NCBI GenBank assembly: GCA_029856155.1
Contig: JAHQWL010000085.1
Location: 1-64,000, forward strand
DNA from: Promethearchaeia archaeon
GTDB lineage: Archaea; Asgardarchaeota; Lokiarchaeia; Sigyniarchaeales; SOKP01
Reading direction: 5' to 3'
Length of the DNA stretch: 64,000 nucleotides
Shown here: positions 1-64,000 of the stretch, one piece after another
Layout of the letters: each line of letters begins with the position of its first letter
Numbering within the stretch: position 1 is the first letter of the stretch
The notes under the pieces: model-generated
Seen by the model: the letters and a program-made list of their open reading frames with translations, nothing else
Databases searched by the model: none
Told to the model about the DNA's origin: nothing
Position numbers and translations under genes: made by a program

Positions 1-535
1 CAGTATATAAACCCGAACCAGAACCAGTGTATGAACCCGAACCAGAACCAGTGTATGAACCCGAACCAGAACCTGTATATGAGCCCGAACCAGAACCAGT
101 ATATGAACCCGAACCAGAACCAGTGTATGAACCCGAACCAGAACCAGTATATGAGCCCGAACCAGAACCAGTATATGAGCCGAACCAGAACCAGTGTATG
201 AGCCCGAACCAGAACCAGTGTATGAATCCGAACCAGAACCTATATATGAGCCCGAACCAGAACCATTGCATGAGCCCGAACCAGAACCAGTGTATGAATC
301 CGAACCAGAACCAGTATATGAGCCCGAACCAGAACCAGTATATGAGCCTGAACCAGTATATGAACCCGAACCAGAACCAGTATATGAACCCGAACCAGAA
401 CCTGTATATGAGCCTGAACCAGAACCTGTGTATGAGCCCGAACCAAAACCTGTATATGAATCCGAACCAGAACCCGTATATGAATCCGAACCAGAACCTA
501 TATATGAGCCCGAACCAGAACCTGTATATGAACCT
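1..535 (+). repeat. 24-bp coding tandem repeat (consensus GAACCCGAACCAGAACCAGTRTAT), roughly 20 or more copies
   Basis: Directly visible, with mostly synonymous variation between units and one shortened unit near 345-360. Confidence 0.95.
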
Positions 536-652
536 GGAAAAGTACCAGAATCTGAAATTAAGCCATTATATGAATCTCTTCCTGAAAAAAAACCAGAAGA
601 AGTCGAAGAAATTACGGAAAAGAAAAGTGAAAATGATTCTGAAGAAGAATAG
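3..652 (+). CDS. 3' part of a Pro/Glu-rich tandem-repeat protein ((EPEPEPVY)n then acidic tail); 5'-truncated by the window edge; apparent 1-nt frameshift near 180
   Basis: Frame 3 reads EPEPEPVY repeats to ~180, where GAGCCCGAA is GAGCCGAA. The same repeat continues in frame 2 to TAG at 650-652. Confidence 0.7.
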
Positions 653-809
653 GGATTGGATATTAATATTTTTTATAATTAAATTAAAATTGTAATTATT
701 TTTTTTCTTTTTCTGATATATACAAGAAGATTATGATTAAATTCTCATATTAGGAATATGTACTTCAATGTGAGAATATTTATATAGTTTAAAAATAAAT
801 TCTCTAATC

Positions 810-2879
810 ATGAATTCCATTAAAAATTTTTATAAAAAAGTTAATTCTGAGCTCGCGTTATTAACGGTGATGTTTTTATTCTTCTTCCAGTTAGTTGGTG
901 ATTTATTTGAATCGATATATGTGTTAGAACTTTTAGGGATGGCAATGGACGAAAAAGTACTTGGTTTATTATTTATACTAACACCAGTTATCATGTTGGT
1001 GTTTAGACGTAAGATTCCGAATTATTTCTATGAAGCTTTAGTTATAGGAACTATAATTACACGGCTAATATCTCCATTTTTAGATTCAGCTACTAAAATC
1101 ATAGTTTCAGGATTAGGAGTCGGATGTTTTATGCTATTTCTTCCTTCATATTACTCACGAGGAATAAAAAATAATAGCATAGAAAATGAGGAAAAGCTAA
1201 GTTTAAAGTTTGGTGCAGGGCTTGCTTCAGCTATTTTACTTTCAATTACCTTTAGAACGCTTAATTCTACAGCGGATATTTCAACCTATGGAGTATTCCA
1301 GATAATTGGATGGATTCTTGCAATAATCGTCATTCTAATAATAATTAATCAATTTAAAGAAAAACAAGGTAGCAAATCTATGAATAATCTAAATGAGGGT
1401 TCTCCTATATCTCAAGGAGAAGTAGGTTCAAAAAAAACGCAACGTTTTAAAGGGGTTAAACTACTTTCACTTGGGCTTTTTAGTGTTTTGACTCTCAATT
1501 ATTTTGCTTTTACTAGCCCAACTGTTATTTCAAGGTGGACAGAAGGAGATTATATAGCAATAACAATTGCTATAGCAGTGATGATTGCAATAACTATTTT
1601 CATATTAACATTTAAACCAAACGTTCTTAGTAAACTCAATTCACGCATACTTTGGATATGGAATGGTTTATTTGTACTTTCACTAGTTTTAACTATTGCT
1701 GTCCATACATTTCCATTTCCTGCTGGTCCTACTTCGAATCCAGTAATTATAAATCGACCAATCGGTTGGTACTATTATATACCATTAGTAATAATGATAG
1801 GATTATTACCGATAGTTTTTATTGATTTTACGCTTCTAAGTCGAAAACTTATTAATCAAAAACCAAATCCATCGAAGTTGGGAGCTGGTTTCGCTACTGG
1901 TGGTCTATTTTTCATGTTGATGTCGCTTATACTTATTTTTACGAATGTTTGGGGCTATGTAGATCCAGTAAGTGGGATTTTTCGAAACTTATTCTGGCTT
2001 CCTTTCTTATTAGTTGGTATAGCAATCCCTATTATGGGAAAAGCAATTTTTAAAGAAAGAATATTAGAATTCAAGTCAGTATTTACCAATGTACGGAATA
2101 AAAAAATTGTAGCTTCTTTCTTGGCATTATTATTAATTGGAACTAGCGTTTCAGCTTTAGTTTGGGAATTACGTCCTAAATTACAAGATACAAGCGGGAT
2201 AACCTCAATTACTGTAATGTCATATAATATACGACAAGGAGTAAATTTTTGGGGTGATGAAAATTTTGACAACCAATTAAATATTATAAAAGCTGTTAAT
2301 CCAGACATTATTGGTTTACAAGAATCTGACACAGCAAGAATTTCCTACAACAATTTAGATATTACACGTTACTTTGCTACTCAGTTGAATTATTATTGTT
2401 TTTATGGTCCAAGAACAGTAACAGGAACTTTTGGTGCAGCAGTCCTGTCTCGATTTCCTATTTTGAATGCCAAAACAATTTTTACATATAGTAATGTAGA
2501 TGAGATCGGTACCACTGAAGTTCAAATCAGAGTAGGAGCTACTATTTTTAATGTTTATGTAAACCACCCTGATGGAAATACTAATGCAAAAGCAGCACAT
2601 ATGCAAGCTTTATTGGATCGAATTAGCGGTAAAACTAATGTGATTTCTTTGGGTGATTTCAATTTTAGAAATGATACCATCTATTATAGTAATATAGTGA
2701 CAGAATTACAAGATACATGGGTAAATGCATCATTACGAGGCGTCGATGGTATGAGTTATGATTTAGCAGATCGAATCGATTACATTTTTGTATCTTCTAC
2801 TTTTACAGTATCGGAAACACGTTATATAAATAATTTAGAATCAGATCATCCCGCGGTATGGACAGAAATCCAGTTTTAA
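810..2879 (+). CDS. Multi-TM protein with C-terminal endonuclease/exonuclease/phosphatase (EEP) domain, CWH43/PGAP2IP-like
   Basis: About 450 aa hydrophobic N-terminus; EEP motifs SYNI, PDIIGLQESD, GDFN, RIDYIF, SDHPAV. Confidence 0.8.
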   Translation: MNSIKNFYKKVNSELALLTVMFLFFFQLVGDLFESIYVLELLGMAMDEKVLGLLFILTPVIMLVFRRKIPNYFYEALVIGTIITRLISPFLDSATKIIVSGLGVGCFMLFLPSYYSRGIKNNSIENEEKLSLKFGAGLASAILLSITFRTLNSTADISTYGVFQIIGWILAIIVILIIINQFKEKQGSKSMNNLNEGSPISQGEVGSKKTQRFKGVKLLSLGLFSVLTLNYFAFTSPTVISRWTEGDYIAITIAIAVMIAITIFILTFKPNVLSKLNSRILWIWNGLFVLSLVLTIAVHTFPFPAGPTSNPVIINRPIGWYYYIPLVIMIGLLPIVFIDFTLLSRKLINQKPNPSKLGAGFATGGLFFMLMSLILIFTNVWGYVDPVSGIFRNLFWLPFLLVGIAIPIMGKAIFKERILEFKSVFTNVRNKKIVASFLALLLIGTSVSALVWELRPKLQDTSGITSITVMSYNIRQGVNFWGDENFDNQLNIIKAVNPDIIGLQESDTARISYNNLDITRYFATQLNYYCFYGPRTVTGTFGAAVLSRFPILNAKTIFTYSNVDEIGTTEVQIRVGATIFNVYVNHPDGNTNAKAAHMQALLDRISGKTNVISLGDFNFRNDTIYYSNIVTELQDTWVNASLRGVDGMSYDLADRIDYIFVSSTFTVSETRYINNLESDHPAVWTEIQF

Positions 2880-3123
2880 CTCCTATTTTTTTTTTCTTTT
2901 AATTTAATCTTAAGATCTTTTACAATTTTATGCAACAGTGGATTACATTTTTTCTTAATTATGTCCCATAGTAGAAAATCAACTCTTTGTATTGTGTTTA
3001 ATGCGATAAATAGGAGTTCTTGATAAAAGAAGGCTATATCAAATTATTAAATTATTTAAACTATAGAATTTAAAATAAATCACCTAAAAGTGTATATAAT
3101 TAAATATTAAATCTGATAGAAAA

Positions 3124-4392
3124 ATGGAAAAAGAATCAAAGTTTGAATTTTCTTTCACTGAATTTGAACTCAAACTTAAAATTAAACCGTTTTATGCGCT
3201 ATTCTTCGACCTTGTAATACTAAGTTTATTTTTCTTTCAAGCTTTAAGGGCATACTTACCAGGTGTATATGTTGCAATGTCCCATGTTGTGTTCTATGAA
3301 AATATTATCGAAAATTTACTCATTTTGATAACATTAGTCTTTTTTGCATTGCCTGGTTTAACAAATACTATTTGTAAAAAAGTTGGTTTAAAGCGAGCGT
3401 TAATGCTTTCTATTTATTCAATCGCCGTTTGTAGGCTATTAATCGCATTTCATCTGCCTAATATCTGGCAGACAATCTTTTCTGGAATAATTATTGCATT
3501 TTATGGTGTTTTTATAAGTATATTTCTTACTCTTTGGGTTGATGATGAGAATTTTAAAATTAAATTAAATAATAAGATAATATTGGTAGTATTTTCCATC
3601 TTATGCGCATTAATTCTTGATTATTTAATAAGAACAATTGGTTTTTCACAAGATATATCATTATTACCTCCAGGATTATTAGCTGAATTTTGGTATATAA
3701 CTCAATATATTTGGTTATTTATTCAAATCCCGTTAACTGCGCTCTGCATTTATTTTACAAAAACTTATTTCCCAAGATTTGAAATTGCATCTAATTCAGA
3801 AGAAAAACATAAACCAGACAAAAAAAGTACACGTTATTCCTTAATTTTTGTAGGAATTGGGATGATTTGGTTTCTGTTATTTAATATTTTCTTATATCCA
3901 AATATAATTGCCCTTTATACTGCAACGAGTTATTATATTAATAATTTTTTAAGTATCATTGCCCTGATTGTCACAATTTTAATACTTTTATGTGTAAGAA
4001 GTGAACACCTCTCAAATATTAAGTTAGTAGTAATTTTAAACAGTATAATGATAGTATCCATTTGTTTGTTCTTATTTATTGGTAGAGTCATTACATATTT
4101 TGCATCTATTTTGGTCATGATTTCTTTGATTATCATGTATTTAGATTTTTTTTTACTCTTCAGTAAAATGTCTACTATTAACTTTAAGTGGGAAAAGGTT
4201 AAAACAATATCCAATGCTTTTGCAATAAGCCTTGTATTCTACATTCTATTTACAGTTCTTCATATTTTTACTACTGATTGGGCACAAATAATAGCAGCAT
4301 TTAAAGGATACGGACCTATTATCATACTCTTGGCTAGTATTTTATTAGTAGCGTCAACAATTATTTCATTAAGTTTAAATTATAGGAGGTGA
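3124..4392 (+). CDS. Multi-TM membrane protein, paralogous to the N-terminal part of 810..2879
   Basis: About 12 TM segments; LFFFQ and RT..x.DIS segments echo the upstream paralog. Confidence 0.75.
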   Translation: MEKESKFEFSFTEFELKLKIKPFYALFFDLVILSLFFFQALRAYLPGVYVAMSHVVFYENIIENLLILITLVFFALPGLTNTICKKVGLKRALMLSIYSIAVCRLLIAFHLPNIWQTIFSGIIIAFYGVFISIFLTLWVDDENFKIKLNNKIILVVFSILCALILDYLIRTIGFSQDISLLPPGLLAEFWYITQYIWLFIQIPLTALCIYFTKTYFPRFEIASNSEEKHKPDKKSTRYSLIFVGIGMIWFLLFNIFLYPNIIALYTATSYYINNFLSIIALIVTILILLCVRSEHLSNIKLVVILNSIMIVSICLFLFIGRVITYFASILVMISLIIMYLDFFLLFSKMSTINFKWEKVKTISNAFAISLVFYILFTVLHIFTTDWAQIIAAFKGYGPIIILLASILLVASTIISLSLNYRR

Positions 4393-4401
4393 AATGAAGA
4401 G

Positions 4402-5211
4402 ATGGATAAAAAATTTAAATATATTGTAGTTGGTCTTATAATCTCGCCATTGATTCTTTCTATAGTAACATTCGGTATTGGCGAATTTCAGAAAGAAGTT
4501 GCTCCTAAAAATGAATTGACCTTTATGACGTATAACCTTCATTTTGGGCAGGGAATGGATGATTTACTTAATTTAGAGCGAATTGCTCAGAATATATTAA
4601 TTGATGATCCTGATATAATTGGATTACAAGAAGTTAGAGCGGGGCGTATTACCTCTCAAGGCATAGATATGGCATTCTGGTTAGCAAAAAGGTTAGGGAT
4701 GCATTATTACTTCTATAATCCTATTAATAATCACCATGAAATGGGAAATGCCATATTGAGTAAATATCCAATAATATTAAAAAATGGTTATGAAATTCCA
4801 AGTATCCTCATGGAAAGGATTTTTCTGCATTGTATTGTCGAAATTAGTACAATTCTTACAATTGATGTATATTGTACTCATATCGGTATTAGAACTGAAA
4901 ATAAATCAGCTCAAGTCGATTTTCTTCTGCATAAAATAACGGAAATTGCTACATCTTCAAATCAAGTCTTAATGGGTGATTTCAATTTACTAAATAATAC
5001 AGCAGAAATAGGAAGAGTACTAACTTACTTTAATGATACTGCTGCTGAATTTGGTGCATATCCTCGGGCTCCAATTGATTATGTTTTCGCTACGGGATAT
5101 CAAGAGATTACTGATAGCTATGTAATTACAGATATGCTGCCGGGTGTTAACTTGCCAGCAGAATTTGGTTCAGATCATTTACCAGTAGTTTCTACTATAG
5201 TTTTTTCTTAA
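4402..5211 (+). CDS. Membrane-anchored EEP-family phosphodiesterase
   Basis: N-terminal TM; TYNLH, PDIIGLQEV, GDFN, IDYVF, SDHLPV; SD GGAGGTGA at 4385-4392. Confidence 0.85.
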   Translation: MDKKFKYIVVGLIISPLILSIVTFGIGEFQKEVAPKNELTFMTYNLHFGQGMDDLLNLERIAQNILIDDPDIIGLQEVRAGRITSQGIDMAFWLAKRLGMHYYFYNPINNHHEMGNAILSKYPIILKNGYEIPSILMERIFLHCIVEISTILTIDVYCTHIGIRTENKSAQVDFLLHKITEIATSSNQVLMGDFNLLNNTAEIGRVLTYFNDTAAEFGAYPRAPIDYVFATGYQEITDSYVITDMLPGVNLPAEFGSDHLPVVSTIVFS

Positions 5212-5229
5212 AAAGCCATTTATTAGCAG

Positions 5230-5736
5230 TTAATCTTCCCATATGTAAGTAGTCTCGCAACATTCATTGCCTTGCATTAAGGTTTTATTACGTACTAATT
5301 TAAGCTTAGGATGGAAGGCTTTCGCCATAGTATAATCAGGATAACAGCACATAGCATAACCAAGACCAGGTTCCTTAATTTCTAAAAAAATTTTTGCCCA
5401 AAGGCATTTTGTAAATTTGAATGTCAACTTATTAGGCGTATCTTCAGTAATAGTAAAATTAAGACAATGTTGCATGAATTCAGTACTCATTTGTTCTTTA
5501 TACATTTCTTTAAATTCTTCAAAACTTGTTATCGGCTTCTTATTTTTTAATAGTCTTTTGACTAAATCCTTACTTTTTCTTTTATAGAGTTCTTTAATTC
5601 TATCTAAAGCTTTCATTTGATCCATGATTGGAGTTAAAGCTCTTACCATTTCAGCAATTCCACTAAATCTTGTCCTAAAATAATCTTCATAAGAAATTTC
5701 AATTTTTTCTTTAGATTTTACATCAATATCTGGCAT
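5230..5736 (-). CDS. L-2-amino-thiazoline-4-carboxylate hydrolase-family (V4R-like) protein
   Basis: C-L-W-A...G-Y-x-x-C-C-x-x-D...R-x-K-T-L-M-Q-G-x-x-C-C pattern. Confidence 0.75.
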   Translation of the reverse strand: MPDIDVKSKEKIEISYEDYFRTRFSGIAEMVRALTPIMDQMKALDRIKELYKRKSKDLVKRLLKNKKPITSFEEFKEMYKEQMSTEFMQHCLNFTITEDTPNKLTFKFTKCLWAKIFLEIKEPGLGYAMCCYPDYTMAKAFHPKLKLVRNKTLMQGNECCETTYIWED

Positions 5737-5907
5737 AATATTTGGCTCAATTTATTCTATATTTTTCTTATAACATCTTCCCACTTATATTTTTGGATCA
5801 TTCATTAATCATAAAATGAGAATTAAACTTTTTTATAATAGTTGAATTAAATGTTTTATACAAGTACTTATTTAATTTAAAAATAAATAAAAAATTGAGT
5901 TATTAAA

Positions 5908-8643
5908 ATGCATAGTTCAGAGAAAAAGAATATCATGAAATTAGCTACTGTAATTACATTAACTATAGTAGTCTTAACAATATTTTCAGTTCCACTAATA
6001 AGTATTATAGCCCCACTGGGCAATATTATTCTCCCAGGATCAGGATTATGGAATGTTCCAGGGGAAGTCCCCCAACAAGAGACAATTTATGCTCCAGGAT
6101 TGAATAGTTCAGTTACTATTTATCGTGATGAATGGGGAATCCCTCACATTTATGCTTCTTATGAAAATGATATGAGTTTTGCGTTAGGATATGTTCATGC
6201 TCAAGATAGACTATTCCAAATGGATTTAGCACGGCGACAAGTAAGAGGTAAACTATCTGAAGTGATAGGGGAATTAGCTTTAGAAGAGGATAAATTTAAT
6301 CTTGCGATGGGGATGGAATATTGGGCAAATCAAACTCTTCAGTATGCAATTAGAATGCAAGAACAAGGGGAGATTAATTTCTTAGATGCTGTTTATAGCT
6401 ATGCGGATGGTGTAAATTACTATATCAATACGCATCAAAATGAGTTACCTATTGAATATGCAATACTAGGATTCAAACCTGCACAATGGACTCCATTAGA
6501 TACATTTTGTTTTTCAAAATACATGAGTAAAATGCTTACATGGGATTATAATGACTTATATAGGTTACAAACTTTGGATGCTATCGGAGTGGCAAATACT
6601 ACAGAATTATTTATGTCAACCTATGGTCAAATACCTATATGTCCAAATTATGGCAATTTTAATGACAGTTCAGAACTCTCTTACGATGGTGGTCCTTTAA
6701 AGATAAGTTCAAGTGTTCTCCAAACAATTTCGAGCTTTTTAAGTAATATCGAGAATCTCCCAGCAGAAAAAGCTCTTGTGGATGCTCAAGCGGAAAACAG
6801 TATTGGATCTAATAATTGGGTAGTTGATGGCGTAAAAAGTAGCACTGGAATGCCAATATTATGTAATGATATGCATTTAGCATGGAATATGCCAGGAATA
6901 TGGTATGAAGCGCATTTAGTGGATGAAAGTACTGGTTTAAGTACGTATGGATTTACACTTGCTGGCGTGAATATTCCAATAGTTGGACATAATGATTATG
7001 TAGCATGGGGCATTACTAATACTTTTTATGATGTTATGGACTGGTATTTCTATGAAGAGATGGATTCTAACCATTATATATATAATGGTACTCTCACGGA
7101 ATATACTACAAGAACCTATAAAATTAAAGTTAAAGATCAAGGAACTCAAGAATTCATTGTTAAAGAAACGGTACATGGACCTGTTCTAAACAATTTTCTA
7201 GGTGGAAGTATGCCCGATTCGTTAGATACAGGACAAATAGTATTAGCACCTAAATGGACAGGAAACAATATAACCACTGAAATGCTAGCGTTATACGGAT
7301 GGAATCATGCTCAAAACAGAGCTCAATTTGATGAAGCCTCTGCTTATTTCCAAAGTCCTTCTTCGAATCTTGTTTATGCTGATGTACATGGAACCATCGC
7401 TATTAGACCTACAGGATTAGTACCTATAAGAGATGACAATTTAATTGAACCTTGGCATTTTGGGAATGGAACGTTACCATATAATGGATCGAAGGGTGAA
7501 GGAGAATGGGTCGGATATGTTCCATTTGAAGAATTACCAAATACTGAAAATTCATCTCAACATTACTTAGCATCAGCAAACCAAATAGTTGCTGGTCCAG
7601 ACTATAAAAAGTATGCACTCCAAAACGGTTATGCAGCGGGATATCGAGCAAGAAGAATTAATGAATTACTTAATAATTCAGCAGATGGAACAGTAGGTAT
7701 AGAAAAAATGAAGGAAATACAGCTTGATATTAAATCTACTCCAGCGAGAGCATTCATACCATATCTCATTAATGCAACTGAGGACTTACCTATTTCTCAA
7801 AAAACGCCCGTAGTCTTAGACATTTTGACCCAATTAAAGAATTGGGACTTTGACATGGATAAAAATTTAGCCGCACCAACTATTTATCGCAAATGGAGAG
7901 ATTTTTATAAGGATTATACTTTTGATGATGAGCTTGGAGCCGCTGGAGCGCCATTACGACCTCAAGAGAATGTTTTAGAAAAATTAACACGAGAGGAGCC
8001 AAACTCTAAGTGGTTTGATGACATTGAAACAGTACTGATTGAAAATAGAACCCACATAATTATTAAGGCTTTAAATTCTACAATCGATTTCCTTTTAGAC
8101 TTTTTTGAGACGGATGAAGTAAATACTTGGAGATGGGGCGAGATGCATAAACTTGTTTTTCCTCATATTGTTCCCGCTTTTGAATCCTTAAATAGAGGTC
8201 CATATGAAGGAGATGGGGAAAGTTACACTGTTAATCCTGCAGGAGCCAGTATAAGAAGGGGAGTAGGTTATGCTCGGGGTGGTGCTTCGGAAAGATGGAT
8301 AGTTGATTTTAGTGATTTGGGAAATTCTTTAAGTGTAATCCCCTCTGGGCAAAGAGCAGTCTCAAATTCTAAACATTATTCTGATCAATTAGAGGAATTG
8401 TTTTTACAAGGTAAATATCATCGACAATACTTTTACAAAAATAAAGCAGATTATCCAAAAAATCACATTGAATCTCAGATTACATTCATCGCAGGAGAAG
8501 ATCCTTTATATATTATTGGATTAGCAACTGGAATAATTGTCGGATGCTCAGTTGGTGTTGTTGTAGTTATTGGTGGATGGTATAAAAGGGACTTAATTCG
8601 TTCAAAATTTAAAAAATTAAAAAGGAGATCTAAAGGTGAATAG
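5908..8643 (+). CDS. Penicillin acylase family (peptidase S45) Ntn amidohydrolase, membrane anchored at both ends
   Basis: RDEWGIPHIYA, GYVHAQDRLFQMD, nucleophile site GSNNW, ND.HL, HGP; N- and C-terminal TMs. Confidence 0.92.
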   Translation: MHSSEKKNIMKLATVITLTIVVLTIFSVPLISIIAPLGNIILPGSGLWNVPGEVPQQETIYAPGLNSSVTIYRDEWGIPHIYASYENDMSFALGYVHAQDRLFQMDLARRQVRGKLSEVIGELALEEDKFNLAMGMEYWANQTLQYAIRMQEQGEINFLDAVYSYADGVNYYINTHQNELPIEYAILGFKPAQWTPLDTFCFSKYMSKMLTWDYNDLYRLQTLDAIGVANTTELFMSTYGQIPICPNYGNFNDSSELSYDGGPLKISSSVLQTISSFLSNIENLPAEKALVDAQAENSIGSNNWVVDGVKSSTGMPILCNDMHLAWNMPGIWYEAHLVDESTGLSTYGFTLAGVNIPIVGHNDYVAWGITNTFYDVMDWYFYEEMDSNHYIYNGTLTEYTTRTYKIKVKDQGTQEFIVKETVHGPVLNNFLGGSMPDSLDTGQIVLAPKWTGNNITTEMLALYGWNHAQNRAQFDEASAYFQSPSSNLVYADVHGTIAIRPTGLVPIRDDNLIEPWHFGNGTLPYNGSKGEGEWVGYVPFEELPNTENSSQHYLASANQIVAGPDYKKYALQNGYAAGYRARRINELLNNSADGTVGIEKMKEIQLDIKSTPARAFIPYLINATEDLPISQKTPVVLDILTQLKNWDFDMDKNLAAPTIYRKWRDFYKDYTFDDELGAAGAPLRPQENVLEKLTREEPNSKWFDDIETVLIENRTHIIIKALNSTIDFLLDFFETDEVNTWRWGEMHKLVFPHIVPAFESLNRGPYEGDGESYTVNPAGASIRRGVGYARGGASERWIVDFSDLGNSLSVIPSGQRAVSNSKHYSDQLEELFLQGKYHRQYFYKNKADYPKNHIESQITFIAGEDPLYIIGLATGIIVGCSVGVVVVIGGWYKRDLIRSKFKKLKRRSKGE

Positions 8644-9103
8644 AATGAAACTTAAAAAAATTAAAGTTAAAGTTGAACCTGAAACAAGAAACTTTCTAAT
8701 TTCGTTTGTACTTACTGCAATAATAACATTTATTCTAACTTATGTTCCGATATGGCAATTGATCATAATTCCTGGTATTATCGGAGGGCTTTTTAATAAA
8801 ACAATGAGGCGTGGAATATATAGTGCTGCTCTTGGTGTTTCAATTGTATGGATTTTTTACATGGTTTATAAAATGGCAGAATTTAATGCTTTTACAAATT
8901 TAGATCAGTTTGCTTTTTTAATCTTTGGTGATTTAGGATATGGTTGGGTCATTTTTATTTTAATATTATTAATTGGGATTTTGCTTGGAGCATTAGGAGG
9001 AGCAATAGGGAGTGGAATTATGATATTGATAGGACCAAAACTATTACCTAAATATTTTGAGTCAAATAATTCTACTGCTAACGATAAAAATCTAAAATCA
9101 TAA
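8636..9103 (+). CDS. Small Gly-rich membrane protein, translationally coupled to the acylase
   Basis: 3-4 TMs, GALGGAIG; overlaps the upstream stop. Confidence 0.65.
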   Translation: MNRMKLKKIKVKVEPETRNFLISFVLTAIITFILTYVPIWQLIIIPGIIGGLFNKTMRRGIYSAALGVSIVWIFYMVYKMAEFNAFTNLDQFAFLIFGDLGYGWVIFILILLIGILLGALGGAIGSGIMILIGPKLLPKYFESNNSTANDKNLKS

Positions 9104-9208
9104 GTTTATTTTTTTTTTTCTCTATTTTATACTTATTTTTATAAGCAAAAATTATGAATTAAATTATAGAGAGTAAAATAAGAATATTAAAAGGGGAAAA
9201 ATAGTAGA

Positions 9209-9544
9209 ATGGAGGATGAAATTAAAAAAATTGATGAAGGCGCCAAAAAGAAAGAAACTTATATCAGAGATAGAACCGATAAGGAGTATGCTTCTAAAAT
9301 CGATGAAATCGAATTAAAATTAGGCCCTATTCGCGATGAATTCAAAGCGGTTGAAAAAAACCTCGATGAGTTGAATTTAAAGATCAAAGAATTAAAAAAG
9401 AGAAAAAGTGAATTGATTATTGCTGCACAACCGTTAATGAAAGATTTAAAACATGTGAATAAAGAAAAAGCAAGATATTTAGACAAGGAATTAAGGTTAA
9501 TCATTAAAGAAAAAAATATTAAAATGAAGGCTGTCAAGAAATAA
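9209..9544 (+). CDS. Hypothetical coiled-coil protein
   Basis: K/E-rich heptads; purine-rich SD-like leader. Confidence 0.6.
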   Translation: MEDEIKKIDEGAKKKETYIRDRTDKEYASKIDEIELKLGPIRDEFKAVEKNLDELNLKIKELKKRKSELIIAAQPLMKDLKHVNKEKARYLDKELRLIIKEKNIKMKAVKK

Positions 9545-9566
9545 AGATTGATAGAAAAAATAGAAT

Positions 9567-10904
9567 CTACTTAATTTTATATTGACTCTTTAAGAAATTG
9601 ACGATATAGTCTTTCACCTTATCTCGGTCCGGTAAGCTGGCAACCATACCATATATTGCTGCATCACCATCAGTCGATTCTCCGGGATTTTCAACAACGT
9701 CCTTAACTGTTTCTCTGAGATCTTTAAGGAAGGTATCAACAATCTCAGCATGATGAGGATTAACCATCATATGTAAAGCATTCGGAAATTGAATTCGGTC
9801 TAAATGCCAACCCTTTTTATCCATGCGATCTCCTAATTGATAAATATCTATCTTATCTGATGTAAAAGAAAAAACACTCATTACCGGTTTTCCTATTATA
9901 TATAGCTCAGGTATTTGATTTATTCCCTCAATTAATTTCTCTGAAGCATCCATTACGATTTTTGCTAATTTTAAATAACCATCCATTCCAAGGTGTTTCA
10001 ATGCTGCCCATGCTGCTGCGATAGCACCTCCAGGACGAGTTCCTCTCATAGATGGAGAGATGTATATACCACCCGTCCAATCTGTGTATACAGAGAATTG
10101 ATGTTTCCAAATCCTTTCTTTCCTATATAATATTGTAGATGCTCCTTTTGCACCGTAACCATATTTATGAACATCTGCACTAATGGATGTCACACCGGGC
10201 ACAGAAAAATCAAAATCAGGGACTTCATAGCCAAGTTTTTTAACAAAGGGTAACATAAAGCCTCCCAGACATGCATCAACATGTAATCCAATACCATGTT
10301 CTTGAGCAACAATTCCCAATTCAGTAATGGGATCAACAACTCCTCTTGGGAAATCACATGCTGAACCAACAATTAATATGGTATTTTCTGTAATAGCATT
10401 TTTCATTGCATTTACATCTGCTCGATGAGTTTCGCTATCAACCGGTACTTTAACTATTTTTACTTTAAAATAATCAGCAGCTTTATCAAACGAGGGATGA
10501 GCTGAACTAGGTACCACCATTTCTGGTTCTTTTATGTTTGGAAACTTTTCCTCTGCCCAATCTCTGTAGGTTTTAATAGCCATAAGAAGGCTTTCAGTTC
10601 CTCCTGAAGTCATACTTCCACAGCATCTTTTGTCTCCATTAAATAGGTCGACAGTCATTGAAATTACTTCTGTTTCAAACATCCTCAAGCTTGGAAAAGC
10701 CATTGGACTGAGAGCATTCTTAGAAAAAAACATTGTATATGCTTTCTTGAGCATCTCAGTATGCTCATCTGTAGCGTGATATACCAAACTCCATACTTTG
10801 CCATTTCTCCAGTTTATATCATCTTTACGTATATTTTCCATATCTTTCAATAAGTCAGCTTCAGGGATTCCATTTTCTGGTAAAACTACTTTAGGTCTAG
10901 CCAT
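9567..10904 (-). CDS. Group II PLP-dependent enzyme, sphingosine-1-phosphate lyase-like
   Basis: TSGGTES, AHPSFDKAA, LHVDACLGGF, SADVHKYGY (PLP lysine), GTRPGG, C-terminal AAIYGM. Confidence 0.85.
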   Translation of the reverse strand: MARPKVVLPENGIPEADLLKDMENIRKDDINWRNGKVWSLVYHATDEHTEMLKKAYTMFFSKNALSPMAFPSLRMFETEVISMTVDLFNGDKRCCGSMTSGGTESLLMAIKTYRDWAEEKFPNIKEPEMVVPSSAHPSFDKAADYFKVKIVKVPVDSETHRADVNAMKNAITENTILIVGSACDFPRGVVDPITELGIVAQEHGIGLHVDACLGGFMLPFVKKLGYEVPDFDFSVPGVTSISADVHKYGYGAKGASTILYRKERIWKHQFSVYTDWTGGIYISPSMRGTRPGGAIAAAWAALKHLGMDGYLKLAKIVMDASEKLIEGINQIPELYIIGKPVMSVFSFTSDKIDIYQLGDRMDKKGWHLDRIQFPNALHMMVNPHHAEIVDTFLKDLRETVKDVVENPGESTDGDAAIYGMVASLPDRDKVKDYIVNFLKSQYKIK

Positions 10905-10983
10905 TTTATTTTCACATAAGACTATTTTTTTATTAAATATGTTTAGTTAATTTTAAAATAATAATTATTCTAACTTCAAATTT

Positions 10984-12138
10984 TTAAATTTGTAGAGGAT
11001 ATTTCCCATATTCTAAAGTAGCTTCAATCATCCATTTTAAGCGTTCAACAGAAATCTCAGGGTGAAAATTAGCAGGAGATAACATAAATCCGCCTCCAGA
11101 GCCCATCGCTTTGATTGCCTCTTTCACAGCTTGAATAACTTCATTTTTTTGTGCTTTTACCAAGATATGTCTAGTATCGATATTTCCTGATAGACATAAT
11201 TTATCTCCTACTTTCTTTTTGACTAAATATGGATCTACCAATGGAGGTTCTAAGCATTGGAGTCCATCGAAACCAGATTCAACTATAAAATCTAAAAGAC
11301 TAGTAACATCTCCATCCGTATGTAAGATATATTTTCCACCCCAATCATGAATTGCCTCTGCTACTTCTTGATAACGCGGTAATAAATATTCATTAAAGTA
11401 TTTTGGATTTATCATTGGTCCTCCACTATGTGCAATATCTCCACCCTCTAGAAAAATTTTGGCACCACAATCTGAGTATGCTTTAAATACAGTTAAAACG
11501 AAATCTGTAGTATACCTGAAACGCTCCTCGATTAATTTAGGATCATTTTTTAAAGCTCTAACGAAATAGGTCATTCCCATTCCTTGCCAAACGGGGGGAA
11601 AGACTGAAGTTAGGGCGTTTTGAGCAAATATACAAATATCTTCCTTAATATCACGGCACTTCCTAACAACGCCTTTGTAAAATTTTTTAGCCTTTCTGTA
11701 TTCTTCTTTAAGATCTGGTTTTGGGTATGCTTCCCAATCTACTCTATTCTTAATATATCCCCCATAATAATCTGGGTATGGGTTTCCATCAATATTTCTT
11801 ACCTTGTGTCGCTTCCCAAATATATCTGTCATCTCAGTTTGACTTTCGAGGATAAATGGAATGTATTGAATACCAACACCATCAAAGCCTAATTCATAAC
11901 CAGCTCGAACTGTTTTTGCAAAGACACTAATTTCAATATCATCGAGGATTTGATTAATCTTTTCAACCCATTCATCGGGATATTTTTGTTCCATCTCATC
12001 AAAAACGTCAAATGCGGTTTTTTCAGGTTTTCCTAATATCTTATCAGCAACGTTTCCATCAATATTTATTGTATGAGTTGGAATTCTATCTGGTTCTTCC
12101 AGATTTAATGCCGTCCAGATTCGATCAAAACTATCCAT
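10984..12138 (-). CDS. Uroporphyrinogen decarboxylase / MtaA-CmuA methyltransferase family protein
   Basis: EEPDRIP, GDIA, ILHTDG, LCLSGNID, GGGFMLS. Confidence 0.85.
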   Translation of the reverse strand: MDSFDRIWTALNLEEPDRIPTHTINIDGNVADKILGKPEKTAFDVFDEMEQKYPDEWVEKINQILDDIEISVFAKTVRAGYELGFDGVGIQYIPFILESQTEMTDIFGKRHKVRNIDGNPYPDYYGGYIKNRVDWEAYPKPDLKEEYRKAKKFYKGVVRKCRDIKEDICIFAQNALTSVFPPVWQGMGMTYFVRALKNDPKLIEERFRYTTDFVLTVFKAYSDCGAKIFLEGGDIAHSGGPMINPKYFNEYLLPRYQEVAEAIHDWGGKYILHTDGDVTSLLDFIVESGFDGLQCLEPPLVDPYLVKKKVGDKLCLSGNIDTRHILVKAQKNEVIQAVKEAIKAMGSGGGFMLSPANFHPEISVERLKWMIEATLEYGKYPLQI

Positions 12139-12245
12139 AATTAAGTCTTTGTGTAAATATTAAAATTAAAAGGTTAAGAATTTTAAAATTCTAAGATATG
12201 GATAAAAAAATTTCATCTTATTTTTTTTATTAGATAAGTATACAA

Positions 12246-13985
12246 TTAATCATTCATTTGATATGCGTCTTTTAAGGCGTGTACCACGTTCCAGACTTTG
12301 GTAAATCTCTCCTGATCCACATTAGGTTTTTTAATCATCTTTAAACACCATTCCATCTGCTCAGGTTTAGCGCTAGGTTTTTGATAAAGGTTTAAAGCAT
12401 ATTTCGAAAAATCTCTTACCAGAAAATCGAAAATTTGATCAACAGTATCTTCATCAATGTTGTATATCGGAGCATTTTCAATGATAAGGTGAGCATAGAC
12501 AATAAGAGAAAAGATCTCACCAATTCCGGAGAGCATAAAATCCATATCCTTTTGCTGTTCTGCATCTGGAGTCGCTTTAGTTCCTAAAAGGTTGAATAGT
12601 TTTATTTGTTCCAAAAAGATTTTAACATTAGGTAAATTATACTTCTCAAAAGCTGGTTTCCAATCATGAAAGCGCACTCGTCCTAATCCACGAGCAGGCC
12701 CTTGATTGAAAAGAAAATCATCATTTCTTATAGCATCTTGTTTAGGAACTTCTTCATAACTTTTATGATTCATGAAGAAGTTTAGCATAAATTTCAAAAT
12801 TAGGGCAATGTTCACATGAACCGTACCCTCGAGTTTTGGTAAAGCCCGAATATCTGTAGCTGCGTTCTCAAAATACATATCTTTCTCAAAACCCTTTGCT
12901 GCAATAACATCCCATAAGAGATTGATAACTTCTTCCCCTTGTGTTGTTGTCTTCATTTTCATAACAGGAGCATAAAGTAGATAGCGCCGATCTTTTTTAG
13001 AAGCTACGCGCATGTAATCGGCAGTTCTTAAGCCAAATAATTTCATAGCGACCAATCTTGTATAGGCATCAATAAAATTTTGTTTAACGTGTTGAAAATC
13101 AGTGACATACATATTATATAATCTACGATAAGAAGCATGATGAATCGCTTCATAAAAGGCATGCGTACAAATACCGATTGAAGCCCATCCTAGATTATAT
13201 TTACCAACATTTACAGTATTAAGTGAAGCATTCCACGCATCCTCTCCTTTAGAAAGAATTTCATCTTCTGTAATGGGATAATCATGAAGAGCAAAGTTTG
13301 CCACATAATTTTGGCTATCGCAGATATTTTTTTTCAATTCATAATTTTTGTGTTTATAATTTGCTACAAAAAATACATATTGATCTTTATTTTTCATGTT
13401 ATAAGGAGGGATATTTCCATCTATATCAGCAAGTTTACCAAAATTTGAAACCATTTCCGCTTCGTTACCATTACCAATATAATATTTCTCTCCATTAGCC
13501 CTATAAGTTTCATCTTCTTGTAATGTAAGCTTCATCTCAGTTCCATAAATATCTGCTCCGTGCGCTTTTTCTGAAAGGCCAAACGCAAATATGGCTCCTT
13601 CATTAAGTAATTGAGCTGCCTTCTTCTTCATTATTTCGTTCTTACTCATCCATATGGGTCCAAGTCCTAGAATGGAGACTTGCCAAGTATACCAATAATT
13701 AAGACCATAAAACGCAAGAATTTCGTTAAATTCGCAAATACGCCATGTATCCCAACGATAATTCTCATCATTACCATATGGAGTGGGTGTTAGAAGCTGT
13801 GCAAAAATTTTGTTGTTTTTTTGAAACTCAATAAAATCAGAATACCAAACCCTTTCGTGATAATCTTCTTTTAGTTTTGCTTTCCCCTTCTTTTCGAAAA
13901 AATCAATAGTTTTAAGCATAATATCCTTAGACTTCTCATCGGGATAATAGCGATCATGCTTTTTAGGATTTAATAAAATTGTCAT
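12246..13985 (-). CDS. Acyl-CoA dehydrogenase
   Basis: AFGLSEKAHGAD, NGEKYYIGN, LPKLEGT. Confidence 0.9.
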   Translation of the reverse strand: MTILLNPKKHDRYYPDEKSKDIMLKTIDFFEKKGKAKLKEDYHERVWYSDFIEFQKNNKIFAQLLTPTPYGNDENYRWDTWRICEFNEILAFYGLNYWYTWQVSILGLGPIWMSKNEIMKKKAAQLLNEGAIFAFGLSEKAHGADIYGTEMKLTLQEDETYRANGEKYYIGNGNEAEMVSNFGKLADIDGNIPPYNMKNKDQYVFFVANYKHKNYELKKNICDSQNYVANFALHDYPITEDEILSKGEDAWNASLNTVNVGKYNLGWASIGICTHAFYEAIHHASYRRLYNMYVTDFQHVKQNFIDAYTRLVAMKLFGLRTADYMRVASKKDRRYLLYAPVMKMKTTTQGEEVINLLWDVIAAKGFEKDMYFENAATDIRALPKLEGTVHVNIALILKFMLNFFMNHKSYEEVPKQDAIRNDDFLFNQGPARGLGRVRFHDWKPAFEKYNLPNVKIFLEQIKLFNLLGTKATPDAEQQKDMDFMLSGIGEIFSLIVYAHLIIENAPIYNIDEDTVDQIFDFLVRDFSKYALNLYQKPSAKPEQMEWCLKMIKKPNVDQERFTKVWNVVHALKDAYQMND

Positions 13986-14314
13986 TAGTTTACATTTCTC
14001 TGTTTAATTATTTGATTAATTTGAAAAATCGTTAAGAAATTATAAAAATTGGGATTATTAACGTTTTATCAATCATCAGGAAAGAAGGGCTTATAGGACT
14101 ATTAGAAATTGTTAAAAATCGGGGATTTCAGTTAAATCAAAAATTAGTTAATGAATGCCATCTAAATGATGATGTGAGGAAATATTTACAACCACTCTAT
14201 CCTTACTCCTTAACTCCTATATATTGCTATTAGTGTTTCAACCTAATAAACTAATAATTTTATATATAGAGCAATCATCTATACTATTATAAAACTTTTT
14301 GAGGGTTTTTCTAT

Positions 14315-15865
14315 ATGAATAAAAAATCTAAAACTTATTTGATTCCTTTTGTGATTTTTATTATTTCTTTAGTTTTGTTTTCTTTTAAAATGCCAATTTC
14401 CAATCAAAATCAAGAATTAAATGATAAAAATTTAAATCTTAGAGTAAGTGGCATGGATTATAGTAATGCAACAGTAATTTCTGACGGTATTCAAGATATT
14501 ATCTGGAATGATGGTGTGAGTCGTTATCCAGACATTGCTTTAGATCACTTGGGTAATGTTCATGTAGTATGGGCAGATGATACTGATGGGATCTGGGGAA
14601 CTGATTATGAAATTATGTACGCTAGTTATACAGCAAGCTCAGGATGGTCGTTCGCCACTGTGATTTCTGATGGTTATGATGATATCTATTGGAATAATGA
14701 TTGGAGTGTTAATCCTGTTATAGCCATAGATAGCTCAAATAATATACATGTGGTATGGGCAGACGAGACTAATGGGATCTGGGGTACTGATACAGAAATA
14801 ATGCATGTAAGTTATTCCAGTTCTACAGGGTGGTCAAATGTTACTGTGATTTCTGATGGATATAATAATAATTATTGGAATAGTGATGATAGTCTACAAC
14901 CAGCAATCACAATTGACAACAATGATAACATTCATGTAGTATGGTGTGATAATACAAATGGTATATGGGGATCTGATTGGGAGATAATGTACGCTAGTTA
15001 TTCCGCAAGTACTGGTTGGTCTAATGCTACAGTTATTTCTGATGGATATAATGATATCTATTGGAATGATGACAGCAGTACGCATCCGTCAATCGCTTCG
15101 GATAATACAGGGGATATTCATGTTGTTTGGCAAGATAATTCTATTGGAGTTTGGGGTATTGATGCAGAAATAATGTATGCTCGCTATTCTACAAGCTTAG
15201 GGTGGTCTAATGCCACAGTTATTTCTGATGGACACAATAATATTTATTGGAATGATGGTCATAGCGTTGATCCAGATATCGCAATAGACAGCTCAAATAA
15301 TGTCCATGTGGTATGGAGCGATAATACTGATGGTGCTTGGGGCAGTGATGAAGAAATTATGTATACGAGTTATATATTAGACTGGGCCATTCCCATTGTA
15401 ATCTCTGATGGATATGATGATATCTTTTGGAATAATGGAGAAAGTATATCTCCTTCTATTACGATCAATCCAAATAATATTATTTATGTAGCATGGGAAG
15501 ATGACACACTAGGAGCTTGGGGTGGTGGAGATTCCATTGATGAGGAAATAATGTGTGTTAATTATACAGTAGGAGATGGCTGGTCTGATGTCACTATAAT
15601 TTCGGATGGAGCGGGTGGTATTTATTGGAATGACCATATCAGCCGAGAAGTTTCAATTGTTGCTGGGACTAATATTGTTCATGCCGTATGGCAAGATAAC
15701 ACTAATGGGATTTGGGGAATTGATGAAGAAATAATGTATACAACTATTTCAATTCCAATTGTTCCAGGAGGGAAAGGGATTCCATTTGGTAATGTTTACT
15801 TATTAATCACATTAGTATCTACGGTAGCGCTAGTAATTTTAGTTAAAAAAAAAAATAAATTCTAA
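14315..15865 (+). CDS. Surface-exposed protein with seven ~62-aa repeats (probable beta-propeller) and C-terminal IPFG-TM-KKK sorting tail
   Basis: N-terminal signal/TM; 7x xVISDG...WN...HVVW.D.T.G.WG.D.EIM; Loki-CTERM-like tail. Confidence 0.8.
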   Translation: MNKKSKTYLIPFVIFIISLVLFSFKMPISNQNQELNDKNLNLRVSGMDYSNATVISDGIQDIIWNDGVSRYPDIALDHLGNVHVVWADDTDGIWGTDYEIMYASYTASSGWSFATVISDGYDDIYWNNDWSVNPVIAIDSSNNIHVVWADETNGIWGTDTEIMHVSYSSSTGWSNVTVISDGYNNNYWNSDDSLQPAITIDNNDNIHVVWCDNTNGIWGSDWEIMYASYSASTGWSNATVISDGYNDIYWNDDSSTHPSIASDNTGDIHVVWQDNSIGVWGIDAEIMYARYSTSLGWSNATVISDGHNNIYWNDGHSVDPDIAIDSSNNVHVVWSDNTDGAWGSDEEIMYTSYILDWAIPIVISDGYDDIFWNNGESISPSITINPNNIIYVAWEDDTLGAWGGGDSIDEEIMCVNYTVGDGWSDVTIISDGAGGIYWNDHISREVSIVAGTNIVHAVWQDNTNGIWGIDEEIMYTTISIPIVPGGKGIPFGNVYLLITLVSTVALVILVKKKNKF

Positions 15866-16050
15866 TTTTTTTATATATATTTAGTTCCATTGAGTTCAAT
15901 AAGCTTTAATTCTATAAGATTATTATTAGTATCTCTTTATAATTGCTATATTTTAACAATTTTATTTAATAGCAAATAATAGCAATTGTTTTTTGCAAAA
16001 AGAAATTTAATTAATATTGATCTTAATTACGAATTTATTTTCATAAGATA

Positions 16051-18000
16051 ATGAGTAAAAACATAATTGTTAATGGAAAATTTGGTGATGAAGGGTTTCT
16101 TTTAGGAAATGAAGCGATTGTTCGTGGTGCTCTAGAAAGTGGTATTGATATCTATACTTATTACCCGGGTACGCCCAGCTCTGAAGTTGGAGAAACATTT
16201 ACGGATATTTACAAGGAAACAGGAATGAAATGGGTTGAATGCAGTATTAACGAAAAAGTGGCGATAGAAGTTGCAGGGGCTGCTTATGCTAGAGGTGCCA
16301 CTGCAATGGTCGGCATGAAAAATGTTGGGTTAAATGTGGCTTCAGATCCTTTATTTGCTCTTGCTACAACGCGACCAAATAATAAAAATTCAGCTATGGT
16401 TATTTTAGTTGCTGATGATCCTCAACAGTATTCGAGTGCGGTAGAAATGGATTCTCGAAATTATTTAAAACTTTTTAAAATTCCCGCATTAGAACCCAGT
16501 AATCCTCAGGAATGTTTGGATTTTACTAAAGAAGCATTTAAAATATCGAGGAAATTAAAGCTTCCCGTATTATTAAGGACAGTTACAATGGTTTCTCACG
16601 CTAGGAGTAATGTAATTATTGGAGAAATAAAGCAATCGAAAATTGAAGAGGATTTTGATTTACCAAAAGAAGTTAATGTAGCACTTAGAATTTTTTTTTT
16701 AGATATGAAGGAAAATCACATATATAATAGAATGAAGGAAGCATTAGAAATGTCTGAAAACAGTACGTTAAACAGAGTTGAAAATGAGGACGCTATAAAT
16801 GAGTTTAAGTTAGGAATCATAACTAGTGGTGTATCATACACTTATGTACTCGAAGCACTACGGTTTCTTGAATTAAATGTACCACTTCTTAAAATCGGCT
16901 TTATAAATCCCATTCCAGTTAAAAAAATAACCTCTTTTCTTGAGACATATGACCAAGTATTTATTATAGAAGAAAACGATACCTTTCTCGAAACTCAGAT
17001 TCTTGCTATTGCCCAAATGAATAAGCTTAAAGTGATAATTCATGGGAAGGATCCATTCTCCTATTCTAAAAAAAATTCACTGTTGCCTTTTGTGGGAGAA
17101 TTGAATCCTACTTTAGTTGCTTTAGCATTGATAAAAATAACTAATTTAAAACCTAAAGTAGACATAAACGAAATTAATGAGAAAAAATACAATATAATGG
17201 AAAGAAAACCAATAATGTGTGCTGGATGTCCCCATAGAACAACAGGATATGCATTACAAAAAGCAGTTAAAAAAATTAAATCAAAAACAGGAAAAAATAT
17301 TTATTTTTATCAAGATATAGGGTGTTATACGCTATTAGCGTTGCCTCCTTTTTCATTTGCTAATGTTAAGTACTGTATGGGATCAAGTATAGCATTAGCT
17401 CAAGGAGTCGCTCGAACAAGTGAGAGTTTGAACATCGCAATCATAGGAGATGGTACATTTTTTCATTCTGGAATTCCTGCACTTCTAAATGGCATCTATA
17501 ATAAAACCCCAATTTTAGTTTTAATATTAGATAATGGATGGATCGGAATGACAGGTCAACAACCTCATCCAGGAAGTGATACTCGTTATTATAAAGAGGG
17601 AAATCTTAAGAAAAGTATAGATTTAGAACAGTTTTTGCGAGGTACTGGAGCTAATGTTGCAGCAATTAAGCACTATGAAAATATTGATGAGAGATATACT
17701 TCAAATTTAAAAAATCTCATTTTTGAAAAGGGAGTTGATATAGCAGAAAATAAAAATTTACATGTTATTCTCATAAAAGACGAATGTATTCAAAAAATTG
17801 TGAAAAGACAACCAATAATAATAAGATATGTTGATACTGAACTATGTAATAATTGTGGTATATGTTACAGTCAATTTTTATGTCCTGCTATTGATGAGAG
17901 AGACAATTCTGCCTTCATTGATTCAAATTTGTGCTTAGGATGTGGTATATGTGAAGAGATTTGCCCTAATAATGCTATTAATATGGAGGACGTATTATGA
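16051..18000 (+). CDS. iorA: Indolepyruvate:ferredoxin oxidoreductase alpha subunit
   Basis: LLGNEAIVRG, YPGTPSSE, NEKVA, CAGCPHR, DIGCY, GDGTFFHSG, two C-terminal 4Fe-4S motifs. Confidence 0.92.
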   Translation: MSKNIIVNGKFGDEGFLLGNEAIVRGALESGIDIYTYYPGTPSSEVGETFTDIYKETGMKWVECSINEKVAIEVAGAAYARGATAMVGMKNVGLNVASDPLFALATTRPNNKNSAMVILVADDPQQYSSAVEMDSRNYLKLFKIPALEPSNPQECLDFTKEAFKISRKLKLPVLLRTVTMVSHARSNVIIGEIKQSKIEEDFDLPKEVNVALRIFFLDMKENHIYNRMKEALEMSENSTLNRVENEDAINEFKLGIITSGVSYTYVLEALRFLELNVPLLKIGFINPIPVKKITSFLETYDQVFIIEENDTFLETQILAIAQMNKLKVIIHGKDPFSYSKKNSLLPFVGELNPTLVALALIKITNLKPKVDINEINEKKYNIMERKPIMCAGCPHRTTGYALQKAVKKIKSKTGKNIYFYQDIGCYTLLALPPFSFANVKYCMGSSIALAQGVARTSESLNIAIIGDGTFFHSGIPALLNGIYNKTPILVLILDNGWIGMTGQQPHPGSDTRYYKEGNLKKSIDLEQFLRGTGANVAAIKHYENIDERYTSNLKNLIFEKGVDIAENKNLHVILIKDECIQKIVKRQPIIIRYVDTELCNNCGICYSQFLCPAIDERDNSAFIDSNLCLGCGICEEICPNNAINMEDVL

Positions 18001-18575
18001 CTTTCGATAATTATACTATTGTAATTACCGGCTTAGGTGGACAAGGCTTAATTCGATTATTACAAATTTTAGGAAACGCCTTGGTGAATCAAGGGTATAA
18101 AGTAATAACCTCTGAAACCCATGGTCTTAGTCAAAGAGGAGGTAAAGTGACATGTTTCCTTCGCTTTGGAAATAAGTTGAAAGCTCCAATACCAATGATA
18201 GGATCAGCTGATATGATAATTGCTTTAGAAGAAAGCAGTATCATAGATGTGTTAAAATATGCTAAAATTGACAAAACTACCAAATTAATTATATCTACTT
18301 ATGAAAACCATAATATTGGTAAGGAATATCCTTCTTTAGATTATCTATTAAAAATTCTATATGAAAATTCAGACTATATTTATTTTATCCCCACTATGGA
18401 AATGGCCGTAAAGCATACTAATAATCTAAAAACCATGAATATTGTAATATTAGGCTACATCCTCAGATTTCTACCATTAAAACACTCTATTATTGAGGAA
18501 TCAATAAAACAGAATTTCTCAGGGGAAGCTTTAGAAATGAATTTAAATGCATTTAATGAAGCATTTAACTTATAA
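17997..18575 (+). CDS. iorB: Indolepyruvate:ferredoxin oxidoreductase beta subunit
   Basis: GLGGQG, SETHGLSQRGG; ATGA overlap with iorA. Confidence 0.92.
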   Translation: MTFDNYTIVITGLGGQGLIRLLQILGNALVNQGYKVITSETHGLSQRGGKVTCFLRFGNKLKAPIPMIGSADMIIALEESSIIDVLKYAKIDKTTKLIISTYENHNIGKEYPSLDYLLKILYENSDYIYFIPTMEMAVKHTNNLKTMNIVILGYILRFLPLKHSIIEESIKQNFSGEALEMNLNAFNEAFNL

Positions 18576-19943
18576 ATGTTTTTGGAGGTTTGAAATCTTC
18601 TTTTCTAACTTTTTAATTTGAGATTCGTGCCCATTTAAGTCTTGGACATTTTTTAAAATTTGTAATCCTTGTTTATAATAATTAATGGCTTTGATGTAAT
18701 CTTTCCTTTTCTCAGCTTTTTCACCTACTTTTAAAGCGTACTCTAGTTCTAAATCTTTAATTTTTTTATCGAGTTCTAAGACCATGAAGGAAATTCTCCC
18801 AACTTCGTCCTTAATATCAAATCCTGATGCCAAATAAAGCGCCATTTCATATTCTTTTTGTGCTTCTTTATAAGCTAACCCCTTTTCAGCAGTTTCAGCT
18901 TTTTTGACATAAGAATTAATGGAGGTTTTAACTTCTTCTTCACTCATATACGTTGCTTTTTCTTTCAACTCACTTATTTCATCATCATTGGCAATTATTG
19001 AAGAAATTAATTCATTTCGATCTATTCTCACTGCTCGTGACTCTTGAAAATCACTAATAGATTCTTCAACAGTTTCAATAGTAGTAGGAAAGATGATTTT
19101 TTTTTCAATAAGCCGATAAACTTCATAAAGAATTTTATTTGCGTCAATATGAACAATTTTTTGGACTTCATCAATTAAATTGATAATAAAAAAGAATGAT
19201 TTTGAGGCAAGTAATTCTTTCGCAAAATCTATTATAGCTTTTTGAATAGGATTCTTTTTGATTTTATCTAATTCATCTGGTAATAGTGTATGGGTTAGCA
19301 CCATTGGAAATACTAATTTAACGTTAAAAGTATCTATCATATAATCAAGAGTATCTTCAAAATGCATTTTCCCTTTTCTTATATGTTCTCCAATTTTATC
19401 AAGATATATACTCTCATAATCTCTTAAGAACTCACTTACAAGAATTTTCAAACTGTCGGAAACCTTATGATCTAGAACCAAACAGATTCTAATAAATTGA
19501 CCATTTTTCAGTAAAATATTGAATGTTTCATATTGAAATTCATAAAATTGATAATTCCCTCCTTGTGTTCCATCTCCTTCTGAAGCAGCACTTGATTCTG
19601 AAAAAGTTATATTAGCTTGGATAAATCCCGTTAGTAATTCTGTATTTACCCCTGCTCCCGAAATAGGATAATCTAATAGAGCTAATCCAGATTCTTTAGC
19701 CATTAATAAAATGTGTTTTATATTTAAAACATCTAAAAACTTTTGCCATATTAAGTCTTGAAACAATTGAACGCGTTTTTCTTCAGAATCAATTATAGTG
19801 AATTTAATGTTATAATTAAGATTTAAACCAAATTTTTGAAGTTTAGCTTTAACACATTCCTTACAAAAATCTGGATATTTATTACAATTATCTTTTTCTA
19901 ATCCACAATCAAATCCAACCGGACTAATTTGAAAATATACCAT
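18570..19943 (-). CDS. Asgard-type multidomain protein: Cys-rich N-terminus, longin/roadblock-like domain, C-terminal TPR-like helices
   Basis: C..C..CxxC; HILLMAKESGLALLDY...LLTGFIQANITF; KAEKRKDYIKAINYYKQGL. Confidence 0.6.
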   Translation of the reverse strand: MVYFQISPVGFDCGLEKDNCNKYPDFCKECVKAKLQKFGLNLNYNIKFTIIDSEEKRVQLFQDLIWQKFLDVLNIKHILLMAKESGLALLDYPISGAGVNTELLTGFIQANITFSESSAASEGDGTQGGNYQFYEFQYETFNILLKNGQFIRICLVLDHKVSDSLKILVSEFLRDYESIYLDKIGEHIRKGKMHFEDTLDYMIDTFNVKLVFPMVLTHTLLPDELDKIKKNPIQKAIIDFAKELLASKSFFFIINLIDEVQKIVHIDANKILYEVYRLIEKKIIFPTTIETVEESISDFQESRAVRIDRNELISSIIANDDEISELKEKATYMSEEEVKTSINSYVKKAETAEKGLAYKEAQKEYEMALYLASGFDIKDEVGRISFMVLELDKKIKDLELEYALKVGEKAEKRKDYIKAINYYKQGLQILKNVQDLNGHESQIKKLEKKISNLQKHL

Positions 19944-20166
19944 TTATTTCCAATATCTCTTTTTTACGTTCTTTTAAATTGATAATAATAATTAAAATAT
20001 TTTGTTCATAATTTGTTTTTACTTATATTCCCCGCAATCATATAATAGTTTCATTGTTTTTATAATTTTAGAAGCGTATCGATTCTGTGATACTATAACG
20101 AAAATTCAAAATTTAAAGGTTTAGATTAGTGAATGATTAATTCTCAATTATATAGAATGTGAATTT

Positions 20167-20643
20167 TTAATTGTTTCTTATTTCTCGGATAAAAGAATTG
20201 ATTTTATCAATATGGTAGCCTTTCTTAATTTCTTTCTTTGTAATTTCTAAAGTGTATAAAGGTTTTTTCTCACAAATTTCAGCCATGCTTTCAAAGGTTT
20301 CAGAACCACCTTTTCCACCTTCGGTACAGAAAAATGCAACCTTTTTAAATTTACCTTTGTTATCAGAGATGTATGTTCTAATTGCAGGTGTCATCCTTTT
20401 GTTCCATATAGGGGTTCCTAATATAATTAAATCATATAATTCTGGATTTTTTTGAACTTCTTTGATGGTGGTTAGTTTTTCTCTCGTTGCAGCATATCCA
20501 CACTTTAAAAATCCTACGATAAATCCTTTTCTTTTCTTAACATCAATAATTTCTTCATATTCACAATTTAAACTGTCTGAAATTATTTCACCAATTTTCT
20601 TGGTATTACTCGTTCTTGAATAAAAAACTATTAGTATATTCAT
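20167..20643 (-). CDS. Flavodoxin-family protein
   Basis: ILIVFYSRTSNT, ILGTPIW, VAFFCT; ATG start at 20643 preferred. Confidence 0.85.
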   Translation of the reverse strand: MNILIVFYSRTSNTKKIGEIISDSLNCEYEEIIDVKKRKGFIVGFLKCGYAATREKLTTIKEVQKNPELYDLIILGTPIWNKRMTPAIRTYISDNKGKFKKVAFFCTEGGKGGSETFESMAEICEKKPLYTLEITKKEIKKGYHIDKINSFIREIRNN

Positions 20644-20672
20644 AATTAACACTTTTTTTTTTTCGTATGATT

Positions 20673-20843
20673 TTAAAAAGATGTTATTAATATTAAAGTT
20701 CCTACAAAAAAAAATATCAATGTTAACATTAGCTTTAAATAGAATTTTGGCACTTTACCAGCAATGAAAGCCCCAAAAAGTATTCCCAACCAAGCGACAG
20801 TTATCAATGCTAAAAAGGATCCTAACCAGACTTCAATTGGATT
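20673..20843 (-). pseudogene. C-terminal remnant of a TMEM165/GDT1 (UPF0016)-like membrane protein
   Basis: Manual translation NPIEVWLGSFLALITVAWLGILFGAFIAGKVPKFYLKLMLTLIFFFVGTLILITSF*; no start of its own. Confidence 0.55.
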
Positions 20844-21007
20844 TCAATATTTTTGAGTCGATTTTTTTGGTTGACTAATTCGTCTACCAATGAGACTGAT
20901 TCTCCAGCAACGTGTCCAACTACTACTCGATTCCCCGAAATTATTTGTTAAATTGCTTTTTCTGTTGAAGTAACCACCTTTCTATATTTACTCTCCCAAT
21001 CTTGCAT
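20841..21007 (-). pseudogene. N-terminal remnant of an acetyl-CoA hydrolase / 4-hydroxybutyrate CoA-transferase, with internal stop
   Basis: Manual translation MQDWESKYRKVVTSTEKAI*QIISGNRVVVGHVAGESVSLVDELVNQKNRLKNIEI; SD GAGGT upstream; TAA at 20948-20950. Confidence 0.65.
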
Positions 21008-21221
21008 AAACATACCTCAATTCACATTTCTTGTTTACATTTAAAGAATTATATAAATATTTATCACTTATTTAGAAACTGATGCTTAGAAAATCATTAT
21101 TTTTATACTTTTTTTTACACATAAAAAAAAAACAAATTATATAAAGAATTAAGTCCAAATATACAATGGCTATTTAGCAAAAATTAATTTAATTAAAAAA
21201 AAATTGAGAGGTTTGTTTTAT

Positions 21222-23123
21222 ATGGAAAAAGACAAACGAATCAAATTGTGTTTTTTAATTTCAGTGGTAATAATATTTTTTTCTGGTGGAATGGCTGCTG
21301 CATTTCAAAATAATTTTGGTACTATCGATGTTCAAGAAGTTGCAATTGCTCGACAAGATGGAAGTCTACTCGTAGGAAAATTATTTCGTCCGATAGATGT
21401 AAATGAATTGAATACTGCTCCTGGAGTTCTTGGATTACATGGATATAATAATGATAAGGATATTCACAGGGGAATAGCTATAGAATTAGCCCGGGCAGGA
21501 ATGGTAGTATTATTAATTGACCAACTTGGTCATGGAGATTCGGAGGGTCCGGGATCCTTTGATACTGCATCATGTGATGCTGCCTATAAATGGTTGGAAA
21601 GTTTACCATTTGTTAATGGTTCTACGGTTAAGGATGACAAACAAATGGGCATTTTTGGTCATTCTATGGGGTATATTGAAGCTTGGTTAACAGCTATGAG
21701 TAATCCTAGTCATGATGCCTGCGCATTCGAATCTTTTCCTCCGCTACTCAGAATGCCTTTTCATCACAACGTTCTACATACCTGGGCAGAATACGAAGAA
21801 TGGTATACTACAGATTGGTATAGTGGAATGAATTGGTATACTGCGAATTTGACTGTAAAGCAAGTCTATCAACAGGGATTAGCGATGATACATTTAAATG
21901 CTCTTGGGACAGGAGATCTAACATATAGCGGGACTCCAGAAGTAGACGAAACATATGGGGATTTTGCTACTGGAACGGCTTATCGGGAACATTTTGTTAA
22001 AGGTATTGACCATCCAGGTTTAACAATGGATCAAGGTTGTACTGCCGAAATAGTTGCATGGATGCTACAGGCTTTAAGTGGTAAAAGTGAAGCTGATGCA
22101 TGGAGTATTGCTGCTATTGCAGGTCAAACGTACTTAGGGGCAGAAATTTTTGGTGGCTTAGCGTTACTCTTTAGCTTTGTTTCTGTTATTTTCTTGAGCC
22201 TACTATTACTGAAAACCAAATTCTTCGCAGAAGTTAAACAACCAATGCCCGAACGTGTAGTTACGAAAGACAAGAAAAGGTGGTGGATTTTTGCTGCAGC
22301 TAATACTGTAATTGCCGCTCTATTTTTCGGTTTATTTACGCATGCAGACGTGCACTGGTCTATAGATGACTCAGGTAGTTGGGGAGCACCCTGGAATATG
22401 GGTATGATGAATAATTGGCTTGGATTTTTTATAACAACTGCCGCGTGTGCTGCTTTTCTGGTAAGTTTATGGTATATCCTTAGTAACAGGAAAGAGAGAG
22501 GTAGTATAACACTATACGATCTTGGAGTTACCTACGATAATGAAAAATTTGCGACAACTATTAAGAATAAAGCACATTGGCAAATATTCGGAAAGACTGC
22601 CTTACTTTCAATAACGCTTTTTGGATGGATGTATTTGCTTGTAAGTATTTTCCAAACATTCTTTTTAATCGAATTCAGAATCTTCTGGGCATTTGCAAAA
22701 ATGTTTACACCCGAACGCTTCTTGATGTTCTTGTTATATCTGCCTCTATTTATACCCTTTTTTCTAATAAATGGTGGAGTGTTTTTATTCGGGCAAGTTC
22801 GTCCAGAGGAATCTAGTACATCAGTAAAAACCTACTTAGTTTGGTGGGCTAAAGCGTTATTTACCATGTTGTTTGGGCTTTTACTACTTTTCTTGATTCA
22901 ATATATCGGAGTAACTATCAGTAATTATCCCTACGAAGGTTGGTGGTTCAATCCAATAATGCCAATCCAATTGATGTTTGCGATTCCTTTTTATTCGTTA
23001 CTCTATCTCTTTATGATCTTCTTTTATCGTAAAACGGGGAAAATCTATCTTGGAGCATTTTTTGGAGCAATAATAACAGTCTGGTTCTTAAGTGTAGGGT
23101 CAGCTATGGCGGTCGGTTTATAG
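21222..23123 (+). CDS. Membrane-bound alpha/beta hydrolase with C-terminal multi-TM domain
   Basis: LHGY, DQLGHGDS, GHSMG nucleophile elbow, DHPG; about 8 C-terminal TMs. Confidence 0.85.
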   Translation: MEKDKRIKLCFLISVVIIFFSGGMAAAFQNNFGTIDVQEVAIARQDGSLLVGKLFRPIDVNELNTAPGVLGLHGYNNDKDIHRGIAIELARAGMVVLLIDQLGHGDSEGPGSFDTASCDAAYKWLESLPFVNGSTVKDDKQMGIFGHSMGYIEAWLTAMSNPSHDACAFESFPPLLRMPFHHNVLHTWAEYEEWYTTDWYSGMNWYTANLTVKQVYQQGLAMIHLNALGTGDLTYSGTPEVDETYGDFATGTAYREHFVKGIDHPGLTMDQGCTAEIVAWMLQALSGKSEADAWSIAAIAGQTYLGAEIFGGLALLFSFVSVIFLSLLLLKTKFFAEVKQPMPERVVTKDKKRWWIFAAANTVIAALFFGLFTHADVHWSIDDSGSWGAPWNMGMMNNWLGFFITTAACAAFLVSLWYILSNRKERGSITLYDLGVTYDNEKFATTIKNKAHWQIFGKTALLSITLFGWMYLLVSIFQTFFLIEFRIFWAFAKMFTPERFLMFLLYLPLFIPFFLINGGVFLFGQVRPEESSTSVKTYLVWWAKALFTMLFGLLLLFLIQYIGVTISNYPYEGWWFNPIMPIQLMFAIPFYSLLYLFMIFFYRKTGKIYLGAFFGAIITVWFLSVGSAMAVGL

Positions 23124-23284
23124 AAAATTTATTAAATTAAATCTTTTTTTTTTATTTCTCTTTCTACGAAAATTTTTTAATAACTCAGCTCATTATTTTG
23201 TGAAATCAAGAATTTGAATAATATTGATGCAAAAAACCGCGAATTTTATTAAAAAAAAAAATTATAGAATTTTGTATTATTAAA

Positions 23285-24319
23285 TTAGATTTGATACCTT
23301 TGATTAACAACAGTTTGAAACTGTATATTTGAACGAGTATTACCTTGAAATCCCCCTCGTTTTGAAACCAAATAAAACTGCGCCATTGATTTTTCATGAA
23401 CTAGAGTAATTCCTCGCCATTTATTATCATTAGAATTGAATTCTACTACATTTCCAAGAGCTACTCCTTCTCTTGAGGAGTATTTGAAATCTAACGCACT
23501 TAAAATTTTAATTAATTCCTCATGGTATTCATTCACTTTACGTTGGGGTGTATCTTTAAATCTAAGTGCTTCGATGGAAAAAGCTTTGAGAATATCTTCA
23601 CTCATCTTTTTCCAAACCTCTGAATTCGCATAATATTCAATGCCGATAAACTCTCCATTAATAAACACAGCGATCCCACACTGATTATCAACATTCTTAA
23701 AATGATTAACAAAATCTCCAGTTTGATTTTCAGATTCCTTTGTCATTTCAAGATAGCTTTGAGTAGGAGCAACAGAAAGCTTATAATTCATTTCAGCTCT
23801 ATGTGATTGGATCTCGTCCCATACAGCACCCTGACCCGCTGCTGAGATAGCTTCATAAGCTACGTTAGGGTGAAGGCGTGTATTTGAAGATTTGAATCCT
23901 CGACTTTTTTTGTAACTCCACCTTGATTGTTCTACACACTTTGCAGGGATTGTATATTTCTGTTTAACTGGTCCAGGATTTTCACTCACAATATTTTGTT
24001 TTCCTCCCGCCGGTATCAAAATTGGTTCCCAGATCGTTCTATCCTGTTTTCCACCATGGACTGTCATTCCAAAGGGAATTAATATTTGTTTATCGCTATT
24101 ATTTATGACTTCTAATTGGCCAACAGTATCAGTTTCAACAATTTCTATTAATTCTAATTCTTCAGCTTCTTTAATACTAATAAAATCAATAAATTTATCA
24201 TCTTGAACAATGATAGGGATAACAGTCATGTTCTTGTAAACTTGAGGAGTGTCTAATTTAAGAAAGCTTAAAGGATTTTCAAATATAGATTTTACAATTT
24301 GGATATTTTCATTTCTCAA
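23285..24319 (-). CDS. ARPP-1 (DUF6569)-family protein
   Basis: V..L.V.N.S...ILIP.G..V.GGKQDR, IPAKCVEQSRW, QGAVWDEI, QCGIAVFING. Confidence 0.75.
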   Translation of the reverse strand: MRNENIQIVKSIFENPLSFLKLDTPQVYKNMTVIPIIVQDDKFIDFISIKEAEELELIEIVETDTVGQLEVINNSDKQILIPFGMTVHGGKQDRTIWEPILIPAGGKQNIVSENPGPVKQKYTIPAKCVEQSRWSYKKSRGFKSSNTRLHPNVAYEAISAAGQGAVWDEIQSHRAEMNYKLSVAPTQSYLEMTKESENQTGDFVNHFKNVDNQCGIAVFINGEFIGIEYYANSEVWKKMSEDILKAFSIEALRFKDTPQRKVNEYHEELIKILSALDFKYSSREGVALGNVVEFNSNDNKWRGITLVHEKSMAQFYLVSKRGGFQGNTRSNIQFQTVVNQRYQI

Positions 24320-24321
24320 GC

Positions 24322-24759
24322 TTATTCATCATCCTTTTTATTATTTTTATTTTTTTCTTTTATACGTTCATTTTTATTTGAAATTTTTTCTTCATAAAGC
24401 GGACTTATAAACTGATTTACTATATCTTTACCATTTTTGGTAAGTTCAACCCCTCGAGCAACTTTTAGCTTTCCACTTTCGCTTTTCCCATTGATTCTTA
24501 CTCCCTTTTCCTTTGGTAATTCATCTTCAGAAAATTCTTCCATTCGAGTTTGGATCATTCCACCTCGCTTTAAAGCGTTTAAGTGATAATTAAGATTTTG
24601 TTTCAGTAATCCAACATTTTCAGCAATTTCAGTGGGTTTCTGAGGACTCTCCGAGAGTTGTCTTAAAATATCTGCTCTCACAGGGCTTCTAAATACAAGT
24701 CCAACTTTTTCAAAAATTTTTTTTTTCTTTTCTTCTTTCTCTGCTTTTTTTTTAGCCAT
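24322..24759 (-). CDS. ArsR-family winged-helix transcriptional regulator
   Basis: SPVRADILRQL...PTEIAE...NLNYHLNALKRGGMI. Confidence 0.85.
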   Translation of the reverse strand: MAKKKAEKEEKKKKIFEKVGLVFRSPVRADILRQLSESPQKPTEIAENVGLLKQNLNYHLNALKRGGMIQTRMEEFSEDELPKEKGVRINGKSESGKLKVARGVELTKNGKDIVNQFISPLYEEKISNKNERIKEKNKNNKKDDE

Positions 24760-24785
24760 TTCACATCATTTTATGAAGATCGAAG

Positions 24786-24820
24786 AGTAAAAACTTTTCA
24801 TTACCGTAAAAGTTTTTACT
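24786..24820. promoter_or_regulatory. Perfect 13-bp inverted repeat, probable operator of the ArsR/ARPP-1 operon
   Basis: AGTAAAAACTTTT-CATTACCGT-AAAAGTTTTTACT, starting 27 nt upstream of the ArsR start. Confidence 0.7.
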
Positions 24821-25025
24821 GTAAAAAAAAGATATCCATTTTCATATTTAAATGTTTGTGATTTTGAAGAATTGGTTTCTTTTTAATTAGTGTTATTAAG
24901 TAAAATTCAACTATATTATTATGTTGTTGGATCTATATAGCCTTAAAAATTGGTCTCTTGTTACTTTTTATACAATTTACCTCTATTATTTTAGATAGAT
25001 AATTTACACATTAAGAGGATTAAAG

Positions 25026-25859
25026 ATGAAAATTTTAACAATAATGGGTGGTCCTAGGAAAGGGTATGGAACAATAGTTATGGAAAAACTGGAATATGAA
25101 TTAAAATTGCTTCAGGAAGTTGAATTTGAATATCTATATCTTAAAGATGTTAATCTAGAATCATGTAGAGGGTGTTTGAATTGTTTTTTTGTCGGAGAAG
25201 AAAAATGTCCGTTTGCAAAAGACGATCGGAACGAAATTACAGACAAAATAAACGAAGTAGATGGTGTAATTTTCATGGCACCTGCTTACGCAATGCATGT
25301 TCCTGCTCTTATGAAAAATTTTTTTGATAGGTTATCATACATCTTTCATAGACCTTGCTTTTTTGGAAAAATAGCAATTGGTATTTGTAATCAAGGAATA
25401 AGTGGTGCAAAATATATTACAAGTTATTTCAATCTAGTAGCGGATTCTTGGGGTTTTAATTTCGTAAATCGATTAGAATTACTAACAGTTCCTTATGGAG
25501 GTGCAGAGAAAAAGATGACCACAAAAATCCAAAAAACATGCAAGATATTTCTAAAAGCATTAAATGGCCAAAGATATCAAAAACCAAGCCTAGGAGGTGT
25601 TCTTGCGTTTAGAATAAGGAAGTTACTGTATGCTAAATATTGGATTGATGAAAATAATGCAGATTATAAATATTGGTTTGAACAAGGATGGTTGGATGAT
25701 GATAAGAAATATTATTACGATGTTAAAATTGGCGTTAGAAAGAGAATTATTGCGGGTCTGATTTGTGCACTAGTAAAACCAAAATTTAAACATTTGTTCG
25801 CTGATGATCCTGAATTAGTAATAAAACGATATATGAAATTAGAATCTCTAAAATTTTGA
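25026..25859 (+). CDS. Flavodoxin-like NAD(P)H-dependent FMN reductase / iron-sulfur flavoprotein
   Basis: GGPRKG, CRGCLNC...C, PAY, MKNFFDR. Confidence 0.85.
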   Translation: MKILTIMGGPRKGYGTIVMEKLEYELKLLQEVEFEYLYLKDVNLESCRGCLNCFFVGEEKCPFAKDDRNEITDKINEVDGVIFMAPAYAMHVPALMKNFFDRLSYIFHRPCFFGKIAIGICNQGISGAKYITSYFNLVADSWGFNFVNRLELLTVPYGGAEKKMTTKIQKTCKIFLKALNGQRYQKPSLGGVLAFRIRKLLYAKYWIDENNADYKYWFEQGWLDDDKKYYYDVKIGVRKRIIAGLICALVKPKFKHLFADDPELVIKRYMKLESLKF

Positions 25860-25887
25860 ATTCTTATGAAAAAGGATTGATAAACAA

Positions 25888-27375
25888 ATGAAAAAAATAG
25901 TTATAATTGGTGGAGGAATAGCGGGGTTATCTGCTGGTTGTTATGCTAAAATGAATGGATATGATGCCCATATATATGAAATGCATAATCTTCCTGGAGG
26001 TCTCTGCACTGCATGGAAAAGAAAGGGCTATACTTTTGATGTTTGTATTCACTGGTTGGAAGGTACTTCCTCCAATTCACCATTCCATAGTATATGGCAA
26101 GAATTAGGAGTTATTCAAGATAAAAAAATTCATTATCAGGATGTTTCGGTAAGATTAATCTCAAATGGGCATGTAGTTAATTTTTATTGTGATCCTGATA
26201 AATTAGCTAAACATTTAAAAGAGATTGCTCCGGAAGATAGTGAGGCGATAGATGAGTTGGTATATACTATAAGAAAAGCATATACGCTATTTAACATGCC
26301 TTTAACAAAAGCTAAAGAACTATTTAGTGTAATTGATAAACTTAAAAATATAAAAAGTTTCGTACCCTATATGAAATTCTTTATTAAATATGCAAGAATG
26401 AATATAGATGAATTTGCAGCTAAATTTAAAAATCCTGTCCTAAAGCAAGCTATACTAGGTCTAATGGTAGATACTCAATTTAATGAATTTTTCGGTGTTC
26501 CTTTTATGATTGCAACCCAAGGTTGTGGATTTCCAGAAGGGGGTTCTCTAAATTTCGCTAAGAGTATAGAACAGAGTTATATAAAATTAGGTGGTAAAAT
26601 TCATTACAATTCAAAAATTGAAAAGATTTTAGTGAATAATAATAAAGCTGTTGGTATAAAACTAGAGGATGGTAAAGAGGTTAAAGCAGACATGGTTATT
26701 TCTGCTGCAGACGGTTATAGCACTATTTTCAAAATGTTAGATGGTAAGTTTATAAATAAGAAAATCAGAAATTGCTACGAAACTCAACCTACTTTCCCCA
26801 CTTATTTGCAGGTATCAATTGGTTTAGATATGGATTTGTCAAGCCATTCCAATCTTAATAACTCAATTTATAATTTTTATAAACTTGACAAACCAATTGA
26901 AATAGCTGGAAAAGAACATAGATTCCTTAGCCTTAAAAATTATGCTTTTGATCCGACATTTTCCCCCAAAGGTAAAACTACCCTTGTTGCTGGTTTCAGT
27001 TGCAAATTTGAAAATTGGGAAAAGTTATCTCAAAATAGAGAACAATATCAACAGGAAAAAAAAAAGGTGGAAAGAGCTGTTATTTCTTTTCTGAAAAAAA
27101 TTATACCTAACATTGAAGATAAAATCGAAGCTATAGATGTAGCAACCCCTTTAACAATTGTTCGCTATACCAATAACTGGAAAGGTTCCTATATGGGTTG
27201 GGCTAATCCCTTTTCTGCGAAAATATCCAGAACATTGCCTAAACTAAAAAACTTCTTTATGATTGGTCAATGGGTAGGGGATACAGGTGTATCTGGTGCG
27301 GCAAAATCTGGGAGAGATAGTATAGAATATATTTGTAAAAAAGACAAAAAAAGGTTTATAACTACCACACCATAA
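25888..27375 (+). CDS. Phytoene desaturase-family FAD-dependent oxidoreductase
   Basis: IIGGGIAGLSAG, PGGLCTAWKRKGYTFD, ATPLT.RYT.NWKGS, GQWV. Confidence 0.88.
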   Translation: MKKIVIIGGGIAGLSAGCYAKMNGYDAHIYEMHNLPGGLCTAWKRKGYTFDVCIHWLEGTSSNSPFHSIWQELGVIQDKKIHYQDVSVRLISNGHVVNFYCDPDKLAKHLKEIAPEDSEAIDELVYTIRKAYTLFNMPLTKAKELFSVIDKLKNIKSFVPYMKFFIKYARMNIDEFAAKFKNPVLKQAILGLMVDTQFNEFFGVPFMIATQGCGFPEGGSLNFAKSIEQSYIKLGGKIHYNSKIEKILVNNNKAVGIKLEDGKEVKADMVISAADGYSTIFKMLDGKFINKKIRNCYETQPTFPTYLQVSIGLDMDLSSHSNLNNSIYNFYKLDKPIEIAGKEHRFLSLKNYAFDPTFSPKGKTTLVAGFSCKFENWEKLSQNREQYQQEKKKVERAVISFLKKIIPNIEDKIEAIDVATPLTIVRYTNNWKGSYMGWANPFSAKISRTLPKLKNFFMIGQWVGDTGVSGAAKSGRDSIEYICKKDKKRFITTTP

Positions 27376-27495
27376 TTTCTTTTTTAATAAGAAATTGAAC
27401 TCTTTTTAGATGACAAAAATTATTAACTATTTTGTATTAGATTCTTCAGTCACCTAAAGAAAATCGTTTCTTACGGTAATTCAAGAGGTAAACTC

Positions 27496-28917
27496 GTGGA
27501 TTCTGAAGCAGAGAAAATATTAACACTCGTTGCTGAAAGAGCACAATTAGCTGAGGGTATCGAGGGAGTTCGCTCGATTCTACTGATAATGTATCGCTTC
27601 CCTTCTCTTAAAAATAAGAAAGTAGCTCAAAAAACAGAGATTGCCATTCCCACAATTGCTGCGGTTAGAGGTGAGTTAGTTAAAGCAGGAATTATTGAGA
27701 AGAAAAACTTTCTTGGTGAAAAAGGAAGAAAATGGGTAAAAGAAAGACTAAGTTTAAGATTTGATTATGATCCTTTACCTGGGAGTTTTGATAATGCAAT
27801 AGAAGAGATCCCTGAAGAATTTTCAATACTAAATAATATCAAGGAAATAATACAGAATAGACCAGATCCCGAATTTGCACTTGATCAATCGCATGCTGAC
27901 TTTTCTACTATTGTAAAAAGAACCCTTTTTTTGCTTAAGAAGGGAGATATTGAAGGAAGAAGGATTATCTTCTTAGGAGATGATGATAATATATCTCTTG
28001 CTGTAGGGTTGACAAGATTAGCGAAAGAGATCACAGTGTTAGATATCGATAAAAGAGTTTTGGATTATATTAAACAAAAAGCAGCGGAGTATTCCTTTCA
28101 AAACTTTAATATTGTCCGTCATGATTTAAGAAAACCATGTCCTAAAGAGATTGTAAACAGATATGATGTAGTGGTGATGGATCCCCCCTATACAGTCCAA
28201 GGATTAAGATTGTTTTTAAAAAGAGCGAGTCAAGTTTTAAAGTCTAGTATTAATGTTAAGGGTAAAACTTATTCAACAATTGGAAAAAAATGCCTTCTTA
28301 GTTTTGGTAATAAACCTCCAATAGAAATGCAGAAAATACAATCATCAATTTTAGATCATGGATTTATAATTAAACAAATGATTCCAGATTTTAATCGTTA
28401 TAAGGGAGGTAGCATAATAGGCCAGTTTAGTCATCTTTTCTACCTAAATTCAGTCATATATCCACAGAGTAAGTACAATCTGAGTTTTAGTTCTCGACCA
28501 ATTTATACTTCTGAGGTTAACAGAGAAATTATCCCTCCTTTTCTTCCGGTTGGTTTTCATTTTGTTGGAGAAATGCGATTTGAATCCCAAAATCAAGTTA
28601 TGGACAATGAAAAAATTCGTCGTATATTTATGGATTCTTTAATTTCTTCTGATTTAACGATTCTAGATATTTTTAATCATAATTATACCCCTTATGGATA
28701 TAGTATTATTGCTATATTAGAAACAAGTCATGCTGCTCTTCATACATGGCCAGAACATGGTTATATTAGCATCGATATTTTTATTTGCGATGAGTTTGAA
28801 AAAGGTTTAAATGCATTAAGGCTAATAAAGAACAAATTTAAACCTAAGGAATCCGAATTTTTTTATATGGAACGTGGGAAAGGAGAATTAATAGAATATA
28901 AGTCAATTGAATTATAA
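27496..28917 (+). CDS. Fusion of N-terminal HTH-like region, branched-chain polyamine synthase (BpsA/DUF43) and S-adenosylmethionine decarboxylase (SpeD) proenzyme domain
   Basis: RP.P...LDQ, FLGDDD, DIDKR, HDLR, DPPY; C-terminal H...PYGYS...LETSHAALHTWPEHGYISIDIFIC. Confidence 0.85.
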   Translation: MDSEAEKILTLVAERAQLAEGIEGVRSILLIMYRFPSLKNKKVAQKTEIAIPTIAAVRGELVKAGIIEKKNFLGEKGRKWVKERLSLRFDYDPLPGSFDNAIEEIPEEFSILNNIKEIIQNRPDPEFALDQSHADFSTIVKRTLFLLKKGDIEGRRIIFLGDDDNISLAVGLTRLAKEITVLDIDKRVLDYIKQKAAEYSFQNFNIVRHDLRKPCPKEIVNRYDVVVMDPPYTVQGLRLFLKRASQVLKSSINVKGKTYSTIGKKCLLSFGNKPPIEMQKIQSSILDHGFIIKQMIPDFNRYKGGSIIGQFSHLFYLNSVIYPQSKYNLSFSSRPIYTSEVNREIIPPFLPVGFHFVGEMRFESQNQVMDNEKIRRIFMDSLISSDLTILDIFNHNYTPYGYSIIAILETSHAALHTWPEHGYISIDIFICDEFEKGLNALRLIKNKFKPKESEFFYMERGKGELIEYKSIEL

Positions 28918-28984
28918 GAATAAGTTTATTAATCGTAAGATCTGAACTATCATAAATCAAAAATCTATAAAAAAAAAATTAAAG

Positions 28985-29824
28985 ATGAAGGAATTAAATA
29001 ACAACAATATAGGGCATTATGATATTATTGATTATCCAAAAGCAAGGATTCCAACTTTAGATTTCCTTGCCTTAGGTGATAATAATCATTATGTAAAAGG
29101 ATTAATAGAATTTGATGTAACAGAGGGCAGAAACAAAATTCAAGAACATGAGAAGAATACACAAAAAAAAATCTCTTTTACAGCATGGCTTCTTAAGTGC
29201 ATAGGACAAGCGGCGAGCGAATTTAAGGAGGTTCATTCTATGATGATGGGGAAGAATAAAATCATCAAATTCGATGATGTTGATATTTCGATAACGATTG
29301 AAAAATCAGTTGAAGGTGTAAAGGCACCAATACCATTGGTAGTCAGAACAACGAATAAAAAGACTGTAATCCAGATAAGTGATGAAATAAGAAAGGCTCA
29401 GGCAGAAGAAGTGGATGAAGCAAGTATTTTAGGAAATCATAATATGAAAGAAGACCTTAAAAAATATGTGTCTCTTCCTAGATTTTTCAGAAAATTTATT
29501 TTAAAGAGAAAGTTTAGAGATCCCGTTAGGATTAAGCAAATGATGGGAACAATTATAGTAAGCTCTGTAGGTATGTTTGGTAAACTTCGAGGTTGGCCCA
29601 TTCCAACAACTGCTCATCCTCTAGCTTTTGGTGTGGGAAGTGTTGCAAAAAAACCTGCAATTATTAATGATCAGATTGAAATTCGAGAATTTCTGGCACT
29701 TAGTGTTTTATTTAATCATGATATTGTTGATGGAGCTCCTGCTACTCGATTTATTACTCGATTAGGTGAATTAATAGAAAGTGGATTTGGTCTTCTCAAC
29801 TTAGAATCTTTTATCTTCTTTTAA
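28985..29824 (+). CDS. Stand-alone 2-oxoacid dehydrogenase E2-type acyltransferase catalytic domain
   Basis: GTIIVSSVGMFG, KKPAII, NHDIVDGAPATRF; no lipoyl domain. Confidence 0.85.
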   Translation: MKELNNNNIGHYDIIDYPKARIPTLDFLALGDNNHYVKGLIEFDVTEGRNKIQEHEKNTQKKISFTAWLLKCIGQAASEFKEVHSMMMGKNKIIKFDDVDISITIEKSVEGVKAPIPLVVRTTNKKTVIQISDEIRKAQAEEVDEASILGNHNMKEDLKKYVSLPRFFRKFILKRKFRDPVRIKQMMGTIIVSSVGMFGKLRGWPIPTTAHPLAFGVGSVAKKPAIINDQIEIREFLALSVLFNHDIVDGAPATRFITRLGELIESGFGLLNLESFIFF

Positions 29825-29900
29825 ATTCAAATATTGCGATAAAAAAAAATATAAAGAAAATAATTGATTAAAAATCAATATACCAAAATTTGAAAAAATC

Positions 29901-30257
29901 ATGAATAATAATGAAATTTCTGAGATAACTGCCAATTTCTTTATTTTGTATAAGGATGAGGAAAATTGGCTAGACGGGTGGATTTCATTGGATCCTTCGC
30001 TGGAAGAATTTATTTCTGTTCTTCGAGAAGAGATTGAATATTCATGGGAATTAGAAAATGTTGATATGTCTGATTATTTGTTGTTCCATATTGATCTTGA
30101 TGATAAAAATAATTTGAAAGAAATTGAAGATAATGAATACTATCAGTTAGTTAGACAACTTCAAGATATTTTCATTGTAGTGCTACATAAAGATATTAAA
30201 TATCGTATAATCGAAAATATCCCTCCTGTATTTGAGTGGTTTATGGGAGCATTATAA
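29901..30257 (+). CDS. Hypothetical acidic protein
   Basis: ORF fills the gap between same-strand genes. Confidence 0.6.
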   Translation: MNNNEISEITANFFILYKDEENWLDGWISLDPSLEEFISVLREEIEYSWELENVDMSDYLLFHIDLDDKNNLKEIEDNEYYQLVRQLQDIFIVVLHKDIKYRIIENIPPVFEWFMGAL

Positions 30258-30272
30258 AATAGGGCTATAAAT

Positions 30273-31019
30273 TTGAATTTCTTACAAATTCTTCTCATCA
30301 TTTTCGGGATTATAATAGCATTAATTCTAATTTTTGGTTTACCTCGAAAAAAGAATTATAGGAAACCTAGTATTGAAGGTCTTGATAGTCCTGAAGTTGC
30401 AGCAGCATTCGAAAAAATGACTAATTTTCTACCATTCAAGCTCTTAAGAAGAAAAGTGTTATCTCAATTGAATTTATATAATCCTATTGGAACACTCGTT
30501 GATATAGGGTGTGGATCAGGGAATTTAATTGTTGAAATAGCTAAAACTTATCAAGATCTTAATCTAATAGGAGTCGATATATCTGATGAAATATTGGATT
30601 TGGCAAAAAAGAGAGCCTTTGAAAACTATTTAAATGAAAGGATAGACTTTAGATTAGGAAATGTTGAACATTTACCATTTCCAGACAATTCAATAGATTT
30701 TTTGCTAAGTACTTTTTCTCTCCATCATTGGCAAGACCCCTTACGAGCCTTTAATGAATTTTTTCGCGTTTTAAGAGACGAAGGCACTTTATTAATTTTT
30801 GATTTTCGTAGAGACGCAAGGAAATTTTTCTACGGGTTATTAAAATTTGCTACTAAAATAGTTGTTCCTAAGGCTTTAAAGAAAATAAATGAGCCAATAG
30901 GCTCTCTACAAGCAGGATATACTCTTAAAGAGATTAGACAAATAATTTCTCAATTACCTTTTAATAATGTAGAGACTAATCCATTTCTAGCTTGGACATT
31001 TATTTATATGAAGAAATAA
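30273..31019 (+). CDS. Class I SAM-dependent methyltransferase with N-terminal TM anchor
   Basis: VDIGCGSG, GVDIS, LPFPDNSID, SLHHW. Confidence 0.88.
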   Translation: MNFLQILLIIFGIIIALILIFGLPRKKNYRKPSIEGLDSPEVAAAFEKMTNFLPFKLLRRKVLSQLNLYNPIGTLVDIGCGSGNLIVEIAKTYQDLNLIGVDISDEILDLAKKRAFENYLNERIDFRLGNVEHLPFPDNSIDFLLSTFSLHHWQDPLRAFNEFFRVLRDEGTLLIFDFRRDARKFFYGLLKFATKIVVPKALKKINEPIGSLQAGYTLKEIRQIISQLPFNNVETNPFLAWTFIYMKK

Positions 31020-31173
31020 ATAATAGATCAATTGATTTTATTATTATTATTTTAGACTCATCTTATTATAATGAATATGAATTTAGAATTTTGAAAAAAT
31101 CTTAATTGTGGATATAGGTACTCAACGAAGAACCCTCATTCTTGTGACTCAATTTAGATTGACAAACAAAATA

Positions 31174-31710
31174 TTATTTATTAGAGGATTTATAAATATG
31201 TGACACTAATTTAGAAAAAAATTCTTCCACTCCAGAACCAATTTTAGCGCTCGATTCATGATATGCGCAAACTTTCAATTGCTTTTTAAGATTTTGAGCC
31301 TCTTCTTCTCCAATTATTCTTTTTTTACTAGTTATTAAATCGAGCTTATTTCCAACAAGTACACTTGAAAATCCTTTGATAGCTTTTTCTATTTCATTTT
31401 TCCAACCATTTATATTATCAAATGTTTGCTTTCTAGTTAAATCAAAAACATAGACTATTCCTTTAGCTCCTTTATAAAATTCATGTCTAACCCATTTAAA
31501 GTGTTCTTGCCCTGCTAAATCCCATATCTGTAAGGTAATAGGAGTCTTAACATTAGGAATTTTAATATATTTTGCAAAAAAATTGGAACCTATCGTAGAG
31601 CTTACATTTGGGTTAAATCTCCTTTCTAAATATTGGTGAAGCAAAGTTGTTTTACCTACTCCAAAATCACCAACTATACATATCTTATAAAAAGGAATTT
31701 TTAAACCCAA
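31174..31710 (-). CDS. Rab-like small GTPase (eukaryotic signature protein)
   Basis: G1 GDFGVGKT, G2 STIG, G3 WDLAGQE, G4 NKLD, G5 SSAK. Confidence 0.93.
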   Translation of the reverse strand: MGLKIPFYKICIVGDFGVGKTTLLHQYLERRFNPNVSSTIGSNFFAKYIKIPNVKTPITLQIWDLAGQEHFKWVRHEFYKGAKGIVYVFDLTRKQTFDNINGWKNEIEKAIKGFSSVLVGNKLDLITSKKRIIGEEEAQNLKKQLKVCAYHESSAKIGSGVEEFFSKLVSHIYKSSNK

Positions 31711-31938
31711 CCTGTATTCTATAAATGGACTTAATTAATTTAATGCGAATTTAATTTATAATTTTATCTTGTATAGAGAAAGTTTAAAAAAAATTTAGAA
31801 AGTAAGATAAATCCAGTAGGAAATAATTCGCTGATATATAATCACCTTCCATCATAATAAAGCTAACTAGATATCATAAAGTGAAAACTTAATTTTGGAA
31901 ATAAAATTATTATTAATAAATATTCAAAATGAATAGCA

Positions 31939-32619
31939 TTGAAGCAATCCTTTGAAATTAATATTGTCTATGACGATAAATGCCCTAAATCAGGATTCTT
32001 AACGGGTTTTGGGTTTTCTTCCTTAATATATAATTATTTTACAGGAAATTTTTCTTTATTTGATACAGGTGGAAATGGTACTATTTTAATCCATAATATC
32101 AAGGAATTTAATGTGGATCTCTCAGAGATAAAGAATGTTATAATTTCCCACAATCACCATGATCATGCTGGAGGATTAGCAAAAATACTTCAAAATAATC
32201 CTCTTATAGATGTCTATGTTCCAATTGATGACTTAAAATCGTTTTTGAGAGTATTTCCGAATAAACAAATTCATGGAGTCTCAAAAATGATAGAAATTGA
32301 AAAAAATCTCTTTATATCAGGTCAGTTTAAAGGAAGTTTTAACTCAGAGCAATCAGTTTTTCTAAAAACTAATGATAATGAGTTAATTATATTGGTTGGT
32401 TGCGCGCATCCAGGTTTAGAAAAATTTATCATAAAAGCTCAGAATATTTCAAGAATTAGAGCTATAATCGGGGGATTTCATGGTTTTAAAAAATTATCCT
32501 ATTTAGAAGATATTGAATTTATAGGAGCTTGTCACTGCTCAAAGTATTACAATTTTATAAAAGAGACGTTTCCAAGGCAATTTAAGCGTATCTGCGTTGG
32601 AGATAATTATCGCTTTTAA
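31939..32619 (+). CDS. MBL-fold metallo-hydrolase
   Basis: LFDTG, SHNHHDHAGG, GCAHPG, GGFH, CHCS. Confidence 0.88.
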   Translation: MKQSFEINIVYDDKCPKSGFLTGFGFSSLIYNYFTGNFSLFDTGGNGTILIHNIKEFNVDLSEIKNVIISHNHHDHAGGLAKILQNNPLIDVYVPIDDLKSFLRVFPNKQIHGVSKMIEIEKNLFISGQFKGSFNSEQSVFLKTNDNELIILVGCAHPGLEKFIIKAQNISRIRAIIGGFHGFKKLSYLEDIEFIGACHCSKYYNFIKETFPRQFKRICVGDNYRF

Positions 32620-32897
32620 AAGCAAAAAATTTGATATTAGTATCAATTTTTTCTATTGTTTTTTATTAAATTCGGATCTTTTATCTTTAATTTAGATCTT
32701 TAGAGTTAACTTAAAAGATTATTATATGATTATAAATTAATATTTTATTAATTCCAAGTCTTTTGGTTTAATAAATGGTTTTTCTCCTTTCTAATGCTCA
32801 TTAGGTGATAGATAATCTTGAGCAAATTAGGGATGACTAAAAAGTTTAAATATAATGAAGCCTAATAAATTTAATAAGAACATTAAGTTAAAAAAAA

Positions 32898-33458
32898 ATG
32901 GATCTATTCCCTGCGTTATCAATTGGATGGTTGAATGGTTGGATATTTCAAGTAATCTTCTTTATTTCATTTGGTATCTTTTTACTAACTTGTTCAAAAG
33001 AAGTAATTTCACGGCTTTATGATGAAGAAGGATGGAATAAATTACAGCAAAGATTTACAAAAATCGCAAAAATTTTTGGTTTAATTGCTCTGATATTATT
33101 CATTTTTACTCCTTTGAATATTGGTACTCTAGAGTTTATTATTGGGGTTGTTCTAATAGTTACTGGAACAATAGGATTTCTTATAGCAATAAATAATTTT
33201 AAAAATTCACCAATTAATAAACCGATAACTACTGGATTATATAAAATTTCTCGTAATCCTCAATTAGTTATGATGTATTTAACGTCATTAGGAAACTGTT
33301 TAGTAATTGGATCTTGGACAGCATTAATTATTTTTTGTTTATCGATAATAGCAGGACATTTTCGAATTTTAGGAGAAGAAAAAAGGCTTACTGAACAGTA
33401 TGGCGATTCATATTTAGAATATAAAAAAAAGATTCCAAGATATCTCATATTTTTTTAA
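32898..33458 (+). CDS. ICMT/PEMT-family membrane methyltransferase (copy 1)
   Basis: TGLYKISRNPQ, EEKRL...YG.SY.EYKKKIPRY. Confidence 0.88.
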   Translation: MDLFPALSIGWLNGWIFQVIFFISFGIFLLTCSKEVISRLYDEEGWNKLQQRFTKIAKIFGLIALILFIFTPLNIGTLEFIIGVVLIVTGTIGFLIAINNFKNSPINKPITTGLYKISRNPQLVMMYLTSLGNCLVIGSWTALIIFCLSIIAGHFRILGEEKRLTEQYGDSYLEYKKKIPRYLIFF

Positions 33459-33476
33459 GAAAAAGAAAGTGAAAAT

Positions 33477-34037
33477 ATGGATTTTGTACCTCAATTTGGC
33501 ATAGGATGGTTAAATGGTTGGCTTCCTTTTGTAATCTATGTTTCAATACAATCTATTGTGACATTTACTTGTCCAAAAGAAGTAAGAAGAAGGTTAATTG
33601 AAAGAAAAGGATGGACAAAAACACAAATATTTATGACGACGATAGGTAAATCATTTAGTCTTATTAATATTATTTTATTATTTCTTTCACCGTTAAAATT
33701 TGGTTCTGTCGAATTTTATATTGGGATCATTTTATATTTTATAGGAATAATAGCATTGAGCACTGCAATAATTAACTTTAAAAATGCACCCTTAGGAAAA
33801 CCAATTACTAATGGATTTTATAAAATTTCCCGTAATCCACAATTATTCAGTATTTATATTATTTTTCTCGGACATATACTTATGATTGGGTCATGGATAT
33901 CATTAATTATACTTCTAATTTCAATTATAGGCTCATATTTTAATATATTAGGAGAAGAAAAACAACTTTATGCGCAATATGGTGATTCATATTTAGAATA
34001 CAAAAAAAAAGTTCCACGATATTTTATATTTTTTTAG
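33477..34037 (+). CDS. ICMT/PEMT-family membrane methyltransferase (copy 2, close paralog of copy 1)
   Basis: Same 186-aa length; IGWLNGW, YKISRNPQ, EEK...YKKKVPRY. Confidence 0.88.
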   Translation: MDFVPQFGIGWLNGWLPFVIYVSIQSIVTFTCPKEVRRRLIERKGWTKTQIFMTTIGKSFSLINIILLFLSPLKFGSVEFYIGIILYFIGIIALSTAIINFKNAPLGKPITNGFYKISRNPQLFSIYIIFLGHILMIGSWISLIILLISIIGSYFNILGEEKQLYAQYGDSYLEYKKKVPRYFIFF

Positions 34038-34081
34038 AATATACAGATTATAAACAACAGGATTACAATTGGTGAATTAAA

Positions 34082-34699
34082 ATAATAGAAACAATATTTA
34101 TAAAATTCTTTTTTATTATTTGTATAATTTTATTTTTAGCTGGATTTTTTTGGCCTATCATTCTTGTTAAAAAAAGTGGAAAAGATCCTCATGGTACTCA
34201 TGAGGGTTCATTATTATTAACGAGGTTAAGCTCAGTTTCTATTTTCTTGTGGCTTGGTCTCATAATTTTATATATCTTTCTCAATAGTATAATAGAGCGT
34301 TTATGGCGCTTGAATTTCTTATCTAATGATATTTCAGTCATAATTGGAATGATTATGATTTCATTAGGCTTTCTATTTGAAATATTAGGAATCAATGCCC
34401 TCGGTATAAACTTTAGGATTGAACTCCCTACAGATGATACCGAGCTTATCACTTATGGAATTTATAGAATAATGAGAAATCCTATCGTTTTTGGAATTTT
34501 TTTGCTCGTCATTGGTTCTTTTCTAATTATTCCAACGGTGATTGCATTATTTATATGTATATTTAATATTCTTACGTTTAATTCAAAAGCTATTGATGAA
34601 GAAAGATTTTTGCTCCAAGCATTTGGTGAAGATTTTAAAAACTACTTGAATAAAGTAGGAAGGTATTTACCTTTTAGAATTTCAAGAAATAAAGAGTAA
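34082..34699 (+). CDS. ICMT/PEMT-family membrane methyltransferase (copy 3); start probably upstream of the tracked TTG, possibly ATA at 34082
   Basis: GIYRIMRNPI, EERFL...Y...VGRY; frame open from 34076 encoding an extra TM; GGTGA at 34071-34075. Confidence 0.75.
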   Translation: MIETIFIKFFFIICIILFLAGFFWPIILVKKSGKDPHGTHEGSLLLTRLSSVSIFLWLGLIILYIFLNSIIERLWRLNFLSNDISVIIGMIMISLGFLFEILGINALGINFRIELPTDDTELITYGIYRIMRNPIVFGIFLLVIGSFLIIPTVIALFICIFNILTFNSKAIDEERFLLQAFGEDFKNYLNKVGRYLPFRISRNKE

Positions 34700-34722
34700 A
34701 AGCATATCAAAAATAAATTACA

Positions 34723-35373
34723 GTGAGTAATATGTCAATTTTATGGTTAATCAGATTAATTTTAATGGGATTTCTATTCATTCTTGCAGCTATTTTTGCT
34801 TACTTTCTTAAAAATCGAGAAAAATATTCAAGTCTTTTAGAAAACACAACTATAAATCTGTTTTCAGTCATTTTATTTAATGCTTTTTGTTATATATCTA
34901 TGATAATACCTTCTGATGAGAGTGTAATAGCTAGACCTCCACTTTTTAATCATGCTTTAAATCTTAGATGGTTTGATATATTAGGTTTGATTATGATGAT
35001 TTTTGGTGTTCTGATAATGTTGAGAACTATTTTCATTCGTAAAGCTGTTGGAGCACAAGATACTGCTGGAAAGTTATTAACTAAAGGTATTTATTCTTTT
35101 TGCAGGCATCCTATATACTTTGGTATTATAATGGTTTCTCTAGGATTAGGTTTAAGAAGAATTAATGTAGATGGATTGATTATATATCCATTAATTCTAC
35201 TAGCTAATTTTATTCAAGCAAAATTGGAAGAAGTATTTGATGTGGGAGTACGCTTTAAGGAAGAGTATTTGGAATATAAAAAAAAAATAAGAATATTTGG
35301 ACCGATTTGGTTTTGGCTTGTACTTTTAATCGTTTTAATCTTACCGCTTATAATATCTATTTTAAATCCATAA
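34723..35373 (+). CDS. ICMT/PEMT-family membrane methyltransferase (copy 4)
   Basis: KGIYSFCRHPIY, EE...EYLEYKKKI. Confidence 0.82.
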   Translation: MSNMSILWLIRLILMGFLFILAAIFAYFLKNREKYSSLLENTTINLFSVILFNAFCYISMIIPSDESVIARPPLFNHALNLRWFDILGLIMMIFGVLIMLRTIFIRKAVGAQDTAGKLLTKGIYSFCRHPIYFGIIMVSLGLGLRRINVDGLIIYPLILLANFIQAKLEEVFDVGVRFKEEYLEYKKKIRIFGPIWFWLVLLIVLILPLIISILNP

Positions 35374-35409
35374 GAATAGTAGTTATCTTTTTCAAACTAC
35401 AATAATTCT

Positions 35410-35628
35410 TTAAAAACGTTTTTTCATCCAAATAACATATTGTATTCTAGTAAATAATAGGATTCCCGCAAGGAGCAACGCTATTCCTATAGACATTAGA
35501 ACTGGAGAAGCTTTTTCTGGTGAATTTAAAACACTTATAATCCAAATAACAAGGAGAATAATTGCTATGAAAATTATAATTAAAGAAATATTTCTAAATT
35601 TTTTGTCGAATCTATTCAATTCTTCCAT
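35410..35628 (-). CDS. Small two-TM membrane protein
   Basis: Two hydrophobic helices; ATG start; fills an intergenic gap. Confidence 0.55.
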   Translation of the reverse strand: MEELNRFDKKFRNISLIIIFIAIILLVIWIISVLNSPEKASPVLMSIGIALLLAGILLFTRIQYVIWMKKRF

Positions 35629-35750
35629 TTTTATAAAAATAATAATTTGTAGTATTCAAATAAAATCCATATTAAACTTAATATACATATTAAAATTAGA
35701 AAAAAAATGTTTACATTCAATATTTAGGCAATTTTTGACTTGAAAAGAAA

Positions 35751-37817
35751 ATGAATATATTAAAGGAAGGTACAGTATATACACCTGAAAATATTGCAAA
35801 TTATATTGCCAAAACGGTAATCGAGAAGTATCTGCTTAAAAAAATAAATAATAAGTTCTCAACAGAAGTATCGAATTTAAAGGAATTATTTGATAAAGAT
35901 TATCAAAATAATAATACTAACAAAAAGTTTGAAGGCTTGTCTATTACTAAAAGTGATAGAGTCCAATTTAAATATATTTTTGAACTATTAAATTCTCTAA
36001 AAATCTTAGATCCTGCTGTAGGCAGCGGACACTTTATTATTGCTTCGTTAGAGTTTTTAGAGGGCTGTTATCTTAACTTGAAAGATTTAGGAATAATAAA
36101 CTGGCCTGAGTATAAAATCAGAGAGTATATTATATCAAATAGTTTATTTGGTGTTGATATTGAAATTGAAGCTATTGCGGTTACTACAAGGAGATTGTTG
36201 TCAAGACTTTATGATTTAAACACTAACAAAAAAAATATTAAGGTTTTACCTAATATTGATTCCAATTTTAAGGTAGGTAATGCGATAGTTGGTTTTTTAA
36301 GACATTCGGATATTTGTATTCCGGATTGTACAGATTTAAATTCTTGTTTTTATGAGGAAATAAAGAGTGTATTTGAGACTCACAAGGATTTAAAGAAAAT
36401 TGAATTAACGGAAAAACAAAAGAAAGCAATGCTATTAAATTTAAAGCCATTTCATTGGTTTCATGAATTTCCAGAAATTATGGAAAAAGGGGGTTTTGAT
36501 GTAATCATTGAAAATCCACCATATATCTCTAACAAGCAGTTGAGTTCTCTCGAGAAGGCAATATATCAAAATAGATATAAAACACCTAAAGGATTAATGA
36601 ATGTTTTTGGAATTTTTATAGAACGGTCTATTAATTTATGTCATCAATCTTCAATAGCAAGCTTTATACTTCACAAAAATATAATTCGGTCAAATAATTA
36701 TGATTTATTGAGAAAATATCTTTTAGAACACACTACAATAGAGGAAATCATTGATGCAGGAGCTCGAGCTTTTCATTCAGTAACAGCTGAAACGGTAATT
36801 ATTATTTTAACAACAATAACTCCTCCAGAAGATCATAAAATATTAATAAAAACTAATTTCTTAAATCAAAAAAATCATACAGCTAAAGATGTTTCATTAA
36901 AGCAAATTGCCCAAAAAACATATTTGGAACAAGAAAATTATAATTTCAATTTAGAACTCCAATATAACGAGCTTGAAATTATTAATTATATAAAAGAAAC
37001 AAAAGATTGTGATTTAATCAATTATTTTGAAGCTAAAACTTGTATAGCTACTGGAGATGATGAGAAATTTCTGGCAAATCATAAAGTAGATAAATCATAT
37101 AAGAAAACTCTAAAAGGTAAGAATATCGGGCGTTATTATATAGATTTTGATGGATTATATGTACTATACGATGCAAAAACCCTTCATAGGTCAAGAGACG
37201 AGGCTATATTTCAAACTACTGAAAAATTGGTTATGCAAACAATTAGCTCAAATCTTACCGTAGCATATGACAATAAGAATTATTATCCTTTAAGCACATG
37301 TATCGCGATAATTCCAAAAGTTAATACAAGTAATCGTTTTAGTATAAAATATCTTCTTCTATTAATGAATTCGACACTTTTGAATTTCTATTATGATTTT
37401 GTATTTAATTTGGGTGCTCATTTGACTACAGAAATCTCTGTAAATAATATAAATCGATTACCACTCAAGTCACTCCAAAATTATGAAACTTTTAATATTT
37501 TGGCAGATTTAATGAATTCTATGAATGAAAAAAAGGCTTTAAGAGAAGATAACAAAGATTATATTGACATTTTAGAAGATTTAATTAACATCTTGATTAT
37601 AGAGGTAATTTTTTCCTATAAATTTCAATTAGATGGCTTAAATACACACTTACTCAACCGAGTATCTCAATATATTGTTAATAGGAATTTAAATTCAATT
37701 GCACAGATTCAAGAATGTATTAAAAACATACAAGATGATGAGGATATCCATATCGAAAGGCAATATATCAAAAATCATCCTTGGGTTAAAATTGTAAAGA
37801 AATATTTTAAAAAATAG
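35751..37817 (+). CDS. N6-adenine DNA methyltransferase (Eco57I/TaqI-like gamma class) with C-terminal target recognition domain
   Basis: VYTP, ILDPAVGSGHF, LFGVDI, FHW..EFPE, NPPY, TaqI_C-like region. Confidence 0.88.
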   Translation: MNILKEGTVYTPENIANYIAKTVIEKYLLKKINNKFSTEVSNLKELFDKDYQNNNTNKKFEGLSITKSDRVQFKYIFELLNSLKILDPAVGSGHFIIASLEFLEGCYLNLKDLGIINWPEYKIREYIISNSLFGVDIEIEAIAVTTRRLLSRLYDLNTNKKNIKVLPNIDSNFKVGNAIVGFLRHSDICIPDCTDLNSCFYEEIKSVFETHKDLKKIELTEKQKKAMLLNLKPFHWFHEFPEIMEKGGFDVIIENPPYISNKQLSSLEKAIYQNRYKTPKGLMNVFGIFIERSINLCHQSSIASFILHKNIIRSNNYDLLRKYLLEHTTIEEIIDAGARAFHSVTAETVIIILTTITPPEDHKILIKTNFLNQKNHTAKDVSLKQIAQKTYLEQENYNFNLELQYNELEIINYIKETKDCDLINYFEAKTCIATGDDEKFLANHKVDKSYKKTLKGKNIGRYYIDFDGLYVLYDAKTLHRSRDEAIFQTTEKLVMQTISSNLTVAYDNKNYYPLSTCIAIIPKVNTSNRFSIKYLLLLMNSTLLNFYYDFVFNLGAHLTTEISVNNINRLPLKSLQNYETFNILADLMNSMNEKKALREDNKDYIDILEDLINILIIEVIFSYKFQLDGLNTHLLNRVSQYIVNRNLNSIAQIQECIKNIQDDEDIHIERQYIKNHPWVKIVKKYFKK

Positions 37818-38148
37818 TAATTATTGTAAAAGAAAAATTTTGATAATACTTTATTATTTACCAATTATTTCTTAATACCTTAATTGAATCTCTCATTACC
37901 ATTATTGTCTTAATATTCAGCTAAATTTTCTTTTTCCACTATTATATTAATAAAAACCTTTAGACCACGATCATTATCAACAAGAGTTTTGTTTAAAAAT
38001 AGGGATTAGATTTTAGAAAGAGTAATCCAAATTGCATAAAAGCAATCTGCAAGCTTTGACACATACCACCTCTGATATTAAAGTTTTAAACCTATTTTAT
38101 AACATTGGTTATCTATAATAGCATCTGTTAATTTAATAGCATGATATT

Positions 38149-38631
38149 ATGTCAAAAAACAATTCTTCGCCAGTGAAGGTTAAACTAACTATACAGATTG
38201 ATAATTTAATCCCTATTTATGAACAAAAAGCGGAATGTGGAATTTTCTTTAAACTTAATCCAGAAAAATCACCTTTAGAGATTCTTGGTGTATTAGATTT
38301 TTTAAAAGATAGGATAAAGAGGTGGGGGAACACAAATCTTTTTAGTTATCATGGCTGTCTATTCAGTAGAGGTGATGTTCTAATAGTTGGAGCTCGGCAT
38401 TTAGAAGAAGCTATAAGCATAATAATTTATATGTATTTATCTAATGTAGTGGACAATGAAGATGGAATTAATTATCTAATTGAAAAATTAGGTTCTTCAA
38501 GTGATCTTGAAATATTTTTAAGAAATGAAATTTCAGAAAATATTGAAAAAGGATATCCCGCTAACCTTGATTTAGACTCAAAAATTAGGAAATATATTGA
38601 TGATATTCTTTATAATCAAAATGATGAATAA
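38149..38631 (+). CDS. Hypothetical protein
   Basis: 160-aa ORF convergent with the MFS gene. Confidence 0.6.
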   Translation: MSKNNSSPVKVKLTIQIDNLIPIYEQKAECGIFFKLNPEKSPLEILGVLDFLKDRIKRWGNTNLFSYHGCLFSRGDVLIVGARHLEEAISIIIYMYLSNVVDNEDGINYLIEKLGSSSDLEIFLRNEISENIEKGYPANLDLDSKIRKYIDDILYNQNDE

Positions 38632-39912
38632 CTATGAATGCTCATAATTATTTTTTCTTCGTTTAATATTTCGTGAAAGGAATATTAGAAATATCAATAT
38701 TATAGGCCCCAGAAATGTTAAGAACCAATGTATTCCAAATAAATATACTTCAAAAATATAACCTGCGATTATAGGGGTTAAACCAAAACCCATACCTATT
38801 ATAATTTCATTGATTGTGGCATATTTTGAAGTGTTTTCAGCGGTTCCATATTCTAACATTATCTTTAAACCGACTCCATGGATTAACCCCAAGAATAGAC
38901 CTGCAATAGCAGTTATAATTGAAATATACCAAATATTTCCAAGAAGAACAATTGTGAATGTAATTATGCCGACAAAAATAATACTTATTAATGATGCTAT
39001 TTTTCTACTATAAATTTTCATTGAATTTATCCAAGTTAATCCAATAAGTTGCATTACTTGTAACCCGCATTGCACAAGATAGGTAAGGGAGGAAAATTCC
39101 TCAGATAAGAGGGCTTTTACTAAAATAGGATAACCAAAAATAAATATTGATTTTGAGATCGCCAAAAACATTATACTCAACCATGAAAAAAGCACAGGAT
39201 ATACAATCATAGGTGTTTTTGAATTAACCACTAAATCCTCTTTAATATCTAAGTGAGAAAGAGGATCTTCTGATTGATAAATCACAATTTCTTGTGAAAC
39301 AAAGGATGTTTCCCCCTTTTTTATAAAAAAACTTACAGGGATTAGTAGAAATGATAAAGACCAGGAAATAATCATAGCAAAAAAATCACTCCATGAAAAT
39401 GCCCATAGAAAACCAACAATTAATCCGCTGATGAAGCCCGCATTCCAACTTAAATTAAAAAAGGCAAAATTCTTTTTTGATTTTTTAGAACTACTTACTT
39501 TTCCCCATCGGCTTAAAAGGTTTAAACAGTTTGGCCAATACAATCCTAATGTCAATCCCAATAAAATCCGACAGATTATTAAGAACCAAGCCTCGGGATA
39601 GATAATTTGAAGCCCTGTTAATAAAGGTGTCAAGATGGAAGTTAAAATAAGAGCATTTCTTATTCCTAAAAATTTTTTTGTAAGCAATTGTCCTAAAATT
39701 GGCGCAAAAATATAAGTTATAGCTCCCGCTGATGAAATAAAACCTAAAATACTCTCTCTAATACCAATATCATAATATAGATAATTATATAAGGCTCTTT
39801 CAAAAATAGACACATAAAATAACCTTATAAAGCCAAGTAAAAATAATGACCATGATCTATAGTTTACAGAAGCTTGATTTTGGTCTTGAAGAGTCTTATT
39901 CGGGGGTTGCAA
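38632..39912 (-). CDS. MFS transporter
   Basis: About 12 TMs in 6+6 arrangement; RILLG; FNLSWNAG. Confidence 0.82.
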   Translation of the reverse strand: MQPPNKTLQDQNQASVNYRSWSLFLLGFIRLFYVSIFERALYNYLYYDIGIRESILGFISSAGAITYIFAPILGQLLTKKFLGIRNALILTSILTPLLTGLQIIYPEAWFLIICRILLGLTLGLYWPNCLNLLSRWGKVSSSKKSKKNFAFFNLSWNAGFISGLIVGFLWAFSWSDFFAMIISWSLSFLLIPVSFFIKKGETSFVSQEIVIYQSEDPLSHLDIKEDLVVNSKTPMIVYPVLFSWLSIMFLAISKSIFIFGYPILVKALLSEEFSSLTYLVQCGLQVMQLIGLTWINSMKIYSRKIASLISIIFVGIITFTIVLLGNIWYISIITAIAGLFLGLIHGVGLKIMLEYGTAENTSKYATINEIIIGMGFGLTPIIAGYIFEVYLFGIHWFLTFLGPIILIFLIFLSRNIKRRKNNYEHS

Positions 39913-40047
39913 AATACTATCCCTTTCCTTGTCAAGGTAAAACGTAAAATTGTGCTTTATTCAAATACTTTCTTATAAATAAGTAAATATAAATAATTGG
40001 ATTATTACTTCATATTTACAATATTCTATAAAGGGATCTTTGAGCAT

Positions 40048-40833
40048 ATGAAAAGAATAAAATATAAGGTGATGCTATTTTTAGGGTTTTTAACTATCAT
40101 TGCTTCAATTCAACCCGCTTTCGCATTAAATCAATATTCTGTAAACCCTGGTGCGCATTTTAGATGGGACGCGACTAAATATATCTTTATAAGAGATGGC
40201 TTGGGTCTTGGTATTAATCTTGAATATACACATTCTTACTATTTAGAGTTTGATTTTACAAATTGGGCTGGCATGTCAGGGATGGAATATCTAAATGGAA
40301 CCTATAATAACAACGGAACGGTTTATGATGGAGAAATAAGCCATGAATATTATTATGATAATCCACCGGGACAAAACTGGGCTACAGTAATTCTTAATGT
40401 TGGAGTTGCTACATATCCCGTACATATATATTTAGTATGTAATACTGAAATAGAACAAACTACAAAACCTGATATGCAAAATCTTGATACTAATTCATGG
40501 ATTAATTTTACTGAGCCTTCCACTAATAACTTTACACTTTCTGGAACTTATCCAAGTGGTATTGATAGAACAACGTATACAGCGTTTGTCGAGTTTAACT
40601 CAGATAAAGTTTTGAAATATGTATTCGATGAAGTAGTTCAAGTAACTTCTGATATAACCATGAGTATTACGCGATATATATGGTCTCTCACATATACACC
40701 CGGAACAGATACAGGTAATGGCGATACAAACGGAATTCCTGGATTTTCACTTTACATAATAATATTCGTTGTGGGATTAGGCATTATAATAACCCTATCA
40801 AAAAAGAATTATTTTAAAACTAAAATATATTAG
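40048..40833 (+). CDS. Secreted/surface protein with C-terminal IPGF-TM-basic sorting signal
   Basis: Signal peptide MKRIKYK...PAFA; C-terminal NGIPGFSLYIII...KK. Confidence 0.75.
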   Translation: MKRIKYKVMLFLGFLTIIASIQPAFALNQYSVNPGAHFRWDATKYIFIRDGLGLGINLEYTHSYYLEFDFTNWAGMSGMEYLNGTYNNNGTVYDGEISHEYYYDNPPGQNWATVILNVGVATYPVHIYLVCNTEIEQTTKPDMQNLDTNSWINFTEPSTNNFTLSGTYPSGIDRTTYTAFVEFNSDKVLKYVFDEVVQVTSDITMSITRYIWSLTYTPGTDTGNGDTNGIPGFSLYIIIFVVGLGIIITLSKKNYFKTKIY

Positions 40834-40859
40834 ATCGATTTTTTTTTTAATTTTTTAAT

Positions 40860-41483
40860 TTAATTTACTCTTTCTCTCAATTTCGGTAAAAACATCGGCA
40901 CTTTATTTTTATAATCCTCATATTCTTTACCAAATTCTTTAATTAACTCCTTTTCTTCCTTCCAAGATATCAGAAAATTTAATAAAATTATAATTGGGGA
41001 TGTCAATAAAGATAAGAATGCTGATAAAAGAATAGTGATTCCTATATGTGCTAATATTCCCCCAAGGTATTGTGGATGACGTATTACAGAGTATAACCCG
41101 GAAGATATAACTTTTTCTGCTCTATGAGTTTCTGCTACTTTTAAAGTTGTTTCTCTTACACTTCCAATTCCAAACCAAGCACCTATTATAATGAAAGGTA
41201 TAGAAATTAAAAGATGTGTTAATGGAATTGATAAATTAATAAGTGGAATTTTGAGAACAAGATTTTCTATAATTGGTATGATAAAACGCTGTTGAGGGGA
41301 GAGCCACACTCCAAACCAAAATAAAAAAAAGCCCCATCCAGAAACTAGGCCCAGGATATCACCAATTTTTGTTCCTTTTTCTTTTCCAAATTTTTCTTGA
41401 AGCTTTAAGTGTTCAACGGATAAAAAATGAAGATCTACCATAAAACACATACCTACAATTGAGATAATAAACCAGATAAACAT
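40860..41483 (-). CDS. ICMT/PEMT-family membrane methyltransferase (copy 5)
   Basis: GLYSVIRHPQY, EEKELIKEFGKEYEDYKNKVP. Confidence 0.88.
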   Translation of the reverse strand: MFIWFIISIVGMCFMVDLHFLSVEHLKLQEKFGKEKGTKIGDILGLVSGWGFFLFWFGVWLSPQQRFIIPIIENLVLKIPLINLSIPLTHLLISIPFIIIGAWFGIGSVRETTLKVAETHRAEKVISSGLYSVIRHPQYLGGILAHIGITILLSAFLSLLTSPIIILLNFLISWKEEKELIKEFGKEYEDYKNKVPMFLPKLRERVN

Positions 41484-41653
41484 TTTTTCAATCGAATCCT
41501 ATTAAATGTAATAAGTCTTATTCATTCTAATACTAAAAAGATATGAAGCATTTTTTAGATAAATTTTAGGTTAAACTTATATCAACAGAATTCTTAAAAA
41601 ACTTAATTGGTACAATTTAAACCAAATATCACAACTTTAATCAGGTTGTATCA

Positions 41654-41908
41654 ATGGGAAAAGGAACTGTAAAGTGGTTTAACAAAAAAAAAGGGTATGG
41701 ATTCATAACCCCAGATGATGGATCTCCTGATATATTTGTTCATTATTCTGCCATAAAAGGTGGAACTGATGAATTTAAGATAATCTATGAAGGGGATATA
41801 GTAGAATATGAGACTACGGAGGGTCAAAAGGGCCCACAAGCTAGCAACGTCACAATAATTGAAAAAGGACCTCGAACGAGTTCTCATGGCCGAAAGTCTT
41901 TCTATTAA
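41654..41908 (+). CDS. csp: Cold-shock domain protein
   Basis: GTVKWFN, RNP1 KGYGFI, RNP2 [17 protein letters not shown]. Confidence 0.95.
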
Positions 41909-42150
41909 TAAGTAAATTATTGATTACAAAAAAGAATAAAAGGTTTAAATTTAAGGAATTTTGGAAGATATAAAATACATATAAATGAGTTTTTCGACTT
42001 CTTTTTAGATTTATTTTGCATCTTTTACAGATTCCCTTTTTTTTATTTTAAAACAAGGTTTATATTTTCAAGTAAAATTACTTTTGAATGTCAGCTTTGG
42101 GAGCCTAAATCTAGGGATAAAGGAAAGAAAAATTTTCATTTGTGTCCCAA

Positions 42151-43668
42151 TTATATTGTATACTTCTCATTTTCTTTTAAAAGAACTACATTATCAAAAT
42201 TTTCACTAAACCATGCTGGATTATCGGTGTGGACTGGAATTATGACCTCAGGATCGATAGTTTCGATAGTATTGATTAAATCGGATTTTGAAGCATGTCC
42301 AGAAGCATGATACCCCTCACTAAATTTTGGTTTTAATCTATTACCTTCTTTAGTAACTTCAAATCCATGAATATCAAATCCTAGGTATTTTAACCAATGA
42401 TTTAATCTCACAAAATCAAATTCTGATTCCTCTTCAAAAGCTTCACTTGAAGAATATATATAGGTTCCTTGGTTAGGTTTAATGTCTAATAAGTTTTTCA
42501 TGTCAAAGAAAGAAAAACATAGTAAATAATTTTCTTGATTTTTTGATATTTTTGTAGGATCTACATAGTCCAGATCTCTCTTTTCATTGAGATATTTTTC
42601 CCAGTTGGGTTGGGTTATTTTTAATTCTCCATAAATTAAAAGATCCCTTAATCTATCTACACCCTCAGCCTTTTCAATAGCATTAAGTAAAAATGCATCT
42701 TTAGAGGTAATAATTAGTTTTCTTCCAATATTTGAAGCAATTTTCTTGAATATATCTAGTCTTTCAAAATTTCGGGCTGAAAAATCAGCTATGATTAATC
42801 CCGATGCATTTTCAGCTGTCTTTAGACAATTTTCATAGACTAGTTCTTCTGATTCAATCCTTTCTTCACTTTTAGCTCTCGTTCCTTCAATTATCAGTAC
42901 AGAAGCATTCTTAGCTTTATTGATGAATTCTTTGCTTTTCCATCCTCTTTTCCCATGTAAACGAAAATCTCCAGTATAGGCGATAGTGTTTTCTCCAGAA
43001 AGAAGGTAAGCTGTGGCTCCAAGGATGGAATGATCGACTTCAAAAGCTTTCACTTCAATATCGAGTGTAAAATCATTTATATGAGATATTGTCCCCACCT
43101 CAAATTTTTTTCTTTGTTTAACGGTTGATGTTAAATATTTACGTAGTGAATCTGGAAAGCTATCAGTACATATCAGATTTCGTCCAATATCTGTATAACT
43201 ATCCGCTTTAAAGACTCTATTATCTTCCATAGCGATTCTAGGAGAAAAATAGGCTGCATCAGATCCTAGAGCTGCAGTAGAGCAATCTATAATCCCTTTA
43301 ATTAATGCTAGGGTAATTGGGGATGCAACTATGGGAAAATCAGGTTTAAGTAAACCAATGTTGCCAAAATGGTCTAAATGAGCATGACTGAGTAATACTG
43401 CATTTATATTCAAATTAGGAAATGATGATATATCATAATCTGAAGGAATTATATCTTTTCTATATATATTGAGTTTAGGGATCAAATTCAATTGAAAAAG
43501 ATCGTAGATACCCCTTGACCGTCTCCAATTGAGAAATTCTTGGAAGAATTTTCCGTGTTTCTTGAAATTTAATCCAAAATCGAGAAAAATTCCTTTACCA
43601 TTTTCCTCTATATATATTTTGTTTCCTCCTATTGTGTCACTTCCATCAAATATTTGTATAGAAGTCAT
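42151..43668 (-). CDS. MBL/beta-CASP-type hydrolase (RNase J-like)
   Basis: IGGNKI, LDFG, SHAHLDH, VDHS, YTGDFR, HASGH, IPVH. Confidence 0.85.
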   Translation of the reverse strand: MTSIQIFDGSDTIGGNKIYIEENGKGIFLDFGLNFKKHGKFFQEFLNWRRSRGIYDLFQLNLIPKLNIYRKDIIPSDYDISSFPNLNINAVLLSHAHLDHFGNIGLLKPDFPIVASPITLALIKGIIDCSTAALGSDAAYFSPRIAMEDNRVFKADSYTDIGRNLICTDSFPDSLRKYLTSTVKQRKKFEVGTISHINDFTLDIEVKAFEVDHSILGATAYLLSGENTIAYTGDFRLHGKRGWKSKEFINKAKNASVLIIEGTRAKSEERIESEELVYENCLKTAENASGLIIADFSARNFERLDIFKKIASNIGRKLIITSKDAFLLNAIEKAEGVDRLRDLLIYGELKITQPNWEKYLNEKRDLDYVDPTKISKNQENYLLCFSFFDMKNLLDIKPNQGTYIYSSSEAFEEESEFDFVRLNHWLKYLGFDIHGFEVTKEGNRLKPKFSEGYHASGHASKSDLINTIETIDPEVIIPVHTDNPAWFSENFDNVVLLKENEKYTI

Positions 43669-43899
43669 CTTTTCTGTAAATTAACTTTTTAAGATTTTAT
43701 TTTCTTTTTGTTTAATTTATTACTGTTAAAATCCTTTTTAATTAATTACTTTTTTAAGAAAATTTTAAAAGAGAATGATATAGGGTTGTCTCTAAAAAGT
43801 ACAATTATTAACTTTTTTCTAATTTATGGATAATATCTTATAAGCTTCCTTTAAATTAAAAAACAATACTTTAAATAAGAAATATCAATAGGAGAAAAC

Positions 43900-45135
43900 A
43901 TGCATCAAAATTGCCAAACACAAGCTACGAGCTTTTCAAAATCAATTGAATTTATTATATTTTTACTATTTCTGTTAGGCCCTTTAACTGGGAACATAAT
44001 TAACGTCTTATTTGGTGTTCTTTCTGCTGATTTCAATGTTACCACTGATCATATATTAATTGCAATTCCAGCGTTTATGTTCCCATTTGCTATAACACAA
44101 CTTTTTTCTGGTGCAATTTCCGATATAAAAGGTAGAATCCCCGTATTAATTTTAGGTCTGATATTATTTTTAATAGCAATGGTAATAGCTGTATCATCAT
44201 TTAGTTTGGGGATGTATGTAATTGCTAATTTAATAGGAGGGGTAGGATTTGGCTTTATAAATCCTATTCTTATAGCTTTAATGACGGATATTACACCTCC
44301 ACCACTTATTCCTAAGAAAATGGGATATCTGAGTGCAAGCGCGAATTTAGGAGTTGGTATAGGACCATTAATTGCATCTCAAATGATATTAATTAGTTGG
44401 CAGTCGATCTATGTGTTATTTATAGTAATTACTTCTTTTTGCTTAGTGTATTTCATCTTTACTAAAAAACCACCAAAAATTGTCAAAGAAGAATCAGGGA
44501 TTCGTATCTTCTTATCTCAACTTTCAAAAGAATGGCGTCGATTTCCGGTGATATTAATGATATTATCTGCGTTCTTAATATCACATACATATATAGCTTT
44601 AAATATTTGGATTTCGAAGACACTAACGCAAGCTCATGTTGTAAATGAAACAATAATCGGTATAATTCTGGGCATTGCAGGTATTGGCGCAGCTATAACT
44701 GGAATTTTAACCGGATTTTTGATAAAAAGAAGAGATGCAAAAATTCCTTTATTTGCAGGCTCATTAATATTAGTTTGTTCTTTAGCGATCTTATTAGTTA
44801 GTGGAGATGTGACCATTCATAAAAGTTTTATATTTTTATCGTTAGGTTGGATTCTAGCAAGTTTATCAGGTGGAATACTTTTCACTTCAATTACGTATTA
44901 TAGTCAAGTTTTATCGCTTGAAAGACGTGGTGCTTTAGCAGGATCATTGACAGCAGCGTATTTTACAGGGATTGCTTTAGTTCCGACAACACTTGCACCA
45001 GTCTCAAATGTTTTTAGTATTACTGGAGTCTATTTTGCTATACTATTTGTATCAATAATTTTTATAATAGTCATAATGCTTTTATATATTTTTACAAAAC
45101 ATATAGTTAAACATATAGAGAAAACTCCAGATTGA
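43900..45135 (+). CDS. MFS transporter (drug/H+ antiporter-like)
   Basis: Motif A GAISDIKGR; GPLI; 12 TMs. Confidence 0.88.
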   Translation: MHQNCQTQATSFSKSIEFIIFLLFLLGPLTGNIINVLFGVLSADFNVTTDHILIAIPAFMFPFAITQLFSGAISDIKGRIPVLILGLILFLIAMVIAVSSFSLGMYVIANLIGGVGFGFINPILIALMTDITPPPLIPKKMGYLSASANLGVGIGPLIASQMILISWQSIYVLFIVITSFCLVYFIFTKKPPKIVKEESGIRIFLSQLSKEWRRFPVILMILSAFLISHTYIALNIWISKTLTQAHVVNETIIGIILGIAGIGAAITGILTGFLIKRRDAKIPLFAGSLILVCSLAILLVSGDVTIHKSFIFLSLGWILASLSGGILFTSITYYSQVLSLERRGALAGSLTAAYFTGIALVPTTLAPVSNVFSITGVYFAILFVSIIFIIVIMLLYIFTKHIVKHIEKTPD

Positions 45136-45202
45136 TTTTTAAGCAGCAATTATTTATTTACTTAAAAAAAATAAGATAAAATATGATAAATTTTGGTAAT
45201 AT

Positions 45203-45538
45203 TTAGGATTTAATCATTACTAACATCATCTTAAATTTTTCCAGAGCTCTCAGGGCATGTGGTTCATTAGCAGGCATAATAATCATCTGACCCTTTTTCA
45301 ATACAAATTTCTTACTTGAGATTGTTATTTCAGCTTCTCCATTGAAAACGTAAACGAGGGCATCAAATGGTGCAGTATGTTCACTTAAACCTTCATCCTT
45401 ATCGAAAGAAAACAAAGTTACTGTTCCAACATCCTTATTAATTATTGCTCTACTAACAACAGATCCTTCTTGAAAATCGAGCATAGAATCCAAATTTAAT
45501 ATTACTTTTTTAATATCTTTATCACTCATATTTCTCAT
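45203..45538 (-). CDS. Cupin domain protein
   Basis: LSEHTAPFDA, GEAEI, MPANEPHAL; ATG at 45538 or 45529. Confidence 0.88.
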   Translation of the reverse strand: MRNMSDKDIKKVILNLDSMLDFQEGSVVSRAIINKDVGTVTLFSFDKDEGLSEHTAPFDALVYVFNGEAEITISSKKFVLKKGQMIIMPANEPHALRALEKFKMMLVMIKS

Positions 45539-45683
45539 TTTGATTTTTAAATTTGTTTTATATAATTGGTAAAGAAAAATCAAATTTAAACCTAAAACCG
45601 AACATGTTTATTTTAATAATTCTCAATTATTCCCTAAGACTATAAATGAAATACTAAGCTCTAAAAATAATTAGGGTACAGTT

Positions 45684-46181
45684 TTACATTTCTAATGGTA
45701 CACGCCATTCTACTCCACATTCCCCACAATGATATTTTTTTCCATACATACGTGGATAATCTGATATTAGATGAGTCTTATCGATAGTTTCTCTGATAAG
45801 CGTTTTATTGTGATTCCCACATTTGGGACATTCTCTTCTCGAATCACCTTGGAGAATTTGCCCTTTACCCATTTCAAGAGGAGCTACATCTTTAGAAAAA
45901 ATTGAATCTGAAACGATTATTTCTTTTTTTTGTTCAATGGGTTTAATTTCTTCTTGTTTAATTATATCTTCAACTAATATCACGGGCTCATTTGTTTCTG
46001 TTTCAATTATAGGTTTTAATATTTCTTTAATTGGTTCTTTCGGTACTGTATATGGGCGTTCTCTATTTTCTAATTCAGCAATTCTCTTTTTAAGAATTTC
46101 ATTCTCTTTCATTAATTCTTCAATGAGGTCTTTATATTCTTGGAGAGTAAAGTCTTTTTTTTCTGTCATTTCTTTGCTCAA
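45684..46181 (-). CDS. Coiled-coil protein with C-terminal Zn ribbon
   Basis: N-terminal heptads; CPKC...CGEC. Confidence 0.75.
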   Translation of the reverse strand: MSKEMTEKKDFTLQEYKDLIEELMKENEILKKRIAELENRERPYTVPKEPIKEILKPIIETETNEPVILVEDIIKQEEIKPIEQKKEIIVSDSIFSKDVAPLEMGKGQILQGDSRRECPKCGNHNKTLIRETIDKTHLISDYPRMYGKKYHCGECGVEWRVPLEM

Positions 46182-46344
46182 TTTTTAAAATTCTATTTTG
46201 ACTAAAAAAAGTAATATTATAAGAACATAATAGAGGTTGTATTATTAAACTTAAGGAAATCAATAACTTTAGACAGAAAGAAGATTTTTAAATTCTTGAT
46301 CTATTTATTCTTATATTGTTAGATTATAGTTAAGAGAGAGTATA

Positions 46345-47181
46345 ATGCAACTATTTAATATTAGTGATGAGGGAGAATTAATCAAGATAGATAGGTTATC
46401 TTTTGAGGAAAATGATGTTTATCTTGTTGATGACGAGGAAAAAAACACTATTTATATTTGGGTAGGTTTAAAAGTACTTCAAGCAAAAAAAGACATAATA
46501 GCGGACATTGCTAGAAAGATTGATAAAGAACGCGGTGGATCAGCAAAAATCTTGATAATGAAACAAAAAAGAGAATATGGTTCCTTTTTAGCTATGATGC
46601 ATGATCTTGAAAAAGGGCTAATCCCGGGAAAAACTATTGAAAGGAGACCAGAATTTGTACTAAAAACACCTCCTGAAAGGATAAAATCAGTTAATCTTGA
46701 AGAACCTCCTGAAGAAAGAGAATTAAGCATTGAAACAAAATTAATCGAATGGTTTCAACAACTTAAGAATCATAGAAGCTATGAACCACAAGAAAAGCTA
46801 AAGGAAACCACAGAAACTGTTACATTCGTTAAGTTTGAACAAGCACCCATGGAAGTTAAAGCTACTGAAGAGTTAGAAAGAATAGTTGAAGAGAAAAAAG
46901 AAGAACCTGAAGAACCAGATCTTAAGACACAAATAAAGGAAGCAGCATATTATCTGTCTTTAGATGAATATACTTACGATCAACTATGCTGGATTTTAGC
47001 TGAAAAAATCCAGAAAGTAAACCTAGATATGCCCTCTATAGAAGATATTAGGAGAAAAGCGGAGGAAGTCTTCAATTCAAGCTGTACATACGATGAACTC
47101 TGTTGGTTAAATGCTGAAATGGATATCTTAACTAGAAGAAGCTTTCTTGAACAGAAAAAGAGAAAGATGTTTGATTATTAA
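46345..47181 (+). CDS. Single gelsolin-domain protein with duplicated C-terminal YDxLCW helical domain (Asgard 1DGelX-like)
   Basis: DVYLVD...IYIWVG...Q.RE...F; YDQLCWILAE and YDELCWLNAE. Confidence 0.8.
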   Translation: MQLFNISDEGELIKIDRLSFEENDVYLVDDEEKNTIYIWVGLKVLQAKKDIIADIARKIDKERGGSAKILIMKQKREYGSFLAMMHDLEKGLIPGKTIERRPEFVLKTPPERIKSVNLEEPPEERELSIETKLIEWFQQLKNHRSYEPQEKLKETTETVTFVKFEQAPMEVKATEELERIVEEKKEEPEEPDLKTQIKEAAYYLSLDEYTYDQLCWILAEKIQKVNLDMPSIEDIRRKAEEVFNSSCTYDELCWLNAEMDILTRRSFLEQKKRKMFDY

Positions 47182-47220
47182 ACATCAAATTAAAACTAAA
47201 ATTTAGGAAGCCTTAATCTC

Positions 47221-47526
47221 CTATCCACAACAACTATTATTTTGTGGGTTTTTTGCTACTGCACGAGCATTCCATAAACATCCACAACCTTTTCGTTCTT
47301 GTAATATAATTGCCATTGTTGGACAATTTCTTTTACAAGCAGAACATTCTGTACAGCGTTCTGGTTCATACATCTCATACTTTCCTTCGTTATTAGGATT
47401 TGGTATTCCAAACGGGCATACTTCCCCACAAATTCCACACCCTGTGCACAAATCAGGATTTATCGAGATTTTTGGAATAACAATAGGTATCTTGATTGAA
47501 GCTGCTTTTATCGTTATCTTTATCAC
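47221..47526 (-). CDS. 2x[4Fe-4S] ferredoxin, HgcB-like
   Basis: CTGCGICGEVCP, CTECSACKRNCP, extra GCGC and terminal SCCG. Confidence 0.85.
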   Translation of the reverse strand: MIKITIKAASIKIPIVIPKISINPDLCTGCGICGEVCPFGIPNPNNEGKYEMYEPERCTECSACKRNCPTMAIILQERKGCGCLWNARAVAKNPQNNSCCG

Positions 47527-47574
47527 CTAATTTTTCTCTAATTATATTATTTTTTTTATTTTATTTATTCTATT

Positions 47575-49248
47575 TTATTTTAAAATATTAAAAAAAATGA
47601 ACCCAATAATTTTAGTAACAAGACCAATTATCAATAAAATCATATTAATTTTACTGAAAATGGGATATTCATCTTGAATTTCTCTAGGGCTTGTTGCCAT
47701 AGTATATCCACTAAACGATATTGTCGAAAAGAAAGCTAACCAAAAGTAAAAAATACTACTCAGAAGAATGGATAACAGTGAATAATGAAAAAGCCAAGAA
47801 AATCCACCAAACAATAAAACATTAATAACTCCAAAAATAACTCCTTTATTGACAAATTTGCGCGTAAATTTTGTAATGGGAAAAAATATCGCGATAAGTG
47901 CATTTGCTATAATTATCCAAAGCCAAATTTCGCCCACAATCAATAATTGTGATATCCATACAGTATTAATGAAACTTAGTCCTATAAATAACAAAATTAA
48001 GGCAATACTAGGCCACAGAAATATCTTTCGAAGTAAAAATGTTGTATGTGTAATTTCTGCTCGAAAACGATGCGATATTGTAAATTTTGCTAATTTCATT
48101 TTATCTGGTTTTCGAGCGGGACGTTCTTCTAAGAATTTAGGTAAATATTTAGCCCATACAGGACCATATAAAACATTAAAGGGAAAGTCAGGCGCCTCAG
48201 CTTTTATCAGTGGTGTTGCAATTCCTCCTGCTGAGAGTTGAGGTACAATTATTGTTTTTTTATTAGTAATTTGTGCAATCCCTGTAGCTTTAACAGCTTC
48301 AATTAATTGTTTATTTCCAAAATCGTTTCCACGTGCTGCGCACCATACATTTATACCCCTAGAATCAACACATAATACCCAAGCATCTAATCCTTTTAGA
48401 GCACGCATCACCTTAATATATGTATAAATATAATTAGCTGTTACAATGATAGGCGAAGCTTCATTGGGATTACCAGATTGGTAAATACCTGGTTCAATTG
48501 GTATTTGATCTATTTGTCCCGTGAGTATACAACGATAAATACTCATTTGAGCCCCTAATCCTTTGTATTTTCTATTTCCGGGATGATAATACCCAGGTTT
48601 TATTAAATCCTCCTTAAATATTTTTTTTAGTTCAATGGCTTGAATAGAGCCATGCCTCCATTTCATAACTGCTGAAATTTCAAATCCTATAGGTTCCAAA
48701 TATTTAAAGAACCACTTTACTATAAATGTACTTTGTATTCTGAGTCTCCGTAATTTCTTTTTATAACGCCATCGTTTAAAATTAAACCAAAGCTTCCAGA
48801 AGCCCGACGGTACAAATTCTGCCGCTATAATCATTCGACCATTTGGTTTTAATGCTTTCCATGCATTTCTTAGAAAGATTTGCTGTTCGAAAGGTCTAAG
48901 TTCTGAAAGCATAAATGTGCTAATAATAATATCCATTGTGGCATCCTCAACTGGTAGATCATCTATAGAGCCTATCTGATATAACAACTTAAGATTTGAT
49001 TTAGAGGGGTAATTTTTCATTGCAGCAGTTATCATTCTATGGTTTTTATCTAATGCCAGCACATCATTTCCTTTTAAAGCCATTTCTGCTGCGAGAGTAC
49101 CTGTTCCGCAACCTACTTCTAGGATGTTCTCTTGTGTATTAATTCGCTCTAATATCCAATCCTTTACTTCTATATTTACTCCTTTAGTAAGAGCTGTAAA
49201 TTTTGACTCATATAAATCTGGTTCCAATTCCAACTTTCGCATATACAC
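47575..49248 (-). CDS. Fusion of class I SAM methyltransferase and HgcA-like corrinoid-binding plus transmembrane protein
   Basis: LEVGCGTG, STFMLSEL; EPGIY..GNP...SPIIVTANY, GINVWCAARG, PQL, YGPV; 4-5 C-terminal TMs. Confidence 0.88.
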   Translation of the reverse strand: MYMRKLELEPDLYESKFTALTKGVNIEVKDWILERINTQENILEVGCGTGTLAAEMALKGNDVLALDKNHRMITAAMKNYPSKSNLKLLYQIGSIDDLPVEDATMDIIISTFMLSELRPFEQQIFLRNAWKALKPNGRMIIAAEFVPSGFWKLWFNFKRWRYKKKLRRLRIQSTFIVKWFFKYLEPIGFEISAVMKWRHGSIQAIELKKIFKEDLIKPGYYHPGNRKYKGLGAQMSIYRCILTGQIDQIPIEPGIYQSGNPNEASPIIVTANYIYTYIKVMRALKGLDAWVLCVDSRGINVWCAARGNDFGNKQLIEAVKATGIAQITNKKTIIVPQLSAGGIATPLIKAEAPDFPFNVLYGPVWAKYLPKFLEERPARKPDKMKLAKFTISHRFRAEITHTTFLLRKIFLWPSIALILLFIGLSFINTVWISQLLIVGEIWLWIIIANALIAIFFPITKFTRKFVNKGVIFGVINVLLFGGFSWLFHYSLLSILLSSIFYFWLAFFSTISFSGYTMATSPREIQDEYPIFSKINMILLIIGLVTKIIGFIFFNILK

Positions 49249-49369
49249 TACAGCGATAATATTTACACCTTTTTATTACCCATTTTATTAAATTTAAACA
49301 AAAAAAGAATAAAAATTTTGATTTTATAATTTTTAAACTAGATTCAATACAAAAATCGAGATGTTCGCT

Positions 49370-49465
49370 TTAACAACATTCTTCTTTTGATTGAGCTTCT
49401 TTTTCACTTTTAGTCTCTTCAACACAACATCCTTCAGTACAACATTCTTCATTTTTTTCTATCAT
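49370..49465 (-). CDS. Unannotated 31-aa acidic Cys-pair peptide (MIEKNEECCTEGCCVEETKSEKEAQSKEECC)
   Basis: ATG to TAA with GTGGT SD-like site upstream; lies between the operator/TATA and the hgcA-like gene. Confidence 0.7.
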   Translation of the reverse strand: MIEKNEECCTEGCCVEETKSEKEAQSKEECC

Positions 49466-49505
49466 TTGTTTATACCACTTCATTAATTTATTAATTAGTT
49501 AATTG

Positions 49506-49525
49506 ATAGTTAGGATCCTAACTAT
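49506..49525. promoter_or_regulatory. Perfect 20-bp palindrome ATAGTTAGGATCCTAACTAT (putative MarR operator) abutting a minus-strand BRE/TATA (CGAAAC-TTTTATAT)
   Basis: Directly visible; related copies at 49547-49560 and 50086-50099. Confidence 0.8.
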
Positions 49526-49602
49526 ATAAAAGTTTCGTTTCGTATAATTAAGATCCTAACAAACGTTAAAAACATTCAAAATTCAAAGAGGATTTAGTAA
49601 TA

Positions 49603-50070
49603 TCATAAAGAAATAAGTGAATTCAGGAGTTTTTGGAGTAATTCTCCTAATTTTTTTATCTCTTCCTCATTAATTTCCGGACAACATCCATTTACCATTG
49701 ATTCTAATCGAGGTGTTTTGGTTTTTAAATCTTCTCCCTTTTTAGTAAGTTTAACAAGAAGGCTTCGTCTATCGCTAGGATGTGACTCACGAGAAACCAA
49801 TTCCTTCTTCTCCATAGTGTCTACTACTCCTGTAATTGTAGATCTAGAACAATTACATGTTTCTGCTAATTCTTTAAATTGTTGACCATCAGAACTCCAT
49901 AATTCTCTTAGAATTAGATGTTGAGTTGGTGTTAGTTCTAACATTTGAATATTATTTCGCTGTAATTTTTCATATTTTTTATTTAAGGTATTGATAAGTT
50001 CAAAAACTTGAACAATGTCTTCAGGTTGACAACAAATATTTGAAGATTTTTGAGAATTTTTATCATTCAT
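49603..50070 (-). CDS. MarR-family regulator with multiple Cys (CC, CxC, CC)
   Basis: LTPTQHLIL...ELA...SRSTITGVVD.ME...V.R....DRRSLLVKLT.KG. Confidence 0.92.
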   Translation of the reverse strand: MNDKNSQKSSNICCQPEDIVQVFELINTLNKKYEKLQRNNIQMLELTPTQHLILRELWSSDGQQFKELAETCNCSRSTITGVVDTMEKKELVSRESHPSDRRSLLVKLTKKGEDLKTKTPRLESMVNGCCPEINEEEIKKLGELLQKLLNSLISL

Positions 50071-50085
50071 AATTATCAAATCTTA

Positions 50086-50099
50086 GTTAGGTTCTTAAT
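50086..50099. promoter_or_regulatory. Degenerate operator copy GTTAGGTTCTTAAT upstream of marR (probable autoregulation)
   Basis: 11/14 match to GTTAGGATCCTAAC. Confidence 0.6.
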
Positions 50100-50256
50100 A
50101 ATTTATATCCTTATAATTTTAATAGCTCTTACTATTTTATATTTTTTGTGGTTCTGAATAGGTTTATAAAATCTTTCAATTATCTATGCTAGTTAATTTT
50201 AAATACTTCTCTTTATATCTAATACTAAATTTTAATTTAAAAAATTGGTAATCTTA

Positions 50257-50844
50257 ATGGAAAATAGTGATGAAGTAAGTGAAAAGCAGTTGTGGAAAAG
50301 AATTTGGAGTGAATTTCGAATACCACTTATAGTAGTAATTCTAGCTGGTATTTGTGCTATCATCGGAGCTCTTCTTGTTCTCTTTTGGTTTATAAGGATA
50401 ACACCTCTTGGTTATTATGGTACTGCCCCTATTGGATTATGGAGAATGAATTGGGTCGTTGGGTTTATGATCCTTTTAGCTCTATTCGAGCTTTTATTTA
50501 TTGGTGTTCCAGCGGGATTATTTTTCGGTCTAGGCGGATATTTATGGTGGCGTAATTTGGCTCCTGAAAAAAAGCAATTTTTCAAAGACAGAGAAAAGAA
50601 AAAGACCCATAGAAAGCAAGAATATGGTGGTGGGGGTGGATTTGGATTCTTTATGTTCATATTTTATTGTATTTATCTTGCCTTTGATGGTCATTACAAT
50701 GCTCCTTTTGGTAGTGAACCCTATACTTATTGGATTTATGCATGGTTTTTAACAATCATGTGGCTCTTGATATATGTTGGAATCCCAGCAGCAATAATTT
50801 GCCTTATTTTATACTTTACTAAGTGGCGAAAAATACCTGAATAA
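50257..50844 (+). CDS. Hypothetical four-TM membrane protein
   Basis: Hydrophobic helices with a basic loop and GGGGG. Confidence 0.7.
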   Translation: MENSDEVSEKQLWKRIWSEFRIPLIVVILAGICAIIGALLVLFWFIRITPLGYYGTAPIGLWRMNWVVGFMILLALFELLFIGVPAGLFFGLGGYLWWRNLAPEKKQFFKDREKKKTHRKQEYGGGGGFGFFMFIFYCIYLAFDGHYNAPFGSEPYTYWIYAWFLTIMWLLIYVGIPAAIICLILYFTKWRKIPE

Positions 50845-50927
50845 ATAAAACTCTCCTTTTTTTTTTTTTTAAGAGAATGATAAAAAAAAAATAAAGATAT
50901 TTTTAGCTCTGAAATTTGAGAAACTAT

Positions 50928-52235
50928 TTAATTCTTAGCCATCGCTGTTATAGTTTTATCTTTAGGTTCTGGTACAAATTGCAGTGCTATAAAAACACCA
51001 ATAAATGCTACTAAGCTTAAGAGCATCCCCACACCTAATGCTTGTAGAGAAATGAATGGATGTAATAATCTTTCTGCTGTTGTAGTATAAGGATTAAGAG
51101 AATCAGAAATTGCACCTACCATAAAACCACCAAAACTTGCCCCTCGAGCTATTGAAAAAATAATTGAATTAGCTGAAGCTCTAATTTCTGTATCATATAA
51201 TTCAGAAGACCATACTCCAAAGATGCCATGCAATGCAAAACCAATAGTAATAACTCCACCAGCTATTATAAGCAATGTATTATTGAAAATTAAGAAACCA
51301 AATATGCCAAATAATACTCCTCCAGTGATACCAATTAAGTTATCTATTAAAAATGCTTTTTTCCTACCTATATAATCGCTCAGTGCCCCAAAAGAAAACA
51401 ACATCACAGCGGCTATTACCATATAAATTAACATGATAAGCAGAGCACTAGTTTCAGGATTTGCCGCACCTGAATAGGTAAATAAATATTCAAAAAATAC
51501 CGGGGCAAAATCAACTAGAGTATGATATGCCGTTTCAGCAAACCAGAAAAGAATTGTTAGTAAAATCGTTAATTTGAGCCATTTCTTACCAAAGACTTCC
51601 CTTATTCTTATTTTTTGCTTAACTTGTTTCTCCTTAGTTATTTTGTCGTATTCTGACCAGACTTCTGATTCAGGTAAAGCAAACCAAAATAGAACAAGGA
51701 AGGGTATTGGAAATAAAGCAGTAAGAAAACAATATTGCCATCCTAAGGGTCCAATCAACATTGTTGTGAGAATAGCGGCAATGTAACCTATTACAAAAGT
51801 AGAATGAACCAATCCTCCTGCAGCTCCTCTTCTTTTTGTTGTAAAATACTCAGAGATTATTGAAAAGGATATTCCCCAACTCACACCTAATCCAGAAAGC
51901 ATACGTAATATGGCAAAAAGGAGAAAACTATTGCGAGGAACAAAAGCTGTAGAAGCTGAAAAAATAGCATCCCAAGCAATTGACAAAATCAAAGCTTTTT
52001 TTCTGCCAAATCTATCACCAATTTCACCAAATAATATTGCTCCTGGTACAGTACAAACAAATTGTAATGAAATAACTAGTCCAATCGCAGTATCTCCTAC
52101 ACTAAAATAATCTTTTAATCTTTGAGCAAGAGTACTTATTAATACAAGTGAGTATCCATCATGCATCCAAGCAATTATTGCGGCTAGCATAACAACCATT
52201 AAAATACCTTTTGAATAAGATTTTTCTTCACTCAT
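50928..52235 (-). CDS. MFS transporter (sugar/aromatic acid type)
   Basis: DGY, GDRFGRK, SE...RRG, LPES, SDYIGRK, ELY...RA. Confidence 0.9.
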   Translation of the reverse strand: MSEEKSYSKGILMVVMLAAIIAWMHDGYSLVLISTLAQRLKDYFSVGDTAIGLVISLQFVCTVPGAILFGEIGDRFGRKKALILSIAWDAIFSASTAFVPRNSFLLFAILRMLSGLGVSWGISFSIISEYFTTKRRGAAGGLVHSTFVIGYIAAILTTMLIGPLGWQYCFLTALFPIPFLVLFWFALPESEVWSEYDKITKEKQVKQKIRIREVFGKKWLKLTILLTILFWFAETAYHTLVDFAPVFFEYLFTYSGAANPETSALLIMLIYMVIAAVMLFSFGALSDYIGRKKAFLIDNLIGITGGVLFGIFGFLIFNNTLLIIAGGVITIGFALHGIFGVWSSELYDTEIRASANSIIFSIARGASFGGFMVGAISDSLNPYTTTAERLLHPFISLQALGVGMLLSLVAFIGVFIALQFVPEPKDKTITAMAKN

Positions 52236-52312
52236 TTTAAGCCTCTCTATAGAAATTTATTATAATAAATAGTTAAATATAGCCTTTTCATCTATTTAAA
52301 TCTATAAAAAAA

Positions 52313-53842
52313 TTAGGTCCCAGCAATTCTCTTTGGATATCTTGTCTGAGCTTTTAAATTTTCTTGAAATAATTTAATCACAAGTTCAAATCGTTTATCT
52401 CTTAAACTACTATCATTCCATAAATTATTCATTTCATATGGATCTTTTTTACGATCATAAATTTCACCGAAATCGTTTAATCCTTCATAAATAGTTAGTT
52501 TATAATCCTCTGTTATTAAATGTCTCAATCTTACATTTAATATTCCTACTTCCTCATCATTTTCTATTAAACAACAATCCCTAGGTTGTAATTTATGATT
52601 TTCAGGTTCTTTTAAAACGGTAGTAATATCATATCCTTGCATATCAGGGGGTTGTTGACTTTCTTTTATCCTTAGAAGATTTAAAATAGTCTTAGGATAA
52701 TCAATAGAACTCATTAAGGAATTAGTTATTCCTGGTTTTGTAAGCCCTGGTACTCTCCATATCATTGGTATATGAAAAACACCCATATAAGTTGATGGAC
52801 CTTTGAAAATCATTCCGTGTTCACCCATCAAATCACCATGATCACTAGTATATATTACTATTGTATTATCAGCATACCCTAGTTTTTCAAGAGATGCTAA
52901 AATCTGGCCTACGCAATCGTCTATTAGGGAAATTGTTCCATAAGTATAAGCGATAAATTGTTTTACTTCTTCTTCTGTAGTTTCTCTTAACATAGCTCCT
53001 GGCATTACATTAATATATGGTGCTAGATATGGGTGATTCCGTAACTTCTCAAGATTGTCAAAATTTTTAGGCAAATCAATATCTTCTGGACTATACATAT
53101 CCTTATATTTACCTGGAGGCCATACTGGTTGATGGGGATCAGGGAAAGAGCAATGGACATAGAAAGGTTTTTTCCCATAATGTCCCTTGGAATGTCTTTC
53201 TAGAAAGGCAATAGTTCTTTCGGTTACATATGAACTAGAATATAATTCTACAGGTAAGTCATGTTCAGTAAAAACAGAAAAGAAATTATCTATATTTTTC
53301 CATCTTTCTCGCATTTTCTCTACCTGGAGAGGTGATCTTTCTTCTAACCAATCCAAATAATGACCACATAAACATGCACCATGACCTAATACTGTTTCAA
53401 CTTCTTGGTATCCATAATAGGGTATAGGAAAGTTTTCACGTACAGGATAATTGCCTTCTTGAGGAAATACCCAATCTTGAAAATGTTCTGTAGATTTATA
53501 GTAGAGTTTGTAAGGTGCCACATTAAATTGATGGTGTAATTTTCCAAATGCTGCAGTATACCATCCTTTCTTTACGAGTGTCTGAGTAATTGTAGGAACA
53601 TCTTTAGACAGAATCATTCCATTGCTTCGAACTCCATGAACGTTTGGATATAATCCCGTCAATAGCGTCGCTCTATTAGGCATACACATAGGATTAGTAC
53701 AGAAGGCATTAGTAAAATGTACCCCTTCACTTGATAATCTATCAATATTTGGTGTCTTCAAAATCGGATTTCCAGAGCAACTCAGATGGTCATATCTTTG
53801 TTGATCAGTAATTATAAATAAAACATTCATTCTTTCACTCAT
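52313..53842 (-). CDS. Cys-type (formylglycine) sulfatase, cytoplasmic
   Basis: IITDQQR, TPNID, CMPNRATLLTG, GKLH, PDPH, SDHG. Confidence 0.92.
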   Translation of the reverse strand: MSERMNVLFIITDQQRYDHLSCSGNPILKTPNIDRLSSEGVHFTNAFCTNPMCMPNRATLLTGLYPNVHGVRSNGMILSKDVPTITQTLVKKGWYTAAFGKLHHQFNVAPYKLYYKSTEHFQDWVFPQEGNYPVRENFPIPYYGYQEVETVLGHGACLCGHYLDWLEERSPLQVEKMRERWKNIDNFFSVFTEHDLPVELYSSSYVTERTIAFLERHSKGHYGKKPFYVHCSFPDPHQPVWPPGKYKDMYSPEDIDLPKNFDNLEKLRNHPYLAPYINVMPGAMLRETTEEEVKQFIAYTYGTISLIDDCVGQILASLEKLGYADNTIVIYTSDHGDLMGEHGMIFKGPSTYMGVFHIPMIWRVPGLTKPGITNSLMSSIDYPKTILNLLRIKESQQPPDMQGYDITTVLKEPENHKLQPRDCCLIENDEEVGILNVRLRHLITEDYKLTIYEGLNDFGEIYDRKKDPYEMNNLWNDSSLRDKRFELVIKLFQENLKAQTRYPKRIAGT

Positions 53843-53918
53843 AATAATCAAAAGATTTCATTTCTGCTTAAAATTCAAATTAATTCTATAATTATTTTAG
53901 GGAATCGTTTCATTCTTG

Positions 53919-55445
53919 TTATGTTCCAGCTATGCGTTTTGGATAATAGGATTGAGCATTAAGATTTTCGTGTAATAATTTATTTACTAATTCAAATCGT
54001 TTATCCTTAAAATTATCATTATACCATAAATTATTTAATTCATGAGGATCATTTTTTCGATCATAAATATCACCAAACTTACTAAGGCTATTATATATAG
54101 TCAATTTATAATTCTCGGTTATTAAATGACGTAATCTTGCTTTAAGAGTGCCTACTTCTTCATCATTTTCAATTAAAATACTATCTCTTATCTTCTCATC
54201 AGGATCTTTTAAAATTGGAGAAATATCATAACCTTGCATTTCAGGAGGATGGTATCTTTCCGGTATGTCTAAAAGGTTTAAAATTGTTTTGGGATAATCA
54301 ATTGAGCTGACTAGTGACTCAGACACGTCTCCAGGACTGGTTAATCCTGGCACTTTCCAAATTAAGGGTAGTTGTAGTACACCATTAAAAGGACAAGGAC
54401 CCTTAAATAAGAGCCCATGATCACCCATTAAATCCCCATGATCACTCATAAAAACAATTATTGTATTATCTGAAAGTTCCGATTTTTCCAATGAAGCTAG
54501 TATCTTTCCTATACTATAATCCACATATCCTATTGCTGCATATGTCAATGCTGTTATCTTGCGGACTTCTTCTTCCGTAGATTCACGTAAGAAAGCTCTT
54601 TTAAAAGGAGGATTTTTCAAATGGTAACCTAAGAATTCATGGTTGTATAAATTAGCAATATCATCAAAATTTGCGGGAATGGTTATGTCTTCTGGTTTAT
54701 ACATAGCTTGATATCTTTCAGGGGGATATAACGGATAATGCGGATCAGGAAATGAGCAATGTAAATAAAAGGGCTTATCTCCATAATTTCCCTTGTTGTA
54801 CCTTTCGAGAAATGCTAGGGTCCTTTCTGTTACCCACGTAGTATTATACAATTCTTCAGGTATCGCATCACAAAAAAGGCTAAATAAATTATCATAATTC
54901 ATTACTCGTTTCTTCATATCTTTTGCAATTTCAGGAGCTCTTTCCTCTAACCATTCTAAATAATGTCCCGCACAAACAGAACCATTTCCCGAAATCACTT
55001 CAACTTCTTCATAGCCATAATAAGGTATTGGAAAACTTTCTCTCACCGGATAAGTTATATCTCTATTAAGAGCCCAATCAGTTAAACTTTCTGCAGATCT
55101 ACTCCTATGTTTAAATGGCCCTAACCAATATTGATGATGTATTTTTCCAAAAGCAGCGGTATGCCATCCTCTTTTCTTAAGAGTTTGAATGATCGTTGGA
55201 ATATCTTTTCTTAAATTAATACCATTACTTCTAACGCCATGAACATTTGGGTATACTCCTGTAACCATAGTTGCTCTATTTGGCATACAGATGGGGTTTG
55301 TACAGAAATAATTCGTAAACCTAACGCCTTCTGCAGCTAATTTATCAAGGTTCGGAGTTCTCACTGTTGGACTACCCGCACAACCCATATGGTCTGCACG
55401 CATTGCATCAGTTATGATAAATAAGACGTTTAATTTTTCATTCAT
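53919..55445 (-). CDS. Cys-type sulfatase, tandem paralog
   Basis: CMPNRATMVTG, GKIH, PDPH, SDHG; same YPKRIAGT terminus. Confidence 0.92.
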   Translation of the reverse strand: MNEKLNVLFIITDAMRADHMGCAGSPTVRTPNLDKLAAEGVRFTNYFCTNPICMPNRATMVTGVYPNVHGVRSNGINLRKDIPTIIQTLKKRGWHTAAFGKIHHQYWLGPFKHRSRSAESLTDWALNRDITYPVRESFPIPYYGYEEVEVISGNGSVCAGHYLEWLEERAPEIAKDMKKRVMNYDNLFSLFCDAIPEELYNTTWVTERTLAFLERYNKGNYGDKPFYLHCSFPDPHYPLYPPERYQAMYKPEDITIPANFDDIANLYNHEFLGYHLKNPPFKRAFLRESTEEEVRKITALTYAAIGYVDYSIGKILASLEKSELSDNTIIVFMSDHGDLMGDHGLLFKGPCPFNGVLQLPLIWKVPGLTSPGDVSESLVSSIDYPKTILNLLDIPERYHPPEMQGYDISPILKDPDEKIRDSILIENDEEVGTLKARLRHLITENYKLTIYNSLSKFGDIYDRKNDPHELNNLWYNDNFKDKRFELVNKLLHENLNAQSYYPKRIAGT

Positions 55446-55645
55446 ACTTTTCGAAGCTTACTATGTAGTATAATATACAATTTTTGTATAAAAACCAGTC
55501 TTATAATATCATTACTATTTATGGAAATATATAACTATTGGAGATCTACATGAGAAGTTAGACTTATTTATCAAAAGCTATTAAATAAAAGAATTATTTT
55601 TTCTGAGGATTACCTTTAATTTGACAGTTGAAGCTAAAGAGAAAA

Positions 55646-56749
55646 TTAGTTCCTTACATTATTTTGTTTTATAATTATATTTCTTTTTTCTAGCTCTTTT
55701 TCCATCTTATCAAGATTTAGATCGGGGCATCCTTCTGGTGGAAATAAACCATGAGAGCTAATATCTTTATTAACAATCATTTGAGCTGTAATTGAAGCCG
55801 GTACTGAGGTGAGTTTTGCAACTTCTCCTATGACTGCGAATGATAAATGAACATTTTTCTGATTTTGTATACCAATAACATCAGTCTTAAAAGAAGAAAT
55901 AATCTCTCTCTCTTCTATTTTCCCAGTTATAAGAGGAAATATCTTCAGAAAGAATTTACAAACTAGTGTCATAATTTTTTCATGTTTTATCGGAATTATT
56001 TTATCAAGTACTTTAGTTAATAGAATATCTGATTCTGGTAGAATCCCTCCTTTGCAGATTGCTTCTTTTGTGTCTATATAACGTGGGAGTGTTACGGGCT
56101 CAGGATGCCCAACAAAATATAAAGGAACTGAGCCTAATGGATCGGGAAATTCAATAACCTCTCTATCAGTTAGGGCTCTGATATTAGTCCATTCTCCATT
56201 AATATATTGTGGGACTTTTCCCATAGCAATGTGAGCCCAGTGTGCTAACTGTCCAAAACCAATTGTTTCACCAGTATCCTCAAACCATAATACTCTTATA
56301 GATTCAACTTTATCTAATTGATTTGCTCCCATTTTTGCCATTATATTTGTAAGACCCGCTGATGCTCCTGAATTAATAAGAAAAGTTAAATTTTCACGCT
56401 CTACAAATTTATTCATTTTTAAGAATGTTAGAGTAGTATCATGATCATCGCATATATCGACATAATTAATTCCTGCTTGAATTGTTGCTCGAGGAATCCA
56501 ATCCCCAAACATGTAATACGGACCAATATTGTTTACTACTAATTTATGATCTTTAAGAATTTCTACTAGGTTTTCAAAATCCATAACATCTAATTTTTGA
56601 AAAGTAGCTCTTGTACCTAATTTCTCAGCAATCTTTTTACCTTCTCTTTCCCTTATATCCGCTAAAGTAACATTGAATCCGCTTTTTACTAGATCAAAAG
56701 CAATATATCTGCCAACTTCTCCACATGCACCTAAGATAATAATACTCAT
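55646..56749 (-). CDS. Saccharopine dehydrogenase-family oxidoreductase
   Basis: ILGACGEVG, NNIGPY, YVDI, GASAGLTN, HPEP.TL. Confidence 0.85.
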   Translation of the reverse strand: MSIIILGACGEVGRYIAFDLVKSGFNVTLADIREREGKKIAEKLGTRATFQKLDVMDFENLVEILKDHKLVVNNIGPYYMFGDWIPRATIQAGINYVDICDDHDTTLTFLKMNKFVERENLTFLINSGASAGLTNIMAKMGANQLDKVESIRVLWFEDTGETIGFGQLAHWAHIAMGKVPQYINGEWTNIRALTDREVIEFPDPLGSVPLYFVGHPEPVTLPRYIDTKEAICKGGILPESDILLTKVLDKIIPIKHEKIMTLVCKFFLKIFPLITGKIEEREIISSFKTDVIGIQNQKNVHLSFAVIGEVAKLTSVPASITAQMIVNKDISSHGLFPPEGCPDLNLDKMEKELEKRNIIIKQNNVRN

Positions 56750-56769
56750 CTATTACCATCCTTTTTAGA

Positions 56770-57156
56770 TTATATTCTCTTAAAAATTAGTCCTTCTTTT
56801 TTTAATAATAGTATCATAAATAAAGACCATAACAAATCATATGGAATAGCGAATAGGAGAATCACAAGAAATTCTGGATATTCAAATATATTAATAAGAC
56901 TAAAAATAACCATAATAACCCTTACTAAAATATTTACTAAAGGAATTATTTTAAATTTCTCTACATCTCGGGCAGAATATATTAGAAGGATACCATAGCA
57001 TAATAAAAAAGAACCCGCCATTTGTGTAAATATGGGTATGTTTTCCAGTCCTATTTGTTCAAAAAGAATATCTAAAACCATAAATAACAAACCTATAACT
57101 ATTTCTACAATTCCACCTAAAACTACTAAAATTTTCAAAATTTTTTTAGAACTCAT
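56770..57156 (-). CDS. Small four-TM membrane protein
   Basis: Hydrophobic; co-oriented in an operon. Confidence 0.65.
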   Translation of the reverse strand: MSSKKILKILVVLGGIVEIVIGLLFMVLDILFEQIGLENIPIFTQMAGSFLLCYGILLIYSARDVEKFKIIPLVNILVRVIMVIFSLINIFEYPEFLVILLFAIPYDLLWSLFMILLLKKEGLIFKRI

Positions 57157-57182
57157 AATTTCTAATTAATTTCTCCTTCTTT

Positions 57183-58358
57183 TTAACAATTTTTAAGAGG
57201 TGTCATGAACCCACCCGCAGTTCTTTTTGTCAATGGAGTCATTGATTCACACTCTTTAATATCCACCTTTTCATCGAAAAAAAATTGCCCTATTTCTTTC
57301 ATTTGAGAATATAAAACATTATGTAGATCATTTTCAATTGATTGGAATAAGTGAAATTTAACTAGAGGTTTTGGTTTTTCTTCTGTATCCCATACTCCGA
57401 TAGCAATACCATCTAAAAATATAGTCGCTGTGATATTTCCAGAACGATCAAAAATCTTGTTATAATTCTTAGGATCAATATACCTATCTCGGTTTTTATA
57501 TCCCATAGGATATGGATCAAGTTCAGGCAATAATATTAATGATGATTTTCCCGTAAATAGTTTATTATTCAAAATATTTAGATCTTCTTTAGCTATTATA
57601 AAAGGTGCCTGTATTGTAGAAATTTTGACTTTATTAAGTTGTAGCTCAATACTTTTCAAAACATCTTTAATTTTTGTTTTTGTTAAACCTGTCCACCAAG
57701 ATATATCGGTTTCTGTCACAGGTCCATACGCTTTTATATATTTTTCTACAAGCATTTCTATTGCCTCTTTCTCGTTTAGTTTGTTTAAATCTAGTCCTGG
57801 AAAATAATCATTAAAAAGAGCATAATTATTTCTCCTATCTTTCCAGTCTTTGATTGGTTTTCCCCTGATTAACAATCCATGATTACACATAACATGGATT
57901 ATTGCTGGTATATTTGAGGTTGAATTTAATTCTTTTCGTATTTCAGCGGCAGATAATTCTCTTCCTTGCAGTATTTTTAAAATATTTTCTGATATTTCTT
58001 GATATTTTCTCAATGAAACTTTATGAAAATCCATATATTTCTCTAAATTTTTCTCATTTAGGTTAAATGTTGCAGTATAAATTATAGGAATCCAATCTTT
58101 AGATTCAATAAATAGAGTTCTCCTCATCCCCCGTATTCTAGCAAGGTTTTTTTTTTCATAAAGCTCTACCTCTAAGGATAATTTCTTAAATCTATTAGTT
58201 CTCGCAAAAAGAGATAAATAGGAAGTTTTGAGATCAGTTGAATGCAAACCACAAATATCCTCTGTAATCTGAATAATATCCTCAATTTTTGAATCTTGAG
58301 TTAGGTGGTGCTTTCTTAATATTAATTTATTAACTTGATCTAAATCTAAAATTTGCAT
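57183..58358 (-). CDS. HTH_42 / AlkZ-YcaQ-like winged-helix DNA glycosylase family protein
   Basis: GLHSTD...YLSLFAR, MRRTLF, YGPVT..DI.WWTG, LPELDPY.MGY, G.W. Confidence 0.85.
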   Translation of the reverse strand: MQILDLDQVNKLILRKHHLTQDSKIEDIIQITEDICGLHSTDLKTSYLSLFARTNRFKKLSLEVELYEKKNLARIRGMRRTLFIESKDWIPIIYTATFNLNEKNLEKYMDFHKVSLRKYQEISENILKILQGRELSAAEIRKELNSTSNIPAIIHVMCNHGLLIRGKPIKDWKDRRNNYALFNDYFPGLDLNKLNEKEAIEMLVEKYIKAYGPVTETDISWWTGLTKTKIKDVLKSIELQLNKVKISTIQAPFIIAKEDLNILNNKLFTGKSSLILLPELDPYPMGYKNRDRYIDPKNYNKIFDRSGNITATIFLDGIAIGVWDTEEKPKPLVKFHLFQSIENDLHNVLYSQMKEIGQFFFDEKVDIKECESMTPLTKRTAGGFMTPLKNC

Positions 58359-58472
58359 TATTACATCTAAATATTGGATGGATTTTAAGAATATAATCAT
58401 TATATTTAAATTTATAATAAGCGATAAAACTTATACAAATAGAATACTATTACTGTATTATATTAAAATTGG

Positions 58473-59813
58473 ATGATGGTTATTCTCAGAAAAAAGAAAT
58501 TAAAACTATTTTTCAAAATATTATTTTTTATACTAATTCTAATTTATCCTTCATTCTTGTTTATTAGTTTCGAATTTAAACCTCAAAAAGAAATTAGTAA
58601 AAATTTAAAATCCTCAAGTAGTACTGCGGCTAAAAGCATAATATTAATGATTGGGGATGGACTGGGTTTTGAACATTTAAAACTGGCAAGATGGGTAGAA
58701 ATGGGTAAAAATAATCCATTCCTCGTCGAAAAATTGCCGTTTCATCTTGATGTTACTACTTATAGTGCTGATAATTTAATTACTGATTCAGCTGCAGCCG
58801 CAACAGCAATAGCTACGGGTAATAAAACCAATAATGGAATGATCGCAGTTTCACCTTTATTTAAACCTTTAGAAACAATTCTTGAGATTTCTCGTCAGTA
58901 TGCAAGATCCACAGGAATAATAACTACAACTTCAGTTACTCACGCGACTCCTGCGGCTTTTATAACTCATGTGAAATCAAGATCAAATATTACAGAAATA
59001 TCTCGTCAGATTATAGAAAATTCAAGTATTAATATTCTACTAGGAGGAGGAAAGGACCATTTCTCAGCATCACAATTAATACAATTAGAAGCAAATGGAT
59101 ATAATTTAATTGAAAACCGTTCTGAGTTAATTAAAGCAAATTCTAGTAATATTATTGGATTATTTGCTCCTACACAGCTACCTTATGAGATTAGTCGTGA
59201 TGAAGAAGTAATTCCATCATTATCAGAGATGACAACTAAAGCTTTAGAAATACTTTCTCAAGATCCAGAAGGTTTTTTTCTAATGGTTGAAGGAGGACTA
59301 ATAGATCATGGTGGCCATGCAAATAATAAAACTAATGTCGCATTAGAAACAATTGAATTTAGTAAAGCTGTTAATAATGCAATATCCTTCTCTAAATCAA
59401 GAAATAATGTATTATTAATAGTAACTGCTGACCATGAAACAGGAGGTTTAAGAATTCTAAATGACACATTAAACAATGTTATTCCTTCATCTAATAAAAC
59501 ACCTGAAGAAAATAGAGTAATTAGATTTGAAAGAATTAATAATATCTCTGTTAGTTGGACTACTACTTATCATACTAATTTGGATGTTCCTTTTTTTGGA
59601 TACAGAATAGATTTTTATGGGCTTAATAATCTAAGTGTAATTGACAATACTGAAATTTTTAACATAATGAAAGCGTTTATATCTGATGGTTCCATTAATG
59701 ATTCTGATTTTGCCCATATTATATTAATAGGTGTAGGAATTACAGGTTTCTCAATTGCGGGGATAGTAATTTTATATTCGATTAAAAATAAGAAAATCCA
59801 AAAAAAAAAATGA
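58473..59813 (+). CDS. Alkaline phosphatase, membrane anchored
   Basis: MIGDG, TDSAAAATA, THATPA, VEGG.IDH..H, TADHETGG, HT. Confidence 0.93.
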   Translation: MMVILRKKKLKLFFKILFFILILIYPSFLFISFEFKPQKEISKNLKSSSSTAAKSIILMIGDGLGFEHLKLARWVEMGKNNPFLVEKLPFHLDVTTYSADNLITDSAAAATAIATGNKTNNGMIAVSPLFKPLETILEISRQYARSTGIITTTSVTHATPAAFITHVKSRSNITEISRQIIENSSINILLGGGKDHFSASQLIQLEANGYNLIENRSELIKANSSNIIGLFAPTQLPYEISRDEEVIPSLSEMTTKALEILSQDPEGFFLMVEGGLIDHGGHANNKTNVALETIEFSKAVNNAISFSKSRNNVLLIVTADHETGGLRILNDTLNNVIPSSNKTPEENRVIRFERINNISVSWTTTYHTNLDVPFFGYRIDFYGLNNLSVIDNTEIFNIMKAFISDGSINDSDFAHIILIGVGITGFSIAGIVILYSIKNKKIQKKK

Positions 59814-59822
59814 TAATAACTA

Positions 59823-60386
59823 CTACTTTAGTTTATTAAGTAAAAAAGCAAAATTTTTACCTAAATTTTCAAATGTCCTTATACCTTCTTCATCATCTAA
59901 CACTTCTCCTGGCGCTCGTCCAATGCCTACATTCCAATAAGTTGATCCTACTACAAACATCTGTTTAATAAGGAAGAAGTAATTGATGCTGGAAAACACG
60001 TGATTTGCACCAGCTCTCCTAACTGCTACGACTGCTGCACCAACTTTATGTTTTAGGTAACCACCAGTAGCATACCCGGCACGTTCTATTAATGCTTTTG
60101 TGCTTGTTGATAAATCAGAGAAATATGTGGGGGACCCAATGATTATTCCATCAGAATTTAACATTTTTTCAATATAATCATTCATTTTATCTCCTGTCAA
60201 TGCACACCGTTGATCATCATTTTCTATGCATTTCATGCAAGCCGTACAGCCTTGCAATTTTTCCATACCAATCCAGTTATAATCACATTCAATGCCAGCT
60301 GCTTTCAATTCATCCATAACTACATTTAAGCAATGATATGTATTTCCTTTTTTTCTTGGACTTCCATTAAATAATACTACTTTCAT
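59823..60386 (-). CDS. Iron-sulfur flavoprotein / flavodoxin family
   Basis: NGSPRKKGNT, CTACMKC...C, GSPTYF, RRAG. Confidence 0.9.
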   Translation of the reverse strand: MKVVLFNGSPRKKGNTYHCLNVVMDELKAAGIECDYNWIGMEKLQGCTACMKCIENDDQRCALTGDKMNDYIEKMLNSDGIIIGSPTYFSDLSTSTKALIERAGYATGGYLKHKVGAAVVAVRRAGANHVFSSINYFFLIKQMFVVGSTYWNVGIGRAPGEVLDDEEGIRTFENLGKNFAFLLNKLK

Positions 60387-60499
60387 TTTTGTATCCCTTT
60401 TTAAAATATTTTATTAATTTATTTTCAATAATTCATTTAACACTTTCATTTTTTATAAAAACTATGTTAAATTTAAGGGGACACTAAATTTCTTTAGAA

Positions 60500-61240
60500 T
60501 TAAGTGTTTTCTTCTTCCTTTTTTTTCTTTATATAGATAATAAAATCCCTCTCTTGTCTCTTTTTTTCTTGAAGAGCTCGAGTTTTCGGATTTGGAACGC
60601 TTAAAATTTTCAATATCCCCGAAATGATTCCAATTAAAGATACAATATAGAAAAACCATCCCCAAACCTTTGTTATAAATAAATTATAGTCAATTGCTTT
60701 GCCTGAAACTAGTATAGTATAAATGTACTCATAAGGGATTGTTACATTTAGAATTATTCCATTATTATTAAAGCTTATTTTTGCACTCCCTTCTATTATA
60801 ACATCATCTGCAGGTAATACCCTTACTGCACTAGATATATATATAGGATTGTCCTCTAAATTATAATAATAAGTGTTTATAACAGGATAAACTGCTTCTC
60901 GGTCTGGTTCAACTGTGAGTTTGAATGTAATTTCATAAAATCCTAAACTAGAGACATTTTCACTTGTATAGGTATTATATTTTAACCTTATTATAAAATA
61001 GTCAGAAGCTGTATAAAAATGGCCACTAGTTTCATGTGTTATGTATATATTTAAATTAAGACCACCAATCCCTTCTGGAAAGGAAGTTTCGAAATTTCGA
61101 TTTGAACTATCCTTAAATTCAAAAAATTGACCAATGTTTAACATTACTGGAAGTAAAAAAATCCAAACAACTATCAACCCTAATAAAATGAATAAAATTG
61201 TTCGCCTGAGTGTATTTTCTGTAATTTTTAAAACTCCCAA
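60500..61240 (-). CDS. Hypothetical membrane protein (N- and C-terminal TMs)
   Basis: Two TMs flanking a beta-rich domain. Confidence 0.65.
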   Translation of the reverse strand: MGVLKITENTLRRTILFILLGLIVVWIFLLPVMLNIGQFFEFKDSSNRNFETSFPEGIGGLNLNIYITHETSGHFYTASDYFIIRLKYNTYTSENVSSLGFYEITFKLTVEPDREAVYPVINTYYYNLEDNPIYISSAVRVLPADDVIIEGSAKISFNNNGIILNVTIPYEYIYTILVSGKAIDYNLFITKVWGWFFYIVSLIGIISGILKILSVPNPKTRALQEKKRQERDFIIYIKKKKEEENT

Positions 61241-61467
61241 TTTTTGTATTTTTAGAGATAATTAATTTCATATTATATAATTATAGTATTTAAATGTAAT
61301 GAATGGATACAAAATAGTAAAATCTCTTGAATGAACTTTTAATGATCATAATATTAAATTATTGCTTCAATTAGTTTGGTTAGCTGCTCAGATTGTTTTT
61401 TATTTTTTTGCTCTCAAATTAAAAAAAAAAAATTAATTCTTGACTTATTTATAAATAGCAATATCTC

Positions 61468-61791
61468 TTATTGCATTCTTTCTACTTTAAAAATAACTGG
61501 TCGAAACCAATCACTACATCCAGTAATAATTGTACCTTTATATTTCATTCCCATAACGTCTCCTCCAGAAGCAACAAGCATTATATCATTTTTTATGTCT
61601 GCCCAAGCCCAATCACAAAATCCATCTGGAACCTTAGGAATATTTGGATCAATTATTATTTCTTGTCCTTCTTTAAAAATTTCACAGAGTTCCATACCAG
61701 TATATTCATCACTGATAAATTGTTCAATTAAGTCCTTATTCAATGACCTTTTCAATACTGTTATTTTACATTTTGGCATAGAATAACTCAT
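61468..61791 (-). CDS. TIGR04076-like Cys-containing protein
   Basis: CKITV, C..FKEGQE, P.GFC.WAW, CSD..RPVIFK; SD GGAGGT. Confidence 0.8.
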   Translation of the reverse strand: MSYSMPKCKITVLKRSLNKDLIEQFISDEYTGMELCEIFKEGQEIIIDPNIPKVPDGFCDWAWADIKNDIMLVASGGDVMGMKYKGTIITGCSDWFRPVIFKVERMQ

Positions 61792-61881
61792 TTTTTGACC
61801 TCCTTCACTATGACAATTTTAAAATTCTATATTTTATATTGATATATTAAAGGAAAATTATAAAGATCTTTAAATTTTAAT

Positions 61882-63120
61882 ATGGAGAATCGCCCAGAAT
61901 TAGTTGCACCAATCCAAGAATGGAGTTCCCTGAAAATAGTATCTGGTTTAGCGGATGCTATATATTTTGGCGTAAAACAGTATAATATGAGACAAAAAGC
62001 TAAAAATTTCGAAAGAAAAGATTTAAGAAAGGTGACTGAATTTTGTCATAGCCAAAATCCACCAATAAAAGCATATTTAACAACAAATATTCTAATCTAT
62101 GATACAGAGTTACAAGATTTAGAAAGACTGATTTTGGACGCTAAGGATTCTGATATTGATGCTATTATTGCTCACGATCTTGCGACTATCAGAATCGCAA
62201 AAAGAAATAATATGAAATTTCATATATCAACACAAGCTAACGTTTCTAATATTGAAGCTGCGAAATTTTATGAGGAACTTGGAGCAGAAAGGATAATTTT
62301 GGCTAGGGAATTATCATTAAAGCAAATCAAGCTTATAAAACATTTACTTTCAAAAACAAAAATTGAGTGTTTTGTTCACGGTTCAATGTGTACTTCAATT
62401 TCAGGACGATGTTATTTTTCTGCTACTATTACTGATTCAGAAGAATATTCTGCAAACCGTGGAAACTGTCTCCAACCATGCAGAAGAGAATGGAGAGTGT
62501 TAGATGATAAGAATAATGAATTTATTTATGATGGTCAGTTGTTTTTGAATGCTAAAGATCTTTGCATGATAGAATATATCCCCGAATTAATAAATGCTCA
62601 AATAGATGCATTCAAGATAGAAGGAAGAATGAAAGATCCTTTATATGTAAAAACCGTAGTTGAGTGTTATAGAGAAGCTTTAGATAGTTATTTTAATAGA
62701 ACATATACTAAAGATAAAATAAAGATTTGGTTGGAAAAATTATCAAGTGTGTATAATAGGGGCTTTCATACAGGTTTTTATTTCCAAAAGCCGACTATTG
62801 AGGAAATTGAATTAGATAAAAGAGGAAATATCTCACGTTATAAAAAACATTACTTAGGAAAAATATTATCCTATGATGAAAACAGCAAATCTGCTAATGT
62901 TCTATTAGAAAGTCTAGAATTTCCTTTAAAAGTTGGTGATGAAATAATTATTACTGGTCCTAATACTTTTACCAATGAAACAATAAAAAAAATGATATAT
63001 AAAGGAGAAAAGATTAAAAGTATAGTTAGAAAACGTTATAGTGACCCAGTAAGAATTAATCTTCGTATTAATAAAGAGGTCGAAATGAACGATAAAATTT
63101 TTATATTACACTTAAAGTAA
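61882..63120 (+). CDS. U32 peptidase family (Fe-S, RNA hydroxylation-type)
   Basis: PELVAP, ADAIYFG, HISTQAN, LARELS, HGSMC...SGRC, NRGNC.QPCR, KIEGR. Confidence 0.9.
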   Translation: MENRPELVAPIQEWSSLKIVSGLADAIYFGVKQYNMRQKAKNFERKDLRKVTEFCHSQNPPIKAYLTTNILIYDTELQDLERLILDAKDSDIDAIIAHDLATIRIAKRNNMKFHISTQANVSNIEAAKFYEELGAERIILARELSLKQIKLIKHLLSKTKIECFVHGSMCTSISGRCYFSATITDSEEYSANRGNCLQPCRREWRVLDDKNNEFIYDGQLFLNAKDLCMIEYIPELINAQIDAFKIEGRMKDPLYVKTVVECYREALDSYFNRTYTKDKIKIWLEKLSSVYNRGFHTGFYFQKPTIEEIELDKRGNISRYKKHYLGKILSYDENSKSANVLLESLEFPLKVGDEIIITGPNTFTNETIKKMIYKGEKIKSIVRKRYSDPVRINLRINKEVEMNDKIFILHLK

Positions 63121-63128
63121 TAAACGCA

Positions 63129-63809
63129 ATGAATTTCGAGGAAAAAAGGAAAAAACTTGTTGAAAGTTTAAAAAGTCGAGAGATATTAACAAAGCAAAAT
63201 GTAATTAGGGCAATGTTAATTGTTCCAAGACATAAATTCGTACCAAAAGATGCAGAATCAAGCGCATATATGGATTCTCCCCTTTCTATTGGATTAGGTC
63301 AGACAATTAGCGCCCCTCATATGAATGCTATGATGTGTGAATATCTTGAACTGAAAGAAGGGGATAAAGTATTAGAAATAGGTACGGGGTCAGGTTACCA
63401 TGCAGCTTTATGTGCTGAATTAGTAGCACCGGAAAATTCGAAAACTCCAGGCCATATATATACAATTGAGCGACATGAAGGATTGGTAGAAAACGCTAAA
63501 AGGAGTCTTAAAGAAACGGGATATGATCAAAATGTTACAGTAATTCATGGAGATGGAACATTAGGATTCCCCAAAGAAGCACCTTATGATAAAATATTAG
63601 TAACCGCCGCTTCCCCAACAAAGATCCCTCTTCCCCTAAGAGACCAGTTAATTGATGGTGGTATCCTCTGTATCCCTGCGGGATCTAAAAGTTTTAGCCA
63701 AAATTTATATATTATTAGAAAACAAGGAGAACATTTTGACACAACCAAAATTACAGGAGTCCGGTTTGTCCCTCTTATTGGAAAATATGGATTTGAATCC
63801 TCAGACTAG
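63129..63809 (+). CDS. pcm: Protein-L-isoaspartate O-methyltransferase
   Basis: VPRH.F, GQTISAPHM, VLEIGTGSGY, GDGTLG, APYDKI, FVPL. Confidence 0.95.
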   Translation: MNFEEKRKKLVESLKSREILTKQNVIRAMLIVPRHKFVPKDAESSAYMDSPLSIGLGQTISAPHMNAMMCEYLELKEGDKVLEIGTGSGYHAALCAELVAPENSKTPGHIYTIERHEGLVENAKRSLKETGYDQNVTVIHGDGTLGFPKEAPYDKILVTAASPTKIPLPLRDQLIDGGILCIPAGSKSFSQNLYIIRKQGEHFDTTKITGVRFVPLIGKYGFESSD

Positions 63810-63825
63810 GGAAAATTCTACAAAA

Positions 63826-63975
63826 TTAATTGATTTTCCTTAATTTTTTTAATTTCTTGCTTCTTAGTTCATCTCTAATCCGTTTCACATATTCTGATCT
63901 TTCAATACACACTTGTAGATTTTCATCACAACAATTCCAACTAGAGCATCTTTCCTTGGCATAAGAAACGGTCAA
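63826..63975 (-). CDS. Possible 49-aa small protein (MTVSYAKERCSSWNCCDENLQVCIERSEYVKRIRDELRSKKLKKLRKIN)
   Basis: TTG start with upstream AAGGT, open to TAA; manual translation only. Confidence 0.35.
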   Translation of the reverse strand: MTVSYAKERCSSWNCCDENLQVCIERSEYVKRIRDELRSKKLKKLRKIN

Positions 63976-64000
63976 AATTCAGTTTACCTTTTAATTGTGT

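Follow-up and report, generated by a model that had tools for sequence, protein, structure and literature searches.

SAM has been demonstrated to be the methyl donor of canonical HgcAB, acting via a Cys-ligated methylcobalamin (PMC11588087). In Pseudodesulfovibrio mercurii ND132, an ArsR that responds to arsenic and SAH controls hgcAB (bioRxiv 10.1101/2022.10.17.512643); no mono- or dimethylarsenicals were detected in P. mercurii (Gionfriddo et al.), and its arsenic resistance was not significantly lowered by hgcAB loss. The related CpaM + HgcAB-like cassette is already catalogued in NCBIfam, though uncharacterised. Of 80 HgcAB-like loci, drawn from many phyla, 76 have a separate cpaM gene immediately upstream in the same orientation; in two of the remaining loci cpaM lies 480–670 nt upstream, and in the other two the upstream flank is absent.

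The window analysed here is a 64,000-nt stretch of DNA whose host is a Loki-type Asgard archaeon. A first-pass annotation had described four co-oriented genes with a repeated palindrome before both the peptide/hgcA-like unit and marR. We verified all four ORFs on the minus strand (a Cys-rich MarR, hereafter MarR(CC), a CC peptide, a SAM-methyltransferase::HgcA-like fusion, and an HgcB-like ferredoxin) and located the palindromes at those two places as operators O1/O2 and O3. The features are as follows.

47221–47526, minus strand: HgcB-like 2x[4Fe-4S] ferredoxin (Pfam Fer4); start codon uncertain (GTG)
47581–48078, minus strand: C-terminal membrane domain of the fusion, residues 389–554, five transmembrane helices (AlphaFold2)
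48088–48546, minus strand: HgcA-like corrinoid-binding domain of the fusion, residues about 233–385 (Pfam CdhD)
48604–49242, minus strand: CpaM-like class I SAM methyltransferase domain of the fusion, residues 1–213
49370–49465, minus strand: CC peptide, 31 aa, acidic, three CC pairs; probable start at the second ATG, 49465
49507–49524: operator O1, TAGTTAGGATCCTAACTA, an 18-nt perfect palindrome lying between TATA box and expected start of transcription
49523–49531, minus strand: TATA box TTTTATATA of the putative peptide/operon promoter, read from the sequence; abuts O1
49544–49563: operator O2, reading TTTGTTAGGATCTTAATTAT on the minus strand and located upstream of the peptide-promoter TATA box
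49603–50070, minus strand: marR(CC), MarR-family repressor, 155 aa from a probable ATG at 50070
50084–50105: operator O3, degenerate palindrome with core TTAAGAACCTAA, directly ahead of marR
50245–50844, plus strand: membrane protein, 199 aa, divergent from marR; matches no Pfam family

The fusion protein and its ferredoxin

The fusion ORF occupies 47575–49248 on the minus strand, and a probable ATG at 49242 gives a protein of 555 aa. Its N-terminal domain matched Pfam Methyltransf_25 at residues 42–137 and the fold of class I methyltransferases, and its SAM-binding motifs were intact, with GxGxG and the acidic Asp65 invariant in 66 fusions. This domain aligned with the CpaM model over its whole length (NF043040; protein residues 1–208, positions 3–215 of 216 in the model), yet despite this near-full model coverage its 132 bits fell short of the cut-off of 180. 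The second domain matched Pfam CdhD (8.7e-13) at residues 235–340. Its cap helix reads NVWCAARG, with the codon for Cys301 at 48340–48342, and the residues N, V, W, C, A, A, and G were invariant across 49–66 fusions. The GK of the canonical cap motif N(V/I)WCA(A/G)GK was replaced by RG in the fusions and by GGG/GGK-HF in one sub-clade, with the Cys and NVWCAA invariant throughout.

The full-length AlphaFold2 model of the fusion (pLDDT 91.1, pTM 0.86) placed transmembrane helices at residues 389–423, 427–457, 463–486, 489–513, and 519–554, in agreement with hydropathy, revealing a C-terminal domain of about five helices as in canonical HgcA. The best fold match of the corrinoid and membrane part was the published HgcAB model 9a0b_A (E 4.8e-14). 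The methyltransferase domain was folded against the corrinoid domain with an ipSAE of 0.38 (best control, 0.00), which weakly supports SAM as the methyl source. Of 80 solved complexes, 58 reached that mark, as did 2 of 110 mismatched pairs, but only 7 of the 80 had values of 0.60 or below, a range that included both passing mismatches. The runs shared at least 59% of contacts, with a partner pLDDT of at least 76.

The ferredoxin is encoded by a separate gene 48 nt downstream of the fusion. It carries two CX2CX2CX3C motifs, GCGC, and a terminal CC, thus combining the HgcB cluster motifs with tail cysteines, and scored 53.9 bits against a cut-off of 99 on the canonical HgcB model (NF040864). GCGC was found in all 47 family members (two read GCRC) and the terminal CC in 35. 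GCGC provides two cysteines, whereas canonical HgcB has the single conserved Cys73 (PMC11588087). In 28 of 29 close loci and in all 20 distant ones, the gene immediately following the fusion encoded the ferredoxin.

With canonical HgcA/HgcB, the pair shares a cap-Cys corrinoid domain, five transmembrane helices, a partner ferredoxin with a Cys-rich tail, and SAM as the likely methyl source. The first-pass annotation's reading of the corrinoid domain as HgcA was nevertheless not supported, either by the models or by phylogeny, and branching outside HgcA is what that annotation had itself named as counter-evidence. The fusion scored 167 bits on the HgcA model (NF040863; cut-off 275), on which two canonical representatives reached 367 and 419.5 bits, and, unlike canonical HgcA, it has WCAARG in place of WCAAGK and an additional N-terminal methyltransferase domain. 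In a quick IQ-TREE phylogeny with a CdhE outgroup, in which the canonical group was picked by motif and two of its members were checked against the model, 38 WCAAGK-type sequences formed one clade (SH-aLRT 100) that left out 27 of 28 methyltransferase fusions, every Asgard-locus fusion among them; the unplaced metagenomic fusion P0252 was sister to this clade. The same tree did not resolve the placement of the fusions relative to the HgcAB-like clade, with which the present fusion shares a cap helix lacking the canonical HgcA Lys.

The fusion scored 172.3 bits on the HgcAB-like fusion protein model (NF043039; cut-off 285, true members 332–419), and the C-terminally fused ferredoxin typical of HgcAB-like proteins is absent, as the polypeptide contains no CX2CX2CX3C motif. 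The CpaM partner of HgcAB-like proteins occurs here as the N-terminal part of this polypeptide, and a triple fusion (P0263) passed both the CpaM and the HgcAB-like cut-offs. All three modules of the CpaM + HgcAB-like cassette thus recur here: the class I SAM methyltransferase, the corrinoid domain with a Cys cap and its membrane domain, and the two-cluster ferredoxin. The fusion point, however, has moved, with the methyltransferase joined to the corrinoid protein and the ferredoxin separate. Together, these results indicate that the fusion and ferredoxin are a domain-rearranged form of this cassette, not canonical HgcAB, and that the enzyme core, which had been taken for an undescribed combination, was already represented in NCBIfam.

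These comparisons bear on whether the locus encodes a true mercury methylase, in which MarR(CC) would sense Hg(II), the CC peptide and ferredoxin tail would deliver it, and the methyl-corrinoid would convert it to methylmercury. A cap-helix Cys, a membrane domain of five helices, and a neighbouring terminal-CC ferredoxin occur here as in HgcAB, which uses SAM as donor, and vicinal Cys pairs such as those of MerA, MerT, and HgcB bind Hg(II) too. Against this stand the scores below the HgcA and HgcB cut-offs, the altered cap motif, and the position outside the canonical clade. In addition, the genes neighbouring the pair in relatives are ars genes, and no mer genes were noticed there, although no dedicated mer search was made. 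A fused-HgcAB protein of P. furiosus showed no Hg methylation in the tests cited by PMC10083202. We therefore consider mercury methylation highly unlikely as the function of this locus.

The MarR(CC) regulator, the CC peptide, and their operators

The marR ORF spans 49603–50079 and is readable back to a TTG at 50079. Its product has a winged-helix MarR domain (PF01047; 68.1 bits, 6e-19, cut-off 24.6) and six cysteines, located in an N-terminal CC, a CxC ahead of the recognition helix, and an NGCCP close to the C terminus. In a subfamily of 117 members, found only in Asgard genomes, the CC was present in 100%, the CxC in 96%, and the N-terminal Cys in 78%; this Asgard-only MarR subfamily with CC and CxC is new here. 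The nearest solved structures were MarR and OhrR (OhrR match, 3.9e-12), and one C-terminal Cys aligned with Cys127, the resolving Cys of OhrR. MarR(CC) thus shares the MarR fold, a palindromic operator, and this Cys with OhrR and other 2-Cys MarR proteins. Unlike OhrR, it has six cysteines, including vicinal CC pairs and the CxC, scored 54.2 bits against a cut-off of 200 on the OhrR model (NF052638), and has a predicted regulon of arsM, the CC peptide, and HgcAB-like genes.

We then compared the gene neighbourhoods of the subfamily. In 10 of 15 loci, distant members (43–57% identity) had a bona fide arsM as neighbour. In both of the two such loci read closely, arsM scored 335–339 bits (cut-off 263) and was preceded by the TTAGG-N2-CCTAA operator, as at this locus. 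The close members were accompanied by the CC peptide in 14 of 15 loci, and the peptide was also present in locus L174. These patterns suggest that close MarR(CC) members control the CC peptide and distant ones arsM genes.

The kinship with OhrR, a thiol-peroxide sensor, raises the alternative of a thiol/redox stress regulon, in which MarR(CC) would sense oxidants or electrophiles with two cysteines in the manner of OhrR, the CC peptide would be a sacrificial thiol, the methylation substrate of the SAM/corrinoid enzyme would be organic or sulfur-containing, and the ars neighbourhood of relatives would reflect shared thiol stress. Consistent with it, one distant MarR(CC) operon also contained AhpC/TSA, DsbD, and a nitroreductase-like gene, and an FMN reductase gene was inserted in several close loci. 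Conversely, the low OhrR score and the specific flanking of arsM by the distant members argue against this alternative, and the extra CxC and CC would seem closer to S3 metalloid sites than to one- or two-Cys peroxide sensors.

The CC peptide ORF (49370–49483) would encode 37 aa if read from 49483, but the start at 49465 aligned with those of the orthologues and was preceded by the RBS-like GAAGTGGT. The orthologues were 25–38 aa long with invariant N- and C-terminal CC pairs, several had an RBS-like GGAGG, and the peptide matched no family in Pfam or NCBIfam.

Three copies of the TTAGG-N2-CCTAA operator (O1–O3) surround archaeal TATA boxes. The O2–TATA–O1 block of about 75 nt was conserved in ten congeners with divergent flanks, and the TATA box was kept as TTTATATA or TTTAAATA in 10 congeners. 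O3 was kept upstream of marR in 7 congeners and in L174; it overlaps a TATA-like ATATAAAT (50101–50108) in front of marR, implying autoregulation of marR. Since O3 lies in the intergenic region common to marR and the divergent 199-aa membrane protein gene, the latter may be a regulon member. The position of this gene was kept in 11 of 15 close-MarR loci and in the wide loci L168–L170, and its product matched only hypothetical archaeal clusters in the Atlas.

Across relatives, the operator arms were conserved and the central 2 nt varied. The exact 12-mer core of O1 occurred once in the 4.1-Mb genome, and two of the 11 one-mismatch sites genome-wide were at this locus, 38 bp apart. A palindrome scan of the window alone, allowing 3 mismatches, gave 4 matches against 2.5 expected, which is not significant. 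No operator copy lay directly ahead of the fusion gene, which is probably co-transcribed with the peptide.

Arsenic genes around the pair in relatives

The fusion–ferredoxin pair was widespread among Asgard genomes. Of 30 same-family loci, 13 had acr3 as the gene immediately before the fusion (274.7 bits, E 1e-81), five had a divergent CxC ArsR, ten had marR and the peptide, and one had arsM (347 bits, cut-off 263). The wide loci had the order arsR / DUF166–acr3–(arsM)–fusion–hgcB–small CxC protein–arsC, and arsR was immediately upstream in 5 of 20 distant Asgard fusions. The orthologous pair thus fills a slot inside the ars operons of relatives, and its position between acr3 and arsC is a further argument against a thiol/redox regulon. 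Regarding gene order, which had been expected to be conserved, the fusion–hgcB order was kept broadly, whereas marR and the peptide accompanied it only in part of one genus.

At this locus, no arsR, acr3, arsC, or arsM was found in the immediate flanks, and it is not itself part of an ars operon. The ars operon of this genome (arsR / acr3–CxC protein) is on another contig and does not include the pair, and a search of this 97%-complete genome turned up no ArsM. ArsM and the fusion co-occurred in many genomes and are therefore not simple substitutes. Outside Asgard, CpaM + HgcAB-like loci seldom had ars genes nearby (2 of the 80 had acr3, 3 had arsR); the ars-operon or MarR(CC) context distinguishes the Asgard pair from the cassette elsewhere. 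The lack of ars context around most cassettes favours the thiol/redox regulon, which, on the evidence from both sides, we consider unlikely.

The pair was also compared with ArsM and with ND132 hgcAB. In sister genomes, the MarR(CC)/operator module also lies ahead of arsM. Unlike ArsM, however, the methyltransferase domain of the fusion lacks As-binding cysteines and has a single Cys, in the SAM motif; it matched ArsM models over the Rossmann core only, and its chemistry would proceed through a corrinoid. An HgcAB-type pair, a Cys-rich metalloregulator, and a link to arsenic genes are common to this locus and ND132, but the regulator here belongs to the MarR rather than the ArsR/SmtB family and has another operator, and no arsenic methylation was observed in ND132.

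The same ars context would equally suit organoarsenical handling in the other direction, in which a Co(I) corrinoid would demethylate MAs(III) or DMAs, exchange their methyl groups, or process thioarsenicals, with the SAM domain only reactivating oxidised Co(II), as in methionine synthase. Corrinoid enzymes require reductive SAM-dependent reactivation (PMC11588087), and P. mercurii made presumed thioarsenicals and no methylarsenicals. A methyltransferase that is a stoichiometric, constant partner, whether as part of the fusion or, in 76 of the 80 HgcAB-like loci, encoded directly upstream, is nevertheless better suited to a catalytic donor than to occasional repair, and this direction appears to have only a very slim chance of being correct.

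A candidate metalloid methylation system

Judged from gene context only, arsenic or another soft metalloid, and not mercury, is the most likely substrate, because MarR(CC) relatives in sister genomes appear to control arsenite methyltransferase genes. We favour, with a probability of about 0.5, the reading that the operon responds inducibly to metal(loid)s, with SAM methylating a Cys-ligated corrinoid, from which arsenic or a related soft metalloid would then be methylated. Weighing against it are the lack of detected methylarsenicals in P. mercurii and the insignificant effect of hgcAB loss on its arsenic resistance, the scarcity of ars genes near cassettes outside Asgard and their absence from the flanks of this locus, the co-occurrence of ArsM with the fusion, the kinship of MarR(CC) with OhrR, and the lack of an operator directly ahead of the fusion gene. 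The inducible system for a thiophilic metal(loid) suggested by the first-pass annotation fits the comparative context, namely acr3, arsR, arsM, and arsC around the orthologous pair and MarR paralogues beside arsM, and its list of parts held up: a sensor, a Cys-rich peptide, a SAM methyl-loading domain, a Cys-on corrinoid carrier, and a ferredoxin.

In the proposed mechanism, As(III) or a methylarsenical most likely, or possibly Sb(III), would bind the MarR(CC) cysteines and release the repressor from DNA. The ferredoxin would reduce the corrinoid to Co(I), and the fused methyltransferase domain would transfer the SAM methyl group to it, giving a Cys-ligated CH3-Co(III). The methyl group would then pass to the metalloid bound by the ferredoxin's GCGC/CC tail, the CC peptide would serve as thiol buffer or chaperone, and the methylated product would exit the cell. 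More specifically, though less likely than not, the pair could be a corrinoid-dependent, SAM-charged arsenite (or antimonite) methyltransferase providing a second, ArsM-independent anaerobic route of metalloid methylation, induced through a hitherto undescribed As(III)-sensing MarR and aided by a mini-metallothionein.

The locus bears on why microbes carry HgcAB, a question standing since its discovery. Here the methyl source is fixed through gene fusion, in agreement with the 2024 result that HgcAB takes its methyl group from SAM; the pair of relatives lies inside arsenic operons, and the regulator at this locus has paralogues that probably control arsenite methyltransferase genes. The arsenic hypothesis is directly testable with a handful of proteins, and the compact MarR(CC)/operator pair is a candidate for use in metalloid sensing. 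If the arsenic reading is confirmed, the pair would represent a new enzyme class in the anaerobic arsenic cycling of sediments and would give the very widespread CpaM + HgcAB-like cassette its first physiological role. If these proteins are indeed corrinoid metalloid methyltransferases, metalloid methylation would be the ancestral job of the HgcAB/HgcAB-like superfamily and mercury methylation a side reaction.

Gene layout and identity of the enzyme pair

Four genes, all on the minus strand, were found within 47221-50079 of the window sequence, together with three copies of a TTAGG-N2-CCTAA operator (O1 to O3).

Features of the locus and its flanks
50070 (probable ATG), minus: MarR-family regulator, MarR(CC), 155 aa (Pfam 6e-19)
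50084-50105: O3, third palindrome copy, overlapping a TATA-like element before marR
49544-49563: O2, degenerate copy of the O1 palindrome, upstream of the TTTTATATA box
49523-49531, minus: peptide promoter box TTTTATATA, about 120 nt downstream of marR, read from sequence
49507-49524: O1, perfect 18-nt palindrome, at the downstream edge of the TTTTATATA box
49465 (probable start), minus: CC peptide, 31 residues, acidic, with three CC pairs
47575-49242, minus: fusion protein, 555 aa
47221-47526, minus: last gene, two-cluster ferredoxin, 101 aa, with GCGC and a terminal CC
46345-47181, plus, and 45684-46181, minus: gelsolin-repeat and coiled-coil/zinc-ribbon gene pair

The fusion joins a class I SAM methyltransferase domain to a CdhD/HgcA-type corrinoid domain with the cap helix NVWCAARG and to five transmembrane helices; its SAM motifs and the N-V-W-C-A-A-x-G cap helix were invariant among 49-66 fusions. 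The full-length AlphaFold2 model (pLDDT 91.1, pTM 0.86) matched best, in a PDB-library fold search, a published computational HgcAB model (9a0b_A), the other matches being class I methyltransferases. A PDB sequence search returned no experimental HgcA structure, with the large subunit of CFeSP as the best match (1.6e-8). When the methyltransferase and corrinoid domains were co-folded, ipSAE was 0.38 (best control, 0.00), the runs had at least 59% of contacts in common and partner pLDDT was at least 76. Among solved complexes, 58 of 80 attain this ipSAE mark, against 2 of 110 mismatched pairs, but values of 0.60 or less account for only 7 of the 80 and for both mismatches; the model weakly supports a contact between the two domains within the fusion.

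The fusion scored below every curated NCBIfam cut-off, with 172 bits against 285 for the HgcAB-like model, 167 against 275 for HgcA and 132 against 180 for CpaM, although the CpaM match still covered the whole model. We placed its corrinoid domain in a tree of 100 such domains rooted on CdhE (quick search), where the canonical group was chosen by motif and has two members that pass the HgcA model. The 38 WCAAGK-type (canonical) HgcA sequences formed one clade (SH-aLRT 100) that left out 27 of 28 methyltransferase fusions, among them every fusion from an Asgard locus, and the remaining fusions and HgcAB-like proteins formed a basal polytomy. The first-pass annotation had read the fusion partner of the methyltransferase as HgcA and the ferredoxin as HgcB-like; the model score and the branching outside the canonical clade contradict the former, and the ferredoxin scored 53.9 bits with the HgcB model against a cut-off of 99. 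Canonical HgcAB passes a SAM-derived methyl group via Cys-ligated methylcob(III)alamin, following low-potential reduction (PMC11588087). For the window's pair, true Hg methylation is very unlikely. An unplaced metagenomic methyltransferase fusion of 524 aa (P0252), whose cap helix is NVWCAASEGTFS, was sister to the canonical clade (SH-aLRT 85, long branch), apart from the Asgard fusions. ArsM was also considered as the identity of the methyltransferase domain and rejected, since the domain has no As-binding Cys and its ArsM match was confined to the Rossmann core.

In a reference sample of 80 HgcAB-like loci (fused corrinoid and ferredoxin) from many bacterial and archaeal phyla, cpaM was the gene immediately upstream, in the same orientation, in 76 and lay somewhat farther upstream in two, and the last two had no upstream flank. 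A 591-aa triple fusion (P0263) exceeded the cut-offs of both models, CpaM and HgcAB-like. Together with the domain matches, these results identify the window locus as the catalogued CpaM + HgcAB-like cassette with its domains rearranged: there cpaM is a separate gene, whereas here the methyltransferase is fused and the ferredoxin has been split off. This identity agrees with the placement of Asgard sequences in a 'fused HgcAB' clade once the first 327 alignment columns were trimmed (Lin et al., PMC10083202). Proteins like P0263 make up a third class of paralogues, about 590-650 aa long, with CpaM, the HgcA-like domain and the ferredoxin on one chain. Copies in relatives include G204:C14:26368-27870, G211:C14:103614-105218 and G263:C175:2984-4459, and in-frame TGA codons in several genomic copies suggest that these may be selenoproteins.

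The MarR(CC), operator and peptide module

The window's MarR contains six Cys residues: an N-terminal CC, a CxC just ahead of the recognition-helix region and an NGCCP motif near the C-terminus. Its subfamily comprises about 126 proteins, every source being Asgard, and the sampled genomes in which it was detected (26 of 68 in the window's own family) all belong to that family. Over 117 members, the CC was conserved in 100%, the CxC in 96% and the N-terminal Cys in 78%. We classified 30 MarR(CC) loci by their neighbors. Where the regulator was at least 66% identical to that of the window, the CC peptide came next (14 of 15 loci), optionally followed by an FMN reductase and/or the fusion with hgcB; the fusion was present in 11 of these loci, and four had the peptide plus only a reductase, an HgcB-like gene or nothing recognized. 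Where identity was 43-57%, arsM was directly adjacent in 10 of 15 loci. Three more distant loci were read in detail: in two, a TTAGG-N2-CCTAA operator precedes a bona fide arsM (335-339 bits, cut-off 263), and in one it precedes a CC peptide only. These contexts suggest that sensor, operator and peptide constitute a portable module, which would control arsM in some lineages and, here, the methyltransferase::HgcA-like pair.

Within the window alone, an operator scan allowing three mismatches was not significant, and significance was then judged by a whole-genome count and a phylogenetic footprint. The 12-nt operator core occurred once in the 4.1-Mb genome, and two of the 11 one-mismatch sites genome-wide lay at this locus, 38 bp apart. 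The footprint over ten congeners showed a conserved O2-TATA-O1 block (about 75 nt) between diverged flanks, the arms TTAGG and CCTAA being constant and the two central bases variable. The peptide start most likely lies at 49465, as judged from alignment with orthologues and an RBS-like sequence. Besides the loci with a close MarR(CC), the peptide was present in one more distant locus, and every peptide found had both an N-terminal and a C-terminal CC; the small ORFs called beside the distant marR genes of L171 and L172 were not CC peptides. The gene calls, the unique core, the footprint and the recurrence of the peptide thus bear out the initial description of a four-gene locus with a repeated palindrome.

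An obligate role for the CC peptide, as partner or as substrate of the enzyme, was rejected, since it occurs without the fusion in L174, L182, L186 and L188 and most fusions lack it. In L189 (G065:C199:1666-3580), the marR(CC) copy contains three stops in frame (one TAG, two TAA); a CC peptide comes after it, and the next gene encodes an HgcB-like ferredoxin, the fusion being absent from its usual place between them. Divergent from marR, and sharing with it the intergenic region that contains O3, is a gene for a 199-aa membrane protein (50245-50844, plus), whose position is kept in most congeners; it matched no family, and an Atlas search yielded no function. Beyond it, an MFS transporter and two tandem sulfatase genes (50928-55445, minus; sulfatase Pfam 7e-46 and 4e-48) suggest that sulfated organics are imported and desulfated. 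On its downstream side the operon is bordered by a head-to-head gene pair, one encoding a gelsolin-repeat protein (Pfam 7e-06) of a eukaryote-like Asgard kind and the other the coiled-coil/zinc-ribbon protein.

Genomic context of the fusion

The full-length fusion had more than 1000 database relatives, and among the best 120 every one with a named source was labeled Asgard. It was matched in 180 of 301 sampled genomes of the phylum (E ≤1e-10) and in 64 of 68 genomes of the window's own family. Of 29 close loci, 28 had the ferredoxin after the fusion, as did 20 of 20 distant Asgard loci. Upstream, the order varied: among 30 loci of the family, the fusion was preceded by marR and the CC peptide in 10, by an adjacent acr3 (274.7 bits, E 1e-81) in 13, by a divergent ArsR with an N-terminal CxC in five and by uninformative genes in two. 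Gene order is broadly conserved for the fusion and ferredoxin and not for what lies upstream.

One of the 13 acr3-type loci also had arsM (347 bits, cut-off 263), and arsR lay directly upstream in five of 20 distant fusions. Wider flanks revealed whole operons in the order arsR / DUF166-acr3-(arsM)-fusion-hgcB-small CxC protein, then an LMW-phosphatase-type arsC. The DUF166 gene, which the DfsP (seleno)protein model matches weakly, heads the ars operon before acr3 in L157, L159, L161 and L164; L163 has no acr3, and there the gene lies immediately ahead of the fusion. Just 3' of hgcB in acr3-type operons are 129-132-aa proteins of no known family with an N-terminal CC...CC (L159:9149-9538 and L162:9663-10061), possible counterparts of the CC peptide.

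On another contig of the window's own genome, an ars locus (L038, C26:60708-64670) encodes arsR / acr3, a 98-aa CxC protein and a 122-aa protein, the layout of the relatives' ars operons minus the fusion and hgcB between acr3 and the CxC protein. The most parsimonious account is a relocation of the pair from an ars operon to the MarR module, confined to part of one genus. The window's genome, 97% complete, yielded no ArsM. Within the family, ArsM occurred in 23 of 68 genomes, often together with the fusion; mutual exclusion of the two as substitutes was rejected, as many genomes carry both.

A proposed metalloid response

We read the locus as an inducible metal(loid) response in which a SAM-charged corrinoid methylates arsenic or a related soft metalloid, with a probability of about one in two. 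MarR dimers would occupy O1 and O2, and also O3, and block transcription initiation until the repressor is released by a thiophilic ligand that binds its CC, CxC and N-terminal cysteines. The ferredoxin would then reduce the cobalt, the fused CpaM-type domain would methylate Co(I) from SAM, and the methyl group would be handed to a metalloid on the ferredoxin tail, the CC peptide acting as a buffer or chaperone.

Gene context alone makes arsenic the most likely substrate. A precedent is hgcAB of P. mercurii, which is under an arsenic- and SAH-responsive ArsR (bioRxiv 10.1101/2022.10.17.512643). Several observations count against the reading. In P. mercurii, no methylarsenicals were detected, and the hgcAB knockout showed no significant drop in arsenic resistance (Gionfriddo et al.). 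Across the 80 reference loci, ars genes are rarely near the cassette. No operator copy immediately precedes the fusion gene, and the window's MarR resembles OhrR, with one Cys aligned. A redox role or another substrate is unlikely, though the best placed of the alternatives; another organoarsenical reaction, which would retain the ars context, appears slightly less probable even than Hg methylation.

In the literature searched, we found no description of a methyltransferase::HgcA fusion, of its residence in ars operons or of a MarR(CC)/operator/CC-peptide module, and nothing under 'HgcAB-like fusion' or 'corrinoid protein-associated methyltransferase'. The enzyme core presents a cassette that is catalogued but uncharacterized in a new arrangement; to this, the window locus adds the analysis of its regulator and the relocation from an ars operon.

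Follow-up and report, generated by a model that had tools for sequence, protein, structure and literature searches.

Two described systems come closest to the locus examined here. In the canonical mercury-methylation pair HgcA/HgcB (NF040863/NF040864; Parks 2013), HgcA joins a corrinoid domain homologous to that of CFeSP, with a strictly kept cap-helix Cys, to a five-helix membrane domain, and a Cys-tailed ferredoxin is encoded downstream. The field defines HgcA by the cap-helix motif N[VI]WC[AS][AGS]GK (PMC10087281), and purified HgcAB has been shown to take its methyl group from SAM, with Cys-ligated methylcob(III)alamin as the intermediate (PMC11588087). The second system, the "fused HgcAB" of Podar 2015, Gilmour 2018 and Lin 2023, corresponds to CpaM (NF043040) plus HgcAB-like (NF043039) and has the same three modules as our locus: a methyltransferase with a YMxxLE...Y motif, a corrinoid domain with a Cys cap helix followed by a membrane domain, and a 2x[4Fe-4S] ferredoxin. 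CpaM and HgcAB-like are already named in NCBIfam, and the Asgard form described below is a variant of this known kind of system. Asgard sequences were placed in the fused-HgcAB subtree by Lin 2023, using an alignment from which the first 327 columns had been trimmed. A literature search returned no paper on CpaM or "corrinoid protein-associated methyltransferase", and a methyltransferase-HgcA fusion came up neither in the searches nor in the HgcA papers queried by term.

More distant parallels are found among other corrinoid and SAM-dependent systems. In the Wood-Ljungdahl pathway, CFeSP (CdhE/AcsC) has a homologous corrinoid fold, the cobalt of which is loaded by a separate methyltransferase, MeTr; however, the donor is methyl-tetrahydrofolate or methyl-H4MPT and the enzyme a TIM barrel, rather than SAM and a Rossmann-fold enzyme, and CFeSP has neither the Cys ligand nor the membrane domain. 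The genome from which our locus comes encodes its own CdhE at another place. The activation domain of MetH, which is fused to a corrinoid protein, uses SAM and a low-potential electron donor to methylate protein-bound cobalamin, but its SAM-binding fold is unrelated and its task is confined to repair, outside normal turnover. ArsM is a class I SAM methyltransferase of ars operons and a weak sequence neighbour of CpaM, although it binds As(III) through conserved Cys residues and needs no corrinoid.

The window, a 64,000-nucleotide stretch of a Promethearchaeia contig, contains a gene that departs from the CpaM/HgcAB-like arrangement in that methyltransferase and corrinoid protein form one polypeptide and the ferredoxin has a gene of its own (Table 1). 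The cap helix ends in AARG, in contrast to AATG, AAAG or GACG, and both halves of the protein score below the family cut-offs; the absence of a cap-helix Lys and the side of the HgcA tree on which it falls are shared with CpaM/HgcAB-like. The ORF listing and translation give a single unbroken frame, with GTG as the start codon and an ATG two codons further in, and the AF2 single-chain model of the 557 residues has a mean pLDDT of 91.4 and a pTM of 0.87. The claim of a sequence-only reading of this DNA, that a class I methyltransferase (LEVGCGTG) lies in frame with an HgcA-like sequence, is borne out by the frame, by the Pfam and NCBIfam matches and by the position of LEVGCGTG at aa 43-50.

Table 1. 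Coding features of the fusion locus, with nucleotide positions numbered in the window.
Feature	Residues	Positions	Strand	Basis or description
Whole fusion gene	557 aa	47575..49248	(-)	CpaM-like methyltransferase + HgcA-like corrinoid domain + 5-helix membrane domain
Class I SAM methyltransferase domain, divergent CpaM	aa 1-208	48625..49248	(-)	NF043040, Pfam
Linker with conserved PGYY(R/H)P motif	aa 209-234	48547..48624	(-)	alignment consensus
Corrinoid-binding domain, CFeSP large subunit homologue	aa 235-390	48079..48546	(-)	PF03599, PDB, Foldseek
Cap helix NVWCAARG, presumed cobalt-ligating Cys303		48328..48351	(-)	read from DNA
Membrane domain, five long helices	aa 391-556	47578..48078	(-)	DSSP on AF2 model
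HgcB-like 2x[4Fe-4S] ferredoxin, GCGC + C-terminal SCCG	101 aa	47221..47526	(-)	NF040864
Putative Cys-pair peptide, CCTEGCC...ECC	31-37 aa	49370..49483	(-)	between regulator and fusion
Cys-rich MarR-family regulator, head of cluster		49603..50079	(-)	PF01047 E 6e-19

Conservation refutes the explanation that the fusion is an artefact of assembly or gene calling, or a decaying gene. Both domains and the NVWCAARG sequence are present in all 120 of the closest database homologues (62-100% identity, 511-578 aa), which stem from independent assemblies, and full-length matches at 29-37% identity occur in several further Asgard families; recurrence in other genomes, set beforehand as a check on the fusion, is thus seen among close and distant relatives alike. 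Matches were found in 139 of 301 sampled Asgard genomes, many of them full-length and with identities as low as about 30%, and CpaM-HgcA fusions also occur outside Asgard, in Anaerolineae and Abyssubacteria. The uninterrupted frame, the high-confidence AF2 model and an alignment of 51 fusions, in which motifs of both halves are invariant, likewise speak against an artefact, and confirm the fusion as a real, widely conserved gene. In public records the close homologues are labelled merely "methyltransferase domain-containing protein".

The N-terminal domain matches Methyltransf_25 in Pfam (E 1e-16), and its best NCBIfam family is CpaM, with an E-value of 1e-38 and 132.9 bits over profile positions 3-215 of 216. 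The next family reaches only about 51 bits, and the proposed CpaM likeness of the N-terminus (YMRKLE..P..Y) therefore stands by a wide margin. The score misses the CpaM cut-off of 180 bits, whereas the fused CpaM domains of Anaerolineae and Abyssubacteria give 277 and 231 bits. The class I SAM-binding motifs are intact, the YMxxLE...Y motif is the same as at the N-terminus of standalone CpaM, and the genomic coupling to an HgcA-type corrinoid protein takes the form of the in-frame fusion. Across the 51 fusions M3, L6, E7, G46xG48xG50, D67, E116 and G137 are invariant and Y13 is conserved in at least 90%. The AF2 pLDDT falls to about 80 in the linker. A complex prediction that paired this domain with the HgcA-like part, SAM included, had a median score of 0.22 (mark 0.32) and counts neither for nor against an interaction.

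The composition of this domain also bears on its substrate. Its sole Cys, C47, lies within the SAM motif, and there is no ArsM-type Cys triad, so that the domain would be unable to bind As(III) in the manner of ArsM, which fits cobalt as the methyl acceptor; the ArsM profile (NF008823) gives 45 bits against a cut-off of 263. UbiE/MenG-type quinone C-methyltransferases are the next-best families for CpaM, and Foldseek places the domain among generic small-molecule methyltransferases, one of them a phospholipid N-methyltransferase. These matches favour direct methylation of a final substrate, which could be a metalloid or a lipid or quinone-like compound of the membrane, with the corrinoid protein and ferredoxin carrying out other chemistry such as reductive dehalogenation or demethylation, and halomethane dehalogenation by mercury methylators, described in a 2026 preprint (10.64898/2026.04.26.720869), points the same way. 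Such a division of labour is nevertheless hardly to be expected, as the conserved neighbours of the fusion include no genes for quinone or lipid pathways, the domain lacks the Cys residues for As(III) binding, and CpaM is obligately coupled or fused to a corrinoid protein across many phyla, most simply because the corrinoid is the substrate of CpaM.

The C-terminal part is HgcA-like. PF03599 (CdhD) matches aa 235-340 (E 9e-13), and the region from about aa 235 to 557 matches HgcAB_like NF043039 at E 2e-50 and HgcA NF040863 at E 6e-49, aligning to the latter as far as position 321 of 325. A PDB sequence search retrieved two CFeSP chains, 9fzy_F and 2h9a_A, with E-values near 1e-8 and no solved HgcA structure, and the top Foldseek match was the computed HgcAB model of Cooper 2020 (9a0b_A), the only HgcAB structure found. 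The protein thus has a CFeSP-homologous corrinoid domain with a cap-helix Cys and, C-terminal to it, the five-helix membrane domain, the helices of which span residues 391-425, 429-459, 465-488, 491-515 and 521-556 (DSSP on the AF2 model).

Codons 48351-48328 read AAT GTA TGG TGC GCA GCA CGT GGA, i.e. N300 V W C303 A A R G307, and the sequence-only reading was exact in placing a retained Cys and RG here. It had also taken RG as a replacement of GK; the residues are as read, but a local substitution is not what the homologues show. RG is found in 120 of 120 close homologues, and in the 51 fusions N300, V301, W302, C303 and A305 are invariant, G307 is conserved in at least 90% and R306 is present in 41. 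The cap-helix Lys is absent from every methyltransferase-linked form examined. Across the sequences compared, RG is therefore a clade-wide state and not a local change.

The profile scores separate the protein from both named families. HgcAB-like is still the best corrinoid-family match, at 172.3 bits against a cut-off of 285, and the coupled CpaM-type domain and the cap helix without Lys (AARG) agree with that family, in which 80 of 80 loci show this combination; the C-terminally fused ferredoxin is missing, as the fusion ends after the membrane domain. HgcA gives 167.0 bits against 275. With all three scores under their cut-offs (CpaM 133/180, HgcAB-like 172/285, HgcA 167/275), the fusion is best regarded as a divergent subfamily. 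In the HgcA tree, GK-type HgcA forms one clade (SH-aLRT 99) without a methyltransferase, and all methyltransferase-linked forms, including the window protein, lie outside it; a CpaM partner and the cap-helix Lys thus exclude each other without exception in these sequences. The canonical protein thus differs in its GK, its separate clade and its want of a methyltransferase domain or neighbour; two canonical hgcA loci were checked and neither has a methyltransferase neighbour, in keeping with what had been claimed of canonical HgcA. The identification of the fusion partner as HgcA proper, on the other hand, fails, since it lies outside the GK clade, scores under the HgcA cut-off and does not fit the cap-helix definition. 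Judged by tree and motif, the partner is a member of a non-canonical sister branch of HgcA.

A long GK-type protein (P0265), considered as a counter-example, was discarded because its N-terminal 260 aa match no Pfam family and contain no SAM-binding motif. We also dropped the proposal that CpaM linkage is ancestral. Rooting with 15 Asgard CdhE corrinoid domains left the base of the tree unresolved, and a topology uniting all methyltransferase-linked forms in one clade was not rejected by the AU test (p 0.76); loss of CpaM on the canonical HgcA stem and gain in the sister branch can therefore not be told apart.

The same features bear on whether the protein is a true mercury methylase, that is, a functional HgcA with a built-in SAM-binding domain. 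Its cap-helix Cys, five-helix membrane domain and adjacent HgcB-like ferredoxin with a terminal CC agree with this, as do the presence of HgcA among its best family matches and the use of SAM as methyl donor by HgcAB (PMC11588087). We nonetheless consider it improbable, because the sequence NVWCAARG fails the high-stringency motif used in the field (PMC10087281), the protein lies outside the GK clade and its score is 167 bits against 275. Furthermore, Pyrococcus furiosus and Methanococcoides methylutens, the only non-GK organisms tested and neither of them from the RG clade, are reported to make no methylmercury (PMC5893877, PMC10087281), and the CpaM+HgcAB-like pair is present in a Methanococcoides MAG.

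The association of CpaM with HgcA-like proteins takes three forms. In the first, standalone CpaM (182-292 bits, cut-off 180) lies directly upstream of an HgcAB-like fusion gene (361-474 bits, cut-off 285), mostly with a 4-bp overlap. Of 80 named loci, spread over many phyla of Bacteria and Archaea, about 75 show this order, and the remainder are mostly at contig ends. The second consists of triple fusions CpaM-HgcA-HgcB of 580-655 aa, and the third, the window type, of CpaM-HgcA with a separate ferredoxin, in Asgard, Anaerolineae and Abyssubacteria. The Rosetta-stone argument first made from the fusion alone is upheld by the adjacency and by the triple fusions. Some genomes of the same genus carry both the fusion and the CpaM/HgcAB-like pair (G276, at loci L012 and L031); the TGA/TAA stops in the second paralogue are not selenocysteine codons but mark the gene boundaries between standalone CpaM and HgcAB-like.

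The ferredoxin gene lies 48 nt downstream of the fusion, and its best match is the HgcB model NF040864 (53.9 bits, cut-off 99). A ferredoxin follows the fusion at every locus with downstream sequence except L022, and the motif GCGC(L/I/V)WN is common to several Asgard families. Upstream, the MarR regulator, whose nearest NCBIfam model is OhrR-like (54 bits, under its cut-off), is kept in the subclade of the window, and GTTAGGATCCTAAC palindromes are candidate binding sites for it. At 9 of 11 loci from the same genus this position holds a CC...CC peptide of 25-38 aa, which was not found in the ArsR/ACR3-type loci L135-L137.

We favour, with a probability of roughly 0.55, the interpretation that the fusion is a self-loading corrinoid methyltransferase of a CpaM/HgcA-like/HgcB-like system with a soft metal(loid) as acceptor. 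The HgcB-like ferredoxin would reduce a bound cobamide to Co(I), and the fused CpaM-type domain would bind SAM and methylate Co(I) to CH3-Co(III), which may be held "Cys-on" by the cap-helix Cys303. The methyl group would then pass to a thiol-bound soft metal(loid), perhaps at the GCGC/CC tail of the ferredoxin, beside the five-helix membrane domain. A separate loader is not chemically required, since purified canonical HgcAB uses SAM directly and has no class I domain (PMC11588087).

The dedicated low-potential ferredoxin that accompanies the fusion, L022 excepted, would also serve a system confined to repair, an option named in the sequence-only reading, in which SAM and an electron from the ferredoxin re-methylate oxidised Co(II) while the methyl groups of ordinary turnover come from a different donor. 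MetH uses SAM in this way, and at one bacterial locus a URO-D/MtaA-type gene adjoins the pair. When neighbourhoods were compared, however, no other methyl-donor enzyme, and thus no second methyltransferase of the MeTr, MtrH or MtaA type, was found conserved beside the fusion or the CpaM+HgcAB-like pairs. In addition, carbanion or radical methyl transfer leaves Co(III) or Co(II), so that each cycle in any case calls for the cobalt to be reduced and methylated anew (PMC11588087). A role in repair only is therefore unlikely.

Among candidate acceptors for the self-loading methyltransferase, arsenite or a metalloid like it ranks first, and mercury is unlikely. In 17 of about 36 family genomes in which both genes were located, the nearest orthologues, with 61-65% identity, follow immediately after ACR3 in the same orientation. 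Their ars operons contain ArsR (76.9 bits, cut-off 55), ACR3 (283.4 bits, cut-off 282.8) and an ArsC-like gene, and in one of them ArsM lies beside the fusion, where simple arsenite methylation by the fusion would be redundant. The fusion locus of the window, headed by the MarR regulator and the Cys-pair peptide, is not in an ars operon; the genome has an ars operon of its own with the same flanking genes as those of its relatives, and the fusion is not there. ArsM was not found in this genome, which is 97% complete. MarR/ArsR-type regulators and arsenic-gene neighbours are seen with canonical hgcAB as well (PMC7438021; bioRxiv 10.1101/2022.10.17.512643). A general arsenic link for the CpaM/HgcAB-like superfamily was rejected, as within 4 kb of 80 CpaM+HgcAB-like loci ACR3 occurs at 1 and an ArsR-like gene at 4, and no ars genes were found at one Heimdall and one Abyssubacteria locus. 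The link is limited to one lineage. A precedent for methylcobalamin-dependent methylation of arsenic comes from MtaA, which catalyses it as a side activity (cited in PMC13262295). A tentative, rather doubtful extension is that methyltransferase-fused HgcA-like proteins are corrinoid-dependent, ArsM-independent methylases of the As/Sb type, in which the class I domain would be the SAM-to-cobalt loader; the mutual exclusion of CpaM partner and cap-helix Lys would then mean that canonical HgcA binds SAM directly via the GK Lys or its surroundings.

What HgcAB does natively has been asked for a long time, since the methylation of mercury has the look of a side activity, and the source of its methyl group was revised in 2024, with SAM as the donor. 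Here a whole sister branch of HgcA is linked to a SAM methyltransferase of its own, either in one polypeptide or through overlapping genes, providing independent genomic support for SAM-to-cobalamin chemistry in the HgcA family. The fusion probably passes a methyl group from SAM through cobalamin to a target, which is possibly arsenic-like; the arsenic-operon setting in close relatives suggests concrete candidate substrates, and with the Asgard fusion the loading step could be studied within one protein chain. In environmental surveys, the abundant "hgcA-like" genes of this sister branch in sediments should not be counted as mercury methylators. If the As/Sb methylase reading were true, the native function of the whole HgcA family would become testable.

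The ORF listing and translation give the gene a single unbroken frame of 557 codons, in which a SAM methyltransferase is joined to an HgcA-type corrinoid region. CpaM (NF043040, "corrinoid protein-associated methyltransferase") is the best NCBIfam family of the methyltransferase domain, scoring 132.9 bits along 213 of its 216 positions against only about 51 bits for the runner-up, which bears out the N-terminal likeness to CpaM noted in the sequence-only reading; the NVWCAARG cap helix described there was read from the same codons. The protein lies under all three curated cut-offs (CpaM 180, HgcAB_like 285 and HgcA 275 bits), and fusions of this type are publicly annotated merely as "methyltransferase domain-containing protein". 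An AlphaFold2 model built on an alignment of 51 fusions is confident as one body (mean pLDDT 91.4, pTM 0.87) and shows, besides a Rossmann-type and an alpha/beta corrinoid domain, five long helices at the C-terminus; the top PDB entry from Foldseek is a 2020 computed HgcAB model, with generic small-molecule methyltransferases next. The source genome, a Loki-type Asgard assembly of 4.1 Mb and 97% completeness, yielded no second HgcA-like gene, only a CdhE.

Features of the fusion gene and its surroundings
Feature	Position	Strand	Remarks
Fusion gene	47575-49248	-	CpaM-like, HgcA-like and membrane domains
Class I SAM methyltransferase	residues 1-208	-	Pfam Methyltransf_25 E 1e-16; NCBIfam CpaM NF043040
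HgcA-type region	residues ~235-557	-	HgcAB_like NF043039 172 bits; HgcA NF040863 167 bits; Pfam CdhD
Cap helix N-V-W-C-A-A-R-G	codons 48351-48328	-	read from DNA
HgcB-like ferredoxin, 101 aa	47221-47526	-	begins 48 nt downstream of fusion; two CxxCxxCxxxCP motifs, GCGC, terminal SCCG; best family HgcB, 53.9 bits (cut-off 99)
Cys-pair peptide ORF, 31-37 aa	49370-49483	-	MKWYKQMIEKNEECCTEGCCVEE...KEECC; three Cys pairs; between MarR gene and fusion
Palindromes of GTTAGGATCCTAAC type	49500-49565		intergenic, upstream of peptide and fusion, adjoining MarR gene
Cys-rich MarR regulator	49603-50079	-	ICCQ, TCNC, GCCP; upstream of peptide and fusion; nearest NCBIfam model the thiol-sensing OhrR type, sub-cut-off
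Gelsolin-domain protein	46345-47181	+	Pfam Gelsolin E 7e-6; flanks cluster
Zn-ribbon/coiled-coil protein	45684-46181	-	flanks cluster

The fusion is real and old. All of the best 120 database homologues (62-100% identity, 511-578 aa), which come from Asgard MAGs of many studies, have both halves and NVWCAARG, and 139 of 301 sampled Asgard genomes contain a match, so that the fusion first noticed in the window is present in other genomes; full-length matches at 29-37% identity occur in other Asgard families of this sample. Searching 1.8 billion cluster representatives recovered about 30 distinct 50%-identity clusters with the methyltransferase-HgcA architecture, named carriers including Heimdall/Hodarchaeales, Anaerolineae and Candidatus Abyssubacteria. 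Across 51 diverse fusions the SAM motif G46xG48xG50, D67, M3/L6/E7 at the N-terminus, and N300-V-W-C303 and A305 of the cap helix are invariant. The flanking gelsolin gene, found in the same place in a 79%-identity relative, fits the Asgard origin of the DNA and has no apparent connection with the methyltransferase system.

In a maximum-likelihood tree of the HgcA-type region of 119 proteins, every protein with a ...GK cap helix falls into one clade (SH-aLRT 99, 75 rows), and none of these carries a methyltransferase domain; P0265, considered as a GK protein with a methyltransferase, was rejected, its N-terminal extension having no recognisable family. Outside this clade lie the methyltransferase-HgcA, methyltransferase-HgcA-ferredoxin (triple) and HgcA-ferredoxin fusions, all lacking the Lys, and the window's protein sits within an "AARG" clade covering three Asgard families. 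The replacement of GK by RG is thus present as first described, and characterises the entire branch rather than this protein. When CdhE corrinoid domains serve as outgroup, the deepest branching of the family does not resolve, and a tree with the methyltransferase-linked forms as one clade is not rejected by the AU test (p 0.76), so CpaM may equally well have been gained in one branch or lost in canonical HgcA. Although P0267 (417 aa) is of GK type and inside the canonical clade, it carries a CxxCxxCxxxC motif at its C-terminus, and may be a true HgcA-HgcB fusion separate from the HgcAB-like family. Eight of 15 Asgard CdhE (ACS gamma subunit; loci L119, L122, L125, L126, L127, L129, L131 and L132) are about 600 aa long with two tandem corrinoid-binding domains, matched separately by the profile; the others, including that of the window's genome, have one.

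In Asgard genomes that also have an HgcA-ferredoxin fusion, a 220-aa gene starting MSYVYMKALE lies directly upstream of it; NCBIfam rates such genes true CpaM, at 182-292 bits, and the fusions beside them true HgcAB-like, at 361-474 bits, and one triple fusion exceeds both cut-offs. A scan of GTDB species genomes found 80 HgcAB-like loci spread over numerous phyla of Bacteria and Archaea; about 75 have a CpaM-type gene immediately upstream, mostly with a 4-bp overlap, and most of the others are at contig ends. The Lys is missing from all 80 (commonest cap motif NVWCAATG), and no methyltransferase neighbour was seen at two canonical hgcA loci checked. Taken with the tree and the triple fusions, the window's gene is therefore one of three layouts of one three-module system: CpaM beside HgcA-HgcB, CpaM-HgcA-HgcB, and CpaM-HgcA beside HgcB. 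This is strong Rosetta-stone evidence, as the sequence-only reading had proposed, that CpaM works with the corrinoid protein. Several single genomes of the window's genus or family hold two systems (loci L012 and L031 in G276, L029 in G204, L030/L136 in G104), one being the methyltransferase-HgcA fusion with its free ferredoxin and the other a standalone CpaM with an HgcAB-like fusion of cap helix NVWCGACG; they are therefore not redundant copies.

In purified canonical HgcAB the methyl group comes from SAM by way of a Cys-ligated methylcob(III)alamin, and the electrons come from the ferredoxin (PMC11588087). At the sister-branch loci examined, only a SAM methyltransferase and a ferredoxin recur as constant partners, and no conserved methyl-folate or methyl-pterin type enzyme was found nearby. 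MetH gives SAM a repair-only role, and such use for cofactor repair is the main mechanistic rival. The simplest reading, a cycle we infer as a whole, is that ferredoxin would produce Co(I), the CpaM domain would methylate it from SAM, and the Cys-on methyl-cobamide would pass its methyl to a soft electrophile located close to the membrane domain and to the ferredoxin's Cys-rich tail. On a Candidatus Abyssubacteria contig a gene of the URO-D family, the fold of the MtaA/MtbA methylcobamide methyltransferases, immediately follows fusion and ferredoxin on the opposite strand (L134:6869-7963, -).

Mercury is unlikely as the methyl acceptor, since the window's protein departs from the accepted HgcA motif (PMC10087281); tested organisms carrying non-GK fused forms made no methylmercury (PMC5893877, PMC10087281). 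An arsenic-like metalloid is suggested by gene order. Of the about 36 genomes of the window's taxonomic family in which both genes were located by coordinates, 17 have an ACR3-family gene immediately upstream of the fusion and on its strand, these fusions being orthologues at 61-65% identity to the window's protein. Fetched examples of the operon run ArsR (76.9 bits, cut-off 55), ACR3 (283.4 bits, cut-off 282.8), fusion and ferredoxin, followed by two small conserved proteins and an ArsC-like gene; a true ArsM (347 bits) is also present in one of them. On another contig of the window's genome (L139, G000:C26:57000-68000) stands an ars-type operon of ArsR, ACR3, a 98-aa protein (...DIYVPLDACACEW...) and a 122-aa protein, the last two matching no NCBIfam family. 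The pair is absent there, and the flanking genes match relatives' operons in which fusion and ferredoxin stand between ACR3 and the 98-aa protein, which points to relocation of the pair to the MarR locus, or its replacement there, in the window's lineage. In the window's subclade (69-100% identity) the MarR regulator and Cys-pair peptide head the pair instead of ArsR/ACR3; a 25-38-aa CC...CC peptide holds the equivalent position in nine of 11 same-genus loci and was absent on inspection from the ArsR/ACR3-type loci L135-L137. In the ars-type operon L138, ArsM and small proteins also have Cys-pair-rich N-termini.

An ArsR-type regulator precedes the fusion in two further lineages, canonical hgcAB of P. 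mercurii ND132 is under arsenic-responsive ArsR control (bioRxiv 10.1101/2022.10.17.512643), and methylcobalamin-dependent arsenic methylation is cited in PMC13262295 as a side reaction of MtaA. ACR3 lies within 4 kb at only one of the 80 CpaM and HgcAB-like loci, no ars genes were seen at the Heimdall and Abyssubacteria loci, and plain arsenite methylation would be redundant in the operon where ArsM adjoins the fusion; for these reasons the metalloid is the leading candidate only. A search of the window's genome found no ArsM. ArsM holds As(III), whereas the methyltransferase domain here cannot do so in that way because its one Cys is inside the SAM motif.

The partnership of CpaM and HgcAB-like proteins is already catalogued, both families being named in NCBIfam, and literature searches turned up no publication about it. 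In the mercury literature fused HgcAB counts as a paralogue that does not methylate, Asgard sequences have been placed in the fused-HgcAB subtree (PMC10083202), and a term search of mercury/HgcA papers returned no mention of a methyltransferase partner in the text covered. Unlike the NCBIfam pair, the window's system joins methyltransferase and corrinoid protein in one chain, leaves the ferredoxin free and has the AARG cap helix, and this fusion offers a way into the methyl-loading step and into what the HgcA family naturally acts on.
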